From IMG/VR virus record IMGVR_UViG_3300032267_000592, positions 21,667 to 85,666 of that record: a stretch of DNA of 64,000 nt. The stretch is one strand, 5' to 3'. Positions 1 to 64,000 of the stretch are shown here, piece by piece (position 1 is the first letter of the stretch; every line of letters begins with the position of its first letter). Under the pieces are notes generated by a model. That model saw only the letters and a list, made by a program, of their open reading frames with translations. It did not search any database and had not been told where the DNA came from. This stretch comes from a virus. A program made the position numbers and the translations under genes.

Positions 1-531
1 AAACCATATTTTATTAATGAATTTTTAAATCAATCTAATGAAAATGACATAATCGTTTATGCGGATTCTTCCATTAGAATTGATAAAGATATAACTCCAT
101 TATTTGAAATACTGGAAGAAACTCAAGGTATATTGACATTTATATCATCTTTGGGGGATGAAAATTTCAATCCCGAAAAAACACATACAAAAAAAGATAT
201 ATTCGTAAAAATGGGGTGTGATAATGATTATTATTATAATGGAAAATATAACTGTCAATTTAATGGAGCATTCATAATAATAAAAAACAATAATTTTAGT
301 AAAAATTTTGTTAAAGAATGGCTTGAACTTTCGTGTGATGAGCAATTGTTAACAGATTTACCAAGTAATAATAAAAATTATTTAGAATTTAAAGATAATC
401 GACACGATCAATCTATATTATCATTACTTTCAAAGAAAAACGATTTATACCCTTACCCAGACCCAACACAATGGGGAAATGATTATAGGGGTAATTCTAA
501 AGTTATACAGTTTTTATCACATCTACGATGA
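1..531 (+). CDS. putative glycosyltransferase (5'-partial)
   Basis: Frame is open from base 1 (KPYFINEFL...IVYADSS...FKDNRHDQSILSLL). The Y-x-D and RHDQS motifs resemble GT-A nucleotide-sugar transferases; it lies in the glycan cluster. Confidence 0.55.
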   Translation, partial: KPYFINEFLNQSNENDIIVYADSSIRIDKDITPLFEILEETQGILTFISSLGDENFNPEKTHTKKDIFVKMGCDNDYYYNGKYNCQFNGAFIIIKNNNFSKNFVKEWLELSCDEQLLTDLPSNNKNYLEFKDNRHDQSILSLLSKKNDLYPYPDPTQWGNDYRGNSKVIQFLSHLR

Positions 532-1364
532 ATATTGCATTTTTAGATTTTTGGGGATCTTTTGATCCAAATAATAATTTTTTTATTTATTTATTTAGAC
601 AAATTAAAGATAATGTTATTATAACAGATGCTTCTAATGCCGATGTGATCATATTTTCATGTTTTGGTGATTCAAATAAAAGATACAATCACTGTAAAAA
701 GGTTTTTTTTACTGGAGAAAATATAAGACCTGATTTTAATTATTGTAATTATTCTTTAACTTTTGATTTTGACGAATATGGTGGGAGAAATATAAGATTA
801 CCACTTTGGTTGTTATATATAGATTGGTTCAATGTCAAAGGTTATGGAGATCCAAAAACTTTAATACCCTTAAGTTTTATAAACAAATACATAAAGAAAG
901 AGAAAACAAAATTCTGCGCTTCGGTTTTCAGTAAGCCTATAAGTTTAAGATTTGACGCAATAAACAAAATACAATCTTACAAATCAGTTGATTGTTATGG
1001 CAAAATACATCAAAACCATTTACCCGATGGCGAAGATGTAAAACTTGATATTTTATCAAATTATAAATTTAGTATTTGTTTTGAAAATAGCGCATATCCG
1101 GGATATTTTACCGAAAAAATACTCCATGCTAAAATAGCTGGTAATATCCCATTATATTATTCGGATAAAAGTTTTTCACAAGATTTTAATGAAAATTGTT
1201 GTTTAAATTTAATAAATTATAAAAATTTAGATCATTTTTTAGATCATATTAAACAAATTGATAACGATGATCAAAAATATCTTAACATTTTAAACGAACC
1301 ATTGTTTAAAAATGAAATAAATTTAAATGATATAAAAGACAAAATACAAAATATACTATTTTGA
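528..1364 (+). CDS. alpha-1,3/4-fucosyltransferase-like (GT10)
   Basis: GT10 signature YKFSICFENSAYPGYFTEKI; also FFTGENIRPDFN and RLPLW as in Helicobacter-type FucT. Confidence 0.85.
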   Translation: MNIAFLDFWGSFDPNNNFFIYLFRQIKDNVIITDASNADVIIFSCFGDSNKRYNHCKKVFFTGENIRPDFNYCNYSLTFDFDEYGGRNIRLPLWLLYIDWFNVKGYGDPKTLIPLSFINKYIKKEKTKFCASVFSKPISLRFDAINKIQSYKSVDCYGKIHQNHLPDGEDVKLDILSNYKFSICFENSAYPGYFTEKILHAKIAGNIPLYYSDKSFSQDFNENCCLNLINYKNLDHFLDHIKQIDNDDQKYLNILNEPLFKNEINLNDIKDKIQNILF

Positions 1365-1904
1365 TATTTTTATTACAAAAGATTGACATCCATCCATAGC
1401 TAATCCAATAAGTTTTTGATTATACTGTTCACAGAATCTACTAACTGCGGAAGTAACCCCATGACAACTGCCATAATCATGTCCCATTAATAAACCACCA
1501 TTTTTAATACGGTCTAATGATAAAATTAAATCAGTATAGACCACTTCTTCGGTGTGATCTCCATCAATATATATAGCATCGAAGTAATCATTATACCAAT
1601 TTTTTAAAAAATTAGCAGAATCCATTCTTATAAGGTGTATGTTTGGTTTATCCATTGCTTGTTTATATAAAGAAATATAAACAGATTCCATACTTTCGAC
1701 TATTAAATGGTTATTGCCATCTTTATCACCGGAACCATACTCACCCCGCCATATATCAACAAAAAACAAATTGTTAAATTTTGTTTTTTTAATAATTTCC
1801 TTTGAAAAATCACCCTTAAACACCCCAATTTCTAATATATTTGAATTTTCTGGAATTAAATTTAATAATTCGCTTCTTGTTTTATAATATTGAATGTCGC
1901 TCAT
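1356..1904 (-). CDS. class I SAM-dependent methyltransferase (Methyltransf_24-like)
   Basis: LEIGVFKGDFS, FDAIYIDGDH and GGLLMGHDY motifs. Confidence 0.85.
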   Translation of the reverse strand: MSDIQYYKTRSELLNLIPENSNILEIGVFKGDFSKEIIKKTKFNNLFFVDIWRGEYGSGDKDGNNHLIVESMESVYISLYKQAMDKPNIHLIRMDSANFLKNWYNDYFDAIYIDGDHTEEVVYTDLILSLDRIKNGGLLMGHDYGSCHGVTSAVSRFCEQYNQKLIGLAMDGCQSFVIKISK

Positions 1905-1978
1905 ATTGTTTATTTAATATTTTTTTTAAAATGTCAATTGATATGTTGTTTTTATATGGTATATATTATTAATATAAA

Positions 1979-2689
1979 ATGATACCTAAAAAAATATATC
2001 AAACTTGGGAAACCAAAGATATACCCGATAAAATACAACAAAAAATAAATGAGATGATGGAAGTAAATCCGGAGTATTCTCATGAATTATATGATGATTC
2101 GGATAGATTTTTCTTCATTAAAGAAAACTATGGAAAACAAGTAAGTGATGCTTATGAAAGTTTAAATTTAGGTGTAGCTAAAGCTGATTTGTGGAGGTAT
2201 GCAATTTTATATAAAAATGGAGGTATATATTTGGATTTAGATTCTCAAATATATTCAAATTTAAATTCTCTTATAGATGAAAATGATAAAGCTATCATTT
2301 CGAGAGAAGGAAATCCTAATACTTTTGTACAATGGTGTTTGATGTTTGATAAAAATCATCCAATTTTAGAAAATACTCTTAAAAGATGTATATATAATAT
2401 TTTAAATAAAACTACCGAAAATATATTTAGATTAACTGGTCCAGCTTTATTTTCAGATTCAATTAGAGAGGTATTAGCCCCATTAAACTTAGATATTTAT
2501 AATACAAGTGATTTAATTATTAATGAAAAGATGAATAATGAAAATTTCTCTAAATTTAAAACTAAATTTTATTCGGTAGATTATAAAAATTATTGTAACT
2601 TTAAACATGAATATAATGAAGAATTGTACAAATTTAAACCACATTGGAAAATAGAACAACAGAATACAAGTGTTTTTAAAATAATATGA
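1979..2689 (+). CDS. glycosyltransferase, GT32/OCH1-like (DXD)
   Basis: IPKKIYQTW, KADLWRYAILYKNGGIYLDLD and TGPALF motifs. Confidence 0.85.
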   Translation: MIPKKIYQTWETKDIPDKIQQKINEMMEVNPEYSHELYDDSDRFFFIKENYGKQVSDAYESLNLGVAKADLWRYAILYKNGGIYLDLDSQIYSNLNSLIDENDKAIISREGNPNTFVQWCLMFDKNHPILENTLKRCIYNILNKTTENIFRLTGPALFSDSIREVLAPLNLDIYNTSDLIINEKMNNENFSKFKTKFYSVDYKNYCNFKHEYNEELYKFKPHWKIEQQNTSVFKII

Positions 2690-3639
2690 AAATAGCATAT
2701 CATGACAACATCTTATCATTAAGAGGAACTACAGTTGCATTATATGATTATGCATATTATTGTAAAAAATTTCTAAACATAGAAGGTGTTATTTTATATA
2801 ATAAAACATACAATGAAAATAATATCGACGTATATAATAAATTTAAAAATAATGGATTTAATTTATTTTCATATGAAAATAAATCTGAAATAGATAAAAT
2901 TTTAGAATCTGAAAAATGTGATTCTTTATTTGCTATAAAAGCTGGATCATATGATGGTGTAATATCTAAAAATTATAAAAATTTAATTATGGGAGTCGGG
3001 ATATGCAATCATCATCATATACACGGAGATAAATTTGCAGTATGCTCAGAGTGGCTTTCTAAAATGTCTAACAATCAAATACCATGCGTTCCCCATATGA
3101 TATCTTTACCAGAAAATAACGAAGATCTTAGAAGTGAATTAAACATACCAAAAGATGATTTTGTTTATGGTAGAAATGGTGGTAGAGATACTTTTGATAT
3201 ATCTTTTGTAAAAGAAGAAATAATAGATCTTATTAATAAAAATAAAAATGTATGGTTTTTATTTCAAAATACAGATGTATTTTATAATCACGAAAGAATA
3301 ATATATCTAAACCCATCAGCTGATTTAGAATATAAAGTTAAATTTATTAACACTTGTGATGCTATGTTACATGCTAGATATACCGGAGAGTCTTTTGGTA
3401 TTTCATGTGGAGAATTTTCAAGTAAAAATAAACCAGTTATAACTTTTATGCATTCTCCGGAACAAAGTCACGTAGAAATATTAAAAGATAAAGGAATTTA
3501 CTATTCAAATAAAGAAAATATAAGAGATATATTTAATAATTTAGATAAAAATTTTATTAATTCAAAAAATTGGAATGCTTATGAGGATTATACCCCAGAT
3601 AAAGTAATATCTCGCTTTGAAAACTTTTACTTAAAATGA
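2686..3639 (+). CDS. putative GT-B glycosyltransferase
   Basis: N-terminal LRGTTVALYDYA; C-terminal CDAMLHARYTGESFGISCGE matches the GT4-like E-x-F-G-x4-E motif. Confidence 0.7.
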   Translation: MKIAYHDNILSLRGTTVALYDYAYYCKKFLNIEGVILYNKTYNENNIDVYNKFKNNGFNLFSYENKSEIDKILESEKCDSLFAIKAGSYDGVISKNYKNLIMGVGICNHHHIHGDKFAVCSEWLSKMSNNQIPCVPHMISLPENNEDLRSELNIPKDDFVYGRNGGRDTFDISFVKEEIIDLINKNKNVWFLFQNTDVFYNHERIIYLNPSADLEYKVKFINTCDAMLHARYTGESFGISCGEFSSKNKPVITFMHSPEQSHVEILKDKGIYYSNKENIRDIFNNLDKNFINSKNWNAYEDYTPDKVISRFENFYLK

Positions 3640-4313
3640 AAATAGCAGTTTGTTTATCTGGACAACCAAGACATTTAGATTTAGGTATAAAAAATATATT
3701 AGATGTATTTTCACAATATAATGTAGATTATTTTGTTCATACGTGGTGGGATGACAATTTTAAAAACCAAAAAAGTAATATTAATGGCGGTAGAAGTTTT
3801 GTTTGGAAGGAAAATTCTTTAGAAAAAATAATGAATAAACTATCTCCTAAATTATTATATCATGAAGTTCCAAAAATATTTGAAACGTATGGTGGCGTTA
3901 ATTACGAAACATTAACACCAAATTCGGTGCATAGTATGTTTTATTCTATAAAAATAGCAAACGAATTAAAAAAAACACATGAAAAATTTAACAATTTTGT
4001 TTATGATATTGTTATTAGATGTAGATTTGATATTGAATTTCATTCTTTTAATTTAAATTTAAAAGAATTAGATTATAGTAAAATATATACATATCACACC
4101 GGAATAGAACAATTACCAAACGATCAATTTGCAATATCTAATTCTAGTAATATGGATTATTATTCTCAGTTATATGATAATTTAAAATGTTATTATGACG
4201 AAGGATTTACTGGATTTATAGGGGAAAGATTATTAAATTATCATTTAAGAAAAAAAAATTTAACTAAGTTTACAAACGATAACGAGCTAATAAATAATAT
4301 TATAAAAATATGA
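3636..4313 (+). CDS. putative glycan-modifying protein, paralog 1 (KIAVCLSGQPR family)
   Basis: MKIAVCLSGQPR, YFVHTW, SMFYS, YDIVIRCRFD and NDQFA motifs, shared with two paralogs in the cluster. Confidence 0.55.
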   Translation: MKIAVCLSGQPRHLDLGIKNILDVFSQYNVDYFVHTWWDDNFKNQKSNINGGRSFVWKENSLEKIMNKLSPKLLYHEVPKIFETYGGVNYETLTPNSVHSMFYSIKIANELKKTHEKFNNFVYDIVIRCRFDIEFHSFNLNLKELDYSKIYTYHTGIEQLPNDQFAISNSSNMDYYSQLYDNLKCYYDEGFTGFIGERLLNYHLRKKNLTKFTNDNELINNIIKI

Positions 4314-4870
4314 ATATGATAGATTATAAAACATTAATACCAAAAGAAGAAATTGTAATAGTTCAAATAGGATCACATGATGGAATTGTAGGAGAAGAAT
4401 ATGGACTACAAGAAATATTAGATAATCATTCAAATTTTAAATTATTTTTAATTGAACCTATTCCTCAATTTTTTAATAATCTTACTAATGTATATGGTAA
4501 ATATGGTGAAAAAATTACATATTGCAATTTTGCAATAACAGATATTAACGGTAAAACCAGAATGGTCGAACAGGGGGGAATGTCAAGAATAGATCATAAT
4601 TATGGAAGTTTAGAAGTTAATTCTTTAGATTGGGATACTTTTTTAAATTTATATAACATAAAAAATATCGATTTACTATTAATCGACTGTGAAGGATATG
4701 AATTTAATATATTACAACAGATTAATTATGATAAATGCAGACCAAAAGTAATACGTTATGAGTATATGCATATTGGTGATAAAGAAGGATGTGATAATTT
4801 TATCACGTCCAAAAACTATAATATAGATTATTGTATACACGATCATACGTATAATAAAATAGCATATTAG
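4310..4870 (+). CDS. FkbM-family methyltransferase
   Basis: VQIGSHDG, LIEP and IDLLLIDCEGYEFNIL motifs. Confidence 0.85.
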   Translation: MNMIDYKTLIPKEEIVIVQIGSHDGIVGEEYGLQEILDNHSNFKLFLIEPIPQFFNNLTNVYGKYGEKITYCNFAITDINGKTRMVEQGGMSRIDHNYGSLEVNSLDWDTFLNLYNIKNIDLLLIDCEGYEFNILQQINYDKCRPKVIRYEYMHIGDKEGCDNFITSKNYNIDYCIHDHTYNKIAY

Positions 4871-4873
4871 TTC

Positions 4874-5596
4874 ATGAAAGTTGCTCTTTGTTTTTATGGT
4901 CAACCTAGATTTATAAATAACTTAAATTCTTATAAATCATATAAAGAATATATATACGGGCAAAGCGACGTAGACGTATTTTCACATTATTGGTTCGATC
5001 AAAATGATAATAAGTTTTCAACTTCCGATTGGAGCAGCATTCACGAAAATTATGTATATGAAGATACTGAAAATTTAATTAAATCTTTATATAACCCAGT
5101 AAAGTATATCGCAGACTCAAGAAATTTTTTAAAATACGAAGATGTAAAAGATATAGTTAAAAATTTAAATTATTTTAGTGTAAATAATTTTTATAATTTA
5201 CAATCTCATTTATATTCTTACGAACAAAATTTTAAATTATTATCACAACACATAGAAAATACTAAACAAAAATATGATTTTGTAATAATAAGTAGATATG
5301 ATTTAAAAATAACAGACTTTCCAAATCTTAATACATTATCTAAAAATAAAGTATATGTAAATGGGTTTGGTGGAAATAATTTCACCGACGCTATTCTTAT
5401 TTTAGATCCCATTTTTATAAACAGTTTTAATGCATATTCTAAATTTAGAGAGATATCTAATATAACTCCAATTTTTACGTCTGAAGAATACAAAAAACAA
5501 TGTTTTTTATTAACTAATTCTATTGAGGATTTTTCTTTTATAAAATTAAGAGGAGGATTACTACGAAATCAAACTGATACCGTTGGACAATTTTAA
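4874..5596 (+). CDS. putative glycan-modifying protein, paralog 2
   Basis: MKVALCFYGQPR, VFSHYW, SHLYS and YDFVIISRYD motifs. Confidence 0.55.
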   Translation: MKVALCFYGQPRFINNLNSYKSYKEYIYGQSDVDVFSHYWFDQNDNKFSTSDWSSIHENYVYEDTENLIKSLYNPVKYIADSRNFLKYEDVKDIVKNLNYFSVNNFYNLQSHLYSYEQNFKLLSQHIENTKQKYDFVIISRYDLKITDFPNLNTLSKNKVYVNGFGGNNFTDAILILDPIFINSFNAYSKFREISNITPIFTSEEYKKQCFLLTNSIEDFSFIKLRGGLLRNQTDTVGQF

Positions 5597-5599
5597 AAT

Positions 5600-6670
5600 A
5601 TGAGTTTATTCAGTTTAAATAAAATACCAGTATTGTTATCAAGCACATTTGATTGTAAAGATAACGATATATACTACGATTTTGATTTAGATATAGATGA
5701 AAATACGGGTGTTATCTTCCAAAAAAATATACCACCACAAAATATTTTGTATAAAAATGCTAGAAATTCAGGAATGGGTAAAGTTTGGGATGAACATTAT
5801 AATTGTTTTTATAATTTTATTATAAAAAATATAAATTTAAAAAATAAAAACATATGCGAAATAGGTTCGGGGAATGGAGTTTTAGCAAAAAAAATATCTA
5901 ATCATTATAAAATAACTTGTTATGAACCATCTCCATGTTTTGAATTTAATAATAATTTAATTTTAAAAAAACAATTTTTTAATAAAAATATTACAGAAAA
6001 GTATGATATTATAATTTCTTCTCATACATTAGAACATATGGAAAATGTAAATCAATTTTTAATAGATATACATAACAATTTAAATGAAAATGGTTTTATT
6101 ATTATGTCATTTCCTAATTTTGAAATTGGGTTAATTAAAAATTTTATAAACATTTTTAATACGGAACATATTTCTTATTTTACACCAGATTCAGCTAAGA
6201 GAATTTTTAATAAAAATTATTATCAAAATTGCATTCTTGAAGAATATAAAGATCATAGTTTATTCATAATAGGCCAAAAAAATAATAAAAATAATTTTGA
6301 AATTAATGAAATTGATATTAAAAAAATTAAAAATTTAATTCAAAATTATGAATTTAATATTTTTAATAAAGTTAATAAAGCAATTCAAATTATTAATCAA
6401 AGAGATAAAAATTTGCCATTATATATTTTTGGATGTCACGCCATGACATCTATATTTCTACATATATCAAAAATTAATCATTCGACATTTAATTGTATAT
6501 TGGATAATGATCCATTAAAAACTAATTCTAGATTATACGGAACCGATTTAAAATGCAAATTACCTAAAGATGTACCTATTGGATATGTTTTATTGAATGG
6601 TGCAGCATATCACGATGAAATTAAAAATAAACTAATTAACGATGGATTTAAAATTTTAGAATGGATTTAA
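5600..6670 (+). CDS. class I SAM-dependent methyltransferase (NDP-sugar C-methyltransferase-like architecture)
   Basis: CEIGSGNG, HTLEH and EHISYF motifs; C-terminal Rossmann-like part (YIFGC...ILDNDPLK...LYGT). Confidence 0.75.
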   Translation: MSLFSLNKIPVLLSSTFDCKDNDIYYDFDLDIDENTGVIFQKNIPPQNILYKNARNSGMGKVWDEHYNCFYNFIIKNINLKNKNICEIGSGNGVLAKKISNHYKITCYEPSPCFEFNNNLILKKQFFNKNITEKYDIIISSHTLEHMENVNQFLIDIHNNLNENGFIIMSFPNFEIGLIKNFINIFNTEHISYFTPDSAKRIFNKNYYQNCILEEYKDHSLFIIGQKNNKNNFEINEIDIKKIKNLIQNYEFNIFNKVNKAIQIINQRDKNLPLYIFGCHAMTSIFLHISKINHSTFNCILDNDPLKTNSRLYGTDLKCKLPKDVPIGYVLLNGAAYHDEIKNKLINDGFKILEWI

Positions 6671-6674
6671 AACA

Positions 6675-8039
6675 ATGGTAAAATTAATAGCATTTGATTT
6701 AGATGGAGTATTAGTTGAAGCTAAACATATACATTTTGAAGCTTTAAATATAGCTTTATCTGAAGTTGGAAACGAGTACGTTATAACAGAACAAGAACAT
6801 TTAGGATTGTTTGATGGACTTAAAACTAATCAAAAATTAAATATATTATCAAGTAATAAAAAACTACCAAGAGAAAAACATACTCAAATATGGAATAGAA
6901 AACAACAAATAACTTTAGAAAAAATTTTAAATTTAAAAATAAATGAAGAATTAGTTTATTTGTTTAAAAAATTAAAAGAAAAAAATTTTTTAATAGCTTG
7001 CTGTTCAAATTCAATTAGAAAATCTGTTTTTGTAATGCTTTCAAAAATAGGAATAATTGAGTATTTTGATTTGATATTATCAAATGAAGATGTTAAAAAT
7101 TCCAAACCACATCCAGAAATATATTGGAGAGCAATGTCGGAATTATCAGTTTTACCGGAAGAGACATTAATAGTTGAAGATTCACCTCACGGTCTTTTAT
7201 CTGCTTATAGATCAAAAGCTAATATATTAAGAATTAAAAATCCAAAAGATCTAACATTTGACAAAATAATTAAAATGACTTATAATAATGAAAATTTAAA
7301 TATGAATATAAAATGGCAAGATGATAAATTAAATGTATTAATACCTATGGCTGGAGCTGGTAGTAGGTTTGAAAAAGCAGGATATACATTCCCCAAACCT
7401 TTAATTGAAGTTAGAGGTAAACCTATGATTCAAGTTGTAACGGATTGTTTGAGTATCGATGCTAATTATATATACATAGTACAAAAATCTCATAGAGAAA
7501 AATATAATTTAGATGCATTACTTAATTTAATAACTCCAAATTGTAAAATTGTAGAAGTTAATGAATTAACGGAGGGAGCAGCATGTACTACACTTTTAGC
7601 GAAAGAATTTATAAATAATGATCAACCTCTTATCATTGCTAATTCCGATCAATATTTAGATTGGAATTCTAGCGAATTTATGTATAAAATGCAAGAACAA
7701 GATGTTGACGCGGGAATTCTTACATTTGAATCTACGCATCCTAAATGGTCTTACGCAAAAGTGAATGAAAATGGATACGTAACAGAAGTAGCAGAAAAAA
7801 ATCCAATTTCTAATATAGCTACAGTAGGTGTTTATTATTGGAAATGTGGAGAAGATTATGTTAAGTATGCAGAAAAAATGATAAATGAAAATATAAGAGT
7901 TAATAATGAATTTTATGTCTGTCCGGTATTCAATCAAGCAATACAAGATAATAAAAAAATTAAAACATTTAATATAGAAAAAATGTGGGGGATTGGTACA
8001 CCAGAAGATCTTGATTATTTTTTAAAAAATCATAAATGA
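6675..8039 (+). CDS. HAD-family phosphatase fused to a nucleotidyltransferase
   Basis: N-terminal FDLDGVL...SKPHPEIY...VEDSPHG (HAD). C-terminal IPMAGAGSRF...PKPLI...IANSDQ...GIGTPEDL (NTP transferase). Confidence 0.9.
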   Translation: MVKLIAFDLDGVLVEAKHIHFEALNIALSEVGNEYVITEQEHLGLFDGLKTNQKLNILSSNKKLPREKHTQIWNRKQQITLEKILNLKINEELVYLFKKLKEKNFLIACCSNSIRKSVFVMLSKIGIIEYFDLILSNEDVKNSKPHPEIYWRAMSELSVLPEETLIVEDSPHGLLSAYRSKANILRIKNPKDLTFDKIIKMTYNNENLNMNIKWQDDKLNVLIPMAGAGSRFEKAGYTFPKPLIEVRGKPMIQVVTDCLSIDANYIYIVQKSHREKYNLDALLNLITPNCKIVEVNELTEGAACTTLLAKEFINNDQPLIIANSDQYLDWNSSEFMYKMQEQDVDAGILTFESTHPKWSYAKVNENGYVTEVAEKNPISNIATVGVYYWKCGEDYVKYAEKMINENIRVNNEFYVCPVFNQAIQDNKKIKTFNIEKMWGIGTPEDLDYFLKNHK

Positions 8040-8452
8040 TTATTATTTCTCATAGAGGAAACACTAAAGGATCAGATATTTCTATCGAAAACAATCCCAA
8101 TCACATTAAAAATTTAATATATTCTAATATTTATACTGAAGTTGATGTTTGGTTTATTGATGAAAAATTTTATTTGGGACATGACGCCCCACAATACGAG
8201 ATCGATTTAAATTTTTTAAAAAATAATTTACTTTGGTGTCATGCAAAAAATTTAAACGCACTTAAACAACTACTAGAACAAAGAATTGTTTGTTTTTGGC
8301 ATCAGAACGATGATTTTACTTTAACTTCTAATAATTACATTTGGACTTATCCAGATAAACCCATCAACTACTCATCAATTATAGTAGACACTACTCCAAG
8401 CTGGCGTAATAAAAATTACAATTGTTATGGTGTGTGTGTTGATTATTTGTAA
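8036..8452 (+). CDS. short glycerophosphodiester phosphodiesterase (GDPD)-like protein
   Basis: ISHRGN, EN, EVDVW, LGHD and HAK motifs; start overlaps the HAD-NTP transferase stop (ATGA). Confidence 0.7.
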   Translation: MIIISHRGNTKGSDISIENNPNHIKNLIYSNIYTEVDVWFIDEKFYLGHDAPQYEIDLNFLKNNLLWCHAKNLNALKQLLEQRIVCFWHQNDDFTLTSNNYIWTYPDKPINYSSIIVDTTPSWRNKNYNCYGVCVDYL

Positions 8453-8474
8453 AATTATATCATAATCGTAAAAC

Positions 8475-9224
8475 ATGAAAGTAGCTGTGTGTTTATTTGG
8501 TTATCCGAGGCATTATGAATTGGGTTTTAAATGTCATAAAAATTTTTTAGAATCAATTGATTATGATTTTTTTATACATTCATGGTGTGAAGAAAGTTCA
8601 ACGCAAAATCACATTGAAAAATTGTACAATAATATAAACGATTTATATCGTCCTAAAAAACTAGAAATAGAAAAACAAAAAAATTTTTCAAATTTTTTTG
8701 AAAATGATTCAAATTTTAATAAAAAAAATAATATAGATACAGAGTCCATTCATCGATATATTTCTCCAATATACTCGATGTATAAAGTTGGAAATTTACT
8801 CGAAGAATATTTATGTGAATATGATGTTGTAATTGTCACAAGAACTGATGTTTTTTGTAATGAAAAATTAAAAAATTTTAATATATACGATTTAAACTGT
8901 ATATATTCATCATATTGTGAAGGGCACAGGTGGGATATGAGTTTAAATGATGGAATCATTGATGTTAAAATGTTGCTTTCAAATCCAAAAAATATATTGT
9001 TTTTAACTAAATTATATGAAAATTTAAAAGAATATAATATTAATAATGAAGTACGATTGTGCCACCATGAGGTATTTGCACATCATCTTAAAAAATTAAA
9101 TTGTAGTTTTGATATGATTTTTAATGGTGTATCGAATGTGTGGTGGATATTAAGGAACAACAATGTATTATATGGAAATTTAGGAAACTCAAATATGTGC
9201 CATTATCCACACATTTTTCAATAA
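8475..9224 (+). CDS. putative glycan-modifying protein, paralog 3
   Basis: MKVAVCLFGYPR, FFIHSW, SPIYS and YDVVIVTRTD motifs. Confidence 0.55.
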   Translation: MKVAVCLFGYPRHYELGFKCHKNFLESIDYDFFIHSWCEESSTQNHIEKLYNNINDLYRPKKLEIEKQKNFSNFFENDSNFNKKNNIDTESIHRYISPIYSMYKVGNLLEEYLCEYDVVIVTRTDVFCNEKLKNFNIYDLNCIYSSYCEGHRWDMSLNDGIIDVKMLLSNPKNILFLTKLYENLKEYNINNEVRLCHHEVFAHHLKKLNCSFDMIFNGVSNVWWILRNNNVLYGNLGNSNMCHYPHIFQ

Positions 9225-9240
9225 TTTTGCAGCATTTAAC

Positions 9241-9268
9241 TTGTTTTATCACTAATATACTATATCAT
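9241..9268 (+). promoter_or_regulatory. sigma70-type promoter of gp46
   Basis: TTGTTT-N16-TATCAT, ending 7 nt before ATG 9276; no Shine-Dalgarno. Confidence 0.45.
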
Positions 9269-9275
9269 TTCTAAT

Positions 9276-11072
9276 ATGAAAAAAGTAAATTTTATTTCAG
9301 TAAAAATCAAAAATTTTTTATCAATTGGAAAAGATCCTATTGAACTTTTTTTTCAAAAAGGAATTACGTTAATTACAGGAGAAAATAAAGATAAAGGGGG
9401 TAAGAACGGAATAGGTAAAAGTGCCATAAATGATGCAATCTATTGGTGTTTATTTGGAAATACTTTGCGAGAATTAAAAAAAGACAAAATAATTCACAAT
9501 AAAAGCAAGTCTGATTGTGTTGTAGAGTTAAATTTTTCAGTTGAAACGCAAAATGAAATTAAAAACTATAATTTAATTCGTCATTTAGACCCAGCTAAGA
9601 TAATTTTAACATGTAATGGTGAAGATATTACACTATCCACAATTCCAAATACGGATGATCTCATAAAACAGATAATAAGTGCAAATGAAGAAGTATTTCA
9701 AAATGTGATTATAATGTCTGCCAACAACACCGTGCCATTTATGGCGCAGAAAAAGATTGATAAAAGAAAATTTATCGAGGGTATTCTACAACTTAACATT
9801 TTTAGTGAAATGTTAATGAAAATACGAGCAGATTATAACGAAACAAAAAAAGAAAACGATTTAAAAAGTGTTAATTTTATTAATGAACAAAAGATTTTAA
9901 GCATTTTACAAGATAATAAGAACAATTTTAATGAGAGTAAGGAAAATAGAATAAATTTAATTAAAAATAAAATTGAATTAAATTTAAAAGAAATACAAAC
10001 GCTTAAAGACAAAGATATCGCTGATACTAAAACTGCCAAATCCGAATTAGAGTGTTATAGAAATAAAGAAAACGATTTAAACAAATTACAGTCGGAAATA
10101 AACCAAGAAATAGTGGATTTGACATCGAGTAAAAAAGAATTTGAAATGAACGCAAGACAAAAAGATTACGAAAAAGATATTCTTTTAAAAAAAGGTACGA
10201 AATGTCCAACATGTAATAGAAGTTATTGCACCGACGACCTTGAGCATTTAACAAAGAAAATTGAAATTCTTAAAGATGAAATTAAAATACAAAATACAAA
10301 TCTTTGGAATACTGAACAAAAAATAAAGCAGAAAAAGGAATTAATTTCAAAACTGTGTAAAAATAAACTCAAAATCCAAAAACTAATAGATGAAACGATT
10401 GCTTCAATTCGTGAATCATCATTACATGAAGAAAAAATAATAAATTTTTTAAATAAAAATAAAGATTGCGAGAAAGATATTGAGAATATTAATTCTGAAA
10501 TTTTTAAAGACGACAAAAAAATAAAAGACATTCAAGATAATATAGAAAAATTAAATAAAGATTTAGAACAAATAAAAATTGAATTAAAAGTTTTAGAAAC
10601 ATCAAAATTGATTGTTTCAGAAGACGGAGTTAAAACCTTTATTGTTAAAAAAATTATAAATGTTTTAAATAACCGTTTAAGTTATTATTTAAATCGTTTA
10701 GATGCGCCGTGTAAATGCGTTTTTGATGAAACATTTGAAGAAACTATGTATAACGAACAAGGACAAGAATGTTCGTATCATAATTTCTCCAATGGCGAAA
10801 AGAGAAGAATAGATATTGCAATACTCTTTACATTTCAAGACGTTTTACGCTTACATTCTGGAAATCGTTTTTCTTTTAGTTTCTTTGATGAAACTTTAGA
10901 TGGTTGTTTAGATAAAAAAGGAACCGATAAAATTATTGAGATTTTAAAGGAGAAAGTAGATTCATATGATGAATCCATATATGTCATTTCTCATAAAACA
11001 GATACAACTTCTCAAATTGAAAATGTTATATTGTTAGAAAAAACAAATGGAGCAACTAAAATTGTTACTTAA
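9276..11072 (+). CDS. gp46: recombination endonuclease ATPase subunit (T4 gp46/SbcC/Rad50)
   Basis: KNFLSIG, Walker A NGIGKS, coiled coil with zinc hook CPTC, signature FSNGEKRR, Walker B FFDE, VISH. Confidence 0.93.
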   Translation: MKKVNFISVKIKNFLSIGKDPIELFFQKGITLITGENKDKGGKNGIGKSAINDAIYWCLFGNTLRELKKDKIIHNKSKSDCVVELNFSVETQNEIKNYNLIRHLDPAKIILTCNGEDITLSTIPNTDDLIKQIISANEEVFQNVIIMSANNTVPFMAQKKIDKRKFIEGILQLNIFSEMLMKIRADYNETKKENDLKSVNFINEQKILSILQDNKNNFNESKENRINLIKNKIELNLKEIQTLKDKDIADTKTAKSELECYRNKENDLNKLQSEINQEIVDLTSSKKEFEMNARQKDYEKDILLKKGTKCPTCNRSYCTDDLEHLTKKIEILKDEIKIQNTNLWNTEQKIKQKKELISKLCKNKLKIQKLIDETIASIRESSLHEEKIINFLNKNKDCEKDIENINSEIFKDDKKIKDIQDNIEKLNKDLEQIKIELKVLETSKLIVSEDGVKTFIVKKIINVLNNRLSYYLNRLDAPCKCVFDETFEETMYNEQGQECSYHNFSNGEKRRIDIAILFTFQDVLRLHSGNRFSFSFFDETLDGCLDKKGTDKIIEILKEKVDSYDESIYVISHKTDTTSQIENVILLEKTNGATKIVT

Positions 11073-11117
11073 ATTTGATTTTTTTAATAATGATGTTAAA
11101 TTATATGTGTAATATAT

Positions 11118-12419
11118 ATGGCATTAAAAATTAAAGAAAATCATGACAATAAAAATCGTATAGTTTTTGAATACAAACCAGTAAAAACGGGGATACCCAA
11201 TCCACCGCAAGGTATGCCGATAGGTGTACCAACATTTAATTATGTTTCTTTAAATGCTGTACATATACCAAGTCCACCACCAATAGAAATGCCAGAAGCG
11301 AATCTACCAAGGGCTATAAATTACTTAGCAGATTACGGTGGATGTGGATACTGGAGAATGTTGTGGCCCGAATACCTTTTAAACGTTCAACAAAAAGCGT
11401 GTATCAGTAGTTTAACTTGTATGGTTCTTGACGGTAGATTTTATCAAAATATAAAATGTATTAGAATGCAAAGACAAGCAACTCCAACCCAAAATATGTT
11501 TATTAAGGAGTTGAGAAAACTTAGTAGTGAATTTAAATTTAAACTATTGTACGAGGTCGATGATATCGTTTTTAAGAACGATATTCCAGACTATAATAGA
11601 TGCAAAGATGCATTTGTTTCTCAAGAAATTATAGATAGTATTATGGAAATTATGGGTATGATGGATGAAATAACAGTTACTTGTAATTTCATGAAAGAAT
11701 ATTATCAAAATAAAACTGGAAACAAAAAAATAACGGTTATTCCAAACTATGCTCCAAAATTTTGGATCGATAGATTCTATAATAGAGCAAAAATCGAAGA
11801 ATTATATGACAAAAACAAAAAAAGACCAAGAATTTTATATTCCGGTTCTGGAACACATGTCGATGTTCTAAATAGAACTGGTCTTAATGATGATTTTAAA
11901 CATATAACCGATGAAATAATCAAGGCTCGTAAAAAATTCAAATTTGTATGGAAAGGATGCTATCCTTTAGTGTTAAAACCATATATTGATAACGGAGAAA
12001 TGGAACATCTCGGATGGTCATCATTACAAGACTACCCTCAAGATTTATTTAACACAAATTGTAATGCTGTTTTTGCATCATTACAGGATAATACATTTAA
12101 TAAATCAAAATCTAACATCAAAATGATTGAATCTGGTGCATTGGGTATACCGGGAGCATTCCAAGATATGTGTACATATGAAAGTGCAGATGTTAAATTT
12201 AAATCTGGAAATGATTTAATAAATCAACTGGAACATATAACATCAGACTTTGATAGATATATGGATTATTCGGATAAGTCTAGAAAATACGTCGAAACTA
12301 TGTGGTTAGAGGATCATTTACAAGAGTATGAAGCTCTTTACACAACCGATTGGGGTTCTAAAGAAAGAAATGAGATGTGTCCGGAAATCATTAGGTTGAA
12401 TCCAGATCAAAAAATTTAA
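11118..12419 (+). CDS. GT-B (GT4-like) glycosyltransferase
   Basis: DYGGCGYWR, YEVDD, DEITVT, VIPNY and FNKSKSNIKMIESGALGIP motifs. Confidence 0.7.
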   Translation: MALKIKENHDNKNRIVFEYKPVKTGIPNPPQGMPIGVPTFNYVSLNAVHIPSPPPIEMPEANLPRAINYLADYGGCGYWRMLWPEYLLNVQQKACISSLTCMVLDGRFYQNIKCIRMQRQATPTQNMFIKELRKLSSEFKFKLLYEVDDIVFKNDIPDYNRCKDAFVSQEIIDSIMEIMGMMDEITVTCNFMKEYYQNKTGNKKITVIPNYAPKFWIDRFYNRAKIEELYDKNKKRPRILYSGSGTHVDVLNRTGLNDDFKHITDEIIKARKKFKFVWKGCYPLVLKPYIDNGEMEHLGWSSLQDYPQDLFNTNCNAVFASLQDNTFNKSKSNIKMIESGALGIPGAFQDMCTYESADVKFKSGNDLINQLEHITSDFDRYMDYSDKSRKYVETMWLEDHLQEYEALYTTDWGSKERNEMCPEIIRLNPDQKI

Positions 12420-12424
12420 AATAA

Positions 12425-12453
12425 TTGACCAATATGGAATATTGTGATAATAT
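12425..12453 (+). promoter_or_regulatory. sigma70-type promoter of DNA polymerase
   Basis: TTGACC-N17-TAATAT, ending 6 nt before ATG 12460. Confidence 0.6.
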
Positions 12454-12459
12454 TTCAAT

Positions 12460-15036
12460 ATGGCATATCGCAATATTTTTTATGATTATAAAAACTCTAC
12501 AATCCATTTATGGACGTGGGATCAATTTGGTCAAAGACTTAAACTAGAAACATCGTTTGAGCCTTTTCTTTATGTGGAAGAAAATAAAGCAACCGATGCT
12601 GTATCTATTTTCAATACATCTCTTAAAAAATTAAAGTTTAATAATAATTTTGATCGGATGCGTTTCGTAAAAGATACGCCGTTAAAGCGTTTATTTTATA
12701 ATTTAAACGTAGAACAGCAATTTTTATTGGAGACATATAAAAATGAGGTGGACAAACCAGATTTTGGTACACAAAATCTTAAAATATTTTACTTGGATAT
12801 TGAAACATATGCAACTGATAAGTTTTCTACACCAGAAGAGGCATCAGATCCAATTAATCTCATAACTATATATGATTCTTTGTCCGAACGATTCTATACA
12901 TGGGGCTGTGGTAATTATTCCACATTAGATGAAAGCGTTACATATATAAAATGCAAAAACGAAGAAGATTTGCTTAAAAGTTTTGTAAAATTCTGGAGAA
13001 AAGATCCACCAGATCTCGTCACTGGTTGGAATATACATGGATACGATATTCCATATATAATGAACAGATTAACCGTTGTTTTTGATGATCAATATCAAAA
13101 AAAACTTTCACCGATTGATAAAATCGAATTTAGAGAAAAATTTTCTGTAAATAAACTGGGTCGTCAGATTGATAGATGGTTTATCAAGGGAGTTAGCATT
13201 ATTGATTATATGGAATTATATGAATCTCTTTGCGGTGGTAAAAGAGAGTCAATGTCTTTGAATTATATTGCGGAATATGAGCTTGAAGAATCAAAAATAG
13301 CAATTACCACAACATCATTATCAAAATTAGCAGATACAGACTGGTTTACGTTTGTAGATTACAACATCCAAGACGTTAGACTGTTGGTTAATCTCGAAAA
13401 CAAGTTAAAATATTTAAAATTAGTCAGAAATCTTGCGTATCGTGGATTTATTCCTCTTGAAAAGTCTATGGGAAAGGTTGCAATGATCACTGGTGCAGTT
13501 GCAAGACAAGCATTGATTGAAAATAAGATCATTCCGACATTTAATAGTGAAAAAATAAAACAAAATTTTGAAGGTGGTTTTGTTTATGAGCCAATAAAGG
13601 GATTATATGAAGATGTGGTCACTTATGACGCAAACAGTCTATATCCAAACACAATAATTACATTAAACATTTCACCGGAAACAAAAATAGGAAAGATTTT
13701 AAAAAGAGATGAAACGAATGTGTTAGTTCAATTGACAACAAACAAAGAAATAACATTAACAAGAGAGAATTTTGAAAAAATAATTCAATCTGAGAAGTTA
13801 TGTATTACAAAATCTAATGTCTTGTACACTCAAAAGTTTAAAGGCATAGTTCCAACATTAATTGACAAGTTATACGCAGAAAGAGTCGCCGCTAAGAATA
13901 GAACGCTCGACTGTAAAAAGAAATTACAAAAAACCAATGATCCCGAAGAAGTAAAACAGTTAACGGAACAAGCAAACGACAATAATACACTGTCTGATGT
14001 GTATAAAGTGTTTTTAAATTCTATTTATGGTGCATTTTCTAATATATATTCTCCGTTATTTGATATAGATCATGCCGAAAGTGTAACACTATCTGGTCAA
14101 TCTGTAGTTAAAAAGGCTGCTGATTTGTTTTATGACAATGCCATATCCGATGGATTCACTGGAAAATTGGAAGATATCTTAATATATCAAGATACAGATT
14201 CTTGTTTCTTTTCTTTCAAGAATATTCTAATTAATAAGAACATTAAACTTGTTGAAGATTCTAAAATAACAAAAGACGCTCATAATATCATTGATGAATA
14301 TGGAAAAATTTTAAATAAAAGAATAAATGAATGGGCAACTTCCGAGTTTAGATCGATAGATCCTAGATACGTCTTCAAAAGAGAAAAAATATGTGATGTA
14401 GCTCTGCTGCAAGCTAAAAAAATGTATATATTACATATTTTAGACAAAGAAGGAACACCATCAAATGATTTTGAATATAAAGGAATGGAAGTAGCCAAAG
14501 CTACGCTCTCAAAACAAGTTAAATTGTTGATTAGAGACGTAATTGAATCCGCTTTAATGTCTAAAGAAAGGAAAATGGCAACAACTATATTCCAAGACGG
14601 ATATGAAAAATATTGTAAAATGAGTGTTGAAGAAATTTCAACAAGAAAAAAAGTAAACAATTACGAAAAATATGAAGATATGATTGACGTGGATGGTAAC
14701 TTCGGCAAAGCCACTCCGATTCATGTTAAAAGTTCTATAAATTTTAATGAAGCATTAAAAAAAGTAAAAATAGATAGTAAATATCCAATAATTACGAGTG
14801 GTACAAAAATAAAATTCTTTTATTGTCAAAAAAATATATTTGATTATAAGACCATTGGGTTTATTGATTACTATCCAACGGAATTATTGGAGATTGTCAA
14901 ACCAGATTATCGATTTATGTTTGAAAAGAATGTAATTCCCGTCATTTCTTCAATATTTCAAATTGTCGGGTGGCCAATACCAGCAATTGGTTGTGAAGAA
15001 GTTACAGATTTAATCAAATTATTTTCAAAAAAATAA
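12460..15036 (+). CDS. gp43: family B DNA polymerase (T4 gp43-like)
   Basis: ExoI DIET, ExoII GWNIHGYD, ExoIII YNIQD, motif A DANSLYP, motif B KVFLNSIYG, motif C YQDTDS, KKMY. Confidence 0.97.
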   Translation: MAYRNIFYDYKNSTIHLWTWDQFGQRLKLETSFEPFLYVEENKATDAVSIFNTSLKKLKFNNNFDRMRFVKDTPLKRLFYNLNVEQQFLLETYKNEVDKPDFGTQNLKIFYLDIETYATDKFSTPEEASDPINLITIYDSLSERFYTWGCGNYSTLDESVTYIKCKNEEDLLKSFVKFWRKDPPDLVTGWNIHGYDIPYIMNRLTVVFDDQYQKKLSPIDKIEFREKFSVNKLGRQIDRWFIKGVSIIDYMELYESLCGGKRESMSLNYIAEYELEESKIAITTTSLSKLADTDWFTFVDYNIQDVRLLVNLENKLKYLKLVRNLAYRGFIPLEKSMGKVAMITGAVARQALIENKIIPTFNSEKIKQNFEGGFVYEPIKGLYEDVVTYDANSLYPNTIITLNISPETKIGKILKRDETNVLVQLTTNKEITLTRENFEKIIQSEKLCITKSNVLYTQKFKGIVPTLIDKLYAERVAAKNRTLDCKKKLQKTNDPEEVKQLTEQANDNNTLSDVYKVFLNSIYGAFSNIYSPLFDIDHAESVTLSGQSVVKKAADLFYDNAISDGFTGKLEDILIYQDTDSCFFSFKNILINKNIKLVEDSKITKDAHNIIDEYGKILNKRINEWATSEFRSIDPRYVFKREKICDVALLQAKKMYILHILDKEGTPSNDFEYKGMEVAKATLSKQVKLLIRDVIESALMSKERKMATTIFQDGYEKYCKMSVEEISTRKKVNNYEKYEDMIDVDGNFGKATPIHVKSSINFNEALKKVKIDSKYPIITSGTKIKFFYCQKNIFDYKTIGFIDYYPTELLEIVKPDYRFMFEKNVIPVISSIFQIVGWPIPAIGCEEVTDLIKLFSKK

Positions 15037-15081
15037 AAAAACATATTGAAAATAAAATATTTTATATTAAATTAATAATGT

Positions 15082-15480
15082 ATGAGTGATACAACAACAA
15101 CAACAACAAAAACAACAAAATTAATAACATTCCTAGATACAATCGGTAGAACTATCTTAGGCGAAGTAACAACATCAAGCGATGAAACTGAATTGGGTGT
15201 AAAAAATCCAGTCATTTTACAAGTAATACAAACGGATCAGTCTGGTCGTATGTCAGTTCAACTATTACCAATCTTTTTCAGAGAGTTTTTATCCGATAAA
15301 ACGGGTGATTATGTTTTTCATTTTAAGAAAAATAACATAACAACTTCGCATATTGATGCATTGGACTTTAGATTGCAAGCCCAATACGAGCAAATGTTCA
15401 ATAAGAACAATGCATTTGTAGCCCCACAGCCGCAACAACCGGATAACTCGCAATCTGTGATTAACCTATTCGACGAATAG
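15082..15480 (+). CDS. hypothetical protein
   Basis: 132-aa ORF between the polymerase and uvsX, followed by a terminator; begins with an (ACA)n-encoded Thr run. Confidence 0.7.
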   Translation: MSDTTTTTTKTTKLITFLDTIGRTILGEVTTSSDETELGVKNPVILQVIQTDQSGRMSVQLLPIFFREFLSDKTGDYVFHFKKNNITTSHIDALDFRLQAQYEQMFNKNNAFVAPQPQQPDNSQSVINLFDE

Positions 15481-15505
15481 AATAATTGCTAAAAAAACAA
15501 ACATT

Positions 15506-15536
15506 AAAACCCACACTTAAAGTGTGGGTTTTTTTT
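15506..15536 (+). terminator. intrinsic terminator
   Basis: AAAACCCACACTT-A-AAGTGTGGGTTTT inverted repeat with a T run; the T run overlaps the -35 box of the uvsX promoter. Confidence 0.85.
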
Positions 15537-15562
15537 GACATTGTAATAATTTTTGATAATAT
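15535..15562 (+). promoter_or_regulatory. sigma70-type promoter of uvsX
   Basis: TTGACA-N16-TAATAT, ending 6 nt before ATG 15569. Confidence 0.65.
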
Positions 15563-15568
15563 ATTGTC

Positions 15569-16666
15569 ATGGCTAAAAACAAAAAAGAAAACGAAGAAGT
15601 TGAAGAAATTGGAACAATTGATGACGCATTTAAAGTTTTGGAAGATTTAAATCCAAACGCTGCGTTTTTGGATGAAAGTACATTATCAAACGTAAAAGAA
15701 TGGGTTGATACTGGATCATATGCTTTAAATGCAATTATCTCCGGATCTCTTTATGGGGGAGTTCCTGTCGGTAGAATTACTGGATTCGTGGGTCCATCTG
15801 CTACCGGAAAAACTCTTATGATGAATAAGATCATGGCAAATGCGCAAAAGAAGGGAATGCATACGGTTTATTTTGATTCAGAATCAGCACTAGATCATAG
15901 AACTGCTGAAAATCTAGGATGTGATCCTAAAAAAATAAAACATTGCCCAATTGAAATTATCGAAGATTGTAGAAATCAAATTGTAAAATTTTTGGATACT
16001 GTAGTAGAAAAAAAACTACAAGGAAAGGTTATGATAGTAATAGACTCTCTTGGAAATCTTATATCTTCAAGAGAAGCCAAGGTAATTCAAGATGGTAAAG
16101 ATTCAGCAGATATGGGTGCAAAAGCGGTTGCAGTAAAATCTATGCTTAGAGCAGTAACACACTCAGCAGCAAAGGCAAATTGCTTAGTGTTATTCAGCAA
16201 TCACGTATATGATAACCCAGGAGCATTGTATCCAACTTTGATTAAAAGCCAAGCTGGTGGTTCTGGACCATTATATATGTCCAGTGTCATTGTCCAACTA
16301 TCAACAAAACAAGAAAGGGTTGGCAGTTCTGATAATAAAAATGCAACAGATGACGTAACTCCGATTTCAAAAAATGTAAATGGACTGTCATTGAGAGCAG
16401 TTACTACCAAAAATAGATTCATCCCATCATTTTTAGAAACTGAATTATATTTGAACTTCAAAACAGGATTAAATCGCTATTCTGGTTTGCTTGAAATGGC
16501 AGAAGGATATAAAGTAATCACAAAACAAGGACATAGATATGTCTTGGGTGAAGAAGTTCTTGGGTTTTATAAAGACTGGAGAGATAAACAAGATGTTTGG
16601 GATAAAATTCTTCCAAAATTAGAGGAAATTTTACAACAAGAATTAAAATTTGGAAAAGAATCTTAA
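15569..16666 (+). CDS. uvsX: RecA-like recombinase (UvsX)
   Basis: DTGSYALNAIISGSLYGG, Walker A GPSATGKT, FDSE, VIDSLGNL, NHVY, GGSG and KNRF motifs. Confidence 0.95.
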   Translation: MAKNKKENEEVEEIGTIDDAFKVLEDLNPNAAFLDESTLSNVKEWVDTGSYALNAIISGSLYGGVPVGRITGFVGPSATGKTLMMNKIMANAQKKGMHTVYFDSESALDHRTAENLGCDPKKIKHCPIEIIEDCRNQIVKFLDTVVEKKLQGKVMIVIDSLGNLISSREAKVIQDGKDSADMGAKAVAVKSMLRAVTHSAAKANCLVLFSNHVYDNPGALYPTLIKSQAGGSGPLYMSSVIVQLSTKQERVGSSDNKNATDDVTPISKNVNGLSLRAVTTKNRFIPSFLETELYLNFKTGLNRYSGLLEMAEGYKVITKQGHRYVLGEEVLGFYKDWRDKQDVWDKILPKLEEILQQELKFGKES

Positions 16667-16711
16667 TTTTTACCTTGTAGTTTTATCGAAAACGCGTAAA
16701 ATCTCTTTTAG

Positions 16712-18115
16712 ATGACAAAAAAAGATACACTTTCTCTTGATTTGGATTATTTCGAAAGAATAATCATATATAATGCGCTAACAGATCAATATTATCTGGA
16801 AACTATATTAGAATTTGTTGATCCGGATTTCTTCAAGGATAAAAGAATACAAATAATTTTTAAAATATTAAAAAATTTTTACAATCAGCATAAAGTAATA
16901 CCGAATACAACAGAATTAAAAGCATATTTAATCACTCCCGAACAAAAAGAAGCATTAAAAGAACTTGCAATATCATTCAACGCTATTGATAAATCATATA
17001 ATAAAGATCTTTTAATAAAAAATACTGAAAAATTTTTAAGAGAAAAGTCAGTAATTTCTACTGTGATGGAAACAACCATCGATGCACAATCTGGAAATAT
17101 GGATAGTGCATCAATTCTTAAAAAATTCGAAAGAGCTTGTAGTATATCATTAATAGATGATATTGGTTTTGATTATTTGGAGGAAATTGATAAACACTGT
17201 GAAGACTTGAATAAAGTATTTAATACACTTTCAACTGGGTGGAAATGGTTAGATACCCAAATTGGCGGTGGATTCATGTCAGAAGGTAGAGCTTTATATG
17301 TTTTCTTCGGCGTTACCAATGTCGGCAAGTCTATATTTTTAGGGAACATTGGAACTAATATTTTAAATCAAGACAAAACAGTTGTATTAATTTCTTTGGA
17401 AATGCCAGAACAAGTTTATGCAAAACGCATATCCGCTCAGTTATCAAAGATACCATGTGATGATTTGAAATTACAGACAAGTTCTCTTAGAAAATTTGTA
17501 AACGAATATAAAGTTAAAAATAAAAATTCTAAATTAATTGTTAAAGAATTTCCACCAAAATCAGTAACAGTATTAAATATCAAATCATATATAAACAAAC
17601 TGATAAAAAATGGAATTAAACCGGATGCTATAATTATTGATTATATAAATCTCATAGCACCATCAGAAAACGGTTTGAGTTCATATGAATCAATTAAACA
17701 GATAACAGAAAATCTTAGAGCATTATCTTACGATTTTTCATGTCCAATAATTTCCGCGACTCAAAGTAACAGGTCTGGATATGGTGATAGTGCGCCAAAA
17801 TTGGAAGCAACGAGTGAATCTATGGGACTAAGCCATACCGTTGACGTTCAAATGTCCATATGGACCGAGGAAGGAGATTCGGATTTGGGCATAATCCATT
17901 TAGGAGTTGAAAAAAATAGATTTGGTCCAAGAGAAGTTTATACACATTTAAATATCGATTATCCAACACTATCATTAACAGAACCGGACGATTTAGATCC
18001 AACATTACCAACTAAAAAATCTCCGCAAAAATTAACACCTGATGTTCAGGATAATACTCAAGAATATTCAAATGTTGTAGATACTTTTAGTATGTTTGAA
18101 ACATTAAAAAGCTAG
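16712..18115 (+). CDS. gp41: DnaB-like replicative helicase (T4 gp41)
   Basis: Walker A TNVGKS, SLEM, IVKEFP, IIDYINL, SATQSNR, SESMG and KNRFG motifs. Confidence 0.95.
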   Translation: MTKKDTLSLDLDYFERIIIYNALTDQYYLETILEFVDPDFFKDKRIQIIFKILKNFYNQHKVIPNTTELKAYLITPEQKEALKELAISFNAIDKSYNKDLLIKNTEKFLREKSVISTVMETTIDAQSGNMDSASILKKFERACSISLIDDIGFDYLEEIDKHCEDLNKVFNTLSTGWKWLDTQIGGGFMSEGRALYVFFGVTNVGKSIFLGNIGTNILNQDKTVVLISLEMPEQVYAKRISAQLSKIPCDDLKLQTSSLRKFVNEYKVKNKNSKLIVKEFPPKSVTVLNIKSYINKLIKNGIKPDAIIIDYINLIAPSENGLSSYESIKQITENLRALSYDFSCPIISATQSNRSGYGDSAPKLEATSESMGLSHTVDVQMSIWTEEGDSDLGIIHLGVEKNRFGPREVYTHLNIDYPTLSLTEPDDLDPTLPTKKSPQKLTPDVQDNTQEYSNVVDTFSMFETLKS

Positions 18116-18148
18116 TTGTATTTTTAAAGGTTTTGCATAAATATCAAT

Positions 18149-19039
18149 ATGCAAAATAAAGTTTACCAAGTTTTTACGCATAAAGATTTGGATGGTGCTG
18201 GTAGTTTACTCGCGTTTTTGTGGGCAAATCCAGATGCACAAATAACATATAAAGAAGTTACAAATTTACAAACAGATAAAATAAAAGAGTTTGTAAAAAA
18301 CACATTTAATTTGCCAAGTACTTTAATTTTTGATTTGGGATTAAGAGATGATTTTTTGCCAGATCTAGATCACGAAAAAATAACATTTATAGATCACCAT
18401 ATAAAAACTGAAAATTTCTTAAAAAAATTTAAGAAATCAAAAATTATATATGAAAATTTAAAATCTAATGTTTTGTTGGTTAGAAAATTGTTTAAGAAAG
18501 ATGAATACCCATTAACGGAAGAACAAAAAAAATTAATATTATATATTAATGATTTTGAATCAGACGAAAACGTTTTTGAAAAATCATATAACTTAAACAT
18601 TTTATTTTGGACATATTTTAAAAATAATTTCAACGGGTTTATTAATTTTTATAAAAATGGATTTGTGGAATTTAGCGATTCGCAATTAAAAATGATAAAA
18701 TCTGCAAAAAATAATGCAAATGAACAAGCCAACAAATTAAAATGTTTTAAAGGGGAAATTATAATAGAGGGTAATCTTAAAAATATATTGGCGGTTACTA
18801 CCGAATCTTTCAATAATTTGGTAGATGATATTTTGATAAAAAGATACAATCCAGATATTTATTTTAATATAAATATTTTATCCGAAAAAATAGCAATGAA
18901 ACAACTTAAAAATAAACAAGAAATAAATTTATTATCATTTTGTAAGAAATATTGCGATGGTGATGGTAATAATAAAACCTGCAAAGGAAGAATGACGCCA
19001 TTATTTATGGAGTTGACAAAAAACTTTAAACCATTATGA
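18149..19039 (+). CDS. DHH-family phosphoesterase-like protein
   Basis: THKDLDGAGS, FDL and FIDHH motifs; the C-terminal GGGH appears replaced by GDGN. Confidence 0.7.
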   Translation: MQNKVYQVFTHKDLDGAGSLLAFLWANPDAQITYKEVTNLQTDKIKEFVKNTFNLPSTLIFDLGLRDDFLPDLDHEKITFIDHHIKTENFLKKFKKSKIIYENLKSNVLLVRKLFKKDEYPLTEEQKKLILYINDFESDENVFEKSYNLNILFWTYFKNNFNGFINFYKNGFVEFSDSQLKMIKSAKNNANEQANKLKCFKGEIIIEGNLKNILAVTTESFNNLVDDILIKRYNPDIYFNINILSEKIAMKQLKNKQEINLLSFCKKYCDGDGNNKTCKGRMTPLFMELTKNFKPL

Positions 19040-19329
19040 TAATAACATCTTCACAACAACTAGAAGACATAACAAACCCGTCAAATGCCATAAATGTGGA
19101 CGAATTTGAACAGATAACATTAAAATTTGCATCATTTATTTGTATTTCAACTGGTAAAAAGATGAATTATTTAAATTTTTTAAAATTTTTGATTGAAGAT
19201 AAAAACGCACAAGCAATTTATTTTGCTTTACTTGGAGATAATAATTTACAAAACATAATCAAAGTATATTTAACATGTACACCTAATATTTATAAAAAAA
19301 TGTTTAGGGCAAAACACTATCAAAAATGA
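19036..19329 (+). CDS. hypothetical protein
   Basis: 97-aa ORF with ATGA overlaps on both sides. Confidence 0.65.
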   Translation: MIITSSQQLEDITNPSNAINVDEFEQITLKFASFICISTGKKMNYLNFLKFLIEDKNAQAIYFALLGDNNLQNIIKVYLTCTPNIYKKMFRAKHYQK

Positions 19330-19982
19330 TACAATTATCAGATTCAGAAAAAATAATATACAATTTATATTTAAAACATTCTAGAAAAGGACAAGGATAC
19401 AGATTAAGGAAGGATTTTTCAGATCTAGACCAAGATATTTGCACGTCTGTTGCAAAAATAACAAAGTTCTTAAACTCATATAGCCACATAGATTGGAATG
19501 AGTTTTTTGAATCATATGGGGAATTACACCCAAATGAAAAATATCCAAATATAAATTTTTTTACATCAAGACTTGCTATTAAAAATTATTCTTTATATAA
19601 AAAACAAAAAGAATCAAGAGATCCAGAAAAACAATTTGATGAGATTAAATCTAGTATGCGTTTTATTGGTTTATTTTGCATAGAAAATAAAATAGAACTG
19701 AAAAAATATTTATTCCATAAAACAGGATATATGTATTCTTGGATGAATCATTATAGAGAACACCGAATAAATCCATATGCATTGATGGAACTTGGTGACA
19801 TTGTATCAATTTTAGACAATATCGAAAGCGATGTTAAAATGTTATTTGCTTCAAATTTGGATAAAAATTTAATTGCATTCAAAACAAGATATCAAAATTC
19901 CGATAAAACTAAAAATTACGTCAAACAATTGACAGCAACAATAGAAAATTTTGTTAAAAAAGAATTGACTAATTCAAAATAA
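19326..19982 (+). CDS. hypothetical protein (possible gp59-like helicase loader)
   Basis: 218-aa basic, Tyr/Phe-rich protein directly upstream of gp32, matching the size and position of T4 gp59. Function is positional inference only. Confidence 0.4.
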   Translation: MIQLSDSEKIIYNLYLKHSRKGQGYRLRKDFSDLDQDICTSVAKITKFLNSYSHIDWNEFFESYGELHPNEKYPNINFFTSRLAIKNYSLYKKQKESRDPEKQFDEIKSSMRFIGLFCIENKIELKKYLFHKTGYMYSWMNHYREHRINPYALMELGDIVSILDNIESDVKMLFASNLDKNLIAFKTRYQNSDKTKNYVKQLTATIENFVKKELTNSK

Positions 19983-20004
19983 TTGATATTCTTTTATAGA
20001 AACT

Positions 20005-20859
20005 ATGAGTAATAAATACAACGAAAGTCTCTTTGATTCGCTCAAAGACGCATTAACAACAAAAACAACAACAGAATCATCATTTAAGGATTTCCTTAAA
20101 TGTGAACCTGATAAGACATACGTGGTACGTCTCTTGCCAAATCTTGAAGATGGTAAGAAGATTAGATTCCATTACTGGCAGCATATTTTTGATAGCTGTG
20201 TAACTGGTAAAAAGATTTCAGTTCTATGTCCGAATACATATGGGGAAAAATGCCCAATCGATGAATATAGATCAAAAGTTTGGGCTTCCAAGAACGAAGC
20301 TTTGATCAATCAATCAAAGCCTCTAAAGAAGACTGAAAAGTGGCTTTATAATGTTTACGTTATCAAGGATCCATCCAACCCTTCAAATGAAGGTCAGGTT
20401 AAAATTCTTAATGCTGGAACTCAGCTACAAAAGGTCATCCAGTCGGCAATCGACGGGGATGATTCACAAGAATTCGGTTTTAGAATTTTTGATCTATCCG
20501 AAAAGGGATGCAATCTTAGGATTAAAGTTGAGAAGAATGACGGTGGTTATCCACAATATACAAGTTCAAAATTTTTATCACCTTCAAAAATCGAAGGACT
20601 AGTAGACGCTGATGATGTATACGAGTCGATCAAGCCACTTGATACAATTTTTCAAAGAAAAACATACAATGAAATTAAAGAGTTGCTGGATGTACACTTC
20701 TTTGGAAAAGAAACCGAACCAACTAATCAAATTGAAGATTCGGATGATGATTATGTAATTGAAAACGTAGTCGAAAATAATACAGATGTCACCAAAAGCG
20801 ATGATGACGCCCTAACAGATCAGGAAAAGAGAATGCAGGATATATTAAAGGATCTTTAA
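20005..20859 (+). CDS. gp32: single-stranded DNA-binding protein (T4 gp32)
   Basis: VVRLLP, H..CP...CP zinc site, NVYVIKDPSNPSNEGQVKI, GCNLRIKV, YTSSKF and an acidic C-terminal tail. Confidence 0.92.
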   Translation: MSNKYNESLFDSLKDALTTKTTTESSFKDFLKCEPDKTYVVRLLPNLEDGKKIRFHYWQHIFDSCVTGKKISVLCPNTYGEKCPIDEYRSKVWASKNEALINQSKPLKKTEKWLYNVYVIKDPSNPSNEGQVKILNAGTQLQKVIQSAIDGDDSQEFGFRIFDLSEKGCNLRIKVEKNDGGYPQYTSSKFLSPSKIEGLVDADDVYESIKPLDTIFQRKTYNEIKELLDVHFFGKETEPTNQIEDSDDDYVIENVVENNTDVTKSDDDALTDQEKRMQDILKDL

Positions 20860-20862
20860 TAT

Positions 20863-21378
20863 ATGATGAATCCAGCTATAGAAAATCTAGAAGCTGCAAA
20901 ATTGGCATCAATGATCGGTTCACAGCTAAAAGCTGTGGACCGATTAGCAATAGATAGACCAAACATACCAGCAAATAGAATAAATATTAACCAATTTGTT
21001 GCATCGGTTACAAATCCAAATATTTTACCATCCAATAAATTCGATAATACTCCTTTCGGCTATGCAAAACCATTACCGGAAGAAATAATTCAACAAATGG
21101 TTCCGGATGCAGTTCCTGCGTATAAACCACCGGAAAACCTTCAATCTATTGGATCGATTAGAATTGAGCCAATTCAAGAAAACACAAATACCGTTCAGAA
21201 TAATGTAAGCGTACAACAACCGCAAAAACACCAAAAAGAAAAACCAGTACATACTACACAGTATAGTAATCTTGAAAATGATATAGGTAGTATTAAAAAT
21301 TCGTTAAAAAATATTAGCAAAACTCTTTCCGATATGTTAGTCTTGTTTAGACAACAGATAAAAGAAGATAATGAGTAA
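20863..21378 (+). CDS. hypothetical protein
   Basis: 171-aa Pro/Gln/Asn-rich ORF with a C-terminal coiled coil, in the operon between gp32 and the clamp. Confidence 0.65.
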   Translation: MMNPAIENLEAAKLASMIGSQLKAVDRLAIDRPNIPANRININQFVASVTNPNILPSNKFDNTPFGYAKPLPEEIIQQMVPDAVPAYKPPENLQSIGSIRIEPIQENTNTVQNNVSVQQPQKHQKEKPVHTTQYSNLENDIGSIKNSLKNISKTLSDMLVLFRQQIKEDNE

Positions 21379-22123
21379 AACGATTAAAATACAAAAAAAT
21401 TCCTTACATAAATTATTAAAACCAGTAAACAGAATAACCGAAAGCTGTGTAATTAGATCAGGTTTAAATAATATCTATACTGTTTGCTCATCCAGCGACA
21501 ATAGTGTTATTTTATATGCTAAGACTGATACATCTGATCAGTTAGACAATGTAAAATTTAATTTAATTAACATTAAAAAATTTTTAAATGGGCTGGACTG
21601 CTTGGGTGATCTTGGTGAATTTAGCATGGTTTATGACACAAACAGCATCACTTGTAATAGTATCGATGACTCTAATGGAGAAAATACATATTTTAAATAT
21701 CATTTAGTGGATGACAATATCATTAAAGAGTCTCCGATTGATGTAGAATATATTGCTACGTTAAAATTTGATACAATTTTTGAAATACCATCTTCAAAAA
21801 TAAAACAAATCATGTCTGCATATTCTTATGTTGATAACGTAAATAAAATTTACTTTTATACGAAGGATGGAAAAGTACATGCGGAAATAAATGATAAAAC
21901 TATGCAAAACATTGATAATGTATCATTAACCGTTTCGTCTAATTACGATGGAGATGAAATATTGATACCACTATCATTGAAAATAGAAATATTTAAAAGT
22001 TTATCTTTAACGAAAAATTCTATAAAGGTTAAATTGAATAATGAACATAAAGTTTTCATATTTCAAACTCAAGAAGATGAGAATACCGAATTAAAATATA
22101 TAATTTCAGCACTTGTTAAATAA
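21371..22123 (+). CDS. gp45: sliding clamp (T4 gp45/PCNA-like)
   Basis: 250 aa with a two-domain beta-rich clamp pattern (VILYAK...IKKFL...LKYIISAL C-terminus), in the replication block. Confidence 0.7.
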   Translation: MSKTIKIQKNSLHKLLKPVNRITESCVIRSGLNNIYTVCSSSDNSVILYAKTDTSDQLDNVKFNLINIKKFLNGLDCLGDLGEFSMVYDTNSITCNSIDDSNGENTYFKYHLVDDNIIKESPIDVEYIATLKFDTIFEIPSSKIKQIMSAYSYVDNVNKIYFYTKDGKVHAEINDKTMQNIDNVSLTVSSNYDGDEILIPLSLKIEIFKSLSLTKNSIKVKLNNEHKVFIFQTQEDENTELKYIISALVK

Positions 22124-22147
22124 AAAAAAATAATAAATTATATATAT

Positions 22148-22465
22148 ATGGCTAAAAATAAATTAACAACATGTAGTTACTTCATAAAAAGACTTAGAGA
22201 TTGTGGTTATGTAACTAATAAAGTATATTCAGATTTCTCAGATTCGGATGCAAGGTCTTGGATGGTTGTGGTTGATCCAAAAGAAACGTCTGTATTTATA
22301 ACATGCTATAATAATTTAAGTTTTTTTGGTGAAGAATTTTTTGAATTACATGATGGAGGTCAATTTATACCTGATCGCTTTAAATTAAAGACAAGTTCTA
22401 TTGAAATTGTCATCGAATATCTATCAAAGTATAACATTAATAACAAGTATTCACGGAATAAATAA
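22148..22465 (+). CDS. hypothetical protein
   Basis: 105-aa ORF co-oriented with its neighbours. Confidence 0.65.
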   Translation: MAKNKLTTCSYFIKRLRDCGYVTNKVYSDFSDSDARSWMVVVDPKETSVFITCYNNLSFFGEEFFELHDGGQFIPDRFKLKTSSIEIVIEYLSKYNINNKYSRNK

Positions 22466-22870
22466 ATGAAAAACAATAAAAAGAGTAAATCATTTAATTG
22501 TGATACAAAGACAAATAATTTATCTACTGCAAATTTAGAAGTTCCCATAAAGTGTAAACTCACTAAAAAAGAAATAGAAGAAACAAATGAAAAAGTTTAC
22601 GAGGCAATAAATAAAATTGAATTGAAAAAAGCATTAGAAACTTATTTAAAACAGCAAAATCAATATAAACAAACCGAAATGAGAGACTTTGGTATTTTAA
22701 AATCTATTATTTCAGAATATCTTGATTCTTTTATTGTTTTTGGGTATAATCTACATGGTGAAAGGGTTATAATTCAAAATTACCCAAGATCAAAAGATCG
22801 AGATGCTATAATGGAGTTTTTAAAAATAATTTTCTTTAAACAACAACAAGACAATTTTTTAGACGATTAA
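22466..22870 (+). CDS. hypothetical protein
   Basis: 134-aa ORF abutting the previous gene. Confidence 0.65.
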   Translation: MKNNKKSKSFNCDTKTNNLSTANLEVPIKCKLTKKEIEETNEKVYEAINKIELKKALETYLKQQNQYKQTEMRDFGILKSIISEYLDSFIVFGYNLHGERVIIQNYPRSKDRDAIMEFLKIIFFKQQQDNFLDD

Positions 22871-22873
22871 AAT

Positions 22874-23887
22874 ATGACAGACGAAGAATTTTATTGTAAA
22901 AGTCCATTATTAAATTCCAGTTTATTTCCAGTTGGAACTGGAAGACTCTTGAATTCCACTTATAGTATATTGCCATTTCTATGTGATTTGTTAAAGGTTG
23001 CAAACGACGAAACCGTAAGTCCCGTTTTAGTCGAACCTCCAGAGTTCGATATTTCTCCATTCGTAGATTTTTCTGGATTAAATGGCGTTGGAGATCCAAG
23101 AGTTTCGCTGGGAGTCACCACAACCGAGACATTAAAACGTTTTTTACCTAGAATTATAACACAGACAGAAGTCCTACAGTCTGGCGGTTCGAGATTAATA
23201 GATACATATATATGCGATCAAGATGGAAATCCAATAAAACAATCAACAACTGTTAATGCGTTAAATTCCACGTCTTACAAATATGGAAATATGAACATCC
23301 CCTTAAATAATCAATCATCGGAAGATTTGATGAAACAATTAACAGGAGAAGAAATTGATAATTTTGTAAACAATTTCATTTTAAATGAAAAACTAAAAGA
23401 CGCCGAAGCTTTTGTTAAATTTATAAAGGCGTATTATCCAAATTGGAGTCCAGAGATAGTAAGTTATGATCAATTGGGAGTATGTGTAGTCAAATTACAA
23501 GATGTAAGCAAAACTAAACAACGATATTTAAAATATTACGATGATGTTAAAAAAAATGTTGCATGTTTACTTGGTAAAAATGAAATAACTATTAATTCAA
23601 ATATAACTACAGTAGATAATAATGGTTTATTGTCTGCATTTTCCGATATAATACCAAATTACATAAATGTAATGTCAGAGAAAGCTTTGCAAGATAAATT
23701 ATACGCTAAGTTAGAAAATCAAAATTCCGCAACCAACACATCATCATATAACCAGATATTTCAACAGTTTAATGATCCGGAATTTAGGAAAAATAATACC
23801 CCTGAAAGTATTAATAAAATAATATCAGATATAACTACCCCCAAAACGACACAAAAAACTTCAACTATAAAAGTTGAAAGTTGTTAA
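22874..23887 (+). CDS. hypothetical protein
   Basis: 337-aa ORF ending the plus-strand block, convergent with the spike gene. Confidence 0.7.
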   Translation: MTDEEFYCKSPLLNSSLFPVGTGRLLNSTYSILPFLCDLLKVANDETVSPVLVEPPEFDISPFVDFSGLNGVGDPRVSLGVTTTETLKRFLPRIITQTEVLQSGGSRLIDTYICDQDGNPIKQSTTVNALNSTSYKYGNMNIPLNNQSSEDLMKQLTGEEIDNFVNNFILNEKLKDAEAFVKFIKAYYPNWSPEIVSYDQLGVCVVKLQDVSKTKQRYLKYYDDVKKNVACLLGKNEITINSNITTVDNNGLLSAFSDIIPNYINVMSEKALQDKLYAKLENQNSATNTSSYNQIFQQFNDPEFRKNNTPESINKIISDITTPKTTQKTSTIKVESC

Positions 23888-25941
23888 TCACAATCAACCG
23901 GATTGAATGTTGGTGGTGGATTCAACGTTCCATCCTCATTAAATTTATAATTTCCAGTTTCTGGTGTTAGATTTACATAGTTTTCACCGTTATATGGATC
24001 GCCTGTAATGTTATAATTTTTATTTCTTTTATTTTTGTAATTAGCAACCCTAGACGAAACAAATGCTGCCCCGCCGCCGCCACAGGATGACAAATCTCCT
24101 AATGATTTAGGTCCGGGTGCCACCCCCATACCCTTTGCTTTTGCGGGAGTTGGTACATGACTTGGGCTTGGTCGAGTTCCCTTAGATGCCGCCGCATTAT
24201 CATGACCATCAAACGCTGGAACTGTATGTTCATGTGAGTGATTATCACCGGGATTTCCATGATTGTGTGGAAAATTATATATCGGTAAACACTCAGGCAC
24301 AACAATTCCGGTCATCGTTCCCGTTGGACCTCCTACAATTACTTTTAATGGAGTATTAGTAAAATAACCCCATGCAAATCCATATCCAGTGGGTAAACCA
24401 CAATTATCAACTGGAACTTTTAACATTGCACTGGAATATGTATTTTTTACTTTTCTTATAACTTCTCGAACATCCAACCATTGAAAAGACAATGTATTAT
24501 ATAATTCATGCCCTATTGCTTTAATCGCAGTATCATATGTATCCAATAATGTCGCCTGTTGGGTTGTTGGATTATTCCAAGTTGCATTAGAATGAACTTG
24601 ATTTGAACTTCCACAGGTCGTTGTATCTAATCTTTCGGATGGACAGTGTAAATGCGTACAATATAATGAACCATCCATCACTATAGACCCTTTTAGTGCT
24701 AAATCTCCCGCAACGCTTAATTTACCACTCACCATTGTATCATCAGAATCAATTCTAACGCCACTATCACCGGAACGATCTTTTGCGTCGATTATTACAT
24801 TTTTACCCTTTAATGTTGTTTTATTATTAGAACATAATGTAAGTTCCCCCTCATTGGCATGAATAGAGGTAACGGAAGAATTTATTTGTGTCTTTCCAGA
24901 TGTATGAATATCTATTCCGGGAGATCCCGCAGTAACAGTTAATTTGTTTGAAACATCAATCATTAAACTTCCGGGGTTTATCAATGGATCAGAATGTATA
25001 GCTTGTTTACAATTTCCTTTAGTTGATAATCTCAAACCATGACTTGCATTTGTAGCACTCACAAACCCAAAAGGTACCGTCGTATGATCTTTTAAAACAA
25101 CAGTAGGTGAATCATTTTTTGCAGTTCCAACTCTCCATACAACATCACCCATGTCAGAATTAACTTTAGACCCACCACTTTCTAATGCCTTTTGATGTTT
25201 AGCCAATTCATCTTTTTTTTCATTTAATTTTTGAGCAGCCTTTTCATTTCCAGCTTGTATTGATGTAATTGGTGATTTAACATTTCCTTTTACACATCCG
25301 GGGCTACCGCAACCTTGACCACCATTTAATGATGCATTAGACGATGTTGATAAAAACGGAACAATCAACATATTAACATATTTTTGTATTTTCCTTAATG
25401 GAAATGGAAAATTTGGAATATGAACTTCCACATAATTAAAAATCTTATCAGATAATTGTTGCGCCCTAGCGGTTAAAAATTTTTGTTTACACGTTGGACA
25501 TGGAATTGGAGTACCTTCTGTTTCTTTTATAGTATCTAATTTAGCTTTATCTATTTCTTTTGTTGTTTGTTGTAATTGTTTAGCTGCTTCGGTGTGTTTT
25601 TTTGACTGTTTACCGTTTTGGACTGTATGATTTCCTTGTATATATTCATGTTTATCGCCACCATAAACATATTGCATATCACCTTTAACCGAAAAAAACA
25701 TATTCTGACCAGCAACTAAACATAAATCAGATGCAGCTTTAATTGTGATGGTGCCACCTATAAATTGAATTAGACTTTTGAATTTATCTTGTAACAAAAC
25801 ATAAGACCTATCATCTGGTATCAATGAACCATGTTCATCAACCTTAATATTCGTTATCATTGATAACACACCAGCTTCGGTTGCAATCGTATTTGATTGT
25901 TGTGATCCATTTTTATCATATTGTGGATGTTTTTGTGGCAT
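23884..25941 (-). CDS. baseplate central spike protein (gp5 C-terminal/VgrG-like beta-helix)
   Basis: Beta-helix-type repeats (VKGDMQYVYGGDKHEYIQGNHTVQNG; VSGKLSVAGDLALKGSIVMDG), His-rich HNHGNPGDNHSHEH and a CPTC...CGSPGC insert; directly downstream of the gp5 OB gene. Confidence 0.7.
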   Translation of the reverse strand: MPQKHPQYDKNGSQQSNTIATEAGVLSMITNIKVDEHGSLIPDDRSYVLLQDKFKSLIQFIGGTITIKAASDLCLVAGQNMFFSVKGDMQYVYGGDKHEYIQGNHTVQNGKQSKKHTEAAKQLQQTTKEIDKAKLDTIKETEGTPIPCPTCKQKFLTARAQQLSDKIFNYVEVHIPNFPFPLRKIQKYVNMLIVPFLSTSSNASLNGGQGCGSPGCVKGNVKSPITSIQAGNEKAAQKLNEKKDELAKHQKALESGGSKVNSDMGDVVWRVGTAKNDSPTVVLKDHTTVPFGFVSATNASHGLRLSTKGNCKQAIHSDPLINPGSLMIDVSNKLTVTAGSPGIDIHTSGKTQINSSVTSIHANEGELTLCSNNKTTLKGKNVIIDAKDRSGDSGVRIDSDDTMVSGKLSVAGDLALKGSIVMDGSLYCTHLHCPSERLDTTTCGSSNQVHSNATWNNPTTQQATLLDTYDTAIKAIGHELYNTLSFQWLDVREVIRKVKNTYSSAMLKVPVDNCGLPTGYGFAWGYFTNTPLKVIVGGPTGTMTGIVVPECLPIYNFPHNHGNPGDNHSHEHTVPAFDGHDNAAASKGTRPSPSHVPTPAKAKGMGVAPGPKSLGDLSSCGGGGAAFVSSRVANYKNKRNKNYNITGDPYNGENYVNLTPETGNYKFNEDGTLNPPPTFNPVDCD

Positions 25942-25980
25942 AATATTATATATAATTATTAAAATTTAAAATAAATCAAA

Positions 25981-27597
25981 TTAAGAAACTGCTAATGTGT
26001 TTGATGGTTCATATGCATTTGCAAAATAAACTGGATTTTGTGGATTTTCCGCTTGAAAAAATACCCAAACTTTAGAACCAATTGCTGGTGTTGAAAAAAA
26101 ACCCATGGGTCCACCCACTCTTCCGGAATTGATAGAACCCGTTGCGGTTATACCCAAAGACGAAATTCTCATTACATTTTGACCACCTCCAGTATCTTGT
26201 TGTGTTAAATTTGTTAAATCCGTTCCAGAAAAAACAGACGCAGCATTTATAGCTGCTACTTTTCTCCATTCATAATTTGCAGTAGCAGCAGTTGCAGTTG
26301 GTAATAAATATCCTTTAGTAAAAGATTCAGCAGCAGTTTCTATGTTTGGTAAATTTTTTAAAGTTTCGAAACCACCGCGTCTTTGACTAGATCCGACAAA
26401 ATATTCTTCTTGGAATAAAGCTTCAACTTGTGTTTGTATTGAAATACCGCCAGATTCTATTGTTTCGGGTGGATTTTTAGATGCGGCATATGATTTCATT
26501 CTATCTAAAATGTCTCGATTTTCTCCAAGTAAACCATAACCAATTCCACCGTCATGAACTGTATTACTATTAAACGATGATTCTTGTGCCATATTACCAA
26601 CTAATGCAGAAGCAACTATATTAGCTTGAACATCGTTAGCTCCTCTTTTTTTTGATTCGGCAAACGCAGTCCTGTATGCAACACCAGCATTTTGTGCTTG
26701 TGCAGAGTTTAATCCTAATGCGGTTTTAATTTTATCAATATTGTTGGCATCAACTGAATTTGGATATATGGGTGCAGTTGAGCCATCATTTATTGCATCT
26801 TTATTATTAATACCATCTGTCAATTGGCGAGTGGGTTGCGTTTGTGCTACATCAACTGCTTCATTTGTGTTATTAGGTGTTGATGAATTTGAAGCCAATG
26901 CGCCACCCTTCCACTGCGAACTAAATGAGTTAAACCAATCCGGTGAACCAGCTAAACCAGAACGCTCAGGACCAAATGTAGTTTTTCCGTTTTTATTGAT
27001 CCCAATGTGTATATGATCACCCTCCCAACCTATTTCAGAAGCAGCACCAGTAGTCGCCCACCATTCTACTATTTTTTGCTGCTCGGTTGGATCTTTGGGC
27101 ATTCTTATATCAATTGCATTACCGGAATAATGTAAACTATTTTGACTATGTTGACCATCGGTTGTACTCGTTATGATCGCATTCGGAAAATAAGAAGCAA
27201 ATGCACCAATTCGATCTTTCATTCCACTAGAAAGACCCTCTGGGTTTACACCACTCTTAAAATTTGCCTTTCCAGTTGCTCCCGAATATGAAAACGCTTG
27301 ATCTGTTGGTATCGGAACCGCTGATCCGGTTGATTCATTTACTGGCGCACCAGTTCCACCACCCCAACATGGAACAGCCGCTTCCGCCCAAGGTAAAACT
27401 GATAATAATCTTTCTTTAACGTCTCCACTAAATACACTATCAGTAAAACTTCTAAATGATATATCTTCTGCCTTTTCGTTCCAGTTTTTATATAGAGTTG
27501 TAGATATGTGGGGTATAAATACTTGAACTCTACCTCTATTTTCAGGATCTTGTGTATTAACAACAATCCCTAAATGATTACCGGATACCTTGTGCAT
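25981..27597 (-). CDS. gp5: gp5 N-terminal OB-fold protein with inserted M15-type peptidase and tail-lysozyme domains
   Basis: OB halves GIVVNTQDPENRGRVQV...LPWA and GFFSTPAIGSKVWVFFQAENPQNPVYFA enclose HYSGNAID...HIH (M15) and GNMAQESSFN...GYGL (lysozyme). Confidence 0.8.
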   Translation of the reverse strand: MHKVSGNHLGIVVNTQDPENRGRVQVFIPHISTTLYKNWNEKAEDISFRSFTDSVFSGDVKERLLSVLPWAEAAVPCWGGGTGAPVNESTGSAVPIPTDQAFSYSGATGKANFKSGVNPEGLSSGMKDRIGAFASYFPNAIITSTTDGQHSQNSLHYSGNAIDIRMPKDPTEQQKIVEWWATTGAASEIGWEGDHIHIGINKNGKTTFGPERSGLAGSPDWFNSFSSQWKGGALASNSSTPNNTNEAVDVAQTQPTRQLTDGINNKDAINDGSTAPIYPNSVDANNIDKIKTALGLNSAQAQNAGVAYRTAFAESKKRGANDVQANIVASALVGNMAQESSFNSNTVHDGGIGYGLLGENRDILDRMKSYAASKNPPETIESGGISIQTQVEALFQEEYFVGSSQRRGGFETLKNLPNIETAAESFTKGYLLPTATAATANYEWRKVAAINAASVFSGTDLTNLTQQDTGGGQNVMRISSLGITATGSINSGRVGGPMGFFSTPAIGSKVWVFFQAENPQNPVYFANAYEPSNTLAVS

Positions 27598-27599
27598 AA

Positions 27600-29354
27600 T
27601 TAATCTTCTTCGGCTTGAACTTCTGGTTTATTTCCATTAAATATTTTACCGACACTTGTTTTAACACTTCCAACGAACTTACCAACGCCATCTGATATTT
27701 CAGATGCAGCTAAAGACGCTTCTTTCGTTTGTTCTCCCAATATTTTAAAATCTTCTTTTAAATTTGCTCCAATATTTCCAGGGGAAATTGGATTACCATA
27801 AACATCTTCTCTATTACTATTATATACATTTGGTCCCAAGGAAGCCTGTGTTTGTGGAAAGAATGAAGCACCCTTTCCATATCTATCATAAATAGCACTT
27901 GCCTTTGTCAATATATTCCCAAGTGGGGTAACACTTGCATACTGTGGTCCAAATTTATCAACTAATGCACCCATTAAATTACCTTGTAATGCTGTTGCAA
28001 CATATGCGTAACCAAAATTTGATAATTGATCGGATAAATAACCGCCCGGATCTTGACCAATTTGATTTACAGTGTCAATAATCTTATTAACTTCTGGTGG
28101 AAAATAAGCAGACACGGTACTAAATGGATTAGAAACTAAAGTAGAAGCACTATTAACAAAATTTTGAGTTATATTTAAATAATTCATTAAAGGTCCGGAC
28201 ATATTGAACAACGATGTAAAAAAGTTTACATCATCCAAAATACACTGCATGGTATCTAATATTAAACATATTAAATCCAATGGTATTATTTTATTTATTG
28301 CATATAAAACCGTCTGTTGTATTTCATTCATTATTCCATTTACATATGCATAAACCTGTTGAACATAAAATATAATACCATTATAAATGTCATTTATTAT
28401 AGCCTGAAAGGTTTCTACTACACCATTTATCGCAGCTACCAATCTACCAACAGAACTAAATGAACCTTTTGGCATTGATAAATACGAACGAGTTCTTATC
28501 ATATTGCAGAATTTTTCTAAATTTTCTACTGCATCTGGATGGATTTTATTCAATAGATTTTCGACTAAACTTGGTGTGTTTTTAGTTGGTCCAGTAATTG
28601 GATTATTCGACATATTATCTGCATTGACTTCGGTTGCTCCCAATTTTCCAACTTCTTCAAAACAACCTTTTTGCCATGCCGGTGTTTTTTTCAATGCTTC
28701 ATGTAATAATGGTTGTTTAGCCATTTTATAAAAATCATTTATAAATGCTTGATCTATTACATATCTTTCATGTCCTTGCGAACTGGAAGATAATGTTTTA
28801 TTATCAAATCCATATACAAGTAAACATAATAACAAGTAATATTTGTTTATGTTCATATCACTAAATTGGTGTTTAATTCTTGCAAGTTCCCCATTAAATA
28901 AATACGGATAAAGGGTTAAATTTGTTTGTTTTTCTAAATCTTTTATTGAAGCTTTTTCTATTTTTTTATCCTTATCTACAACTGGGGTTGCTTTTCTAAC
29001 TTCTGGATTTTCTGCTAATTTCTGTTGTCCGGTTGTTTGGGGGTTTGTTGCAGCATTTGTCGTTGGGTTTACAGTAATTGTTAAATCCGTATTATTAAAT
29101 CCCTTCAATGCTAAATTATTTGCAGCTTCAATGCTATTAAGAGAATTAACTTGTGTCATCACATTAGCAACATTATCAGTCATGCGATTTACTGTAATTT
29201 GTGATGATTCTACAAATAATGGCGTTGAATTATTATTACTAATAACTGCTGTCTGTATTGCTGAACTTTGTAATTTACTTTGTCCAACAAACCCACTAGA
29301 ACCGCTATTCTTTGCTGTCTGTTGATTTAAAAAAATATCTACTTCATTAGCCAT
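27600..29354 (-). CDS. hypothetical virion/baseplate protein
   Basis: Long ORF in the tail operon. Start moved to ATG 29354 (MANEVD) because the longer version would overlap the divergent kinase promoter and gene. Confidence 0.6.
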   Translation of the reverse strand: MANEVDIFLNQQTAKNSGSSGFVGQSKLQSSAIQTAVISNNNSTPLFVESSQITVNRMTDNVANVMTQVNSLNSIEAANNLALKGFNNTDLTITVNPTTNAATNPQTTGQQKLAENPEVRKATPVVDKDKKIEKASIKDLEKQTNLTLYPYLFNGELARIKHQFSDMNINKYYLLLCLLVYGFDNKTLSSSSQGHERYVIDQAFINDFYKMAKQPLLHEALKKTPAWQKGCFEEVGKLGATEVNADNMSNNPITGPTKNTPSLVENLLNKIHPDAVENLEKFCNMIRTRSYLSMPKGSFSSVGRLVAAINGVVETFQAIINDIYNGIIFYVQQVYAYVNGIMNEIQQTVLYAINKIIPLDLICLILDTMQCILDDVNFFTSLFNMSGPLMNYLNITQNFVNSASTLVSNPFSTVSAYFPPEVNKIIDTVNQIGQDPGGYLSDQLSNFGYAYVATALQGNLMGALVDKFGPQYASVTPLGNILTKASAIYDRYGKGASFFPQTQASLGPNVYNSNREDVYGNPISPGNIGANLKEDFKILGEQTKEASLAASEISDGVGKFVGSVKTSVGKIFNGNKPEVQAEED

Positions 29355-29376
29355 ATGTTTATATAAAAACTTATAC

Positions 29377-29405
29377 TTGAATGTCATTTTACCATATGAT
29401 ATAAT
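29377..29405 (+). promoter_or_regulatory. sigma70-type promoter (extended -10) of the dNMP kinase
   Basis: TTGAAT-N17-TATAAT with TG before the -10 box; ends 7 nt before ATG 29413. Confidence 0.65.
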
Positions 29406-29412
29406 TGAATTT

Positions 29413-30000
29413 ATGACTTTAATGATAGGCATTTCTGGGGCTGCAAGATCAGGAAAAGATACTTTATGTAGATCTTTAATAAGAGAATTTCAAAAAATTA
29501 ATAAACAAGCAGTTAGAAAATCTTTAGCGGGAGATATAATTAAAAATGATTTAAATATTTTAACTCAATCAAAGTTAAGCTTAAATTGTTTTACAGAAAA
29601 TACAAAAGAAAAAGAGTTATTAAGACCATTAATGGTTGAATATGGTAAACTTATGAGAAATAAAACAGAAGGTCGTTATTTTACAAATAATTTTTTACCA
29701 GAATCAAATAAAATAAATATCATACCCGATATAAGATATGCTGAATACGAAAACGACGAAATATATTGGTTAAAAAATGAAATGAATGGGTTTTTAATTT
29801 TCCTCGAAAGAGAAGGAATCGATTCAGCGAATGAAACAGAAGAAGAAAATAATAAAAAAATTAAAATAAAATCGCATCTATATTTAAAATGGGATTCTCT
29901 AGATGAAAACGATCCAGATCAATTGAAAATTATTGATGGTTATGCAAAGCGTGTAATTAAATCATTTACCACTTTCCAAGAGGGCAACCGGATGCTTTAA
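29413..30000 (+). CDS. deoxynucleoside monophosphate kinase (T4 gp1-like)
   Basis: IGISGAARSGKDT P-loop, KELLRPLMVEYG and IIPDIRY..NE motifs; start revised to ATG 29413. Confidence 0.8.
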   Translation: MTLMIGISGAARSGKDTLCRSLIREFQKINKQAVRKSLAGDIIKNDLNILTQSKLSLNCFTENTKEKELLRPLMVEYGKLMRNKTEGRYFTNNFLPESNKINIIPDIRYAEYENDEIYWLKNEMNGFLIFLEREGIDSANETEEENNKKIKIKSHLYLKWDSLDENDPDQLKIIDGYAKRVIKSFTTFQEGNRML

Positions 30001-30277
30001 CATATACTTTAACTGCAATATAACAACCACATTGCGTACATCTTTCTTGCGCCGAATTAAAAAATTCACAAGAATTACATATAGATTTTCTACGATTTAT
30101 TTCAACATCATCCGATTTTATCTGTTCACCGGATGCCATATTCTGTACAGTTTTTACAATATCCCCTCCAACGTTTTTAGCCATTTGTGTAAATGATGGA
30201 TATACACCTCTATTCGAAGATGCCAATTTTTGAATCTGTGCATCTTGTATTGTTTTTTTTAAATAATCACTGTTCAT
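29966..30277 (-). CDS. small Cys-rich protein (DUF6171-like)
   Basis: RRKSICNSC...CTQCGC...K.....CPLGKW motif; last gene of a minus-strand tail operon. Confidence 0.7.
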   Translation of the reverse strand: MNSDYLKKTIQDAQIQKLASSNRGVYPSFTQMAKNVGGDIVKTVQNMASGEQIKSDDVEINRRKSICNSCEFFNSAQERCTQCGCYIAVKVYVKASGCPLGKW

Positions 30278-30281
30278 ATTT

Positions 30282-31889
30282 TTAATATTTTATATCTTCT
30301 TCTGGCCATAATTTACCAAAACTATCAATTTTAACTGCAACAACTTCTGTTACATAGTTTTGCGCAGTAAAAAGATGTGATACTTTTGTAATAAACCACT
30401 GACCCAAAAAACGATCATCAAACGGATTACTATCGCTACTTTTTAATCTGTCGATATGAATAAATCTACCGGGTGCTCTGATGGTTAATCCTAAAACTTG
30501 AAATGTTATCGATTGATTTAAAAATATAGCATCCAAAATCATTTGGTTTCTACATACATATTCGGTAGTAAAAGAACCTGATTTAGAAAATTCATTTTTA
30601 AACATCAATCCAGTTGTTTTTGTTTTATTTAAATTTAAAATTATTTGAGGTTTTGTTCCATTTTTGAATGAATATAACCCCTTATTGGCAAGTTCTTTTA
30701 ATTTTTCCAACACACTTTTAATGGAATTTTGTTTAATTTTTATATTAAATTCTCCTTTTGAAAAATCATAATAATGCAATGCTGTGTTTGTAATACGATT
30801 ATCATCGGTTGCTACCATCGGTGAAAATTTATATTTTTGAATTCTCGATGCAATAGAAGACATAAAATTTCGTGTATTGCTACTATCTGAATAAGATGCT
30901 CTATCTACCTTTGGTGGTGATTTATCATCATCCAAAGCATCGGAATCCTCTATCATCATTATTTCAACTTGATCGGGTTCTGAATTTTGAAAAAATTTTG
31001 ATATTGGAATAAGTTGCCATTTTTTGTTATCTGTGGTTCTACCTAAATCAAGAACAACGGGATCTTTTGTACTTGATGTACAATGAGACAATATATAATT
31101 TAAATCTTCAAATGCAGTGGATCTAGCTGGTGAAAAATATTTTATTTTATTCTCTTTGTCTCCTGCATCCCAATTGGTTTCATCTATATTGTCAAACGGT
31201 ATGGTTGGATTATCTATTGTTCCATTTTCATCATAACCAATTTTTAATTTATCGGTTTTATTTGTCAAAGACATAGAATTTGATGCGGTCAAACTTAAAA
31301 GTTCTTTCAATATATCATTTGGATTTAATGAAAGTTCGGAATCTTTTAATTTATATGCGGGTTTATTTAATTTTTTGGCAGCAAGTTGAGCGGTAGACCA
31401 TTCTAAATTTCTTTCTTTTAAAATCTGATACCTTTCTTCTACGAATTTATACACCCTTTTCTTTATTTGTGCATTATCGGTTGGTAAGTCTTGTACATCA
31501 GTAACGATAAAATCGAAAGATAATTCCCATTTATCTTTTGGAAAAACTGATTCATCTTCTATGTTGTCATTACTAACTGGATATATTCTAATTGAAATTT
31601 TATTTCTACCATCGGTCCTATCGATATATGGTGCTTTTATAGATGGTATTGTTTGATTTGAGTAATTTACAGGAGCAACAGTTCCTCGATTAAAACCTTC
31701 AAAAACTATATTCAATGCAAGTTGACCGCTTGTAACAAAATTGTGCAAAGACTCATTTATTATCAAAGAATCAACAAGAAAAAACGGAATAGCAACAGGC
31801 GTTTCGTTTTCTATTTGATTGTAAAATACAATTTCAATATAATAATATTGATCTCTTATTTGTTGATAACTTCCAATTTTAGTTTTCAT
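30282..31889 (-). CDS. baseplate hub protein (gp27-like)
   Basis: N-terminal LIINESL...SGQL and C-terminal VLGLTIRAPGRFI...FLGQWFITKVSHLF....Y.T hub-type motifs; ATG 31889 overlaps the upstream TGA. Confidence 0.6.
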   Translation of the reverse strand: MKTKIGSYQQIRDQYYYIEIVFYNQIENETPVAIPFFLVDSLIINESLHNFVTSGQLALNIVFEGFNRGTVAPVNYSNQTIPSIKAPYIDRTDGRNKISIRIYPVSNDNIEDESVFPKDKWELSFDFIVTDVQDLPTDNAQIKKRVYKFVEERYQILKERNLEWSTAQLAAKKLNKPAYKLKDSELSLNPNDILKELLSLTASNSMSLTNKTDKLKIGYDENGTIDNPTIPFDNIDETNWDAGDKENKIKYFSPARSTAFEDLNYILSHCTSSTKDPVVLDLGRTTDNKKWQLIPISKFFQNSEPDQVEIMMIEDSDALDDDKSPPKVDRASYSDSSNTRNFMSSIASRIQKYKFSPMVATDDNRITNTALHYYDFSKGEFNIKIKQNSIKSVLEKLKELANKGLYSFKNGTKPQIILNLNKTKTTGLMFKNEFSKSGSFTTEYVCRNQMILDAIFLNQSITFQVLGLTIRAPGRFIHIDRLKSSDSNPFDDRFLGQWFITKVSHLFTAQNYVTEVVAVKIDSFGKLWPEEDIKY

Positions 31890-32500
31890 CCAGAACAATC
31901 ACTATCATTTACATTTTTAACTAATTCAACTTCAAGTTGATTGAAAACAAAACTAACAGTACAATTTATTTCACTTGGATCTTGATTAGAATAATTCAAT
32001 TCACTTAAAGTTGTTGGAAATGCACCAGTATATTTAAAGGAAATTATTTTATTATTATACTCATCCAAACCAAATATGTAAAGATTAGTGGTATAATCTT
32101 TCATTGGATTTATTAAAGCAGGATCTTCGTTTTGAACTGGATAAAAATCAATTGTTTTTGTTAAATCGGTATATGATTTTTTCGAGTCATTGAATAAATT
32201 TAACCAATTCCATAAAACCCAATAATTACTATAACCATTATCAACTAAAAATTTTATAGTTAATGGTGTATATTCCGGTCTTGATGTAGACGATGCTTTA
32301 TAAACCTGACCACCAAATGGAACGTTTATAGCTGGTACATTTATAGATGGAACCGGAGAACCATAAATTGAAAATTGAATTGTATCTGCTTTAAAATTGT
32401 TATGTGAAACAACATCAAATTTATTTTTTAATGCTTTTGGAACATCCAAAATCAAAATAAATTTATCATTTCTTGCTTTATTTAAAATTGATTGAAACAT
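31886..32500 (-). CDS. tail tube terminator/completion protein (T4 gp3-like)
   Basis: Tube-fold motifs VPSINVP, YTPLTIKFLVD...NYWVLWNW, AFPTTLSELNY and VSFVF. Confidence 0.7.
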   Translation of the reverse strand: MFQSILNKARNDKFILILDVPKALKNKFDVVSHNNFKADTIQFSIYGSPVPSINVPAINVPFGGQVYKASSTSRPEYTPLTIKFLVDNGYSNYWVLWNWLNLFNDSKKSYTDLTKTIDFYPVQNEDPALINPMKDYTTNLYIFGLDEYNNKIISFKYTGAFPTTLSELNYSNQDPSEINCTVSFVFNQLEVELVKNVNDSDCSG

Positions 32501-32502
32501 AT

Positions 32503-34368
32503 TTAAAATAAAAATATTGGTCTATATTCTTCTTTATTATATAACTTATCACTTTCTTCCGTTTCTTTATCTTTATTTGTTGAAACATTCCCCCAAGTCA
32601 TAAGCCAACCCTTTAACAAAGAAGATTCTTCGTCATATGTAATTTCCTTTTTCGGATCAAATTTTCCAACATAAGAAAATCCACTGTTTATAACTCCTTG
32701 TCTTTTAAATGTAGATGTTTGACCACTAAACAATGGACTTTTTTTAATTAATTCTGAATTATCTACTAAAGGTGTTAGTTTTAAAGGTCTTCCTTGATCA
32801 TCTATATCTACAATGTTATAATATTTTCCAGCTATCGATGGTTCTAATATAAAAAGACCCCAAACTAATGACAATACCCTGTCATCCAAATCACTATCAT
32901 TTCTTTTACTAAATGTAAAATTTGGATGTCTAACAAAATTATTTAATTCAAGTAAAGTATCAATATCAAATAATTTTACAGCATTTAAACTATTAACCCA
33001 ATATCTAAAATTTGTAATACCTTTATACCGAGTATTCGTATGATTATGTACCCCAAAACGATTTTCTGTATTGTAATGCTTACTGAAACCTTCAAAATGG
33101 TACGAAACCACAGATTCATAATTGTGCGTGTGACACAAAACATCCAAAACCTGTTGTCCATTATTGTTATTTTCTACTAAAATAGGAGGTCTTCCCCAGT
33201 CTTCAAGTATACCCATTAAACGTGTGCCGAAATGAAACGGACTCATTTGATTTGTAGCATATATAGCTACTTGTTTTATATTAGTTAAATCCGATACGTC
33301 TAAAATCTGAGCAACGGTATTAGTTCTACCTATACCCTCTCCAACGTCCACACCTATAACATAAAAACTTTCTGGATTTGGTTGATTAAAAACTTTATAA
33401 GCACCATTATCCATTACCAAAATAGGTTCTATGCATTGAGCCTTTAAGCTTTCTAATAACTCAGGATCAATAGCAGTCTTTCCTTCCATGTGAAACTTAT
33501 TACAATACTCCTGTTCAAAGTCATCCTTGGAACCCATTAGTGCTAAAGTTTTTTTAGCCCATTCTTCATCTCTACCCGGAATATCCCACCAGTTTACAAC
33601 CTCCAAATGCCATTCACTTCCTTCCTTTTGGGAATCTTGATAGAGTTCATAAAACTTATTATCAGTTCCATTTGGAGTACTGATAACAACAATTTGAGAC
33701 TTTTTCATTGAAGAAATAATAGGAATTGCAGATTTCCACAACTCTCTCATTAATTCATTTGGACAGTGTGCCATTTCGTCAATAATCAATAGATTACTAG
33801 TACTACCGCGAGGACCAGAACTGGAAGTTGTACTAATCGTTATTGCTGAATCATTTGATAAAACAAAACCATCTTTCCTCCAAGATTTAACACTTGGTTT
33901 CATCCAAACCGGCAGTTGTTCAAATGACATTTTTATTCTGGAAAAAATCTCTTTTGCAGTTGATTCTTTATTTGCAACTATTGTTATTCTTTTATCCGCT
34001 TGAAAACAAACAATCCATAATGCATAAATTGTTATAGTTGTGGTTTTTCCACTTTGACGACTAGATAACACAGTAGTAAATCTTTTTGATTTAAAAGCTT
34101 TTAAAAGATTTTTTTGATATTTGTATAATTTAATTCGCTCTTTACCATCTTCGGTTATTATATAAAAATAGTTTTCTGCAAAATGAAATACACTTTTAAC
34201 ACAGATTTTCATTTCTTCTTCCATTTCTGGAGTCCATTTTATCTGTGGATTATTTTTTAATAGGTTTTCATTACCTTTATAAAAAGAAGCATCAACCAAG
34301 ACATCATCTGGTTCTATATCTTGTAAATTTATTTTACTTTCGGTTATATTTTTTTTATGTCTACCCAT
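32503..34368 (-). CDS. gp17: terminase large subunit (T4 gp17)
   Basis: LYKYQ, Walker A SRQSGKTT, Walker B LIIDEMAH, ISTPNG, FEQEY, nuclease GVDVGEG and DDRV. Confidence 0.95.
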   Translation of the reverse strand: MGRHKKNITESKINLQDIEPDDVLVDASFYKGNENLLKNNPQIKWTPEMEEEMKICVKSVFHFAENYFYIITEDGKERIKLYKYQKNLLKAFKSKRFTTVLSSRQSGKTTTITIYALWIVCFQADKRITIVANKESTAKEIFSRIKMSFEQLPVWMKPSVKSWRKDGFVLSNDSAITISTTSSSGPRGSTSNLLIIDEMAHCPNELMRELWKSAIPIISSMKKSQIVVISTPNGTDNKFYELYQDSQKEGSEWHLEVVNWWDIPGRDEEWAKKTLALMGSKDDFEQEYCNKFHMEGKTAIDPELLESLKAQCIEPILVMDNGAYKVFNQPNPESFYVIGVDVGEGIGRTNTVAQILDVSDLTNIKQVAIYATNQMSPFHFGTRLMGILEDWGRPPILVENNNNGQQVLDVLCHTHNYESVVSYHFEGFSKHYNTENRFGVHNHTNTRYKGITNFRYWVNSLNAVKLFDIDTLLELNNFVRHPNFTFSKRNDSDLDDRVLSLVWGLFILEPSIAGKYYNIVDIDDQGRPLKLTPLVDNSELIKKSPLFSGQTSTFKRQGVINSGFSYVGKFDPKKEITYDEESSLLKGWLMTWGNVSTNKDKETEESDKLYNKEEYRPIFLF

Positions 34369-34372
34369 TAGA

Positions 34373-34385
34373 TATAAGTATTTAC
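34373..34385. promoter_or_regulatory. overlapping divergent T4-late-type promoters
   Basis: TATAAGTATTTAC reads TATAAGTA on plus (towards ORF 34412) and GTAAATA on minus (10 nt before the terminase ATG). Confidence 0.45.
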
Positions 34386-34411
34386 TGTAATAATATAAAA
34401 AATCACTGACT

Positions 34412-34771
34412 ATGAATCAAGACATCATATTGGGTAAACATGATAAAGAATTTGGATATTTCTCAAAATGGCCAATATATGTTGTTGATACAGTAGATAA
34501 AAAAGGAATTTATAATATTCTACAAAATAAATTAAAATATTTTGAGGATAATAAAATAACAAAACTTATATCAGAAGATGATATTATGAATTATTTTTTA
34601 AATTTCCCAGAAATTGATTTTGAATGTATTTATTTTAAAGATATGATGCCAAAGCATTATGTTTTTAAAATAAATGAAGTTTTATATTCATATACAATCG
34701 GTCTAAAAAGTAAAAGAAAATTATATATGAGATGTTATTTTGATTATAATAAAATAATAACTATAAATTAA
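34412..34771 (+). CDS. hypothetical protein
   Basis: 119-aa ORF filling the gap between two minus-strand genes. Confidence 0.6.
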   Translation: MNQDIILGKHDKEFGYFSKWPIYVVDTVDKKGIYNILQNKLKYFEDNKITKLISEDDIMNYFLNFPEIDFECIYFKDMMPKHYVFKINEVLYSYTIGLKSKRKLYMRCYFDYNKIITIN

Positions 34772-35120
34772 TTTGTTTTTTAAGTTCAGAAATTACAGTC
34801 CAAACTAATTCTTTTTTTAATAGTTTTAATATAGTTCCGGGTTCTGGTATTTTTGTTGCATCTTTTATTTGATTATATTCACAAACCAACCACCACAAAT
34901 CCATTGTACCATAATGTTTATATGAAATATATACCCAAGTATCATTCGGAATTACATAATATTCATCTTCTGCGGAGCTATCATTTGCGGCAAAAACGTT
35001 TATAGATCTTAATATATTATAAAATTTTGTTTTATCTGGATCTTCATAGATATTAAAAAAATTTTCATATCTATATAAAGACAGTTTTGGTAAATCATTA
35101 AAATCTTGTTGCTTGCTCAT
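34761..35120 (-). CDS. baseplate wedge protein with LysM domain (T4 gp53-like)
   Basis: YYVIPNDTWVYISYKHYGTMDLWWLVCEYNQI...GTILKL LysM pattern. Confidence 0.8.
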   Translation of the reverse strand: MSKQQDFNDLPKLSLYRYENFFNIYEDPDKTKFYNILRSINVFAANDSSAEDEYYVIPNDTWVYISYKHYGTMDLWWLVCEYNQIKDATKIPEPGTILKLLKKELVWTVISELKKQINL

Positions 35121-35126
35121 ATATTA

Positions 35127-36284
35127 TTAAGGTAACGGTTCACGCGCTTCTGTTTTAGAAAGATTTGGCTGAAAGGATTCGGCTACATTAAAACTAGCAT
35201 CAGATATAGCATCGTATGCTTTACCATAAAGATTTGCTGCTGTTTCCAAAGTCTTTCCTGTAATTGCCGCCCCCTTATCATACTTTTCTTGAAGCGTTTT
35301 ATTAATTGAAATTACATCTACCTTTTTAGCACCCATTGTAGCTGCAAATACATTTGAACTCTGAGAAACTAAATCAGTAAATGTTATAGTTATTTTATAA
35401 GCCTCTGGTATTAATACTTCCCTAGAACCAAAATCTTTAAAAATATCCATCTTTCTCGTAGTACCAATACTTTCTATCGATAAATCACTAATATATGCAG
35501 CTGCCATATATATACCACCCAAAGAAAAACTATCAACGGTATATATTTTTGGGGGAATATAAGACATCATAGTTGTTCTAGTTTTTAAATTTTGAAATGT
35601 TAATAAATTTACAAATGAATAATGATCAAATGCACTGTCAATATCTATAGTATTATATAATGGAAAACTTATGGTTAATGACTGTTGAGATGTACCTTGA
35701 AACGATTGAACTTCCTCAAAACCAAATTTTGGAGTAAAAAAACTAGTAGCTGCACCAGCAACAGAAGCCACCATATCCAACTTTGAACCAGCAGAAGATT
35801 CTCCCCCGCTACCAATAGATTCCAATAAAGATTTTTCAGCACCCCAATTGTTTGTTACTTTTTTTAATCCTGCATTTGTATTTAAATATGGAAAATTATA
35901 AGCAAATCCGGTTCTATTTGATGCATACATTGTTAAAAAAGTATCAAGAGATGCATTTGGATTATCGCCCGTAAGAAATTTATTTTTTAAAACTTGATAT
36001 ACATTTTTTCCCTGCGTCAACAATTGAACTAAATTTGTAGCAGTAGTACCAAATTTTAATTCAAATTCAGTCGCCCATATACTAGGAACTTCATCATTGC
36101 TTCCGTTATTTTTCCACTTCATCGTGTTCAAAACATCAACAATACCAACCTCTCCACCTTTTGGCTTTAACACAACATATCCATTACCCAAGCTAATACC
36201 ACCGGGACTTGTTGTCTTTTCTTCTGCTCTAAAAAATTTATTAGATGCAAACGCAGCATTAACACCAGCAGCATTACTTGTCAT
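35127..36284 (-). CDS. baseplate/tail-tube cap protein (gp48-like)
   Basis: FQGTSQQSLTISFPL...YIPPKIY...AYISDLSIES...PEAYKITITFTDL tube-fold pattern; lies between the tape measure-like gene and gp53. Confidence 0.55.
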   Translation of the reverse strand: MTSNAAGVNAAFASNKFFRAEEKTTSPGGISLGNGYVVLKPKGGEVGIVDVLNTMKWKNNGSNDEVPSIWATEFELKFGTTATNLVQLLTQGKNVYQVLKNKFLTGDNPNASLDTFLTMYASNRTGFAYNFPYLNTNAGLKKVTNNWGAEKSLLESIGSGGESSAGSKLDMVASVAGAATSFFTPKFGFEEVQSFQGTSQQSLTISFPLYNTIDIDSAFDHYSFVNLLTFQNLKTRTTMMSYIPPKIYTVDSFSLGGIYMAAAYISDLSIESIGTTRKMDIFKDFGSREVLIPEAYKITITFTDLVSQSSNVFAATMGAKKVDVISINKTLQEKYDKGAAITGKTLETAANLYGKAYDAISDASFNVAESFQPNLSKTEAREPLP

Positions 36285-36286
36285 AA

Positions 36287-38377
36287 TTATACAGTAGCTC
36301 TAATCCTTTCCGATTGCGCCCACCAAGACAATCTATTATCCGATATAACATCTCGCACATCTCCCATAAGATATTCTTTACTATTAGACGATGCATTTGT
36401 ACTGTTATTATTTGTAATATTAATATTTTTATTATTTAAATTGCTCGTTTCAATCAAATTTTTATTCAAATTTAAAATTGAACTATGAACATCTTTCATT
36501 ATTATTTTTAAATCAAGTAAAGATCTATCCAAAAATCCCCCAGATTTAAATGTTAATATATTATCATCTGGGGCAGTTTCAAAATTTTGTTTACCCAATG
36601 ACATTTTAATTGGAACACCCGTACTTTCTAAAAGCCCATCGTTCATTGGAACTGCTTTTTGATTATTATTTTTGTTGGGTGCTTCTGTATCCGATGAATC
36701 CGGTTTTATTGCAAGACTCTTTGCATCTGGTGTATTTTTTAATTTGAATGATTCAGCAACCGCTTTTCCTGCGCCAGCACCCAAACTACCCTTACCTTGA
36801 TATAATGATTTTTCCATCCATTCAGACACAGCATTATCAGTTTTAAAGCCTTTTCCAGTTATAAAATTCCATATACCAGTAACACCTTTAGACAACAAAT
36901 CAATCAAAAATGTAAAAATATCACCAAATCCAACAACAAAAGAAGTTAAAACGGATATACCTTTTTGCAAAGGAGTGAGATTGTCATCACTCCAAACATC
37001 AAATAAAGTAGAGAATGCATCAACAACTGGATCTATTAAAATAGCAATCGGTCCCAAAAATTTATCTAAAAATTTAAAAAATCCCATAATTGGTTTTACG
37101 AATGGAAATATTAATTCAAAACTAGTTTTCAACGGTGTAATCAATCCTCTTAAAAAAGAAAATGTACCTTCTATTGTTTTAGATATTAATGATATACCAT
37201 CACTACCTTTAAAAAACCCCATAACATATTCAAAAATACCACTAATTACCTTACTTGATGATTTTAAAAATTCTAATCCAGAATTAATAGGAGATATTAT
37301 ATATTTTTCCATTTTAATTGAAATGGCGGTCGATAATTCTTCAAATTTTGTAAAGTTTTTAGCCTTTTCTATAAACTCCGTCCATTTTAAATTTATAGAA
37401 TTTGTAATTTCATCAAATTTTGTAATTTCTTTAATTTTATCTATTAATTTTGTCCATTTATTATTAATGGATTCCATAAAACTTTCAAATCCCGGTATTT
37501 TTTTAAGTGGTTCTGTTACATATTTTTCCCACTTTAATTCAAACCATGCTTTATAATCTGCAAATTTATAAAGACCCTCTTCTTTTAAAGCTTGCATTAT
37601 TTTAGAAGGTATTGTTAATATTGTTTTAATCGATGTATATAATTCTTTTCCAAGATTTATTATACTACCAACCGTTCCAGCTAAAATTGTTCCAATTAAA
37701 ACTAATGTAGACAGACCACCGAAGGAAGAATCTCGTTGTTGTGCTTCTTCACTTTTATTGCTGCTCTCTATTTTCAAAGATTGTAATTTACTTAAAAAAT
37801 CTTTTAATAATAAATCTCTTAAAAATTTTTTAGTTTCATCTGAAAAATCAATTTTATTTATTTTTTCTCCAATATTTTCCTGTTCACCATCATCTTGTTT
37901 TTGATTTAAAATTTTAAAATTATCAAACAAACTTTTAAAATTTACTTGTAATGAATTTTTTAAATTTTGAAAAAAAGATTCATTTCCATTTTCATTGGGT
38001 TTTTTTATATTTTCAGGTATTAATGATGAAACTTGCGCATCTTTAATAACGCTCTCTGGCTGTTTTTTAAAATCGTTTGCATCCGGAAGTTTTACATTTA
38101 AAAAATCTTCAACCTTTTTTTTATAAGATTTTAATTTATCTTTAAAATCATTTGATGATATATCGGTTACACCCAAAGGATCAAATATCCTTTTTATATC
38201 ATCTTCTCGTATGGATTTTATTTTTTTTGAAAACGGCTCAACGAATTTAGTTTTAAAATCGGTTCTCAATTCATTTAAATATGAATTATCACCGGAAAAT
38301 AGGAACGCATTTATAAATTCTTTTGCTTCTATTGTACCGTCAATTTTAACTTGTGATAATAAATCATCTAAATTCAT
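36287..38377 (-). CDS. putative tape measure protein
   Basis: 696 aa of amphipathic helices with periodic W/F residues and hydrophobic segments; located in the tail operon. Confidence 0.6.
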   Translation of the reverse strand: MNLDDLLSQVKIDGTIEAKEFINAFLFSGDNSYLNELRTDFKTKFVEPFSKKIKSIREDDIKRIFDPLGVTDISSNDFKDKLKSYKKKVEDFLNVKLPDANDFKKQPESVIKDAQVSSLIPENIKKPNENGNESFFQNLKNSLQVNFKSLFDNFKILNQKQDDGEQENIGEKINKIDFSDETKKFLRDLLLKDFLSKLQSLKIESSNKSEEAQQRDSSFGGLSTLVLIGTILAGTVGSIINLGKELYTSIKTILTIPSKIMQALKEEGLYKFADYKAWFELKWEKYVTEPLKKIPGFESFMESINNKWTKLIDKIKEITKFDEITNSINLKWTEFIEKAKNFTKFEELSTAISIKMEKYIISPINSGLEFLKSSSKVISGIFEYVMGFFKGSDGISLISKTIEGTFSFLRGLITPLKTSFELIFPFVKPIMGFFKFLDKFLGPIAILIDPVVDAFSTLFDVWSDDNLTPLQKGISVLTSFVVGFGDIFTFLIDLLSKGVTGIWNFITGKGFKTDNAVSEWMEKSLYQGKGSLGAGAGKAVAESFKLKNTPDAKSLAIKPDSSDTEAPNKNNNQKAVPMNDGLLESTGVPIKMSLGKQNFETAPDDNILTFKSGGFLDRSLLDLKIIMKDVHSSILNLNKNLIETSNLNNKNINITNNNSTNASSNSKEYLMGDVRDVISDNRLSWWAQSERIRATV

Positions 38378-38383
38378 TTAGAA

Positions 38384-38391
38384 TACTTATA
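38384..38391 (-). promoter_or_regulatory. T4-late-type promoter
   Basis: TATAAGTA, 6 nt before ATG 38377. Confidence 0.6.
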
Positions 38392-38404
38392 TTTGTATTC
38401 TGTT

Positions 38405-39217
38405 TTAATTTAAGAATAAAACACTATCAATAGATATTACCTTTGTATAATCATTAAAAGATACAGTCAAAATCGAGTCTAAATCTTTTTTCCACAAATT
38501 TATATTCTCCATTATTTTTTGGATTAAACCACTTGGTAATTTTTCCACTAATTTGTTTTTATCTTCTATTTTTAAAGAAGATAAATTAATTTCTGTTTCA
38601 TTTATCCAAATTTTATTTATATATTTTGAAATTTCCATTATAAATGCATCAGATATAACAATTTTTATATCATCTTGTGTTTTAATATCACTGCCTTTTT
38701 TTTGTTTTTTTGAAATTTCTTTATCATATTCTACTTCGGTTTTAATCGTGGGTAATGTTATTTCGGCTTTTAAAAATACTGATTGATTTTTTAATTCAAC
38801 TATTTCAGAATTTGGATTTTTATAAGATTTAAAGTTTTCAACAATATTATCAATTTTTATTTTACTTGTAATGTTTTTACTATCATCAAATACAACTGTC
38901 AATTCGTTTGAAATTTGTTGCTTTAAGTTAATTGCAATACATGCTTTATCTGATATTTTCAAATCATCTATAATAGATTTATCTTCATCTAAAATATTAT
39001 CACGTAAAATATTATAAAACGTATTAATAAAACTTGTATTATAAACCGAATCATCTATCGCAGCACTTAATAGTTCTTTTTGTTGTTTTGCATTAATTTC
39101 TTTAAATGATAGTGTTTTTTGTAATGTTGGTATCCAAATATCAGTTTTAAATGTTTTTGATGCTTCATCTAAAAAATTTAATGCGCTTTTAAAATCTAAA
39201 ATATCATTTTCTTGCAT
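38405..39217 (-). CDS. baseplate hub assembly protein (gp26-like)
   Basis: IPTLQKTLSFKEINAKQQKELL N-terminal motif; paralogous to the upstream gene. Confidence 0.6.
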   Translation of the reverse strand: MQENDILDFKSALNFLDEASKTFKTDIWIPTLQKTLSFKEINAKQQKELLSAAIDDSVYNTSFINTFYNILRDNILDEDKSIIDDLKISDKACIAINLKQQISNELTVVFDDSKNITSKIKIDNIVENFKSYKNPNSEIVELKNQSVFLKAEITLPTIKTEVEYDKEISKKQKKGSDIKTQDDIKIVISDAFIMEISKYINKIWINETEINLSSLKIEDKNKLVEKLPSGLIQKIMENINLWKKDLDSILTVSFNDYTKVISIDSVLFLN

Positions 39218-39226
39218 AATATTAAC

Positions 39227-40195
39227 TTATGGCATATCATCCCCAAATTCAAGTGCTAAATCTTGTAAAGATTTATTATTATCTTGTTGCATATTTTCAG
39301 GTGATGAAGATTTAGATTGTTCCCTTTTATGGTCCTGTATTATAGAAAAATATAATTTTCTTTCATTCGGAGAAACTTTCATTATATAATCTGGTGATAA
39401 CCCACAATTTGATAAAAAATATAATTCTTGATGTATGGATTTTATATCATACGAAAAAAACAACTTTATATGTTCAATAAAACTTAAATTATAAAAATTA
39501 AATTTTTGATCACTAAACATTTGAATATCAAATAATTGAAATTCAAATAATTTTTTTAAAAATTCAATTAGTTTTTCTGATGTTTTTTTACGAATAGAAC
39601 ATGGTAATTTATTAAAACACTCAGTTTTTTCAGTAAAATTAAAACGTTTCATCAGTATTTTATTTTTGTTTATTGATATATAATCTATAAATTCAACAAT
39701 ACTATCTTCTATAAAATTATTATAATCTTTTTCTTTTAATAAAAAATTATAAAATACTGAAATTGCACTTAAATATGGCCAATTTATTTTTATTTCTATT
39801 TTATCTTCTTTAATTATATTAGTCTCATCATATAAAAAAGAAGATGCGTTGTATAAATTATTTAAATATGACTTAAGATCTAATTTAATTTTTGTTTTTG
39901 TTTTATTTTCTGAATTAAGGAAAAATTCAATTTGATTTCCACTACTTACTATTTTCAATTTTACCAAAAACAAAACATATTCTATTATATTAATGTCCAA
40001 TAAATCATTTTTATTTTTAACACAATTAGATATGATTTCTAAAACAAATTCATGATAATCATACAATGATGTTTTATCGGAACCAAATGACAAATTGGCT
40101 TTTGATAAAGCTAGTTGTTCACTAGTAGTTAATTCTCTAAAAAATATTTTTTTATTAGAAAATGGAAGTTCTACTGTATAGTTAAAATAATTCAC
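39227..40195 (-). CDS. baseplate hub assembly protein (gp26-like, with gp51-like C-terminus)
   Basis: VELPFSNKKIFFRELTTSEQ...IIEYVLFLVKLKIVSSG; C-terminal YIMKVSPNERKLY; GTG start. Confidence 0.6.
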   Translation of the reverse strand: MNYFNYTVELPFSNKKIFFRELTTSEQLALSKANLSFGSDKTSLYDYHEFVLEIISNCVKNKNDLLDINIIEYVLFLVKLKIVSSGNQIEFFLNSENKTKTKIKLDLKSYLNNLYNASSFLYDETNIIKEDKIEIKINWPYLSAISVFYNFLLKEKDYNNFIEDSIVEFIDYISINKNKILMKRFNFTEKTECFNKLPCSIRKKTSEKLIEFLKKLFEFQLFDIQMFSDQKFNFYNLSFIEHIKLFFSYDIKSIHQELYFLSNCGLSPDYIMKVSPNERKLYFSIIQDHKREQSKSSSPENMQQDNNKSLQDLALEFGDDMP

Positions 40196-40199
40196 AATT

Positions 40200-40910
40200 T
40201 TATAAATTTTCTATAAATTCTGAACCATTGGGATCTAATACGGCATATTTGTCATAAACAAATTTAATTTCACTATAACGCAAACCCTCTTCTTGGTGTG
40301 AATATGTTTCACCTTGAATTGATACCGGAGCCACGTTGTAAAATCTTATTATTTTTCTAACAACCATTGGATTGTAAGAACCAGCTTTTGCATACATTAC
40401 AACATCCGCAAAATTTGATTTTACATATCTATTAGAACTTTTGGGTCTTGCTATTAATCCATTATAACCAACTGAAATTATCCATGGTCTGATAATATTA
40501 TCCAAAAATGAAGAATTTGTTTCCAAAAAAGTAACATTAAATGATTGATATTTTTCTCTACCGGATGATGTTGCTGGTGCTTGAAAACCACCATAACTCA
40601 ATCCCACATTACCCGCGTCTATACTTTCACTGGGTAAAACAACTTGCCTAGCGAAAACACACCCAACCATATTGCTTACGCTGGCTTGTAATTTTCCATC
40701 TAACAAGTATTTTGTCACATTTGAATTATAAGTCCATTCAGAACCAGATTCTCTAAATTTTAAATTCGCTTCAAATGTATCGGTTAACGCTTTTACGGAA
40801 TTAAAATCAAAATAAACCAACCACTGACTTGCAAGTGCTATGCCAGTAGGCCATTCACCTAAAAGGTCTAAATAATAAGAATAAGGACTAGCTTTTCGAT
40901 TATATGGCAT
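40200..40910 (-). CDS. baseplate tail-tube initiator (gp54-like)
   Basis: Tube-fold paralog (VVLPSE...FNVTFLET...RPW...FYNVAPVSI...KFVY) next to gp19. Confidence 0.6.
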   Translation of the reverse strand: MPYNRKASPYSYYLDLLGEWPTGIALASQWLVYFDFNSVKALTDTFEANLKFRESGSEWTYNSNVTKYLLDGKLQASVSNMVGCVFARQVVLPSESIDAGNVGLSYGGFQAPATSSGREKYQSFNVTFLETNSSFLDNIIRPWIISVGYNGLIARPKSSNRYVKSNFADVVMYAKAGSYNPMVVRKIIRFYNVAPVSIQGETYSHQEEGLRYSEIKFVYDKYAVLDPNGSEFIENL

Positions 40911-40937
40911 ATATTTACTTATGCCTATGATTAGAGA

Positions 40938-41480
40938 TTATCTAACTATTCTCCAATATTGATATGCCAAAGTAGCTTGCTGTTCGATTATTTCGCCAGC
41001 ATTTGTTATATCCAATGACAAATCACCGATAGAAACGCAGTATGCACCAAATAGAGTATAGGTTCTGATCGGATCGCCCATTTTATTAATTAAAGATATT
41101 GTAACTTGGTTGGATGCATCTTTACTAGGTATTGTATATGATCCTGTGCTATTTGCATCATCAAATACCTGCTTGGTCCAATCTTCAAATTTCCTTCTAA
41201 TTGAAAGATTTTGAGGGATTCTAAAAGTTACCTGCCAAGCATTACTATTTGGATATGTTGCAGTTCCGGGCACATTAAAAGCTAATCCCATAAATGGTAC
41301 GGGTACGTTTGTAATAGAACGTCCGGGTAATGAAGTAGTTGTGATATACATTAGTTCATTTTGGGTAAATCTACTACCACCTAATGCAATAACTCTAAAT
41401 AAATTTTTACGAGCGAAATCGTTTACGATTGCAGAATCGTAAAAATTTTCTATTCCTTGTGTTTCTAGTAATCCAGCCAT
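40938..41480 (-). CDS. gp19: tail tube protein (T4 gp19)
   Basis: ARKNLFRV, SLPGRSITNVPVPFMG...PG, WQVTF, IRRKFEDW and TLAYQYW motifs. Confidence 0.92.
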   Translation of the reverse strand: MAGLLETQGIENFYDSAIVNDFARKNLFRVIALGGSRFTQNELMYITTTSLPGRSITNVPVPFMGLAFNVPGTATYPNSNAWQVTFRIPQNLSIRRKFEDWTKQVFDDANSTGSYTIPSKDASNQVTISLINKMGDPIRTYTLFGAYCVSIGDLSLDITNAGEIIEQQATLAYQYWRIVR

Positions 41481-41489
41481 AATTTTAAA

Positions 41490-41497
41490 TACTTATA
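41490..41497 (-). promoter_or_regulatory. T4-late-type promoter
   Basis: TATAAGTA, 9 nt before the tail tube ATG. Confidence 0.6.
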
Positions 41498-41523
41498 CTA
41501 ATGTGTTTCGTTTTGATAATTTT

Positions 41524-43728
41524 TTAACCGTTAAGTTCAGAAAAATCAATTCCGGTTCTAGTTGCAACGAAATCTGCTAATATAAATTCAGCAGCCCTAA
41601 CGGGTTTGATATAAATTGATATTTTCAATTCATTATTATCAATTACATCAGGTGTGTTATTACGTTCATCGCATATTAACTGATAGTCATATAATCCATC
41701 ATTTAATTTTGCCTGTTCAAAAATAGGAAGTAATGCACCTTTTAATCTATTTCTAGTTGCAAACGTATTTGGTTCAAAAACAAAATACTTCAATAATGCT
41801 TTTGTTTCTTTTTCTAAAGTCAAGAACAAACGACGAACATTTACACGATCAAATGCAGATGGCTTTTTGAACATTGTTTTTTGACCATAGATTACAAACC
41901 CATCATTATTAAAGAATGCAATTGGATTCATGTTAATTTTATATAACAAGTCTCTTTGTTTTTGTGTTGGATTGATAGCAACATCATAAACATTTACAAG
42001 AGTTCCTCTATTGAATCCAGCTGGTGCAATCCAAGGGAATGATTGCTGAGATGTTGATGCATAAATAGCCGCTGCAAATCCGGATGAAGGTGCCCAAATT
42101 TGACGATTTGAAGTTGTATCATTTATTTTTAACCAGTTTGCATACACAGAAACATAACTACTTTGTATTGCTGCAAATTGATTTTTTAATGTCCAATAAA
42201 TTTTATCAGAGAAGACATACTCTTTTCTAGAAGATGTTTTTGTGTTTTGACCATTTATAAATATATTTCTAATTGGATCTGCAATAAAAACATGATCTTT
42301 TCTGGTTTTATCTGCCAAAGCTACAAAAGGTCCAGCAATTTCATTATATGCAGAATAAGCAGCTCCAGTTGGAATGTTACCATCTGTGCCGTCCATTCCG
42401 CTTAAACTTAAATTATATTCTTCATCATATACATATTTTCCAGATAAAGTTGGAAAAGAGCTAAGAGTGTTTAGTTTAGCTTTACTACTAGCCCAAATTG
42501 TACCCAAACCACATTCTGCGGTTATATCGATGTCTATATTTTCATCATTTTCAAATCGATATAAAATTCTTGATAATTTTGCTGGAATATTTCCAAGATT
42601 TACTTTATCGACATCAGCATCACCAGTATATGAACCAATAGAAAACATCGATTTTACAGCATCAGCAATTTTAACTCTTTTTGTTGGAAATCCATCCGAA
42701 GATGTCCATTTACCCCAATCTGAAATATATGGGTTTGTTATAACTTTAATATATTTTGAATTATTGTTAATAACAGTATCCAAAAATCTACTAACTGGGG
42801 GACCACCCGTTTCACTCTGTTCCGTTCTTCCGGAATATAATGAACCATTGTAACCCTCAACTATTGAATAATCCAAAGTTAAAGCGTCTTTCCCGTATTG
42901 TGTTGCGCCCAGTTTAAATACGGTCAAAACTACGCTATCTTTATAATCATCTTTTTCAAAACCAGTTGAATAAGAAGCTGTTTCTATTGCCTTAGAGACA
43001 CTTTCTCCACCAAAAGTTTTATAGTCTTGTGTTAAGAGGAAATTTAATCTAGATGAAGGTACGGTGGTATAAGTTTGAGTAGCCTTTAAATCACCAAAGG
43101 AATTTATTGCCTTCACTGAGGATATAGATTCAAAATTTGTAGATGGGTTAAATGCGAGATTATCTGCTATGGATACATAGTAACCTTCAAAATAGTTATT
43201 AATTGTTGTTTTTTGTGAATTTAATACTATAAACCCAGCATTTCCCAATTCACCAAGACCCGAAATATGTGAATCATATTTATCCGACCATGTTATGTCA
43301 TTCTGTAATAATTTGTCATATTCATCATCTGTCAAAAGTAAACTTTTTGGTTGTTGTATTATAAGCTCAGTAGCATCTCTATATGATATAGCGTTTGAAC
43401 TTACTGAATATAATAATGCAGAATATGTATTTTCAAAACCCACACCATTACCAGAACCGTATGGCATTCTAGAAACCAATAAATTTGCTGGAGATGTTTG
43501 TAAAATTTGTTTTGCACTATGATACAAATAACGCTCTGCATCGTTTGACGGTAAACCATAAACTTCTTCAAATTCAGAAATACTGGTAATGTTAACAGGT
43601 GTTTCGGTTGGACCCTGTTGCGTGAAACCAGTAATGAAGACGCTAGTAGCTCCAATTGGTCTTGCGATTAAACTTTGATCCAATTCATTTATTTGTACTC
43701 CGGGTGATGCTATTGTTCTTGTTGACAT
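41524..43728 (-). CDS. gp18: contractile tail sheath protein (T4 gp18)
   Basis: SPGVQINELD, PWIAPAGFNRG, YGQKT, SAFDRVNVRRLF, FEPN, CDERNNTP and IKPVRAAEFI motifs. Confidence 0.97.
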   Translation of the reverse strand: MSTRTIASPGVQINELDQSLIARPIGATSVFITGFTQQGPTETPVNITSISEFEEVYGLPSNDAERYLYHSAKQILQTSPANLLVSRMPYGSGNGVGFENTYSALLYSVSSNAISYRDATELIIQQPKSLLLTDDEYDKLLQNDITWSDKYDSHISGLGELGNAGFIVLNSQKTTINNYFEGYYVSIADNLAFNPSTNFESISSVKAINSFGDLKATQTYTTVPSSRLNFLLTQDYKTFGGESVSKAIETASYSTGFEKDDYKDSVVLTVFKLGATQYGKDALTLDYSIVEGYNGSLYSGRTEQSETGGPPVSRFLDTVINNNSKYIKVITNPYISDWGKWTSSDGFPTKRVKIADAVKSMFSIGSYTGDADVDKVNLGNIPAKLSRILYRFENDENIDIDITAECGLGTIWASSKAKLNTLSSFPTLSGKYVYDEEYNLSLSGMDGTDGNIPTGAAYSAYNEIAGPFVALADKTRKDHVFIADPIRNIFINGQNTKTSSRKEYVFSDKIYWTLKNQFAAIQSSYVSVYANWLKINDTTSNRQIWAPSSGFAAAIYASTSQQSFPWIAPAGFNRGTLVNVYDVAINPTQKQRDLLYKINMNPIAFFNNDGFVIYGQKTMFKKPSAFDRVNVRRLFLTLEKETKALLKYFVFEPNTFATRNRLKGALLPIFEQAKLNDGLYDYQLICDERNNTPDVIDNNELKISIYIKPVRAAEFILADFVATRTGIDFSELNG

Positions 43729-43740
43729 AATTTATAATAA

Positions 43741-43748
43741 TATTTATA
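43741..43748 (-). promoter_or_regulatory. T4 late promoter
   Basis: Exact TATAAATA, 12 nt before the sheath ATG. Confidence 0.65.
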
Positions 43749-43802
43749 CTTTTTTATTACCAATTTTTAAAAATTATTTTATTTTGAAGATAAATAAATA
43801 AA

Positions 43803-44087
43803 ATGAACACTAAATTTGACTTAATCGTATCCTCTATTTTAGAAGAAGCCGCAAAATGTACAGGACCAACCAAAAAAGCATCATCAGATAGAAAAGGTAA
43901 AAAATACATGCAATGCGTAAAAAATCCAAACGGCAAAGGATACAAAAGAGTGCATTTCGGACAAGCTGGTGTTAAGGTTACGGGGAAAAGTGGTAATACA
44001 AAAAGAAAGAAAAGTTTTAGAGCTAGACATGGCTGTAGTAAAGCAAAACCAGGAACTGCAAAATACTTAAGTTGTAAGAATTGGTGA
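43803..44087 (+). CDS. small basic late protein (putative head-internal)
   Basis: KKYMQCV...RVHFGQ...RKKSFRARHGC...YLSCKNW pattern; N-terminal FDLIVSSILEE; GATAAATA upstream. Confidence 0.7.
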   Translation: MNTKFDLIVSSILEEAAKCTGPTKKASSDRKGKKYMQCVKNPNGKGYKRVHFGQAGVKVTGKSGNTKRKKSFRARHGCSKAKPGTAKYLSCKNW

Positions 44088-44115
44088 TTGCAATTTTGAT
44101 TTTTATTTAATACAA

Positions 44116-44123
44116 TATAAATA
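44116..44123 (+). promoter_or_regulatory. T4 late promoter
   Basis: Exact TATAAATA, 7 nt before ATG 44131. Confidence 0.65.
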
Positions 44124-44130
44124 TTAACAC

Positions 44131-44565
44131 ATGAGTAATAAATTTTACAAAATTGTTAGCAATTATTTGAACGAAGAAAACATTTCAATTAATCCGGAAA
44201 ACGTGGAAAAGGCAATATCCGCTTTACCGAATTCTCCCGCTAAAGCTGGATTGAACGCAGTTTCAAAAGCAACCGCCGAAGCAACAGATACTGATCCGAT
44301 TCATAAAAATTTAATGGATGTTATTGATCCAAAAAATCCTAAAAAATTTACTGATGTTTTTAAAAGTCCAAGCGACCAACTAAATGCTTTGAAAAAATTG
44401 GCAGAGCAAGGGATTCCAATCGCAAACACAAATCAAACACCACAACAACAAACTCAACAAAAACAAGCACCACAACAAGCACAACAACAAGCACAGCCAT
44501 CTCAACAGCAAACACCACAACAAAATAAAACAGATCAGGGTAAATATCCGGGAGCTAATTCTTAA
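44131..44565 (+). CDS. hypothetical late protein with Gln-rich tail
   Basis: N-terminal FYKIVSNYLNEE; QQQ-rich C-terminus. Confidence 0.7.
   Translation: MSNKFYKIVSNYLNEENISINPENVEKAISALPNSPAKAGLNAVSKATAEATDTDPIHKNLMDVIDPKNPKKFTDVFKSPSDQLNALKKLAEQGIPIANTNQTPQQQTQQKQAPQQAQQQAQPSQQQTPQQNKTDQGKYPGANS
44431..44525 (+). repeat. CAA-rich low-complexity repeat encoding Gln/Pro/Thr
   Basis: Imperfect (A/G)CACCACAACAA-like units. Confidence 0.6.
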
Positions 44566-44578
44566 AATATTTTAATTT

Positions 44579-45427
44579 ATGAGTAAAAAAACTCGCACCA
44601 GAAATGGTGCAATAGATAAAAAACAATCCGGTAGGATTGTCCACGAAACATCGATAAACCCAGAAAATGGCGTAACAGATAATTCGCCATATGTATTTCA
44701 AAGAGATAAAATATCTTTTGAATTAACAATAAAAAATTTACCTTGGACTGAAAAACAAAAAAGTATAATATCAACTTTTTTAGATAAAAAGACAAAAGTT
44801 TTATTATTAAAGGGTCCAGCTGGAACATCAAAGACGACATTGGCGATGTATTGCGGATTGACTTTATTGAATATGAAAAGAGTATCTGATATGGTCTTAG
44901 TGAGATCGGCAGTTGAATCTTCAGATTCTAAATTAGGTTTTCTTCCGGGTGATGTCGCAGAAAAATTCAATGTATATTTAACACCATTTCATGATAAATT
45001 TGAAGAACTGTTAAACAAACCACAATTAGATAAATTGGAAAAGGATAATCGTCTAACAATTTGTCCAATCAATTTTGCTAGAGGGTTACATTTTTCTGCA
45101 AAATTTATATGCGCCGATGAAGTTCAAAATTTTTCAAAACGAGAAATACATACATTGATGAGTCGTATAGGGGAATTTTCTAAAGTTTTTTTATGTGGAG
45201 ATCCAGAACAAAGTGATCTTCCAACTGGAAAATCCGGATTTAATAAAGTTTATGAACTTTTTAATAATGAAGAAGCGAAGGAACACGGAATCTTTTGTAT
45301 GGAATTAACAGAAGATGATATCGTTCGTTCTGAGCTTTGTAGATATATTACTCATAAATTTAAAGAGTTAAACGACCAAACAAAAATTGAAGAAAACAAA
45401 GATACATGGAAACCGAGTTCGAAATGA
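44579..45427 (+). CDS. phoH: PhoH-like ATPase
   Basis: GPAGTSKT, RSAVES...LGFLPG, FARG, DEVQN, SRIGE and GDPEQSD motifs. Confidence 0.95.
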   Translation: MSKKTRTRNGAIDKKQSGRIVHETSINPENGVTDNSPYVFQRDKISFELTIKNLPWTEKQKSIISTFLDKKTKVLLLKGPAGTSKTTLAMYCGLTLLNMKRVSDMVLVRSAVESSDSKLGFLPGDVAEKFNVYLTPFHDKFEELLNKPQLDKLEKDNRLTICPINFARGLHFSAKFICADEVQNFSKREIHTLMSRIGEFSKVFLCGDPEQSDLPTGKSGFNKVYELFNNEEAKEHGIFCMELTEDDIVRSELCRYITHKFKELNDQTKIEENKDTWKPSSK

Positions 45428-45443
45428 GTAAGTAATATATCAT

Positions 45444-45626
45444 ATGAATAATACACCAGCATATCAAACCTTAGAAAATCGCCCAGTTGCATGTAATTTT
45501 TGTGGAGCATTTGTAACAGGAAGAATAACTGAACAAAAAAACGCAAAGACAAATGAAACCATTAAAGAATGCCGCTGGATATGCGGACGCTGTGGAAATT
45601 TGACTAAAATTGGAAACGTGAAATAA
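45444..45626 (+). CDS. zinc-ribbon protein
   Basis: CNFC...CGRC; GTAAGTA 9 nt upstream. Confidence 0.65.
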   Translation: MNNTPAYQTLENRPVACNFCGAFVTGRITEQKNAKTNETIKECRWICGRCGNLTKIGNVK

Positions 45627-45636
45627 TTCACAAATA

Positions 45637-46131
45637 ATGAATTTAGAAAAAATAATAGAAGAAATATATAGTTCTCCATCGGGGAATTATTCTGCTTCTA
45701 GTGAAGCACCGAGGAAAGATTTTGCTCCAATTTCAAAAACCGATGGGTATAATTATCCATATCAAAGAGATGGCAGCTATATGGGTTCTCCAATAAAACC
45801 AGATGCACCCGTACATTACCCATGGCCATTACAAACGATAGAAGATGATCTTTCCGATGCATTTGCATTTATCGCATCTTCAATGTCTAAAATATCACAA
45901 AGCGTTAAAAACAATCCATCATTAGACGATGAAAAAAAAGAAAAAGCTATTTTCTTATATAAAAAATTAAAAAAATCATTGAACATAATAAAAAACGTAG
46001 GATTGAATACTGGTTCAGTATTTAACATTGCAGGACAACAACCCGATCAAAATACTGCACCACCCGCACAGGCATTGAAAGATGAGTCCTTACCCCAAAA
46101 GGGAGACGTTTTAAAAATCAAACTTCCCTAA
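45637..46131 (+). CDS. hypothetical protein
   Basis: 164-aa ORF starting MNLEKIIEEIY. Confidence 0.65.
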   Translation: MNLEKIIEEIYSSPSGNYSASSEAPRKDFAPISKTDGYNYPYQRDGSYMGSPIKPDAPVHYPWPLQTIEDDLSDAFAFIASSMSKISQSVKNNPSLDDEKKEKAIFLYKKLKKSLNIIKNVGLNTGSVFNIAGQQPDQNTAPPAQALKDESLPQKGDVLKIKLP

Positions 46132-46139
46132 TTTTGTCA

Positions 46140-46168
46140 TTGACAATCACACCGTATTTTGTTAAATT
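46140..46168 (+). promoter_or_regulatory. sigma70-type promoter
   Basis: TTGACA-N17-TAAATT, ending 6 nt before ATG 46175. Confidence 0.65.
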
Positions 46169-46174
46169 TGTTTA

Positions 46175-46597
46175 ATGAAGTTTAACTTTTCAAATTCAAT
46201 CTTAAAATCAACAATAACTGTATTATTCATATCAACAGTTGGGGCATTACTATTCAAATTAATAGGTTTTAGTTTTATCGTTTCGTTTTTTTTATTCTTT
46301 ATTTTCCAATATATTATTTTTTCTTTTATTGCAAATATGGTTAATAACTATTTTGCACAAAAAACAAAACAACTCGAATTGCAAGAGCTTGAAAAATTAT
46401 CAACATTGTTGGAATGTGCATATTGTGCAAAAACGAATGTAATGACATTTTTACCAGATCAAAACGAAAAAATGGAATTTGTATGTGGATCGTGTAAGAA
46501 TAAAAATTCAGTGAATATTCAATTTGTAGTAGCTAGAGTTACAGATTTTGTAAGTTCAAACAATATAACAAATATACCACTTACCGATGAAAAATAA
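46175..46597 (+). CDS. membrane protein with C-terminal zinc ribbon
   Basis: Two N-terminal hydrophobic helices; CAYC...CGSC. Confidence 0.7.
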   Translation: MKFNFSNSILKSTITVLFISTVGALLFKLIGFSFIVSFFLFFIFQYIIFSFIANMVNNYFAQKTKQLELQELEKLSTLLECAYCAKTNVMTFLPDQNEKMEFVCGSCKNKNSVNIQFVVARVTDFVSSNNITNIPLTDEK

Positions 46598-46892
46598 TCA
46601 TATGAAAAACAAAACATGGGAAAGCATTCACAATGAATCATTGACTTGGGCTAAATGGATGGCTTTATATGAAGCCGTTAATCTGATATCAGATAAAGCC
46701 GAAGAAAGAGGATTGCCATTCTCTAAGGTTGAATTAAAGCCTCTTGCAATTCATAAATATATGGAATCGACTGAAAATTTATTTTTAAGAAAAATCCTAA
46801 AGCAAGAACATAATATCGACATCTGCTTTACTGATATTAAAAATAAAAATTTCGATTGTGAAGTTGAAAATAATAAAGAATATACGTTTTAA
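46587..46892 (+). CDS. hypothetical protein
   Basis: 101-aa ORF overlapping the previous gene. Confidence 0.6.
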   Translation: MKNNHMKNKTWESIHNESLTWAKWMALYEAVNLISDKAEERGLPFSKVELKPLAIHKYMESTENLFLRKILKQEHNIDICFTDIKNKNFDCEVENNKEYTF

Positions 46893-47518
46893 TATTCTCC
46901 ATAAACATTATTATTTGAACATGGATTATCCTGTGGATAGTTGAAATTTAAATCAGCTATAACATCCAGTTTATTATTATCATTAATGGGTGTGTTACCT
47001 TGTCCTGCACCGGGGCTATTTGGTTCATTGCTATAGTCGTATCTCTTACACTTTAAGAAATAAACATAGTGTCCACCCAATGCATTGATTTGAAATTCAT
47101 CAACAACCTCTGAAACTTCATACACGGTTGGTCCTCTTTTCGGGAAATTTAACCTATCGCTCCCAAATTCGCTTAATTTTATTAAATCCCCCATCTTAGG
47201 CTCTGCCGATAGTCCAAAGGCATTTGTAAATTGTTTTGGATGTATTACGCAATTCATATCACTATCTGCAACCATTCCAAATTTTGACAATAGATAAGAG
47301 TCGTTGGAAATATTCAATAATAATGTCATACCAACACCATTAGAATATCCCGCTCCTGGTTGTTCTCCATATAATACACTGTATCCCGATAATGATGATA
47401 GGTTGGAATAATATATAACATCTTGTCCAAGAATGTTTATTTGTTCCAGCCACCAATTAGAGAAATTTTCTCTTTCTTGGTAATTTATTTCTTTATTTAA
47501 AAAACGTAAACTTTCCAT
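46889..47518 (-). CDS. neck/head-closure protein (T4 gp14-like)
   Basis: EQINILGQDVIY, LLSKFG, EPKMGDLI, YEVSEV and FQINALGGHYVYFLKCKRYDYSNE motifs. Confidence 0.8.
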   Translation of the reverse strand: MESLRFLNKEINYQERENFSNWWLEQINILGQDVIYYSNLSSLSGYSVLYGEQPGAGYSNGVGMTLLLNISNDSYLLSKFGMVADSDMNCVIHPKQFTNAFGLSAEPKMGDLIKLSEFGSDRLNFPKRGPTVYEVSEVVDEFQINALGGHYVYFLKCKRYDYSNEPNSPGAGQGNTPINDNNKLDVIADLNFNYPQDNPCSNNNVYGEY

Positions 47519-47519
47519 T

Positions 47520-47906
47520 TTAATTACCTTTATATTTTAAAACATATCCACTAGGAGACATAGGGGATAAACACAAATAAACATTAGTTTGTCTCAAAGC
47601 CTTTTCCGGTTCTTGTTTTGTTAAAATGATTGGCATTTGATTTGAACCATATTCGTTTTTTATAAACTCAGCGTCTGCTGTTGTTATCGCCAAACCATTT
47701 TTATTTTTAGTAGTAATACATCTTGTTATTTTCGGATGCAAATGTTTTTTTTCTGTATGTCTTTTTGCTACGAAATTTGGATTTTTTCTGTCTAGTCCAG
47801 CATCAATCGTTCTTTTTAAAGTTTTATGGTGTTCATTTCCAGTATTTGTACTCAATAAATTTTTATCTCCTTTGGTTAAGAAGGTCATGTAATCTTTGAA
47901 ATTCAT
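47520..47906 (-). CDS. hypothetical late protein
   Basis: 128 aa starting MNFKDY; GTAAGTA 6 nt upstream. Confidence 0.65.
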   Translation of the reverse strand: MNFKDYMTFLTKGDKNLLSTNTGNEHHKTLKRTIDAGLDRKNPNFVAKRHTEKKHLHPKITRCITTKNKNGLAITTADAEFIKNEYGSNQMPIILTKQEPEKALRQTNVYLCLSPMSPSGYVLKYKGN

Positions 47907-47919
47907 TATATTTACTTAC

Positions 47920-47951
47920 AAAAAAACCCCGAATAAATCGGGGTTCTTTTT
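47920..47951 (-). terminator. intrinsic terminator (probably bidirectional)
   Basis: AACCCCGA-ATAAA-TCGGGGTT stem-loop flanked by an A7 run and T runs. Confidence 0.85.
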
Positions 47952-47971
47952 ATACTTTGTTTTTTTATCTA

Positions 47972-48811
47972 TTAATCGTTGTCGAATAATGTTTTACCAA
48001 CTTTTACAGCGCCAACATCATTCTTCTTATTTGTTAATTTGCTAACACCAGAATCTGTTGAATGTTGTGTCAATTTACCATCAGAACCTTTTCCAGTTGA
48101 AGGTACTTGTGCTGATTTTTTAGTGACTGGTACTGCACCAGTTACTACGTTGTTTTTTCCGGTTAAACCTTTTGAAAGTTTTTCAGAGTCAACTAATGCG
48201 TGTCCGAGTTCTTCGGCTTCGACGGATTCTTCATATTGATCTTCATCAGATCCACCTTCTTCGCCTTCTGTTTCTCCTTCGCCTTCTTCTTCACCAAATT
48301 CATCGGATTCTTCTTCGCCTTCTTCTTCGCCTTCTGTTTCTCCGATTGCTGCTTGTAATACTTCGATTAATTTAGATGCAACTTCTTTATCTAAAGTAAT
48401 GGTTACTTCTTCTGAAGAATCTTCGGTGGTATCATCATCGAATTCACTATCAGTATCATCTTCGAATGAAGAATTTGGTTCCATCTCTAAAGAGTTGTCA
48501 TCTGTAGAAAAGTTGAATGATTCTTCTTCGTTTAAAATCTTATTATAAATAAGATCAAATGGGTTTGTTGATTCTTTTTTCATATTTTTATTTTTTAAAG
48601 TTTTAGCATTTCCGGTAGACCCTTTTGCTGTTAAATTAGCTGGTGCATTTTTTGGTTTGTCTGCGCGAGATTTATTAGTGGAATCATCTTGTTTAGTTAA
48701 CTCCTTATCGCCAAATGGTTTTCCTACTTGTTTCTTTGTAGTTTTAACTGTATTATCTGGAGCTTTTTTCTCTTCGATAACTGACATATATGCTTCTGTT
48801 AGTGGGTCCAT
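47972..48811 (-). CDS. acidic prohead core/scaffold-like protein
   Basis: Very Glu/Asp-rich centre; LTEAY..VIEE and FDLIYNKILNEE motifs; TATAAATA 11 nt upstream. Confidence 0.5.
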   Translation of the reverse strand: MDPLTEAYMSVIEEKKAPDNTVKTTKKQVGKPFGDKELTKQDDSTNKSRADKPKNAPANLTAKGSTGNAKTLKNKNMKKESTNPFDLIYNKILNEEESFNFSTDDNSLEMEPNSSFEDDTDSEFDDDTTEDSSEEVTITLDKEVASKLIEVLQAAIGETEGEEEGEEESDEFGEEEGEGETEGEEGGSDEDQYEESVEAEELGHALVDSEKLSKGLTGKNNVVTGAVPVTKKSAQVPSTGKGSDGKLTQHSTDSGVSKLTNKKNDVGAVKVGKTLFDND

Positions 48812-48862
48812 AATTTATATTATATTTATATTTACACTTTATTTATTACAAATCTATAAAAA

Positions 48863-49105
48863 TTATTTTTTATTTTTTCCTTTTACTTTATCGGAAGTAA
48901 TTTCTTTACCAGATTTTTTTGCTGATTTTTTAATTCCTTTGATTATTTCTTCCTTATGTTTTTTACCAAACTTTTTACCAGTTTTATTTTCAATAGATTT
49001 TTCAATTGCCCAAGGATTTACTTTCTTTTTAGCTTCAACGATTGGTTCATTATTTAGAACTTTTAAATAAGCTTCTTCTAACAGTAATTGATCTTTTGAT
49101 TTCAT
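48863..49105 (-). CDS. small basic late protein (putative head-internal)
   Basis: MKSKDQLLLEEAY followed by a Lys-rich body; tandem GTAAGTA/GTAAATA upstream. Confidence 0.65.
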   Translation of the reverse strand: MKSKDQLLLEEAYLKVLNNEPIVEAKKKVNPWAIEKSIENKTGKKFGKKHKEEIIKGIKKSAKKSGKEITSDKVKGKNKK

Positions 49106-49113
49106 GTTAATAT

Positions 49114-49917
49114 TTACTTACACCCATCAAGTATAATTTTAGACTCTTTCTTTAAATCTAAACATTCAATTAATTCATAATTTTCTTCACCATTAACCCA
49201 AACGATGTAAGACTTCGGAACTTTGAACGATGTTACTTTTTCAATTATCGTAGAATATAAAGATAATTGTAGACTATATTTTGCATATTCACATTGTTGT
49301 AAATGTTTTAATTCTTTTAAAAGAGTTTCTTTTCTTGGATTTTTTCTTTTAATTTCTTTATTTGTTTTATAATCAAACATAACTAATTCTTTAGTTTTAA
49401 AATTATAAGAAAGGTTATCTATACTACCACATATACCCGATTCTTTATCACCAACAACAAATTCTGATTTTATTAAAATATGATCTTGTTTCCACCAGTT
49501 ATAAAAGTTTATAAAATTTCTAATCAAAAGAGCAAGCTCTTTATAATACAAATCTACTGAATTGTTTGATCTAAATTCTTTTTTATTCTTAAAAAATAAA
49601 TTTATAGAATCTCTGTCTAAACTTATTTTTTTTCTGTTGAAATAATTCTCAACATATTTGTGAAACTCTGATCCCTTATGACAAGAATAATCTTTTGCAA
49701 ACTCCCACTGGTTTAATATTTCTTCAACCGTAAACCCATCTCGCTGTGCAACAAACGATGCGGCTTTTTCAGAATCAAACGGTTTCTCATATTTTTTAAT
49801 TAACTGAGAAACTGACATCTTAGCAGGTTCTCCAGATATTGTGTATTTATGATCCTTTTCAAAAAATAAAATATCCGAAAAACTATTTTCCAAACTTACA
49901 AGGGTGTCGAAATTCAT
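49114..49917 (-). CDS. PD-(D/E)XK exonuclease (RecB-like)
   Basis: SVSQLI, GSEFH, E...ICGSID...FDYKT and YSLQLSLY motifs; start revised to ATG 49917. Confidence 0.85.
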   Translation of the reverse strand: MNFDTLVSLENSFSDILFFEKDHKYTISGEPAKMSVSQLIKKYEKPFDSEKAASFVAQRDGFTVEEILNQWEFAKDYSCHKGSEFHKYVENYFNRKKISLDRDSINLFFKNKKEFRSNNSVDLYYKELALLIRNFINFYNWWKQDHILIKSEFVVGDKESGICGSIDNLSYNFKTKELVMFDYKTNKEIKRKNPRKETLLKELKHLQQCEYAKYSLQLSLYSTIIEKVTSFKVPKSYIVWVNGEENYELIECLDLKKESKIILDGCK

Positions 49918-49918
49918 A

Positions 49919-51118
49919 TTAAAACCCAAATCCTATTCTGTTTTCTTCTTTTTTAGTTTCTCCCATTTCGGTTTTCTTTGTTAGATTATAAATTTCAGCG
50001 ATTACCATCTTTTTTGTAATGTTTTCCTCTATTTCTTTTTTGGAGAACCCAAGATGCTTTGCGAGTTTCTTGGCATCTTCGATTTCCAACGGACCAAATT
50101 CATAATCAACTTGCAATCTACCCTTTCTCCTTAATGCCTCATCAATATCTTGTTTTGGGCAATTGTATGTTAAAATCAAAGGACATTTGAGAATATCCCC
50201 AAGAATACCATCCGACAAATTAAGAAGCGATGTAACCGCAGAAGAATCATAATTATCACCCATTCTCTTTACAATAGTTTTCTCCGCATCCTCCAGAATA
50301 AGGACTGAGTTTTTCTTTTGAAGTAGAGAAGAAAGAGTGCTTGGATTATTAACAAAAGATTCAATCATTGTGGCAGGAATATAAATGAAATCTTTGTTAA
50401 CTTTGGTAGTAAGATACTTCAAGAAAGTACTCTTACCAGCACCGGGCGCACCATGAAACATGTACAATCCTTTATCCTGCGTACTCAATCTTTCGACTAT
50501 TTGTTTTTCTACATCTAAGAATTTTTTACCATAGTTTAATTCTATGTTTATGTCATCAGGCATAGACATTTTAATTGGTTCAAAGACGTATTCATCATAT
50601 CTATTCTTAACGAAAAGATGTATCTTGGATGAATCTGAAACTTCAATAAATGATTCAAAATCTTTCAATGGAAGATTTTTAGTATCAGAAGTGTAAATCA
50701 TAACCATTTCATATGTTTTATCTATATTATTTTTTAATCTTTCATTTAAAGATTCCTCTCCTATAGCATGTACCTCACCATTCATATCAGTGAAAGTTAC
50801 ATTGCTAATATCCGAATTTTTAACCATCAATTTTACATATATATCTTTATATGAAAATAAAATAGAACCACCCTTAAATGATTCACTATCATTTAATAAC
50901 AATTTCAATTTACCAGAACAAGAACTAAAAATAAATTCACCTCTTTCCAACAAAAAACTCAAAATACTAGATTTGAATGTTTCATCTATATACAAAAAAC
51001 ATGGAGGATATTTAGAATATGTGCTTATATATCTAGCAATTGGAAATTCGTTTCCATTATCATGGTTGATGTAAAAATCGGTTAAATCTGTTTGGAGTGT
51101 TTTTCTTGGATTAAACAT
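49919..51118 (-). CDS. AAA+ ATPase
   Basis: Walker A GAPGAGKS, Walker B LILEDAE, LLNLSDG, DEALRRKGR and C-terminal RIGF. Confidence 0.9.
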   Translation of the reverse strand: MFNPRKTLQTDLTDFYINHDNGNEFPIARYISTYSKYPPCFLYIDETFKSSILSFLLERGEFIFSSCSGKLKLLLNDSESFKGGSILFSYKDIYVKLMVKNSDISNVTFTDMNGEVHAIGEESLNERLKNNIDKTYEMVMIYTSDTKNLPLKDFESFIEVSDSSKIHLFVKNRYDEYVFEPIKMSMPDDINIELNYGKKFLDVEKQIVERLSTQDKGLYMFHGAPGAGKSTFLKYLTTKVNKDFIYIPATMIESFVNNPSTLSSLLQKKNSVLILEDAEKTIVKRMGDNYDSSAVTSLLNLSDGILGDILKCPLILTYNCPKQDIDEALRRKGRLQVDYEFGPLEIEDAKKLAKHLGFSKKEIEENITKKMVIAEIYNLTKKTEMGETKKEENRIGFGF

Positions 51119-51124
51119 AAAAAT

Positions 51125-51153
51125 ATACTAATCTTGTTTCTAAAAATATGCAA
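51125..51153 (-). promoter_or_regulatory. sigma70-type promoter of the AAA ATPase
   Basis: TTGCAT-N17-TAGTAT, ending 6 nt before ATG 51118. Confidence 0.55.
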
Positions 51154-51172
51154 TCAAAAAATAAATATATAT

Positions 51173-51541
51173 GTGAAAACTTTAACCAAAAAACAAATCG
51201 AAGAAATACATGAAAAATGCGTAAAATTGGTTAAACGGAAACCCGCAGAATTTTTCAATTTAAGAAAAATGAACAAATATGAAGGATCTTGTAATTGGAC
51301 AGATTTAGAAATAGATTACAGAAGAGAATTATTGTCAACTGCTTATCATGAATGTGTTCACTATATTTTTCCAGATTATTCGGAAAGTATGGTGAAATAT
51401 ATAGAAAGTAGAATAGTAAACGTTTGTGAACCATTAGATTTAGCATATTTTTTAAAAATACTATCCAACAAGTTATATAAATCCGAACTACAGAAACGAA
51501 TATCTAACACTAAAAAACCTTTGACTTCTAGAAAAAAATAG
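51173..51541 (+). CDS. small HExxH (zincin-like) protein
   Basis: TAYHECVH followed by E; probable GTG start at 51173 after ATAAATA. Confidence 0.55.
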   Translation: MKTLTKKQIEEIHEKCVKLVKRKPAEFFNLRKMNKYEGSCNWTDLEIDYRRELLSTAYHECVHYIFPDYSESMVKYIESRIVNVCEPLDLAYFLKILSNKLYKSELQKRISNTKKPLTSRKK

Positions 51542-51576
51542 AAGATACTTGATGAGTATTCACTAAATATAACACT

Positions 51577-52551
51577 ATGATTTTCGAAGAACAAATATCG
51601 CGCAAACCAAACAATTATCCTTGGACAGAAAAATTTATTGAAAGTATGCACAATGGATTTTGGACAGATAAAGAGTTTTCATTTAAGTCTGATGTTCAAC
51701 AATTTAAAGTTAGTTTAACAGATCAAGAACGAGAAATAATAATACGAACATTATCTGCAATCGGACAAATTGAAATTGCCGTAAAATCTTTTTGGTCAAA
51801 GCTTGGTGAGAATCTCCCACACCCATCACTACAAGACTTGGGGTACGTTATGGCTAATACAGAAGTCATCCATAATAATGCTTATGAGCGCCTAATTTCA
51901 ACTCTTGGACTGGAAGATGTATTTGAAAATAATCTAAAATTAGATTGGATTCAAGGTAGAGTCAAATATCTCAAAAAATATACCCACCGCTATTATAAAG
52001 ATTCAAAGAAACAATATGTTTATGCATTGACTCTTTTTACTTTATTTGTTGAAAATGTTTCTCTGTTTTCTCAATTCTATGTAATCAATTGGTTTGCTCG
52101 TTTTAAAAATGTTCTTAAAGATACGGATCAACAAGTAAAATATACACGAAACGAAGAAAATATTCATGGTATGGTGGGTGCTCAAATTATTAACACCATT
52201 AGAGAAGAATATCCAGAATTGTTTGATGATGAATTTGTAAAAAAAATTATTGCCGAAGCTAAAGAAGCATATGAAGCAGAAGCAAAAATTATAGATTGGA
52301 TGATAAATGGAATTAAAGAAGATGGTCTTAGTGCTGTTATTCTTAAAGAATTTGTTAAAAATAGAATCAATGAATCCCTTAAAATGATTGGATTTCCTGC
52401 TGCATTTGAGATTGACAAAGATATTATATCGTCTACAATGTGGTTTACAGAGGAATTATTGGGAAACAATATGGTTGATTTTTTTAGTTCCAGACCCACA
52501 GAATACTCTAAAAAATCACAATGTTTTGATGAAGACGCATTATTCGGTTAA
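51577..52551 (+). CDS. nrdB: ribonucleotide reductase class I beta subunit (class Id/NrdBi-like)
   Basis: Metal ligands QIEIAVK, EVIH..AY, ENVSLFSQF and EENIH; C-terminal DFFSSRPTEY. Confidence 0.95.
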   Translation: MIFEEQISRKPNNYPWTEKFIESMHNGFWTDKEFSFKSDVQQFKVSLTDQEREIIIRTLSAIGQIEIAVKSFWSKLGENLPHPSLQDLGYVMANTEVIHNNAYERLISTLGLEDVFENNLKLDWIQGRVKYLKKYTHRYYKDSKKQYVYALTLFTLFVENVSLFSQFYVINWFARFKNVLKDTDQQVKYTRNEENIHGMVGAQIINTIREEYPELFDDEFVKKIIAEAKEAYEAEAKIIDWMINGIKEDGLSAVILKEFVKNRINESLKMIGFPAAFEIDKDIISSTMWFTEELLGNNMVDFFSSRPTEYSKKSQCFDEDALFG

Positions 52552-52562
52552 TTATTTTTTAA

Positions 52563-52985
52563 ATGGATATATCAGTAATAAAAAAAGCAATTTCTTCGGA
52601 AATTAAAAAAACTTTATATGGATGTTTTTGTTTTGAGTGTGGAAGTAAAAAAGAATTACACCAACATCACGTAATTCCTAAAAGCTTGGGTGGTATGAAT
52701 ACGATCTCTCTTTGTTCGAAATGTCATTCAAAAATACATAATCTGAATTTTAGAGATCATAGCATTTTAATAAAAAAAGGATTGGAAAAATCAAAACAAG
52801 CTGGTATTATCTTAGGAAGACCTAAAAACAGTGGATATTCCGATAATGAAGTATTAGATAAACATAATGATGTTTTATCGGAATTAAAAATGGGTTGCAG
52901 TATTAGAAAAACTGCTAAAAAATTAAATAAAGGAACTTCGACAGTACAGAGAGTTAAAAGACTCTTAAATAAAAATAATTTATGA
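52563..52985 (+). mobile_element. HNH endonuclease with resolvase-type HTH (free-standing homing endonuclease)
   Basis: CFECG...HHVIPKSLGG.NTISLCSKCHSKIH, then GLEKSKQAGIILGRP and HTH SIRKTAKKLNKGTSTV; sits between nrdB and nrdA. Confidence 0.8.
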
Positions 52986-54634
52986 CAAACAAATACGAAT
53001 GGCTAAACAAAGACTCACGAAAATTTCTCGAAAGAGGTTATTTGTTAGAGGGAGAAACAGCAGAACAAAGAATTAGAGATATTGCAGAAACAGCAGAAAA
53101 ATATTTAAATTCAGAAGGATTTGCTGATAAATTTGAAGATTATATGTCTAGAGGATTTTTTTCCTTATCAAGCCCAATCTGGTCAAATTTCGGAAGAAAG
53201 AGAGGTCTTCCAATCTCATGCTTTGGTTCATACATTCCAGACACTATGGAAGGAATCATGGAAAAGGTTTCGGAAACCGCTGTGATGACAAAACATGGTG
53301 GTGGAACATCTGCTTATTTTGGTGGGCTTCGTGGAAGAGGAACTCCAATTTCGTCTGGTGGAGAATCTACGGGTTCTGTACATTTCATGGAGTTGTTTGA
53401 TAAACTAATGAATGTTGTTTCTCAAGGAAATGTTCGCAGGGGGTCGTTTGCTGCATATCTCCCAATTGATCATCCAGACATTGAAGAGTTTTTAAAAATC
53501 AAATCTGAAGGATGTGACATCCAAGATATATCAATCGGAGTATCAGTTTCGGATGAATGGATGAAAAAAATGATTGATGGTGATAAAAACGCTCGTAAAA
53601 TTTGGGTTCTTGTTATCAAGAAGCGTTTTGAATCTGGTTATCCGTATATTTTCTTTAGTGATAATGCTAACAACCAAGCACCACAAATTTATAAAGATAA
53701 AGGAATTAAGATTAATAATTCCAATCTTTGTTCAGAAATTATGCTTTCTAATTCGGAAGATGAATCTTTCGTGTGCGATCTTTCTTCTCTAAATTTAGAA
53801 ACATGGGAAGAATGGACTTGTGATACTGTTGAAGTTTTAGTTTATTTCTTGGATGCTGTAATGTCGGAATTTATTGAAAAAACTGAAGGGATGAAGTTCA
53901 TGGAAGCACCTAGAAAGTTTGCTATGAATCAAAGAGCATTAGGGGTTGGTGTTTTAGGTTGGCATTCTTTGTTACAATCCAAGATGATTGGATTTGAATC
54001 AATGGAAGCAAAGATGCTAAACAATCAAATTTGGGGAGATATTAGAAAACGTGCTGACTATGCGACAAGGTTTTTAGCACAAAATTTTGGAAATGCTCCG
54101 ATTTACGAAGGAACTGAATATACGAGAAGAAACACAACGACTCTTGCAGTTGCTCCCACCACATCATCTAGTTTTATTCTTGGGCAAGTATCTCCTAGTA
54201 TCGAACCATTGAATAGTAACTATTATGTTCGAGATTTGGCTAAAGGTAAGTTTACATATAAAAATCCTTATCTAAAAAAACTATTGAAAATAAAAAATCA
54301 AGATAATGATGAAATTTGGAAATCGATATTAATTCGCGGTGGTTCTGTTCAACATTTAGAATTTCTTTCTGAACACGAAAGAGATGTATTTAAAACGTTT
54401 GAAGAAACCTCACAAAAAGAAATTATAATACAAGCAGCATCTCGTCAGCGTTATATTGATCAAGGTCAAAGTTTAAATATGTTAATCCCAGCAGGAACAC
54501 CACCAAAAGCAGTTAATGAATTGATTATATTTGCATGGGAACAAGGAATTAAAAGTCTTTATTATCAAAGATCAACAAATCCGGCTCAGACTTTAGCCAG
54601 AAATATAATGACTTGCAAAAGTTGTGAAGGTTAA
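52982..54634 (+). CDS. nrdA: ribonucleotide reductase class I alpha subunit, no ATP cone
   Basis: PISCF, GGGTS, RRGS, SNLCSE, VCDL, APTTSSS, DQGQS, KSLYYQR and C-terminal CKSC motifs. Confidence 0.97.
   Translation: MTNKYEWLNKDSRKFLERGYLLEGETAEQRIRDIAETAEKYLNSEGFADKFEDYMSRGFFSLSSPIWSNFGRKRGLPISCFGSYIPDTMEGIMEKVSETAVMTKHGGGTSAYFGGLRGRGTPISSGGESTGSVHFMELFDKLMNVVSQGNVRRGSFAAYLPIDHPDIEEFLKIKSEGCDIQDISIGVSVSDEWMKKMIDGDKNARKIWVLVIKKRFESGYPYIFFSDNANNQAPQIYKDKGIKINNSNLCSEIMLSNSEDESFVCDLSSLNLETWEEWTCDTVEVLVYFLDAVMSEFIEKTEGMKFMEAPRKFAMNQRALGVGVLGWHSLLQSKMIGFESMEAKMLNNQIWGDIRKRADYATRFLAQNFGNAPIYEGTEYTRRNTTTLAVAPTTSSSFILGQVSPSIEPLNSNYYVRDLAKGKFTYKNPYLKKLLKIKNQDNDEIWKSILIRGGSVQHLEFLSEHERDVFKTFEETSQKEIIIQAASRQRYIDQGQSLNMLIPAGTPPKAVNELIIFAWEQGIKSLYYQRSTNPAQTLARNIMTCKSCEG
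54503..54634 (+). repeat. nrdA 3' end, copy 1 of a diverged 132-nt direct repeat
   Basis: Encodes PKAVNELIIFAWEQGIKSLYYQRSTNPAQTLARNIMTCKSCEG*; the second copy is at 55358-55489. Confidence 0.9.
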
Positions 54635-54648
54635 GTGTAAGTATTATC

Positions 54649-55356
54649 ATGAGAAATGATACCTTAACAACGGAAATTTTTATTAAAAAAGCATATATTA
54701 AACATAATAACACATATGATTATTCTAAAACAGAATATAAAGGTAGAAAAGAAAAATTAATAATAATATGTAAAATTCACGGAGAATTTGAACAACGAGC
54801 GGGAAATCATTTACAAGGACAAGGTTGTAAATTATGTGGGCTTAAAAACATGTCCGAAAAAATAAAAATTTGGAATAAAGATGATGATACGTTTATAAAA
54901 GAAAATTATTTAAAAATTGGAGCACCTTATTGTGCCAAAGTTTTAAATAAAACTTTAAATTCAATTTATCATAGAGTTAGAATTTTAAAAATAAAGAAAA
55001 ACTCTAAAAAATTAAATCATCCGTTTATTTCTGGTAAAATATGGTCTAATCTGGTAGCAAACTCTAAAAATAGAAAATTAAATCTAAAGATAACACCAGA
55101 TGACATTTATCAAAAATTTTTACAGCAAAATAAGAAATGCGCTTTGAGCGGTTTAGATATATCTTTAACATTTGATACAAAAACTAATACAGCTTCTGTA
55201 GATAGAATAGACTCTAAACAACATTATACTAAAGATAATATACAGATAGTCCACAAAATAATAAATCAATGCAAAATGGATTTAAATGATTCTGATTTTT
55301 ATAAATTTTGCAAATCAGTTTATTTCAACTTAAAAGAAAAATATGAAAATAAATAA
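54649..55356 (+). mobile_element. putative homing endonuclease (zinc ribbon plus HNH-like nuclease)
   Basis: YDYSK...IICKIHGEFEQ...HLQGQGCKLC; C-terminal QNKKCALSG...SVDRIDS...YTKDNIQIV...N..K; GTAAGTA 5 nt upstream. Confidence 0.8.
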
Positions 55357-55489
55357 ACCAAAAGATGTAAATGAACTTATGATTTTTGCTTGGGAACAAG
55401 GAATTAAGTCTTTATATTATCAACGCAGTGCAAATCCCGCACAAGAACTTGCAAGATCTATAATGACATGTAAATCATGTGAAGCGTAA
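55343..55489 (+). pseudogene. duplicated nrdA C-terminal fragment (intact 48-aa ORF; remnant or expressed peptide)
   Basis: MKINK-PKDVNELMIFAWEQGIKSLYYQRSANPAQELARSIMTCKSCEA*; 37/43 aa identical to the NrdA C-terminus by manual alignment; absent from the ORF track. Confidence 0.85.
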
Positions 55490-55534
55490 CTTATAATATT
55501 TGTTAAATAAAAAGATAAGTATAAATTAAATATC

Positions 55535-56074
55535 ATGTATTCAAATCAAAAAGATCAAATTAGTTTAGAAGAAGCTTATAGGAATGTTCATAATGACACT
55601 ATAAACGAAGATGCAAACGAGACTATAGGCGGTAGTATCCTTTACGGCACTTTGCTTCTTCCCATTCTTATAGATTATTTAGCTAAAAAATACCCACAAG
55701 TTGGTCAAAAATTATCTAGTATTAAAGATTATTTGAAAAATAAAATTTCTAGCGATGAAACATTAAATACAAAAAAACAAAACGCAGATGAACATGGGGG
55801 AGAAGGCGCTACGGATTATTACAATGATTTAAATAAAAAAATAGCAATGAATATAAAAGATGATCAAACATTTAGAAGTGCTATAGACAATGCTTATGAA
55901 AAGACCATATTACAAGATATAGTTAATCTTTTACCTAAAAATTTAACAAATAAAAATGAGCAACAAGCTAAAATAGAATTAAATAAAAACATACAGCAAG
56001 ATGTTGCCACAAAAACACAAGATCAGAAAAGAAAAGAAATGGGACTTCCACCCGTACCAACAATCAGAGGATAA
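55535..56074 (+). CDS. hypothetical late protein (putative head-internal)
   Basis: KDQISLEEAY N-terminus shared with ORF 48863-49105; one hydrophobic segment; ATAAGTA upstream. Confidence 0.65.
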   Translation: MYSNQKDQISLEEAYRNVHNDTINEDANETIGGSILYGTLLLPILIDYLAKKYPQVGQKLSSIKDYLKNKISSDETLNTKKQNADEHGGEGATDYYNDLNKKIAMNIKDDQTFRSAIDNAYEKTILQDIVNLLPKNLTNKNEQQAKIELNKNIQQDVATKTQDQKRKEMGLPPVPTIRG

Positions 56075-56077
56075 TAT

Positions 56078-56221
56078 ATGGCAGGAAAAGGTGATAAACC
56101 AAGACCAGTAAACAAAAAAATATATAATAGCAATTACGACGATATTAATTTTGAATTAAATCAAAAAAGTAATCAAATGGAAATAAAAAATAAAAACGGC
56201 AAAAAAACATATAAATATTAA
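56078..56221 (+). CDS. small hypothetical protein (47 aa)
   Basis: MAGKGDKPRPVNKKIYNSNYDDINF...; fills the intergenic gap; below the ORF-track cutoff. Confidence 0.6.
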   Translation: MAGKGDKPRPVNKKIYNSNYDDINFELNQKSNQMEIKNKNGKKTYKY

Positions 56222-56236
56222 TATAATTTTTATTTA

Positions 56237-56425
56237 ATGAAAAAAATAGAAACTTGTATATTTAAAGAAAATGATACATTTTTTTTAGATTTGTTAAAAT
56301 GGAAATCAATTTCAGATATTGAAATAGAAAATAATGATATTTTCAATTTTAGTTTTGAAAATAAATCATATAAAGTTAAAGTTATTAGCATCACCAACTA
56401 TGAAGCAAAATTGAAATTAATCTAA
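56237..56425 (+). CDS. hypothetical protein
   Basis: 62-aa co-oriented ORF. Confidence 0.5.
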   Translation: MKKIETCIFKENDTFFLDLLKWKSISDIEIENNDIFNFSFENKSYKVKVISITNYEAKLKLI

Positions 56426-56440
56426 TTTCATATTTTTTTT

Positions 56441-56448
56441 TATAAATA
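56441..56448 (+). promoter_or_regulatory. T4 late promoter
   Basis: Exact TATAAATA, 9 nt before ATG 56458. Confidence 0.65.
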
Positions 56449-56457
56449 TTAGTTAAC

Positions 56458-58572
56458 ATGGCTTATCTTTTAACTAATAATATATCAGCAGAACCTATAA
56501 ATTGCAATGTAGGTTATAACAATTCTTGGTTAAAGGTAGATAATAATGCAGGTAGAAATCTATATGCACAAGCATCATACATAACAAACTTTAAAGACAT
56601 AAATATAAGTTTGTCGGCTTCGGATGTTGATATTGGATCGGTTCACATCCAAGACCCAACCACAGGTTTAAAGGCTGATGTTGTGTCAGTTGGAATCGGA
56701 ATGGGAGCATTGAGGGTAATAACTCAAGATTTGGAATCAAAGGAAGATGATGTATCTATAGGTGATAGACTTGGTAATTTTGCAGCCGTATATCCAACAC
56801 TAAGCGCACTTAAAGTTTACAATACAAATCCTATATCTTCTGTAGATATAACAAATATTGTTACGGTAAAGTCATCTAATACATTTCCAATATCTGGATC
56901 TGTAACTGTTTTAAATCCAATTACAAGCATCAACATCACTAATCCTTCTTTTACAATTTCTAATTCTTCAATTGAAATTTCAAATGATGTTGGGAATCCG
57001 GTTCCGGTTTCATTCACATCTTCCATTTCAACAACACCAATTGGTACTCAAAATGTAACATATGCAGATTCTGTTTATATAGATGAGTCGAGCAGACTTA
57101 GAGTTGCTACACCACAAACTCAATGGTGGTTTGTGGCGACCGTCGATAAAGATGGAGATTTAAGATATAACGAATCTTTTGTAGCGGGCGCTTCTTCTAT
57201 CTTTGTTCAGAATCTTGCAAGTGTTAATATGACATCTAATACGACGAGTGTTAGTGGTCAAGCAATACGAGCATCAAGAAGAAGACATAAGATTATACCC
57301 GGTCTTTCACATGAATATACTGGCGTTTGGAATTGGGACGGACAACAAGCAAATACCGTAAAGCGAATTGGTATCTTTACTCAATTTAATGGTTACTTTT
57401 TTGAATTGTCTGGAACAAATGCAATGAATGCAGTTGTTCGCAGAAGATTACCAGACGGAACCTTAGTTGAGGAAAGAGTAAATCAAACTGAATGGAATGG
57501 AGATAGGCTTGATGGAAGCGGTCCAAGCGCAGAAAACTGGAACGCCTTAACACAAACTGCTGCAATTACTGGATGGGTTTCAACGACAACAGTTACCCCG
57601 CAAAATGCTATTCCGATGTATAATGTTGTATATGGACTATCGGCTGGACAGGTTCAAAACTTTAGACAAGGAACAAAGGCAACAATAACTGGTATTACTC
57701 CATCTGGACATAATGCCGTTGCTACAGTTGCTAAGACTGATACAGCAACAAATAGACTTACTGCAACTTATTTGTTCAATCCGGGTGCTTCTGTTAGTAA
57801 TATAAACAGTGCTTCAATGACACAAACCGGATATCATATGCAACACACCTATTGGATTGATTTCATGGGTGGCAGAACAAATAGAATTCGTTTTGGTAAA
57901 GCATCTGATTATGGAAAGATAGTTCTTCATACATTTAGATTTGATGGTCTTCTTGGAACAGCATATGAAAATGCTCCAACATTAACAGAAAGAAAAGAAA
58001 TTTATAATATTGGTACTCCTACATCATTCCCGAGTTTTACTGTAATGGGAAATTCTTTCAACGTAGAAGCAGCAGTTGATATTACACCAAATTTTAATGT
58101 AGCAAGAAATAATACCGGTATTACTTTTGATACTGCGGATGAATTTCCAATTTTAGGTTTAGCTCTTCGTGCAGGAGAACCATATCAAAGAGCAGATATT
58201 CAACTCCAAAATTTGTATATTATGGATATTGCAAACATGGATAACAACAACAATAAAGCATGTTTTTCTTGGAGAGTTGTTTTAAATCCATCAATTCAAG
58301 GAACAATACCAGCATCAACAAATATTGGAAAGGCGTCTAGACAATGGCAATATACCACAGCAAATAGTGTATCCGGTGGAATTGATTTAATTGGTGGGTA
58401 TGGTGTATCCACTTTAACTGAAAATTTTCCAACAGCTTTGAACTTCATTAATATGGGATCTAATATCGACAATACGGATTCCGATAAGATTGTAGTTGTT
58501 GCAAAGCTCCTCAACAAAGGAACAGCTAATTCTGATTTAGTTGCTACAATGAATTTTATTGAAGCATTGTAA
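56458..58572 (+). CDS. virion structural protein (fibre/appendage-like, beta-rich)
   Basis: 704 aa, Thr/Ser/Asn/Gly-rich; ISNDVGNPVPVS stalk-like region; late promoter upstream. Confidence 0.6.
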   Translation: MAYLLTNNISAEPINCNVGYNNSWLKVDNNAGRNLYAQASYITNFKDINISLSASDVDIGSVHIQDPTTGLKADVVSVGIGMGALRVITQDLESKEDDVSIGDRLGNFAAVYPTLSALKVYNTNPISSVDITNIVTVKSSNTFPISGSVTVLNPITSINITNPSFTISNSSIEISNDVGNPVPVSFTSSISTTPIGTQNVTYADSVYIDESSRLRVATPQTQWWFVATVDKDGDLRYNESFVAGASSIFVQNLASVNMTSNTTSVSGQAIRASRRRHKIIPGLSHEYTGVWNWDGQQANTVKRIGIFTQFNGYFFELSGTNAMNAVVRRRLPDGTLVEERVNQTEWNGDRLDGSGPSAENWNALTQTAAITGWVSTTTVTPQNAIPMYNVVYGLSAGQVQNFRQGTKATITGITPSGHNAVATVAKTDTATNRLTATYLFNPGASVSNINSASMTQTGYHMQHTYWIDFMGGRTNRIRFGKASDYGKIVLHTFRFDGLLGTAYENAPTLTERKEIYNIGTPTSFPSFTVMGNSFNVEAAVDITPNFNVARNNTGITFDTADEFPILGLALRAGEPYQRADIQLQNLYIMDIANMDNNNNKACFSWRVVLNPSIQGTIPASTNIGKASRQWQYTTANSVSGGIDLIGGYGVSTLTENFPTALNFINMGSNIDNTDSDKIVVVAKLLNKGTANSDLVATMNFIEAL

Positions 58573-58601
58573 AACATATTAACATAAAGATAAATAATGT
58601 T

Positions 58602-58757
58602 ATGAAATATTATACTAACAGAACATATAAAGATTGTTTTACGGTGGAAGTTGATAAAGTAATTAAAGATACAGAAAAAAAACCCATCATTAAAAATGAT
58701 GGGTTTGATTTAAAACAAAAGTTTTTAACTTTTTTTAATATTTTTAAAAAAAGTTAA
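58602..58757 (+). CDS. small hypothetical protein (51 aa)
   Basis: MKYYTNRTYKDCF...; GATAAATA upstream; below the ORF-track cutoff. Confidence 0.4.
   Translation: MKYYTNRTYKDCFTVEVDKVIKDTEKKPIIKNDGFDLKQKFLTFFNIFKKS
58675..58706 (-). terminator. intrinsic terminator for the metallophosphoesterase gene
   Basis: AAACCCATCATT-AAA-AATGATGGGTTT inverted repeat with a T run on the minus strand. Confidence 0.7.
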
Positions 58758-59920
58758 ATAACTTTAAACGTTTTATTTAAAGAGCATACTGTTGCTTTTT
58801 TGTTATGTATAATAACAGTTTCAACTCCAGTTGTATTCTCCGAGTAGTTTACTATTGAAAACCCATTTTGCCAATTAGCACCAGAAACATATGTTGGGTT
58901 TAAATTACAAGCACAACCATTTTCAAAGTTTGTAATTATCTTTTCTTTTCTAGTGCCAATGCTTGGTATTCTTTGACAAGAAGAACCAATTCTATGAGTA
59001 TGGTTTGTTATTGTTGAAGCGTATCTCTTTTCAAATGTTGCTCTGGCAGAATATCCACCATTCTTTCTGACAATATCACCATGAAATACAAACATTTCAT
59101 TAGGCAATTCAACCATCGATTCTTGGTTTATAGAATCGACCAACTTTATTCTGGACCAAGCATCGTTTGGATAAAAGACATTTTTATATGATAGCTTCTC
59201 TGCTATTAAATCAGATGATGCGATAGATCCAAGATTTTCACTCAAAAACCTCCACCACCTACCTTCTTGTCCATTTCCCGAATGGTTTCCGTTTGTCTCT
59301 AAGATTTCGGTTTGAAAGGGTTCAGTTACATCATGTAATAGCTTTAAAAACTTGTGAAATCCCGACACTTCTTTATCAATAGCAATGCTATGTCTAGGAT
59401 CTTTTGAATATTTACTAATCGAAAACATATCCAAAGTATCACCGTTCAATATAATTTTTTCCGGTTTAATCTCTTGTACGATTTGTAAAAAGATATTCAA
59501 AGTGTTCCAACACTCGATTCCAAAGTGAGTGTCCCCGATAACCATTGCAACCTTATTAGGAACGCTATATACGTTTGGTTTTGGAGGTGTGGGGTAGTTG
59601 ATTGGACGTATATTCATTATAAAATCGATCAACCCCTCTCGATTTGAATCATCCGTTTGTATGTTGATAAATGGAGATTTTTGATTTGAATCGTCCGTTT
59701 CTTCTTCTATCAAAAGATCAACTCGATTATCATTTTCGTCATAATCAGATACTTCTGTGATTTTTTCAATAATTACTTTGTGTCTTTTTCTCCCCGTTAC
59801 CCAATCAAACACAGTAGCTCTTGGTATTTTAGTGAGTACTGATATTTCTGATATGGTTTTACCATTTTTGTATAATGTTTTAATGTGCTGTATTTTTTGT
59901 TCTCTTGATAGATTTTTCAT
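58754..59920 (-). CDS. calcineurin-like metallophosphoesterase with N-terminal HTH
   Basis: GDTH, NGDTLD, GNH, FHG and HTHR motifs; N-terminal TISEISVLTKIPRATVFDW HTH. Confidence 0.85.
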   Translation of the reverse strand: MKNLSREQKIQHIKTLYKNGKTISEISVLTKIPRATVFDWVTGRKRHKVIIEKITEVSDYDENDNRVDLLIEEETDDSNQKSPFINIQTDDSNREGLIDFIMNIRPINYPTPPKPNVYSVPNKVAMVIGDTHFGIECWNTLNIFLQIVQEIKPEKIILNGDTLDMFSISKYSKDPRHSIAIDKEVSGFHKFLKLLHDVTEPFQTEILETNGNHSGNGQEGRWWRFLSENLGSIASSDLIAEKLSYKNVFYPNDAWSRIKLVDSINQESMVELPNEMFVFHGDIVRKNGGYSARATFEKRYASTITNHTHRIGSSCQRIPSIGTRKEKIITNFENGCACNLNPTYVSGANWQNGFSIVNYSENTTGVETVIIHNKKATVCSLNKTFKVI

Positions 59921-59932
59921 AATCTAACTTAA

Positions 59933-59961
59933 ATCATACATTTTTTTGTAGAGAATGTCAA
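59933..59961 (-). promoter_or_regulatory. sigma70-type promoter (extended -10)
   Basis: TTGACA-N17-TATGAT, ending 12 nt before ATG 59920. Confidence 0.7.
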
Positions 59962-59992
59962 CCTATTTTAGTAAATATTTTATACAACAGTT

Positions 59993-60391
59993 ATGGATTT
60001 AAATCAAAACGAAGAAAAGAAATTAGAGGATGTAATTCCAAATTTTATAAAGCACCCGACAATGTTCAGTCTTATTGTAAAAAGTATATTTGGTATCATT
60101 ATATTTTTATCTTTTGGGTATTATACACTATGGCTATCAACCAATTATGTAAAAAAAGAAACATTTGATTCGTTTATTACAAAACAAGAACAATTATTCG
60201 AAGCACGATTTCAAATAACACAAAGTAAATTGGAAACTATTTTAAATCAACAAATAATAACATCAGAACAATTTAAAAATTTAAACATAATACTAAGTTC
60301 TCAGCAAAAAAGTTTAGACTCTCTAAACGAAAGATTAACGTTCATAGAAAGAAACGTTTATAGTAAACAAAATCCACAGCCAACGAAGTGA
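59993..60391 (+). CDS. single-pass membrane protein with coiled coil
   Basis: Hydrophobic LIVKSIFGIIIFLSFGYYTLWL followed by heptads; GTAAATA upstream. Confidence 0.65.
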   Translation: MDLNQNEEKKLEDVIPNFIKHPTMFSLIVKSIFGIIIFLSFGYYTLWLSTNYVKKETFDSFITKQEQLFEARFQITQSKLETILNQQIITSEQFKNLNIILSSQQKSLDSLNERLTFIERNVYSKQNPQPTK

Positions 60392-60558
60392 AATTAAAAC
60401 CGTTTAAAATAGGTATCGTAAATTCAAACGATGTAAAAGATTTTAATTTTAATCAAATGGTTTATATTATAGATGAAATCGAAAACTCTTACATCGTAAA
60501 AGTTGAAAATAATTCAAAAACTACAAAAATAAATAAAGATAAAATAAAAGTAATATAA
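60388..60558 (+). CDS. small hypothetical protein (56 aa)
   Basis: GTG start overlapping the upstream TGA; fills the gap exactly. Confidence 0.5.
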   Translation: MKLKPFKIGIVNSNDVKDFNFNQMVYIIDEIENSYIVKVENNSKTTKINKDKIKVI

Positions 60559-60975
60559 TTACAACTTTTTATATTCTATATTGTAAAAATCAAAAATCTC
60601 AAATGCTTGAGTATCTTTTAAATAAGGTGTTCTATACACAACCTTTTTTATACCATGAGAAGCTATTAAAGTTGCACACGATGAACATGGCATCAAATTA
60701 CAAGCTAATACCACCGCTTTTCCCCTTTTTACCATTGATAATGCATTACACTCTGCATGTATCATATACTTTCTTCTTTCGTCTCGGTTTTCCCAAAAAC
60801 TGGAATCTACGTTTTTAGATGGGACTAAACCATTATAACCAACACCGATTACTCTGTTGTTTTTGTTTAAAACACAAGCGCCAACTTTTACATATGGGTC
60901 TTCTGATCTTAATGATGCTACTTCTGCAATGCGCAGAGCATATTCATCCCAAGATATTCTATCGTTTGGAATCAT
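60559..60975 (-). CDS. dCMP deaminase
   Basis: RSEDP..KVGA, GYNG, HAECNA and PCSSCA motifs. Confidence 0.93.
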   Translation of the reverse strand: MIPNDRISWDEYALRIAEVASLRSEDPYVKVGACVLNKNNRVIGVGYNGLVPSKNVDSSFWENRDERRKYMIHAECNALSMVKRGKAVVLACNLMPCSSCATLIASHGIKKVVYRTPYLKDTQAFEIFDFYNIEYKKL

Positions 60976-60986
60976 TAAAAAATCTT

Positions 60987-61301
60987 TTAATAACGAAAAT
61001 CTATACCATCTGCAACATCTTTAATATCCCCAGCAGCAACAGCTATTTTATCAGCCATCCAAGCTTGGATTGGTTTTCCATCATCAATCATATCGATAAT
61101 GCTATGTGCATATGATCTGATTGATGCTAAATTAGACATAAACATTCTTTTAACTTCATCGTCTTTAATGAAATCATCAACATTTCTCTTTGGATCATCT
61201 TCAGATGGTTCAATTTCAACAACATCAATAGAATCTTCTATTGAATTTTCTAATATTCTTTCATATTTTTCTACTAATGTTATGATGTCTGTTTTATTCA
61301 T
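60987..61301 (-). CDS. hypothetical late protein (putative head-internal)
   Basis: DIITLVEKYERILE N-terminus; AWMADKIAVA motif; GTAAATA 8 nt upstream. Confidence 0.65.
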   Translation of the reverse strand: MNKTDIITLVEKYERILENSIEDSIDVVEIEPSEDDPKRNVDDFIKDDEVKRMFMSNLASIRSYAHSIIDMIDDGKPIQAWMADKIAVAAGDIKDVADGIDFRY

Positions 61302-61334
61302 ATTTTATATATTTACTTTATTTTTAGTTAAAAA

Positions 61335-61733
61335 CTATAAAAAATCATCCCAACAAAAAATAACATTGTCAAAATTTTCCAAACGTTTTACTAAATTGTG
61401 TCGTATTAATTTTTGCCAAATATAAAATTTATTAGCTAAACCACCACCAAGTTGAGATATGTAAAATTTTTTATCTGATTTTTTTTCTATTATTTTTTTT
61501 AATTTATCTAATTCTTCAAAAAAAACTGGTGAATATTCTTCTGGTTTATAAAAAGAATTATCATCGTTATCTGGATATTTTTTAGTTATAAAACCTATGG
61601 CATGGGGGTGTAATCTTAATTTAGCCGCGCCCCCCATACCCTGTCGTGTTAAATTGTCACCAAAAACAAAATAAGCATCAGGATTATTATTTAAAAAATT
61701 TTCTGTTATTATAATGTTTTTATATGTAGCCAT
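61335..61733 (-). CDS. hypothetical protein, possible macro-like fold
   Basis: FVFGDN...GMGGAA, AIGFITK and LGGGLA Gly-rich loops. Confidence 0.55.
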   Translation of the reverse strand: MATYKNIIITENFLNNNPDAYFVFGDNLTRQGMGGAAKLRLHPHAIGFITKKYPDNDDNSFYKPEEYSPVFFEELDKLKKIIEKKSDKKFYISQLGGGLANKFYIWQKLIRHNLVKRLENFDNVIFCWDDFL

Positions 61734-61742
61734 TTAAATAAT

Positions 61743-61973
61743 CTATTCGCCAATTTCCATATACTTAATTTTAGAATTTTTTTCTTGTCTTTTTTGTTTT
61801 CTTTCTTTCTTTTGGTCATCTGAAAGAATACCCAATATGTCTTCTCTCCAAGTTCTATTTGCTTCTTTATTTGAAATTGGAGGTTGACCCTTTTCTGATT
61901 TCTTTTTTAGTGCTATTCTGATCTCTGCCATCATCGGGGATGACTTTAAAGATGGATGTGTTACTGTTATCAT
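61743..61973 (-). CDS. hypothetical basic protein
   Basis: 76-aa co-oriented ORF. Confidence 0.55.
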   Translation of the reverse strand: MITVTHPSLKSSPMMAEIRIALKKKSEKGQPPISNKEANRTWREDILGILSDDQKKERKQKRQEKNSKIKYMEIGE

Positions 61974-62003
61974 ATTTATATTTTAATGGTTGTTATTATA
62001 AAG

Positions 62004-62570
62004 TCAAGTTTTATCACCAAGCCCCCATACACCTTTAGGGGCAAAAATGTAAGAACCTTCTTGTATCTTCCACATTTTAACTGGATGTACTAAATCTTTA
62101 CCAAGTCTTTCGGATGCAAATCTAAGTATTCTTAGGTTTGGCCAAGCTTGATAACGAACTTTAATAATTTCATCTAATGCTTCTTGTGGAGTCTTTCCCT
62201 GCAAAACCCAAGCGATAATTCCTATTGCCGTAGATCTCGACACACCAGCATAACAGTTAACACCAAGATCATACACTTTATCAGACTCCACAATTGGTTG
62301 TAAAAAAGATATAATATTATTGACATGTTTTTCTTTTGGTCCTTTTTCTTCTAAATTATTCACAATAAACATATCACCATCTTCGTCGGACCAATCATAA
62401 AAATATTGCACAAAATGAGAAACACCCTTTACTGAAAAGTTTTTTTTCATCATACGAATTTTATTTTTATCTTCATCGTCAACAACAGAAATCCAAACAT
62501 TTTGTTTTTGTTCCTTGAAAGAAGAAGAAACGGCTTCGGATAAATCAGTTATAATAATACTATTAATCAT
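62004..62570 (-). CDS. tyrosine/dual-specificity phosphatase-like protein (CX5R)
   Basis: VNCYAGVSRSTA P-loop, F.D acid loop, R..AWPN. Confidence 0.85.
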   Translation of the reverse strand: MINSIIITDLSEAVSSSFKEQKQNVWISVVDDEDKNKIRMMKKNFSVKGVSHFVQYFYDWSDEDGDMFIVNNLEEKGPKEKHVNNIISFLQPIVESDKVYDLGVNCYAGVSRSTAIGIIAWVLQGKTPQEALDEIIKVRYQAWPNLRILRFASERLGKDLVHPVKMWKIQEGSYIFAPKGVWGLGDKT

Positions 62571-62772
62571 TTTTAAATTTATTTAAAAATTGTCTTAAAT
62601 CCCAAGAGTATACACCATGATCTCCATTATCTAATAGTGGACATGTTTTTCCTCGCATAAAATTATCCCAATCATTATGAAACTCAAATGGAATGCTAAT
62701 AAGGATTTCACTTTCTTTTATGCTAAAAAAATCTTTATATTTTTCCTCTAGTACATTTATCCAATTTTTCAT
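62563..62772 (-). CDS. hypothetical protein
   Basis: 69-aa ORF overlapping both neighbours. Confidence 0.6.
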   Translation of the reverse strand: MKNWINVLEEKYKDFFSIKESEILISIPFEFHNDWDNFMRGKTCPLLDNGDHGVYSWDLRQFLNKFKND

Positions 62773-63431
62773 TTTAAAAGAAACATAGCCCTTTCGGTTT
62801 TTTGTATAATGTTTTTATAAGATGCTACTAATGATTGCAATTCCTTGATATTGGAAATATATGGATTTCCATGATCTGTTAAAATTATATCTCTTCCGTT
62901 TTTATTTTTTACTATATATCCATAACCATCCATTTCCCATTCATGTCGATGAATCGGAAATGTGGAAATTATTTCTCCATATTTGTCTTCAATTTTGTTT
63001 TCTAAGTTTGAATTTAGTTTTGGTTTTTTATTAACTTTGGACGACCATTCTAAGAATTCTTTATCCATTTTATCATATTCTGAATTAACCCCCCAATCAA
63101 AAGGGTTATCATCCCAAGAACCTAGAACATTGGGATATTCGGGGTGATAATATGTAGAATCGTCTGCAATAGAACTTAAATTTACTGTGATAGTATCTAA
63201 AGGATTTTTCTCTAATTCGGAAGAATCCCAAATATGACCAGTAAAAGTTCCTAATCCGGATTCCGATAACAAAGTCATATTTGAATTATTATACATATAA
63301 TCTGGTGAATTTGGATTATTGTACGGAGGATAATTATTTAAATAACTAGAAGTGTCGCTTAATTTATTTTTAGCTTTAAGAAGATTTACTTCTTTCTCTA
63401 GTTCATCTACTCGTTGTTCAAGGTATTTCAT
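62769..63431 (-). CDS. hypothetical protein
   Basis: 220 aa; N-terminal coiled coil and low-complexity middle. Confidence 0.65.
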   Translation of the reverse strand: MKYLEQRVDELEKEVNLLKAKNKLSDTSSYLNNYPPYNNPNSPDYMYNNSNMTLLSESGLGTFTGHIWDSSELEKNPLDTITVNLSSIADDSTYYHPEYPNVLGSWDDNPFDWGVNSEYDKMDKEFLEWSSKVNKKPKLNSNLENKIEDKYGEIISTFPIHRHEWEMDGYGYIVKNKNGRDIILTDHGNPYISNIKELQSLVASYKNIIQKTERAMFLLK

Positions 63432-63570
63432 AAATGTCTCCTATATTATATCTGTTAAAATCTTTTTTGTCAACTGTAATTTCGGTTAATCCCCCATCTT
63501 CATCCTCAACATAGAATGAGTATCTTTTAAAAACCCAAAACCCCCAAGAATCTTTATGATAGATTTTCAT
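63418..63570 (-). CDS. small hypothetical protein (50 aa)
   Basis: MKIYHKDSWGFWVFKRYSFYVEDE...YNIGDIYEIP*; overlaps both neighbours; below the ORF-track cutoff. Confidence 0.55.
   Translation of the reverse strand: MKIYHKDSWGFWVFKRYSFYVEDEDGGLTEITVDKKDFNRYNIGDIYEIP
63445..63473 (-). promoter_or_regulatory. consensus sigma70 promoter embedded in a small ORF
   Basis: Perfect TTGACA-N17-TATAAT, ending 13 nt before ATG 63431. Confidence 0.65.
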
Positions 63571-63835
63571 TCTTAATAAATTTGTCTAAAACATTAGCAA
63601 ATACTTCATTAATAGAAATATCCTTATCACAAGATTCTCGAATTAAAAACTCAAGAATTTCTCTACTAAATTCCGATATCTCTAAATCAATAGTATCAAA
63701 TTTTTCAAGTAAAATTCCTCCATCAGTCTCTTTAATAGAGAACTTATCTCCTTGTTTAATGTTAAGTTGAGCTAGTTCATCTTCTGTGAATTTAACACAG
63801 ACATCTCCTGTTGGTTCTATTGTTTTTTTAATCAT
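63554..63835 (-). CDS. AbrB/MazE-like DNA-binding domain protein
   Basis: GDVCVKFTEDELAQLNIKQGDKFSIKETDGGILLEK swapped-hairpin pattern. Confidence 0.6.
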   Translation of the reverse strand: MIKKTIEPTGDVCVKFTEDELAQLNIKQGDKFSIKETDGGILLEKFDTIDLEISEFSREILEFLIRESCDKDISINEVFANVLDKFIKNENLS

Positions 63836-64000
63836 ATTAGTTTTTTTAATAAATCTTTTTCGTTACAAATAAAGTTGCAATCATCCCAATCTCTAGATTG
63901 AACGCTGTTTTCGTATTTGTCGTCCAAAATTGTATACATAGTCTTCAATGCCTTTTTAGAATCGTTGCTTAATTTAGATTTTAATAAAAACAAAATATCC
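63832..64000 (-). CDS. hypothetical protein (5'-partial)
   Basis: Frame open to the window edge (…DILFLLKSKL…DLLKKLI*); its TGA overlaps the next ATG. Confidence 0.5.
   Translation of the reverse strand, partial: DILFLLKSKLSNDSKKALKTMYTILDDKYENSVQSRDWDDCNFICNEKDLLKKLI

Follow-up and report, generated by a model that had tools for sequence, protein, structure and literature searches.

In this study, we found that a selfish nuclease gene appears to have arrived in the nrdA gene of a phage together with a foreign last quarter of that gene, stranding the phage's own gene end behind it. Such an event would represent a route by which a selfish nuclease gene can enter an essential phage coding region with a spare gene end supplied, and without intron, intein or split enzyme. 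It would also imply that part of a core metabolic gene has been transferred horizontally between diverged phages to give a chimeric NrdA, which bears on the use of ribonucleotide reductase (RNR) genes as phylogenetic markers of viral communities. The window (the whole stretch of DNA that was analyzed, 64,000 nt) belongs to a freshwater-phage metagenome assembly, whose source record comprises 85,666 nt and is estimated to be ∼40% complete.

All features described here are located on the plus strand. The context is provided by nrdB, the gene for the RNR small subunit (51577–52551; Pfam Ribonuc_red_sm, E 2.4e-46). The nrdA ORF (52982–54634, 550 aa) encodes a class I RNR alpha subunit, as indicated by matches to Ribonuc_red_lgC (E 5.4e-97) and Ribonuc_red_lgN (30.6 bits, with a cut-off of 28) and by nrdB upstream. 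It is followed by a free-standing, endonuclease-like ORF of 235 aa (54649–55356), a putative homing endonuclease, which has 14 nt of non-coding sequence before it and ∼1 nt after it. The GC content of this ORF is 0.24–0.25, compared with 0.31–0.40 for nrdA. Its right-hand boundary is an A-rich and ambiguous junction (55347–55357) that contains the stop codon of the nuclease and a 6-nt indel polymorphism. Scans of the region for promoters and terminators gave no excess over shuffled sequence.

The last 132 nt of nrdA (copy A, 54503–54634) occur a second time behind the nuclease ORF as copy B (55358–55489), that is, 43 codons and a stop codon. Both the repeat and the open frame of copy B had been noticed in the initial annotation, and their coordinates and counts were reproduced here: the two copies are identical at 95 of 132 nt and at 37 of 43 residues, each is closed by TAA, and copy B lies within a 48-aa ORF (55343–55489) that overlaps the stop codon of the nuclease ORF. 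The likeness starts at 54503 and 55358, respectively, and the codons preceding these positions are unmatched. A repeat of this kind is far beyond chance: copy B matches NrdA inside its own record with E = 4.7e-20, and a flank-against-flank tblastn search detects the repeat with E = 3e-21. PHROG families of NrdA are also matched by copy B (E 1e-7 to 5e-9), and the motifs SLYYQRS and CKSC, which we take to be the radical-relay tyrosines and the redox tail of class Ia RNR, are found in both copies. Among the 159 IMG/VR loci that contain an nrdA end, the window is the only one with two gene ends. At the codon level, 20 sense codons are the same, 17 differ synonymously (including switches such as AGT/TCT, AGA/CGC and TCA/AGT) and 6 change the residue; such counts were preferred to Nei–Gojobori dN, since the latter is inflated by switches between the codon blocks of Ser, Arg and Leu. 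The recoding described in the initial annotation is thus real as far as the 17 synonymous codons are concerned, but it is not a design feature and reflects the ordinary divergence of two nrdA lineages (17 synonymous vs 6 residue changes).

To which copy uninterrupted alleles of related phages would group had been raised as a question in the initial annotation, and the answer is copy B, which is identical to the nrdA ends of three related loci at 125 (L001), 119 (L002) and 110 (L003) of 132 nt. Copy A shares only 95 of 132 nt with the L001 end, and copy B was the closer of the two in all 26 loci (L001–L026) with the highest whole-gene identity. The same change of ancestry is visible within nrdA itself, whose identity to L001–L003 is 90.7–93.5% before position 54182 and 71–74% after it. 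The maximum-likelihood breakpoint falls at 54193–54202 (support 54178–54220; 2dlnL 75–139). Accordingly, nrdA can be divided into a native part (52982–54192, residues 1 to ∼404) and a foreign 3' tract (54193–54634), which is in frame and includes copy A and the stop codon. On the right-hand side, BLASTN homology to native alleles begins at 55347–55355, at the junction, and ends at the stop codon of copy B; beyond it, nothing is common to the window and L001–L003.

Judged by these comparisons, copy B represents the former nrdA end of the phage itself, whereas copy A and the ∼310 nt before it are foreign, so that the foreign material amounts to ∼440 nt of nrdA plus the nuclease gene. This suggests that the nuclease gene brought a gene end along, which took the place of the old one. 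The proposal of the initial annotation that the nuclease had brought its own nrdA 3' end and left the old one behind is therefore retained with regard to the native and foreign copies, but the replaced tract is ∼440 nt long and not 132 nt. The foreign tract is about equally distant from all 107 distinct nrdA genes sampled (77% nt and 85% aa identity at best) and should therefore derive from an unsampled lineage; no close donor was found in 80 loci selected by whole NrdA or in 80 selected by the 150 foreign residues. The hybrid NrdA is apparently functional, considering its intact ORF and the conserved NrdA columns retained in the foreign part (70/72); the native part retains 181 of 183 highly conserved columns. 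It should be noted that ordinary recombination independent of the nuclease might, in principle, also have produced the ancestry switch near 54193.

Close relatives differ in whether the nuclease gene occupies this locus. Empty-site alleles were observed in two other samples: in one X3 contig (contig 15), a native-type nrdA runs directly into a B-type end, with 3 differences over 95 nt, and the same empty-site arrangement with a B-type end is found in three X6 contigs. Since both samples also contain contigs that bridge the junctions of the filled locus, the uninterrupted alleles indicate a presence/absence polymorphism. A smaller polymorphism lies in the right junction, where X6 and X7 contigs have six additional letters after 55349/55350; this insertion agrees with the tail YENGTK of four nuclease homologs (P0001, P0124, P0126 and P0127).

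The 235-aa protein matched the PHROG families 'endonuclease', 'endonuclease VII' and 'HNH endonuclease' (E 2e-15 to 9e-10), and the nearest Atlas cluster was 'HNH endonuclease family protein' (score 0.93), which serves as a lead only. It appears to consist of an N-terminal module of a Cys/His DNA-binding type and a C-terminal module that is divergent and HNH/EndoVII-like, and an alignment of 23 homologs revealed a conserved family. No Pfam domain was found in this ORF at the curated cut-off, and HNH-clan models were lacking even when the limit was relaxed to E 10; among the 23 family members, no HNH-clan model was matched at E up to 1, DUF723 was matched by one (E 0.0012), and sequence search of the PDB gave no solved structure matching the nuclease. 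The C-terminal motif of the family is S-V-D-R-I-D, in which no canonical catalytic His was recognized and which presumably stands where many HNH proteins show D-H. Because the curated models gave no match above threshold, we regard the protein as HNH-like on the PHROG and Atlas leads and do not file it as a member of HNH or Endonuclease_7.

Close homologs of the nuclease (84–97% identity) are known as proteins. At the locus level, no full-length relative was present in 165 IMG/VR loci (partial matches in 9), the IMG/VR protein search for close nuclease-bearing genomes gave just 6 partial relatives, and a 26-nt exact pattern taken from the nuclease gene had zero matches. Relatives from the metagenome and genome scans showed at most 51% identity, and no close DNA relative was found among cultured phages, in which none of the 638 matching records covered at least 80% of the nuclease. 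Records very close to the window may have been withheld from these searches, so that such negative results carry no weight as evidence of absence. The distant relatives (39–51% identity) revealed a link to RNR genes: in all six loci with sufficient upstream flank, the nuclease gene lies directly 3' of an RNR gene, either nrdA (L169 and L170) or nrdB (L171, L172, L173 and L175). None of these has a remnant. A test for flank repeats in more distant loci, which left out L176, L177 and L180 because of their short flanks, found a gene-end repeat in 0 of 13; thus, the duplication is not a general property of the nuclease family. Together, these proteins define a previously unnamed family of putative nucleases resident at the 3' end of RNR operons.

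On the basis of these observations, the layout very probably arose through intronless homing of a free-standing endonuclease gene whose usual location is immediately 3' of an RNR gene. The nuclease would have cut the nrdA of the ancestral phage near its 3' end during a mixed infection, and the left end would have been resected for ∼300 nt and repaired off the donor. What would have been copied is the ∼440 nt of diverged nrdA 3' end (54193–54634), the 14-nt spacer and the nuclease gene (54649–55356). Because conservation between these phages does not extend behind nrdA, the right side would not have been closed by homology behind the gene; instead, it may have been sealed at the recipient's own broken nrdA end through the A-rich junction (55347–55357), where microhomology is indistinguishable from chance. 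Closure at that point would have orphaned the native last 43 codons (55358–55489). What remained would be a hybrid nrdA (native residues 1 to ∼404, foreign ∼405–550) followed by the nuclease gene and a scar. The most likely position of the target site is across native codons ∼498–507 (IPPNTKPKD in the native gene vs IPAGTPPKA in the foreign tract), because it is there that the incoming allele is most different and that the remnant breaks off. In that case, neither copy in the invaded genome would be cut. The origin of each segment, the breakpoints, the polymorphism and the association of the family with RNR genes were demonstrated by the comparisons above, whereas the nuclease activity, the cut site, the repair route and the immunity are inferred, as is the 'cleavage-resistant' nature that the initial annotation had ascribed to the incoming end. 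This locus lends itself unusually well to testing, as public freshwater metagenomes contain both filled and empty alleles, each breakpoint is placed to within a few tens of bases and a position for the nuclease cut can be predicted from the layout.

Several known systems may be compared with this locus, among which the Allomyces, SegF and Aeh1 cases were reportedly described by Paquin et al., Belle et al. and Friedrich et al., respectively. The closest likeness appears to be that to the 'hybrid genes' formed by mobile ORFs (mORFs) in fungal mitochondria, which carry a foreign gene C-terminus and are described for atp6 of Allomyces macrogynus and for atp6, atp9, cox2 and nad3 of Glomus sp. (PMC3630166). 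According to the same source, these show the order seen in the window, namely gene body, in-phase foreign C-terminal part, endonuclease ORF and native remnant downstream, and there too the remnant groups with close relatives, whereas the inserted end does not. Divergence between the two ends is likewise pronounced at the DNA level and slight at the protein level (identity in Glomus atp6, 63.5% nt and 91% aa; in the phage nrdA, 72% and 86%). Unlike the fungal elements as described there, our case has a phage host, nrdA as a target and a nuclease that is neither LAGLIDADG nor GIY-YIG; its nuclease ORF is separate (stop codon plus 14 nt) and out of phase with the gene, and its filled and empty alleles occur in the same environmental samples.

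Among phages, the T4-type free-standing homing endonucleases SegF, SegG and MobE are reported to home without introns and with co-conversion of flanking markers (PMC2988022). The window nuclease resembles them in lying beside a conserved gene, in its polymorphism, in the foreign conversion tract in its neighbor and in the lack of intron and intein; MobE also resides in an RNR operon (PMC2988022), although no sequence kinship between it and the window nuclease was found. However, the T4 genes insert between genes by two-sided homology and no duplicated gene end is seen in that account, whereas in the window the right joint falls within the target gene and leaves it with a second copy of its last 43 codons. 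A mechanism for such a joint is offered by one-sided homing in T4, an illegitimate double-strand-break repair at microhomology with homology on only one side of the break, as applies behind nrdA in our case, which was described for an engineered td-intron system (PMC2988022); in our case, the process is inferred from a natural product. In Aeromonas phage Aeh1, a mobE gene likewise lies in the nrdA coding region without intron or intein but divides nrdA into two genes, and the enzyme is reported to work as two assembled NrdA fragments (PMC3653736, PMC2988022), whereas nrdA of the window stays in one piece via a replacement end. The T4 mobA and gene 60 bypass cassette is also a nuclease with extra sequence that keeps an essential gene working and blocks recutting; as described (bioRxiv 10.1101/2022.08.31.505936), however, it divides the gene in two and relies on added tails as well as translational bypass, with no duplicated gene end. 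A 2013 survey stated that duplicated RNR genes had not been identified in phage genomes (PMC3653736). In a non-exhaustive literature search with subscription papers outside its scope, we found no report of such a layout in phage nrdA, or of any phage gene whose native end persists behind a homing-endonuclease cassette that has supplied a new one.

A more elaborate history may be considered possible, although we hold it only tentatively: the remnant might serve as the right-hand homology arm of a portable cassette, made up of foreign end, nuclease gene and native end, that homes into any related nrdA whatever its neighbors and renews the remnant at each invasion, with the junction itself destroying the target site (∼498–507). 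If this is true, the cassette would be the phage counterpart of the fungal mORFs with a built-in rescue copy and built-in immunity. The relevant data come mainly from X3 contig 14 (4434 nt, from a different study), which covers 53909–55489 without a break. This contig shows 69 differences from the window, at least 24 of them in 53941–54172 and at most 45 in the 1317 nt of 54173–55489; on these bounds, identity is at least 96.6% over the cassette and at most 90.9% over the preceding 264 nt. Past the stop codon of its remnant, 27 of 30 letters are as in L001 behind the nrdA stop, so the X3 remnant is still joined to the native downstream gene, which also counts in favor of copy B as the native gene end. 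Two downstream contexts therefore exist, a 179-aa ORF in the window and an L001-type gene in the X3 contig, which fits a cassette indifferent to its neighbors, as does the lack of common sequence past the nrdA stop between the window and L001–L003. In addition, no indel or stop codon was found in the remnant among the differences listed for any contig covering it, and renewal from a functional gene end would account for such an intact remnant. On the other hand, the same data are explained by one old insertion whose flanks later underwent ordinary recombination, and the X3 differences inside the cassette are known as bounds and not as a distribution. Furthermore, the left arm beside the cut is only 72–78% identical to native alleles over ∼300 nt, and the remnant is short (132–143 nt).

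The intact remnant has also been read in another way. The initial annotation offered as an alternative that the 48-aa ORF gives rise to a peptide that provides a CxxC tail in trans, or allows the C-termini to be swapped; we considered the tail as a YY/CxxC tail, and a frameshift fusion to the nuclease at the A-rich stop would be a further variant. The ORF is indeed open, has an ATG and is uninterrupted in contigs from other samples, and between copy B and the L001 end there are 6 synonymous differences and a single residue change. This low residue divergence, however, is older than the insertion, since both sequences were then parts of working genes. The start codon of the ORF is embedded in the conserved nuclease codons for K-Y-E, and codons 1–5 consist of junction sequence; promoter-like sites show no excess (26 vs 27.6 in shuffles), and the full-length hybrid NrdA has its own tail within the well-conserved foreign part (70/72 columns). 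The YY strand belongs to the RNR barrel and is unlikely to work as a free peptide. The comparable native ends of fungal atp6 and cox2 are described as untranscribed (PMC3630166). Thus, the idea of a trans-acting CxxC peptide or of swapped C-termini gained no support, and expression of the ORF appears very unlikely.

False duplication by stitching of two coexisting strains would be conceivable for an incomplete metagenome assembly (∼40%), especially as several nrdA alleles share the same waters, and the initial annotation had named sequence spanning the region as the check. The contig described above spans all junctions, X6 contig 21 spans the breakpoint and the nrdA/nuclease junction, and the nuclease/remnant junction is spanned by X6 contig 22 and X7 contig 30. 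Because these bridging contigs come from three other studies (X3, X6 and X7), an assembly chimera is ruled out for practical purposes. X2 contigs (2017 study) are also exact matches to the window at 54162–54618 and 55471–56100, and seven more proteins of the same 90% cluster as the nuclease occur on other contigs of 1,007 to 80,914 nt. The longest identical run shared by copies A and B is 17 nt, which we judged too short to mislead an assembler. It should be noted that depth derived from contigs carries no abundance information and that uncovered stretches prove nothing.

Equally improbable is a local tandem duplication of the nrdA end with divergence in place and later insertion of the nuclease between the copies. 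Two direct copies in the same orientation would be expected from it, but copy B is 94.7% identical to the end of a relative, whereas copy A is 72% identical both to copy B and to that relative. The unduplicated 310 nt before copy A are as diverged as copy A itself, which divergence in place cannot yield, and the synonymous sites of the two copies are close to saturation (pS 0.68). Finally, although phage nrd genes are reported often to host group I introns (PMC3653736), there is almost no chance that copy B is a true second exon behind a self-splicing intron (54503–55357) or that the nuclease is an intein, considering that an Rfam search of 52400–56200 at E up to 1 found no intron family (the sole match, to a miRNA model, stays far under the gathering score and is due to chance), that the nrdA stop codon lies 14 nt before a nuclease ORF whose frame differs from that of copy B, and that the non-coding sequence beside this ORF is confined to 14 nt and ∼1 nt. 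The statement of the initial annotation that neither an intron nor an intein was required thus holds.

A second free-standing endonuclease ORF is present nearby but outside the cassette: an HNH ORF of 140 aa in the gap between nrdB and nrdA (52563–52985; Pfam HNH, E 3.7e-6, above cut-off). It is missing at the corresponding site in L001 and L003, and L002 has a GIY-YIG/NUMOD3 ORF there instead.

The window belongs to an 85,666-nt IMG/VR virus record with an estimated completeness of about 40%, and the runs containing it are freshwater and lake metagenomes. Its plus strand carries nrdB (51577-52551), a 140-aa HNH endonuclease ORF in the nrdB-nrdA gap (52563-52985), a 550-aa nrdA without the ATP cone (52982-54634), a 14-nt spacer, a 235-aa ORF for a putative homing endonuclease (54649-55356), a 132-nt duplicate of the nrdA 3' end (copy B, 55358-55489) and a 179-aa ORF without a known family (55535-56074). 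GC content was 0.24-0.25 across the nuclease gene (54600-55350) versus 0.31-0.40 in nrdA.

The initial annotation had stated that the nrdA end (copy A, 54503-54634) recurs behind the nuclease gene and lies there within a 48-aa ORF. Both statements were borne out: copies A and B were identical at 95 of 132 nt and, once translated, at 37 of 43 residues, a search of NrdA against the phage's own record returned the second copy at E = 4.7e-20, and the ORF was present at 55343-55489. Twenty sense codons were the same, 17 differed synonymously and 6 changed the residue; the longest identical stretch was 17 nt, and the codons 5' of the two copies were unrelated to each other. For comparison, we assembled 165 loci from 80 IMG/VR loci found via whole NrdA, 80 found via its last 150 residues and 6 others; full-length nrdA was present in 150 of them (107 distinct sequences). 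Among the 159 loci containing an nrdA end, only the window had two. It was copy B that grouped with the uninterrupted alleles: the gene ends of the three closest relatives (L001, L002 and L003) matched it at 125, 119 and 110 of 132 nt, against 95, 94 and 88 for copy A. Copy B was nearer in every locus from L001 to L026, and in the full set of 79 loci compared, from which L031 was omitted for its short length, it was nearer in 66 and copy A in 10, with 3 ties. Because copy B better matches the gene ends of the closest relatives, it is the former native nrdA end of this phage. Two other loci showed NrdA tail changes at otherwise invariant residues, SLYDQRS for SLYYQRS in L018, which alters the tyrosine pair, and FAWGQGIK for FAWEQGIK in L032; errors, or alleles that are inactive, could account for both.

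The replaced part of nrdA exceeds the 132-nt repeat and measures about 440 nt. Identity to L001-L003 per 60-nt window was mostly 50-60/60 up to 54181 and 37-49/60 from 54182, and a two-rate likelihood scan placed the breakpoint at 54193-54202 (support 54178-54220, 2dlnL 75-139). For the gene as a whole, identity to these relatives was 90.7-93.5% in the 5' part and 71-74% in the 3' part. Past the breakpoint, the window differed from its closest relatives by 22-36% per 60 nt, as much as those relatives differ from other nrdA lineages; the best match of the foreign tract among sampled lineages was 77% in nucleotides and 85% in amino acids, and none was close. Given this change of ancestry and the lack of a close sampled lineage, an unsampled donor supplied the spacer and the 235-aa ORF together with the ~440 nt of nrdA. 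The observation as a whole was confirmed, and its main proposal, that the endonuclease entered nrdA bringing its own 3' end and leaving the old one behind, is supported, with copy B as native and copy A plus ~310 nt as foreign sequence. The hybrid NrdA looks functional, as residues 1-404 kept 181 of 183 highly conserved columns and residues 405-550 kept 70 of 72, the four missed columns all being conservative or near-conservative changes.

At the right-hand joint, BLASTN matches to native alleles started at 55347-55355 and stopped exactly at the stop codon (55489), and the remnant (copy B) is native from roughly codon 505 onward. The local sequence is IPPNTKPKD in native alleles and IPAGTPPKA in the foreign tract; the joint is A-rich and not placeable to a single base. 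Contigs of X6 and X7, metagenome runs of two other studies, had six extra letters behind 55349/55350, an indel polymorphism (55349-55351) located where the nuclease stop meets the remnant. With these letters the nuclease tail reads YENGTK, as in four homologs (P0001, P0124, P0126 and P0127), instead of YENK; in other close homologs it is YEKKTK or YENKTTSDER. The nuclease ORF thus ends within junction sequence resembling native N/G-T-K codons, which suggests that close homologs occupy the same site. In the homolog P0125 (same 90% cluster), the called N-terminus MSVSII before the normal start resembles the translated 14-nt nrdA-nuclease spacer, hinting at an nrdA stop just upstream in that contig as well.

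Such a locus probably arose when the nuclease cut native nrdA near its 3' end. On the left side, about 300 nt would have been resected, and repair from the donor would then have run across the donor's nrdA end and nuclease gene; on the right side, closure would have occurred at the broken nrdA end itself. Sequence directly 3' of nrdA (55490-56074 in the window) was not conserved among these phages, so there would be no homology to close the right side. Relatives of the 179-aa ORF (33-36%) were found 450-700 nt behind nrdA in L013, L018 and L029, and its place is taken by a 360-aa DNA-methylase-like gene in L001 (6654-7741) and L002. One-sided homing with illegitimate repair at microhomology, as outlined for T4, has the same outcome (PMC2988022). 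Since a site wholly within the remnant would mean self-cutting, the target site should span the joint or sit directly upstream of it, which is also where the foreign allele differs most. A role for the remnant as a homology arm is conceivable, though less likely than not, and a 48-aa peptide product of the remnant is unlikely.

An assembly artefact was rejected, because contigs of other studies span the junctions and no A/B identical stretch exceeds 17 nt. Four runs, each of a different study, supplied Logan contigs that were aligned to 53600-56100, and the layout was upheld: X3 contig 14 (4434 nt) was unbroken over 53909-55489 (69 differences, 2 gaps), X6 contig 21 (995 nt) spanned 53984-54974, the nuclease/remnant joint was crossed by X6 contig 22 (54954-55420) and X7 contig 30 (55024-55452), and X2 contigs matched the window exactly at 54162-54618, 55080-55249 and 55471-56100. 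At least 24 of the 69 differences in X3 contig 14 fell in 53941-54172; therefore, 54173-55489 (1317 nt) is at least 96.6% identical to the window and the preceding 264 nt at most 90.9%. Past 55489, this nuclease-bearing contig ran for 2852 nt without a match to the window, and its first 30 letters agreed at 27 positions with L001 directly behind the nrdA stop. The remnant in the X3 genome is still joined to the native downstream gene, as expected had the cassette landed in a genome of the L001 type. Natural populations are polymorphic for the element. X3 contig 15, with native-type nrdA 54383-54480 (17 differences), 19 native letters and 55355-55449 (3 differences), is an uninterrupted allele with a B-type end, and three X6 contigs were likewise uninterrupted (54438 joined to 55354-55358).

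The 235-aa ORF had no Pfam match at threshold; across 23 family members, DUF723, described in PMC10448857 as a domain of phage homing endonucleases with a predicted zinc finger for DNA binding, was matched in one (E 0.0012) and CapR in one (E 0.076). The precomputed list of the protein database assigned PF05265 to all hits, and the PHROG families endonuclease, endonuclease VII and HNH endonuclease matched at E 2e-15 to 9e-10. As a lead only, the C-terminal half was nearest to an Atlas cluster named 'HNH endonuclease family protein', with a score of 0.93. In the family alignment (23 members, 52-97% identity), 47 columns were invariant, among them a C-H-C-C set in the N-terminal portion. No canonical catalytic histidine was identified, and the ORF is therefore named only a putative homing endonuclease. 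In cultured phages, the two halves of the nuclease were found apart from each other: none of 638 matching records covered 80% of it, up to 11 matching places per record occurred among the 30 records listed, and some matching ORFs were annotated as endonuclease, homing endonuclease or GIY-YIG nuclease. All six full-length metagenome relatives (39-51% identity; L174 was left out for its short flank) lay directly behind an RNR gene, either a 549/550-aa nrdA (L169 and L170, order nrdB-nrdA-nuclease) or nrdB (L171, L172, L173 and L175, order nrdA-nrdB-nuclease). A flank repeat was found in none of 13 loci of more distant nuclease relatives. Members of the family thus usually exist as free-standing genes between genes, where the RNR operon ends on its 3' side, and the window shows a variant of this habit whose right joint fell within the target gene.

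No phage report of this arrangement was found in the literature searched, and a 2013 survey states that duplicated RNR genes had not been identified in phage genomes (PMC3653736). The same layout is described in PMC3630166 for fungal mitochondrial mobile ORFs with a foreign C-terminus (Allomyces atp6; Glomus atp6, atp9, cox2 and nad3), in which it is likewise the native remnant, and not the inserted end, that groups with close relatives. Among phages, the known systems related in mechanism are the Seg and Mob genes of T4, with intronless homing and co-conversion (PMC2988022), the mobE insertion splitting nrdA in Aeh1 (PMC3653736, PMC2988022) and the mobA-gene 60 cassette (bioRxiv 10.1101/2022.08.31.505936); these are described in the passages concerned with no mention of a duplicated gene end. 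The element is of a known kind, and what is new here is the phage host, the nrdA target and the nuclease family. A second hot spot for selfish nucleases lies between nrdB and nrdA, recalling mobE in the RNR operon of T4: this gap holds the 140-aa HNH ORF in the window, a 245-aa GIY-YIG/NUMOD3 ORF in L002 (4239-4976) and nothing in L001 and L003.
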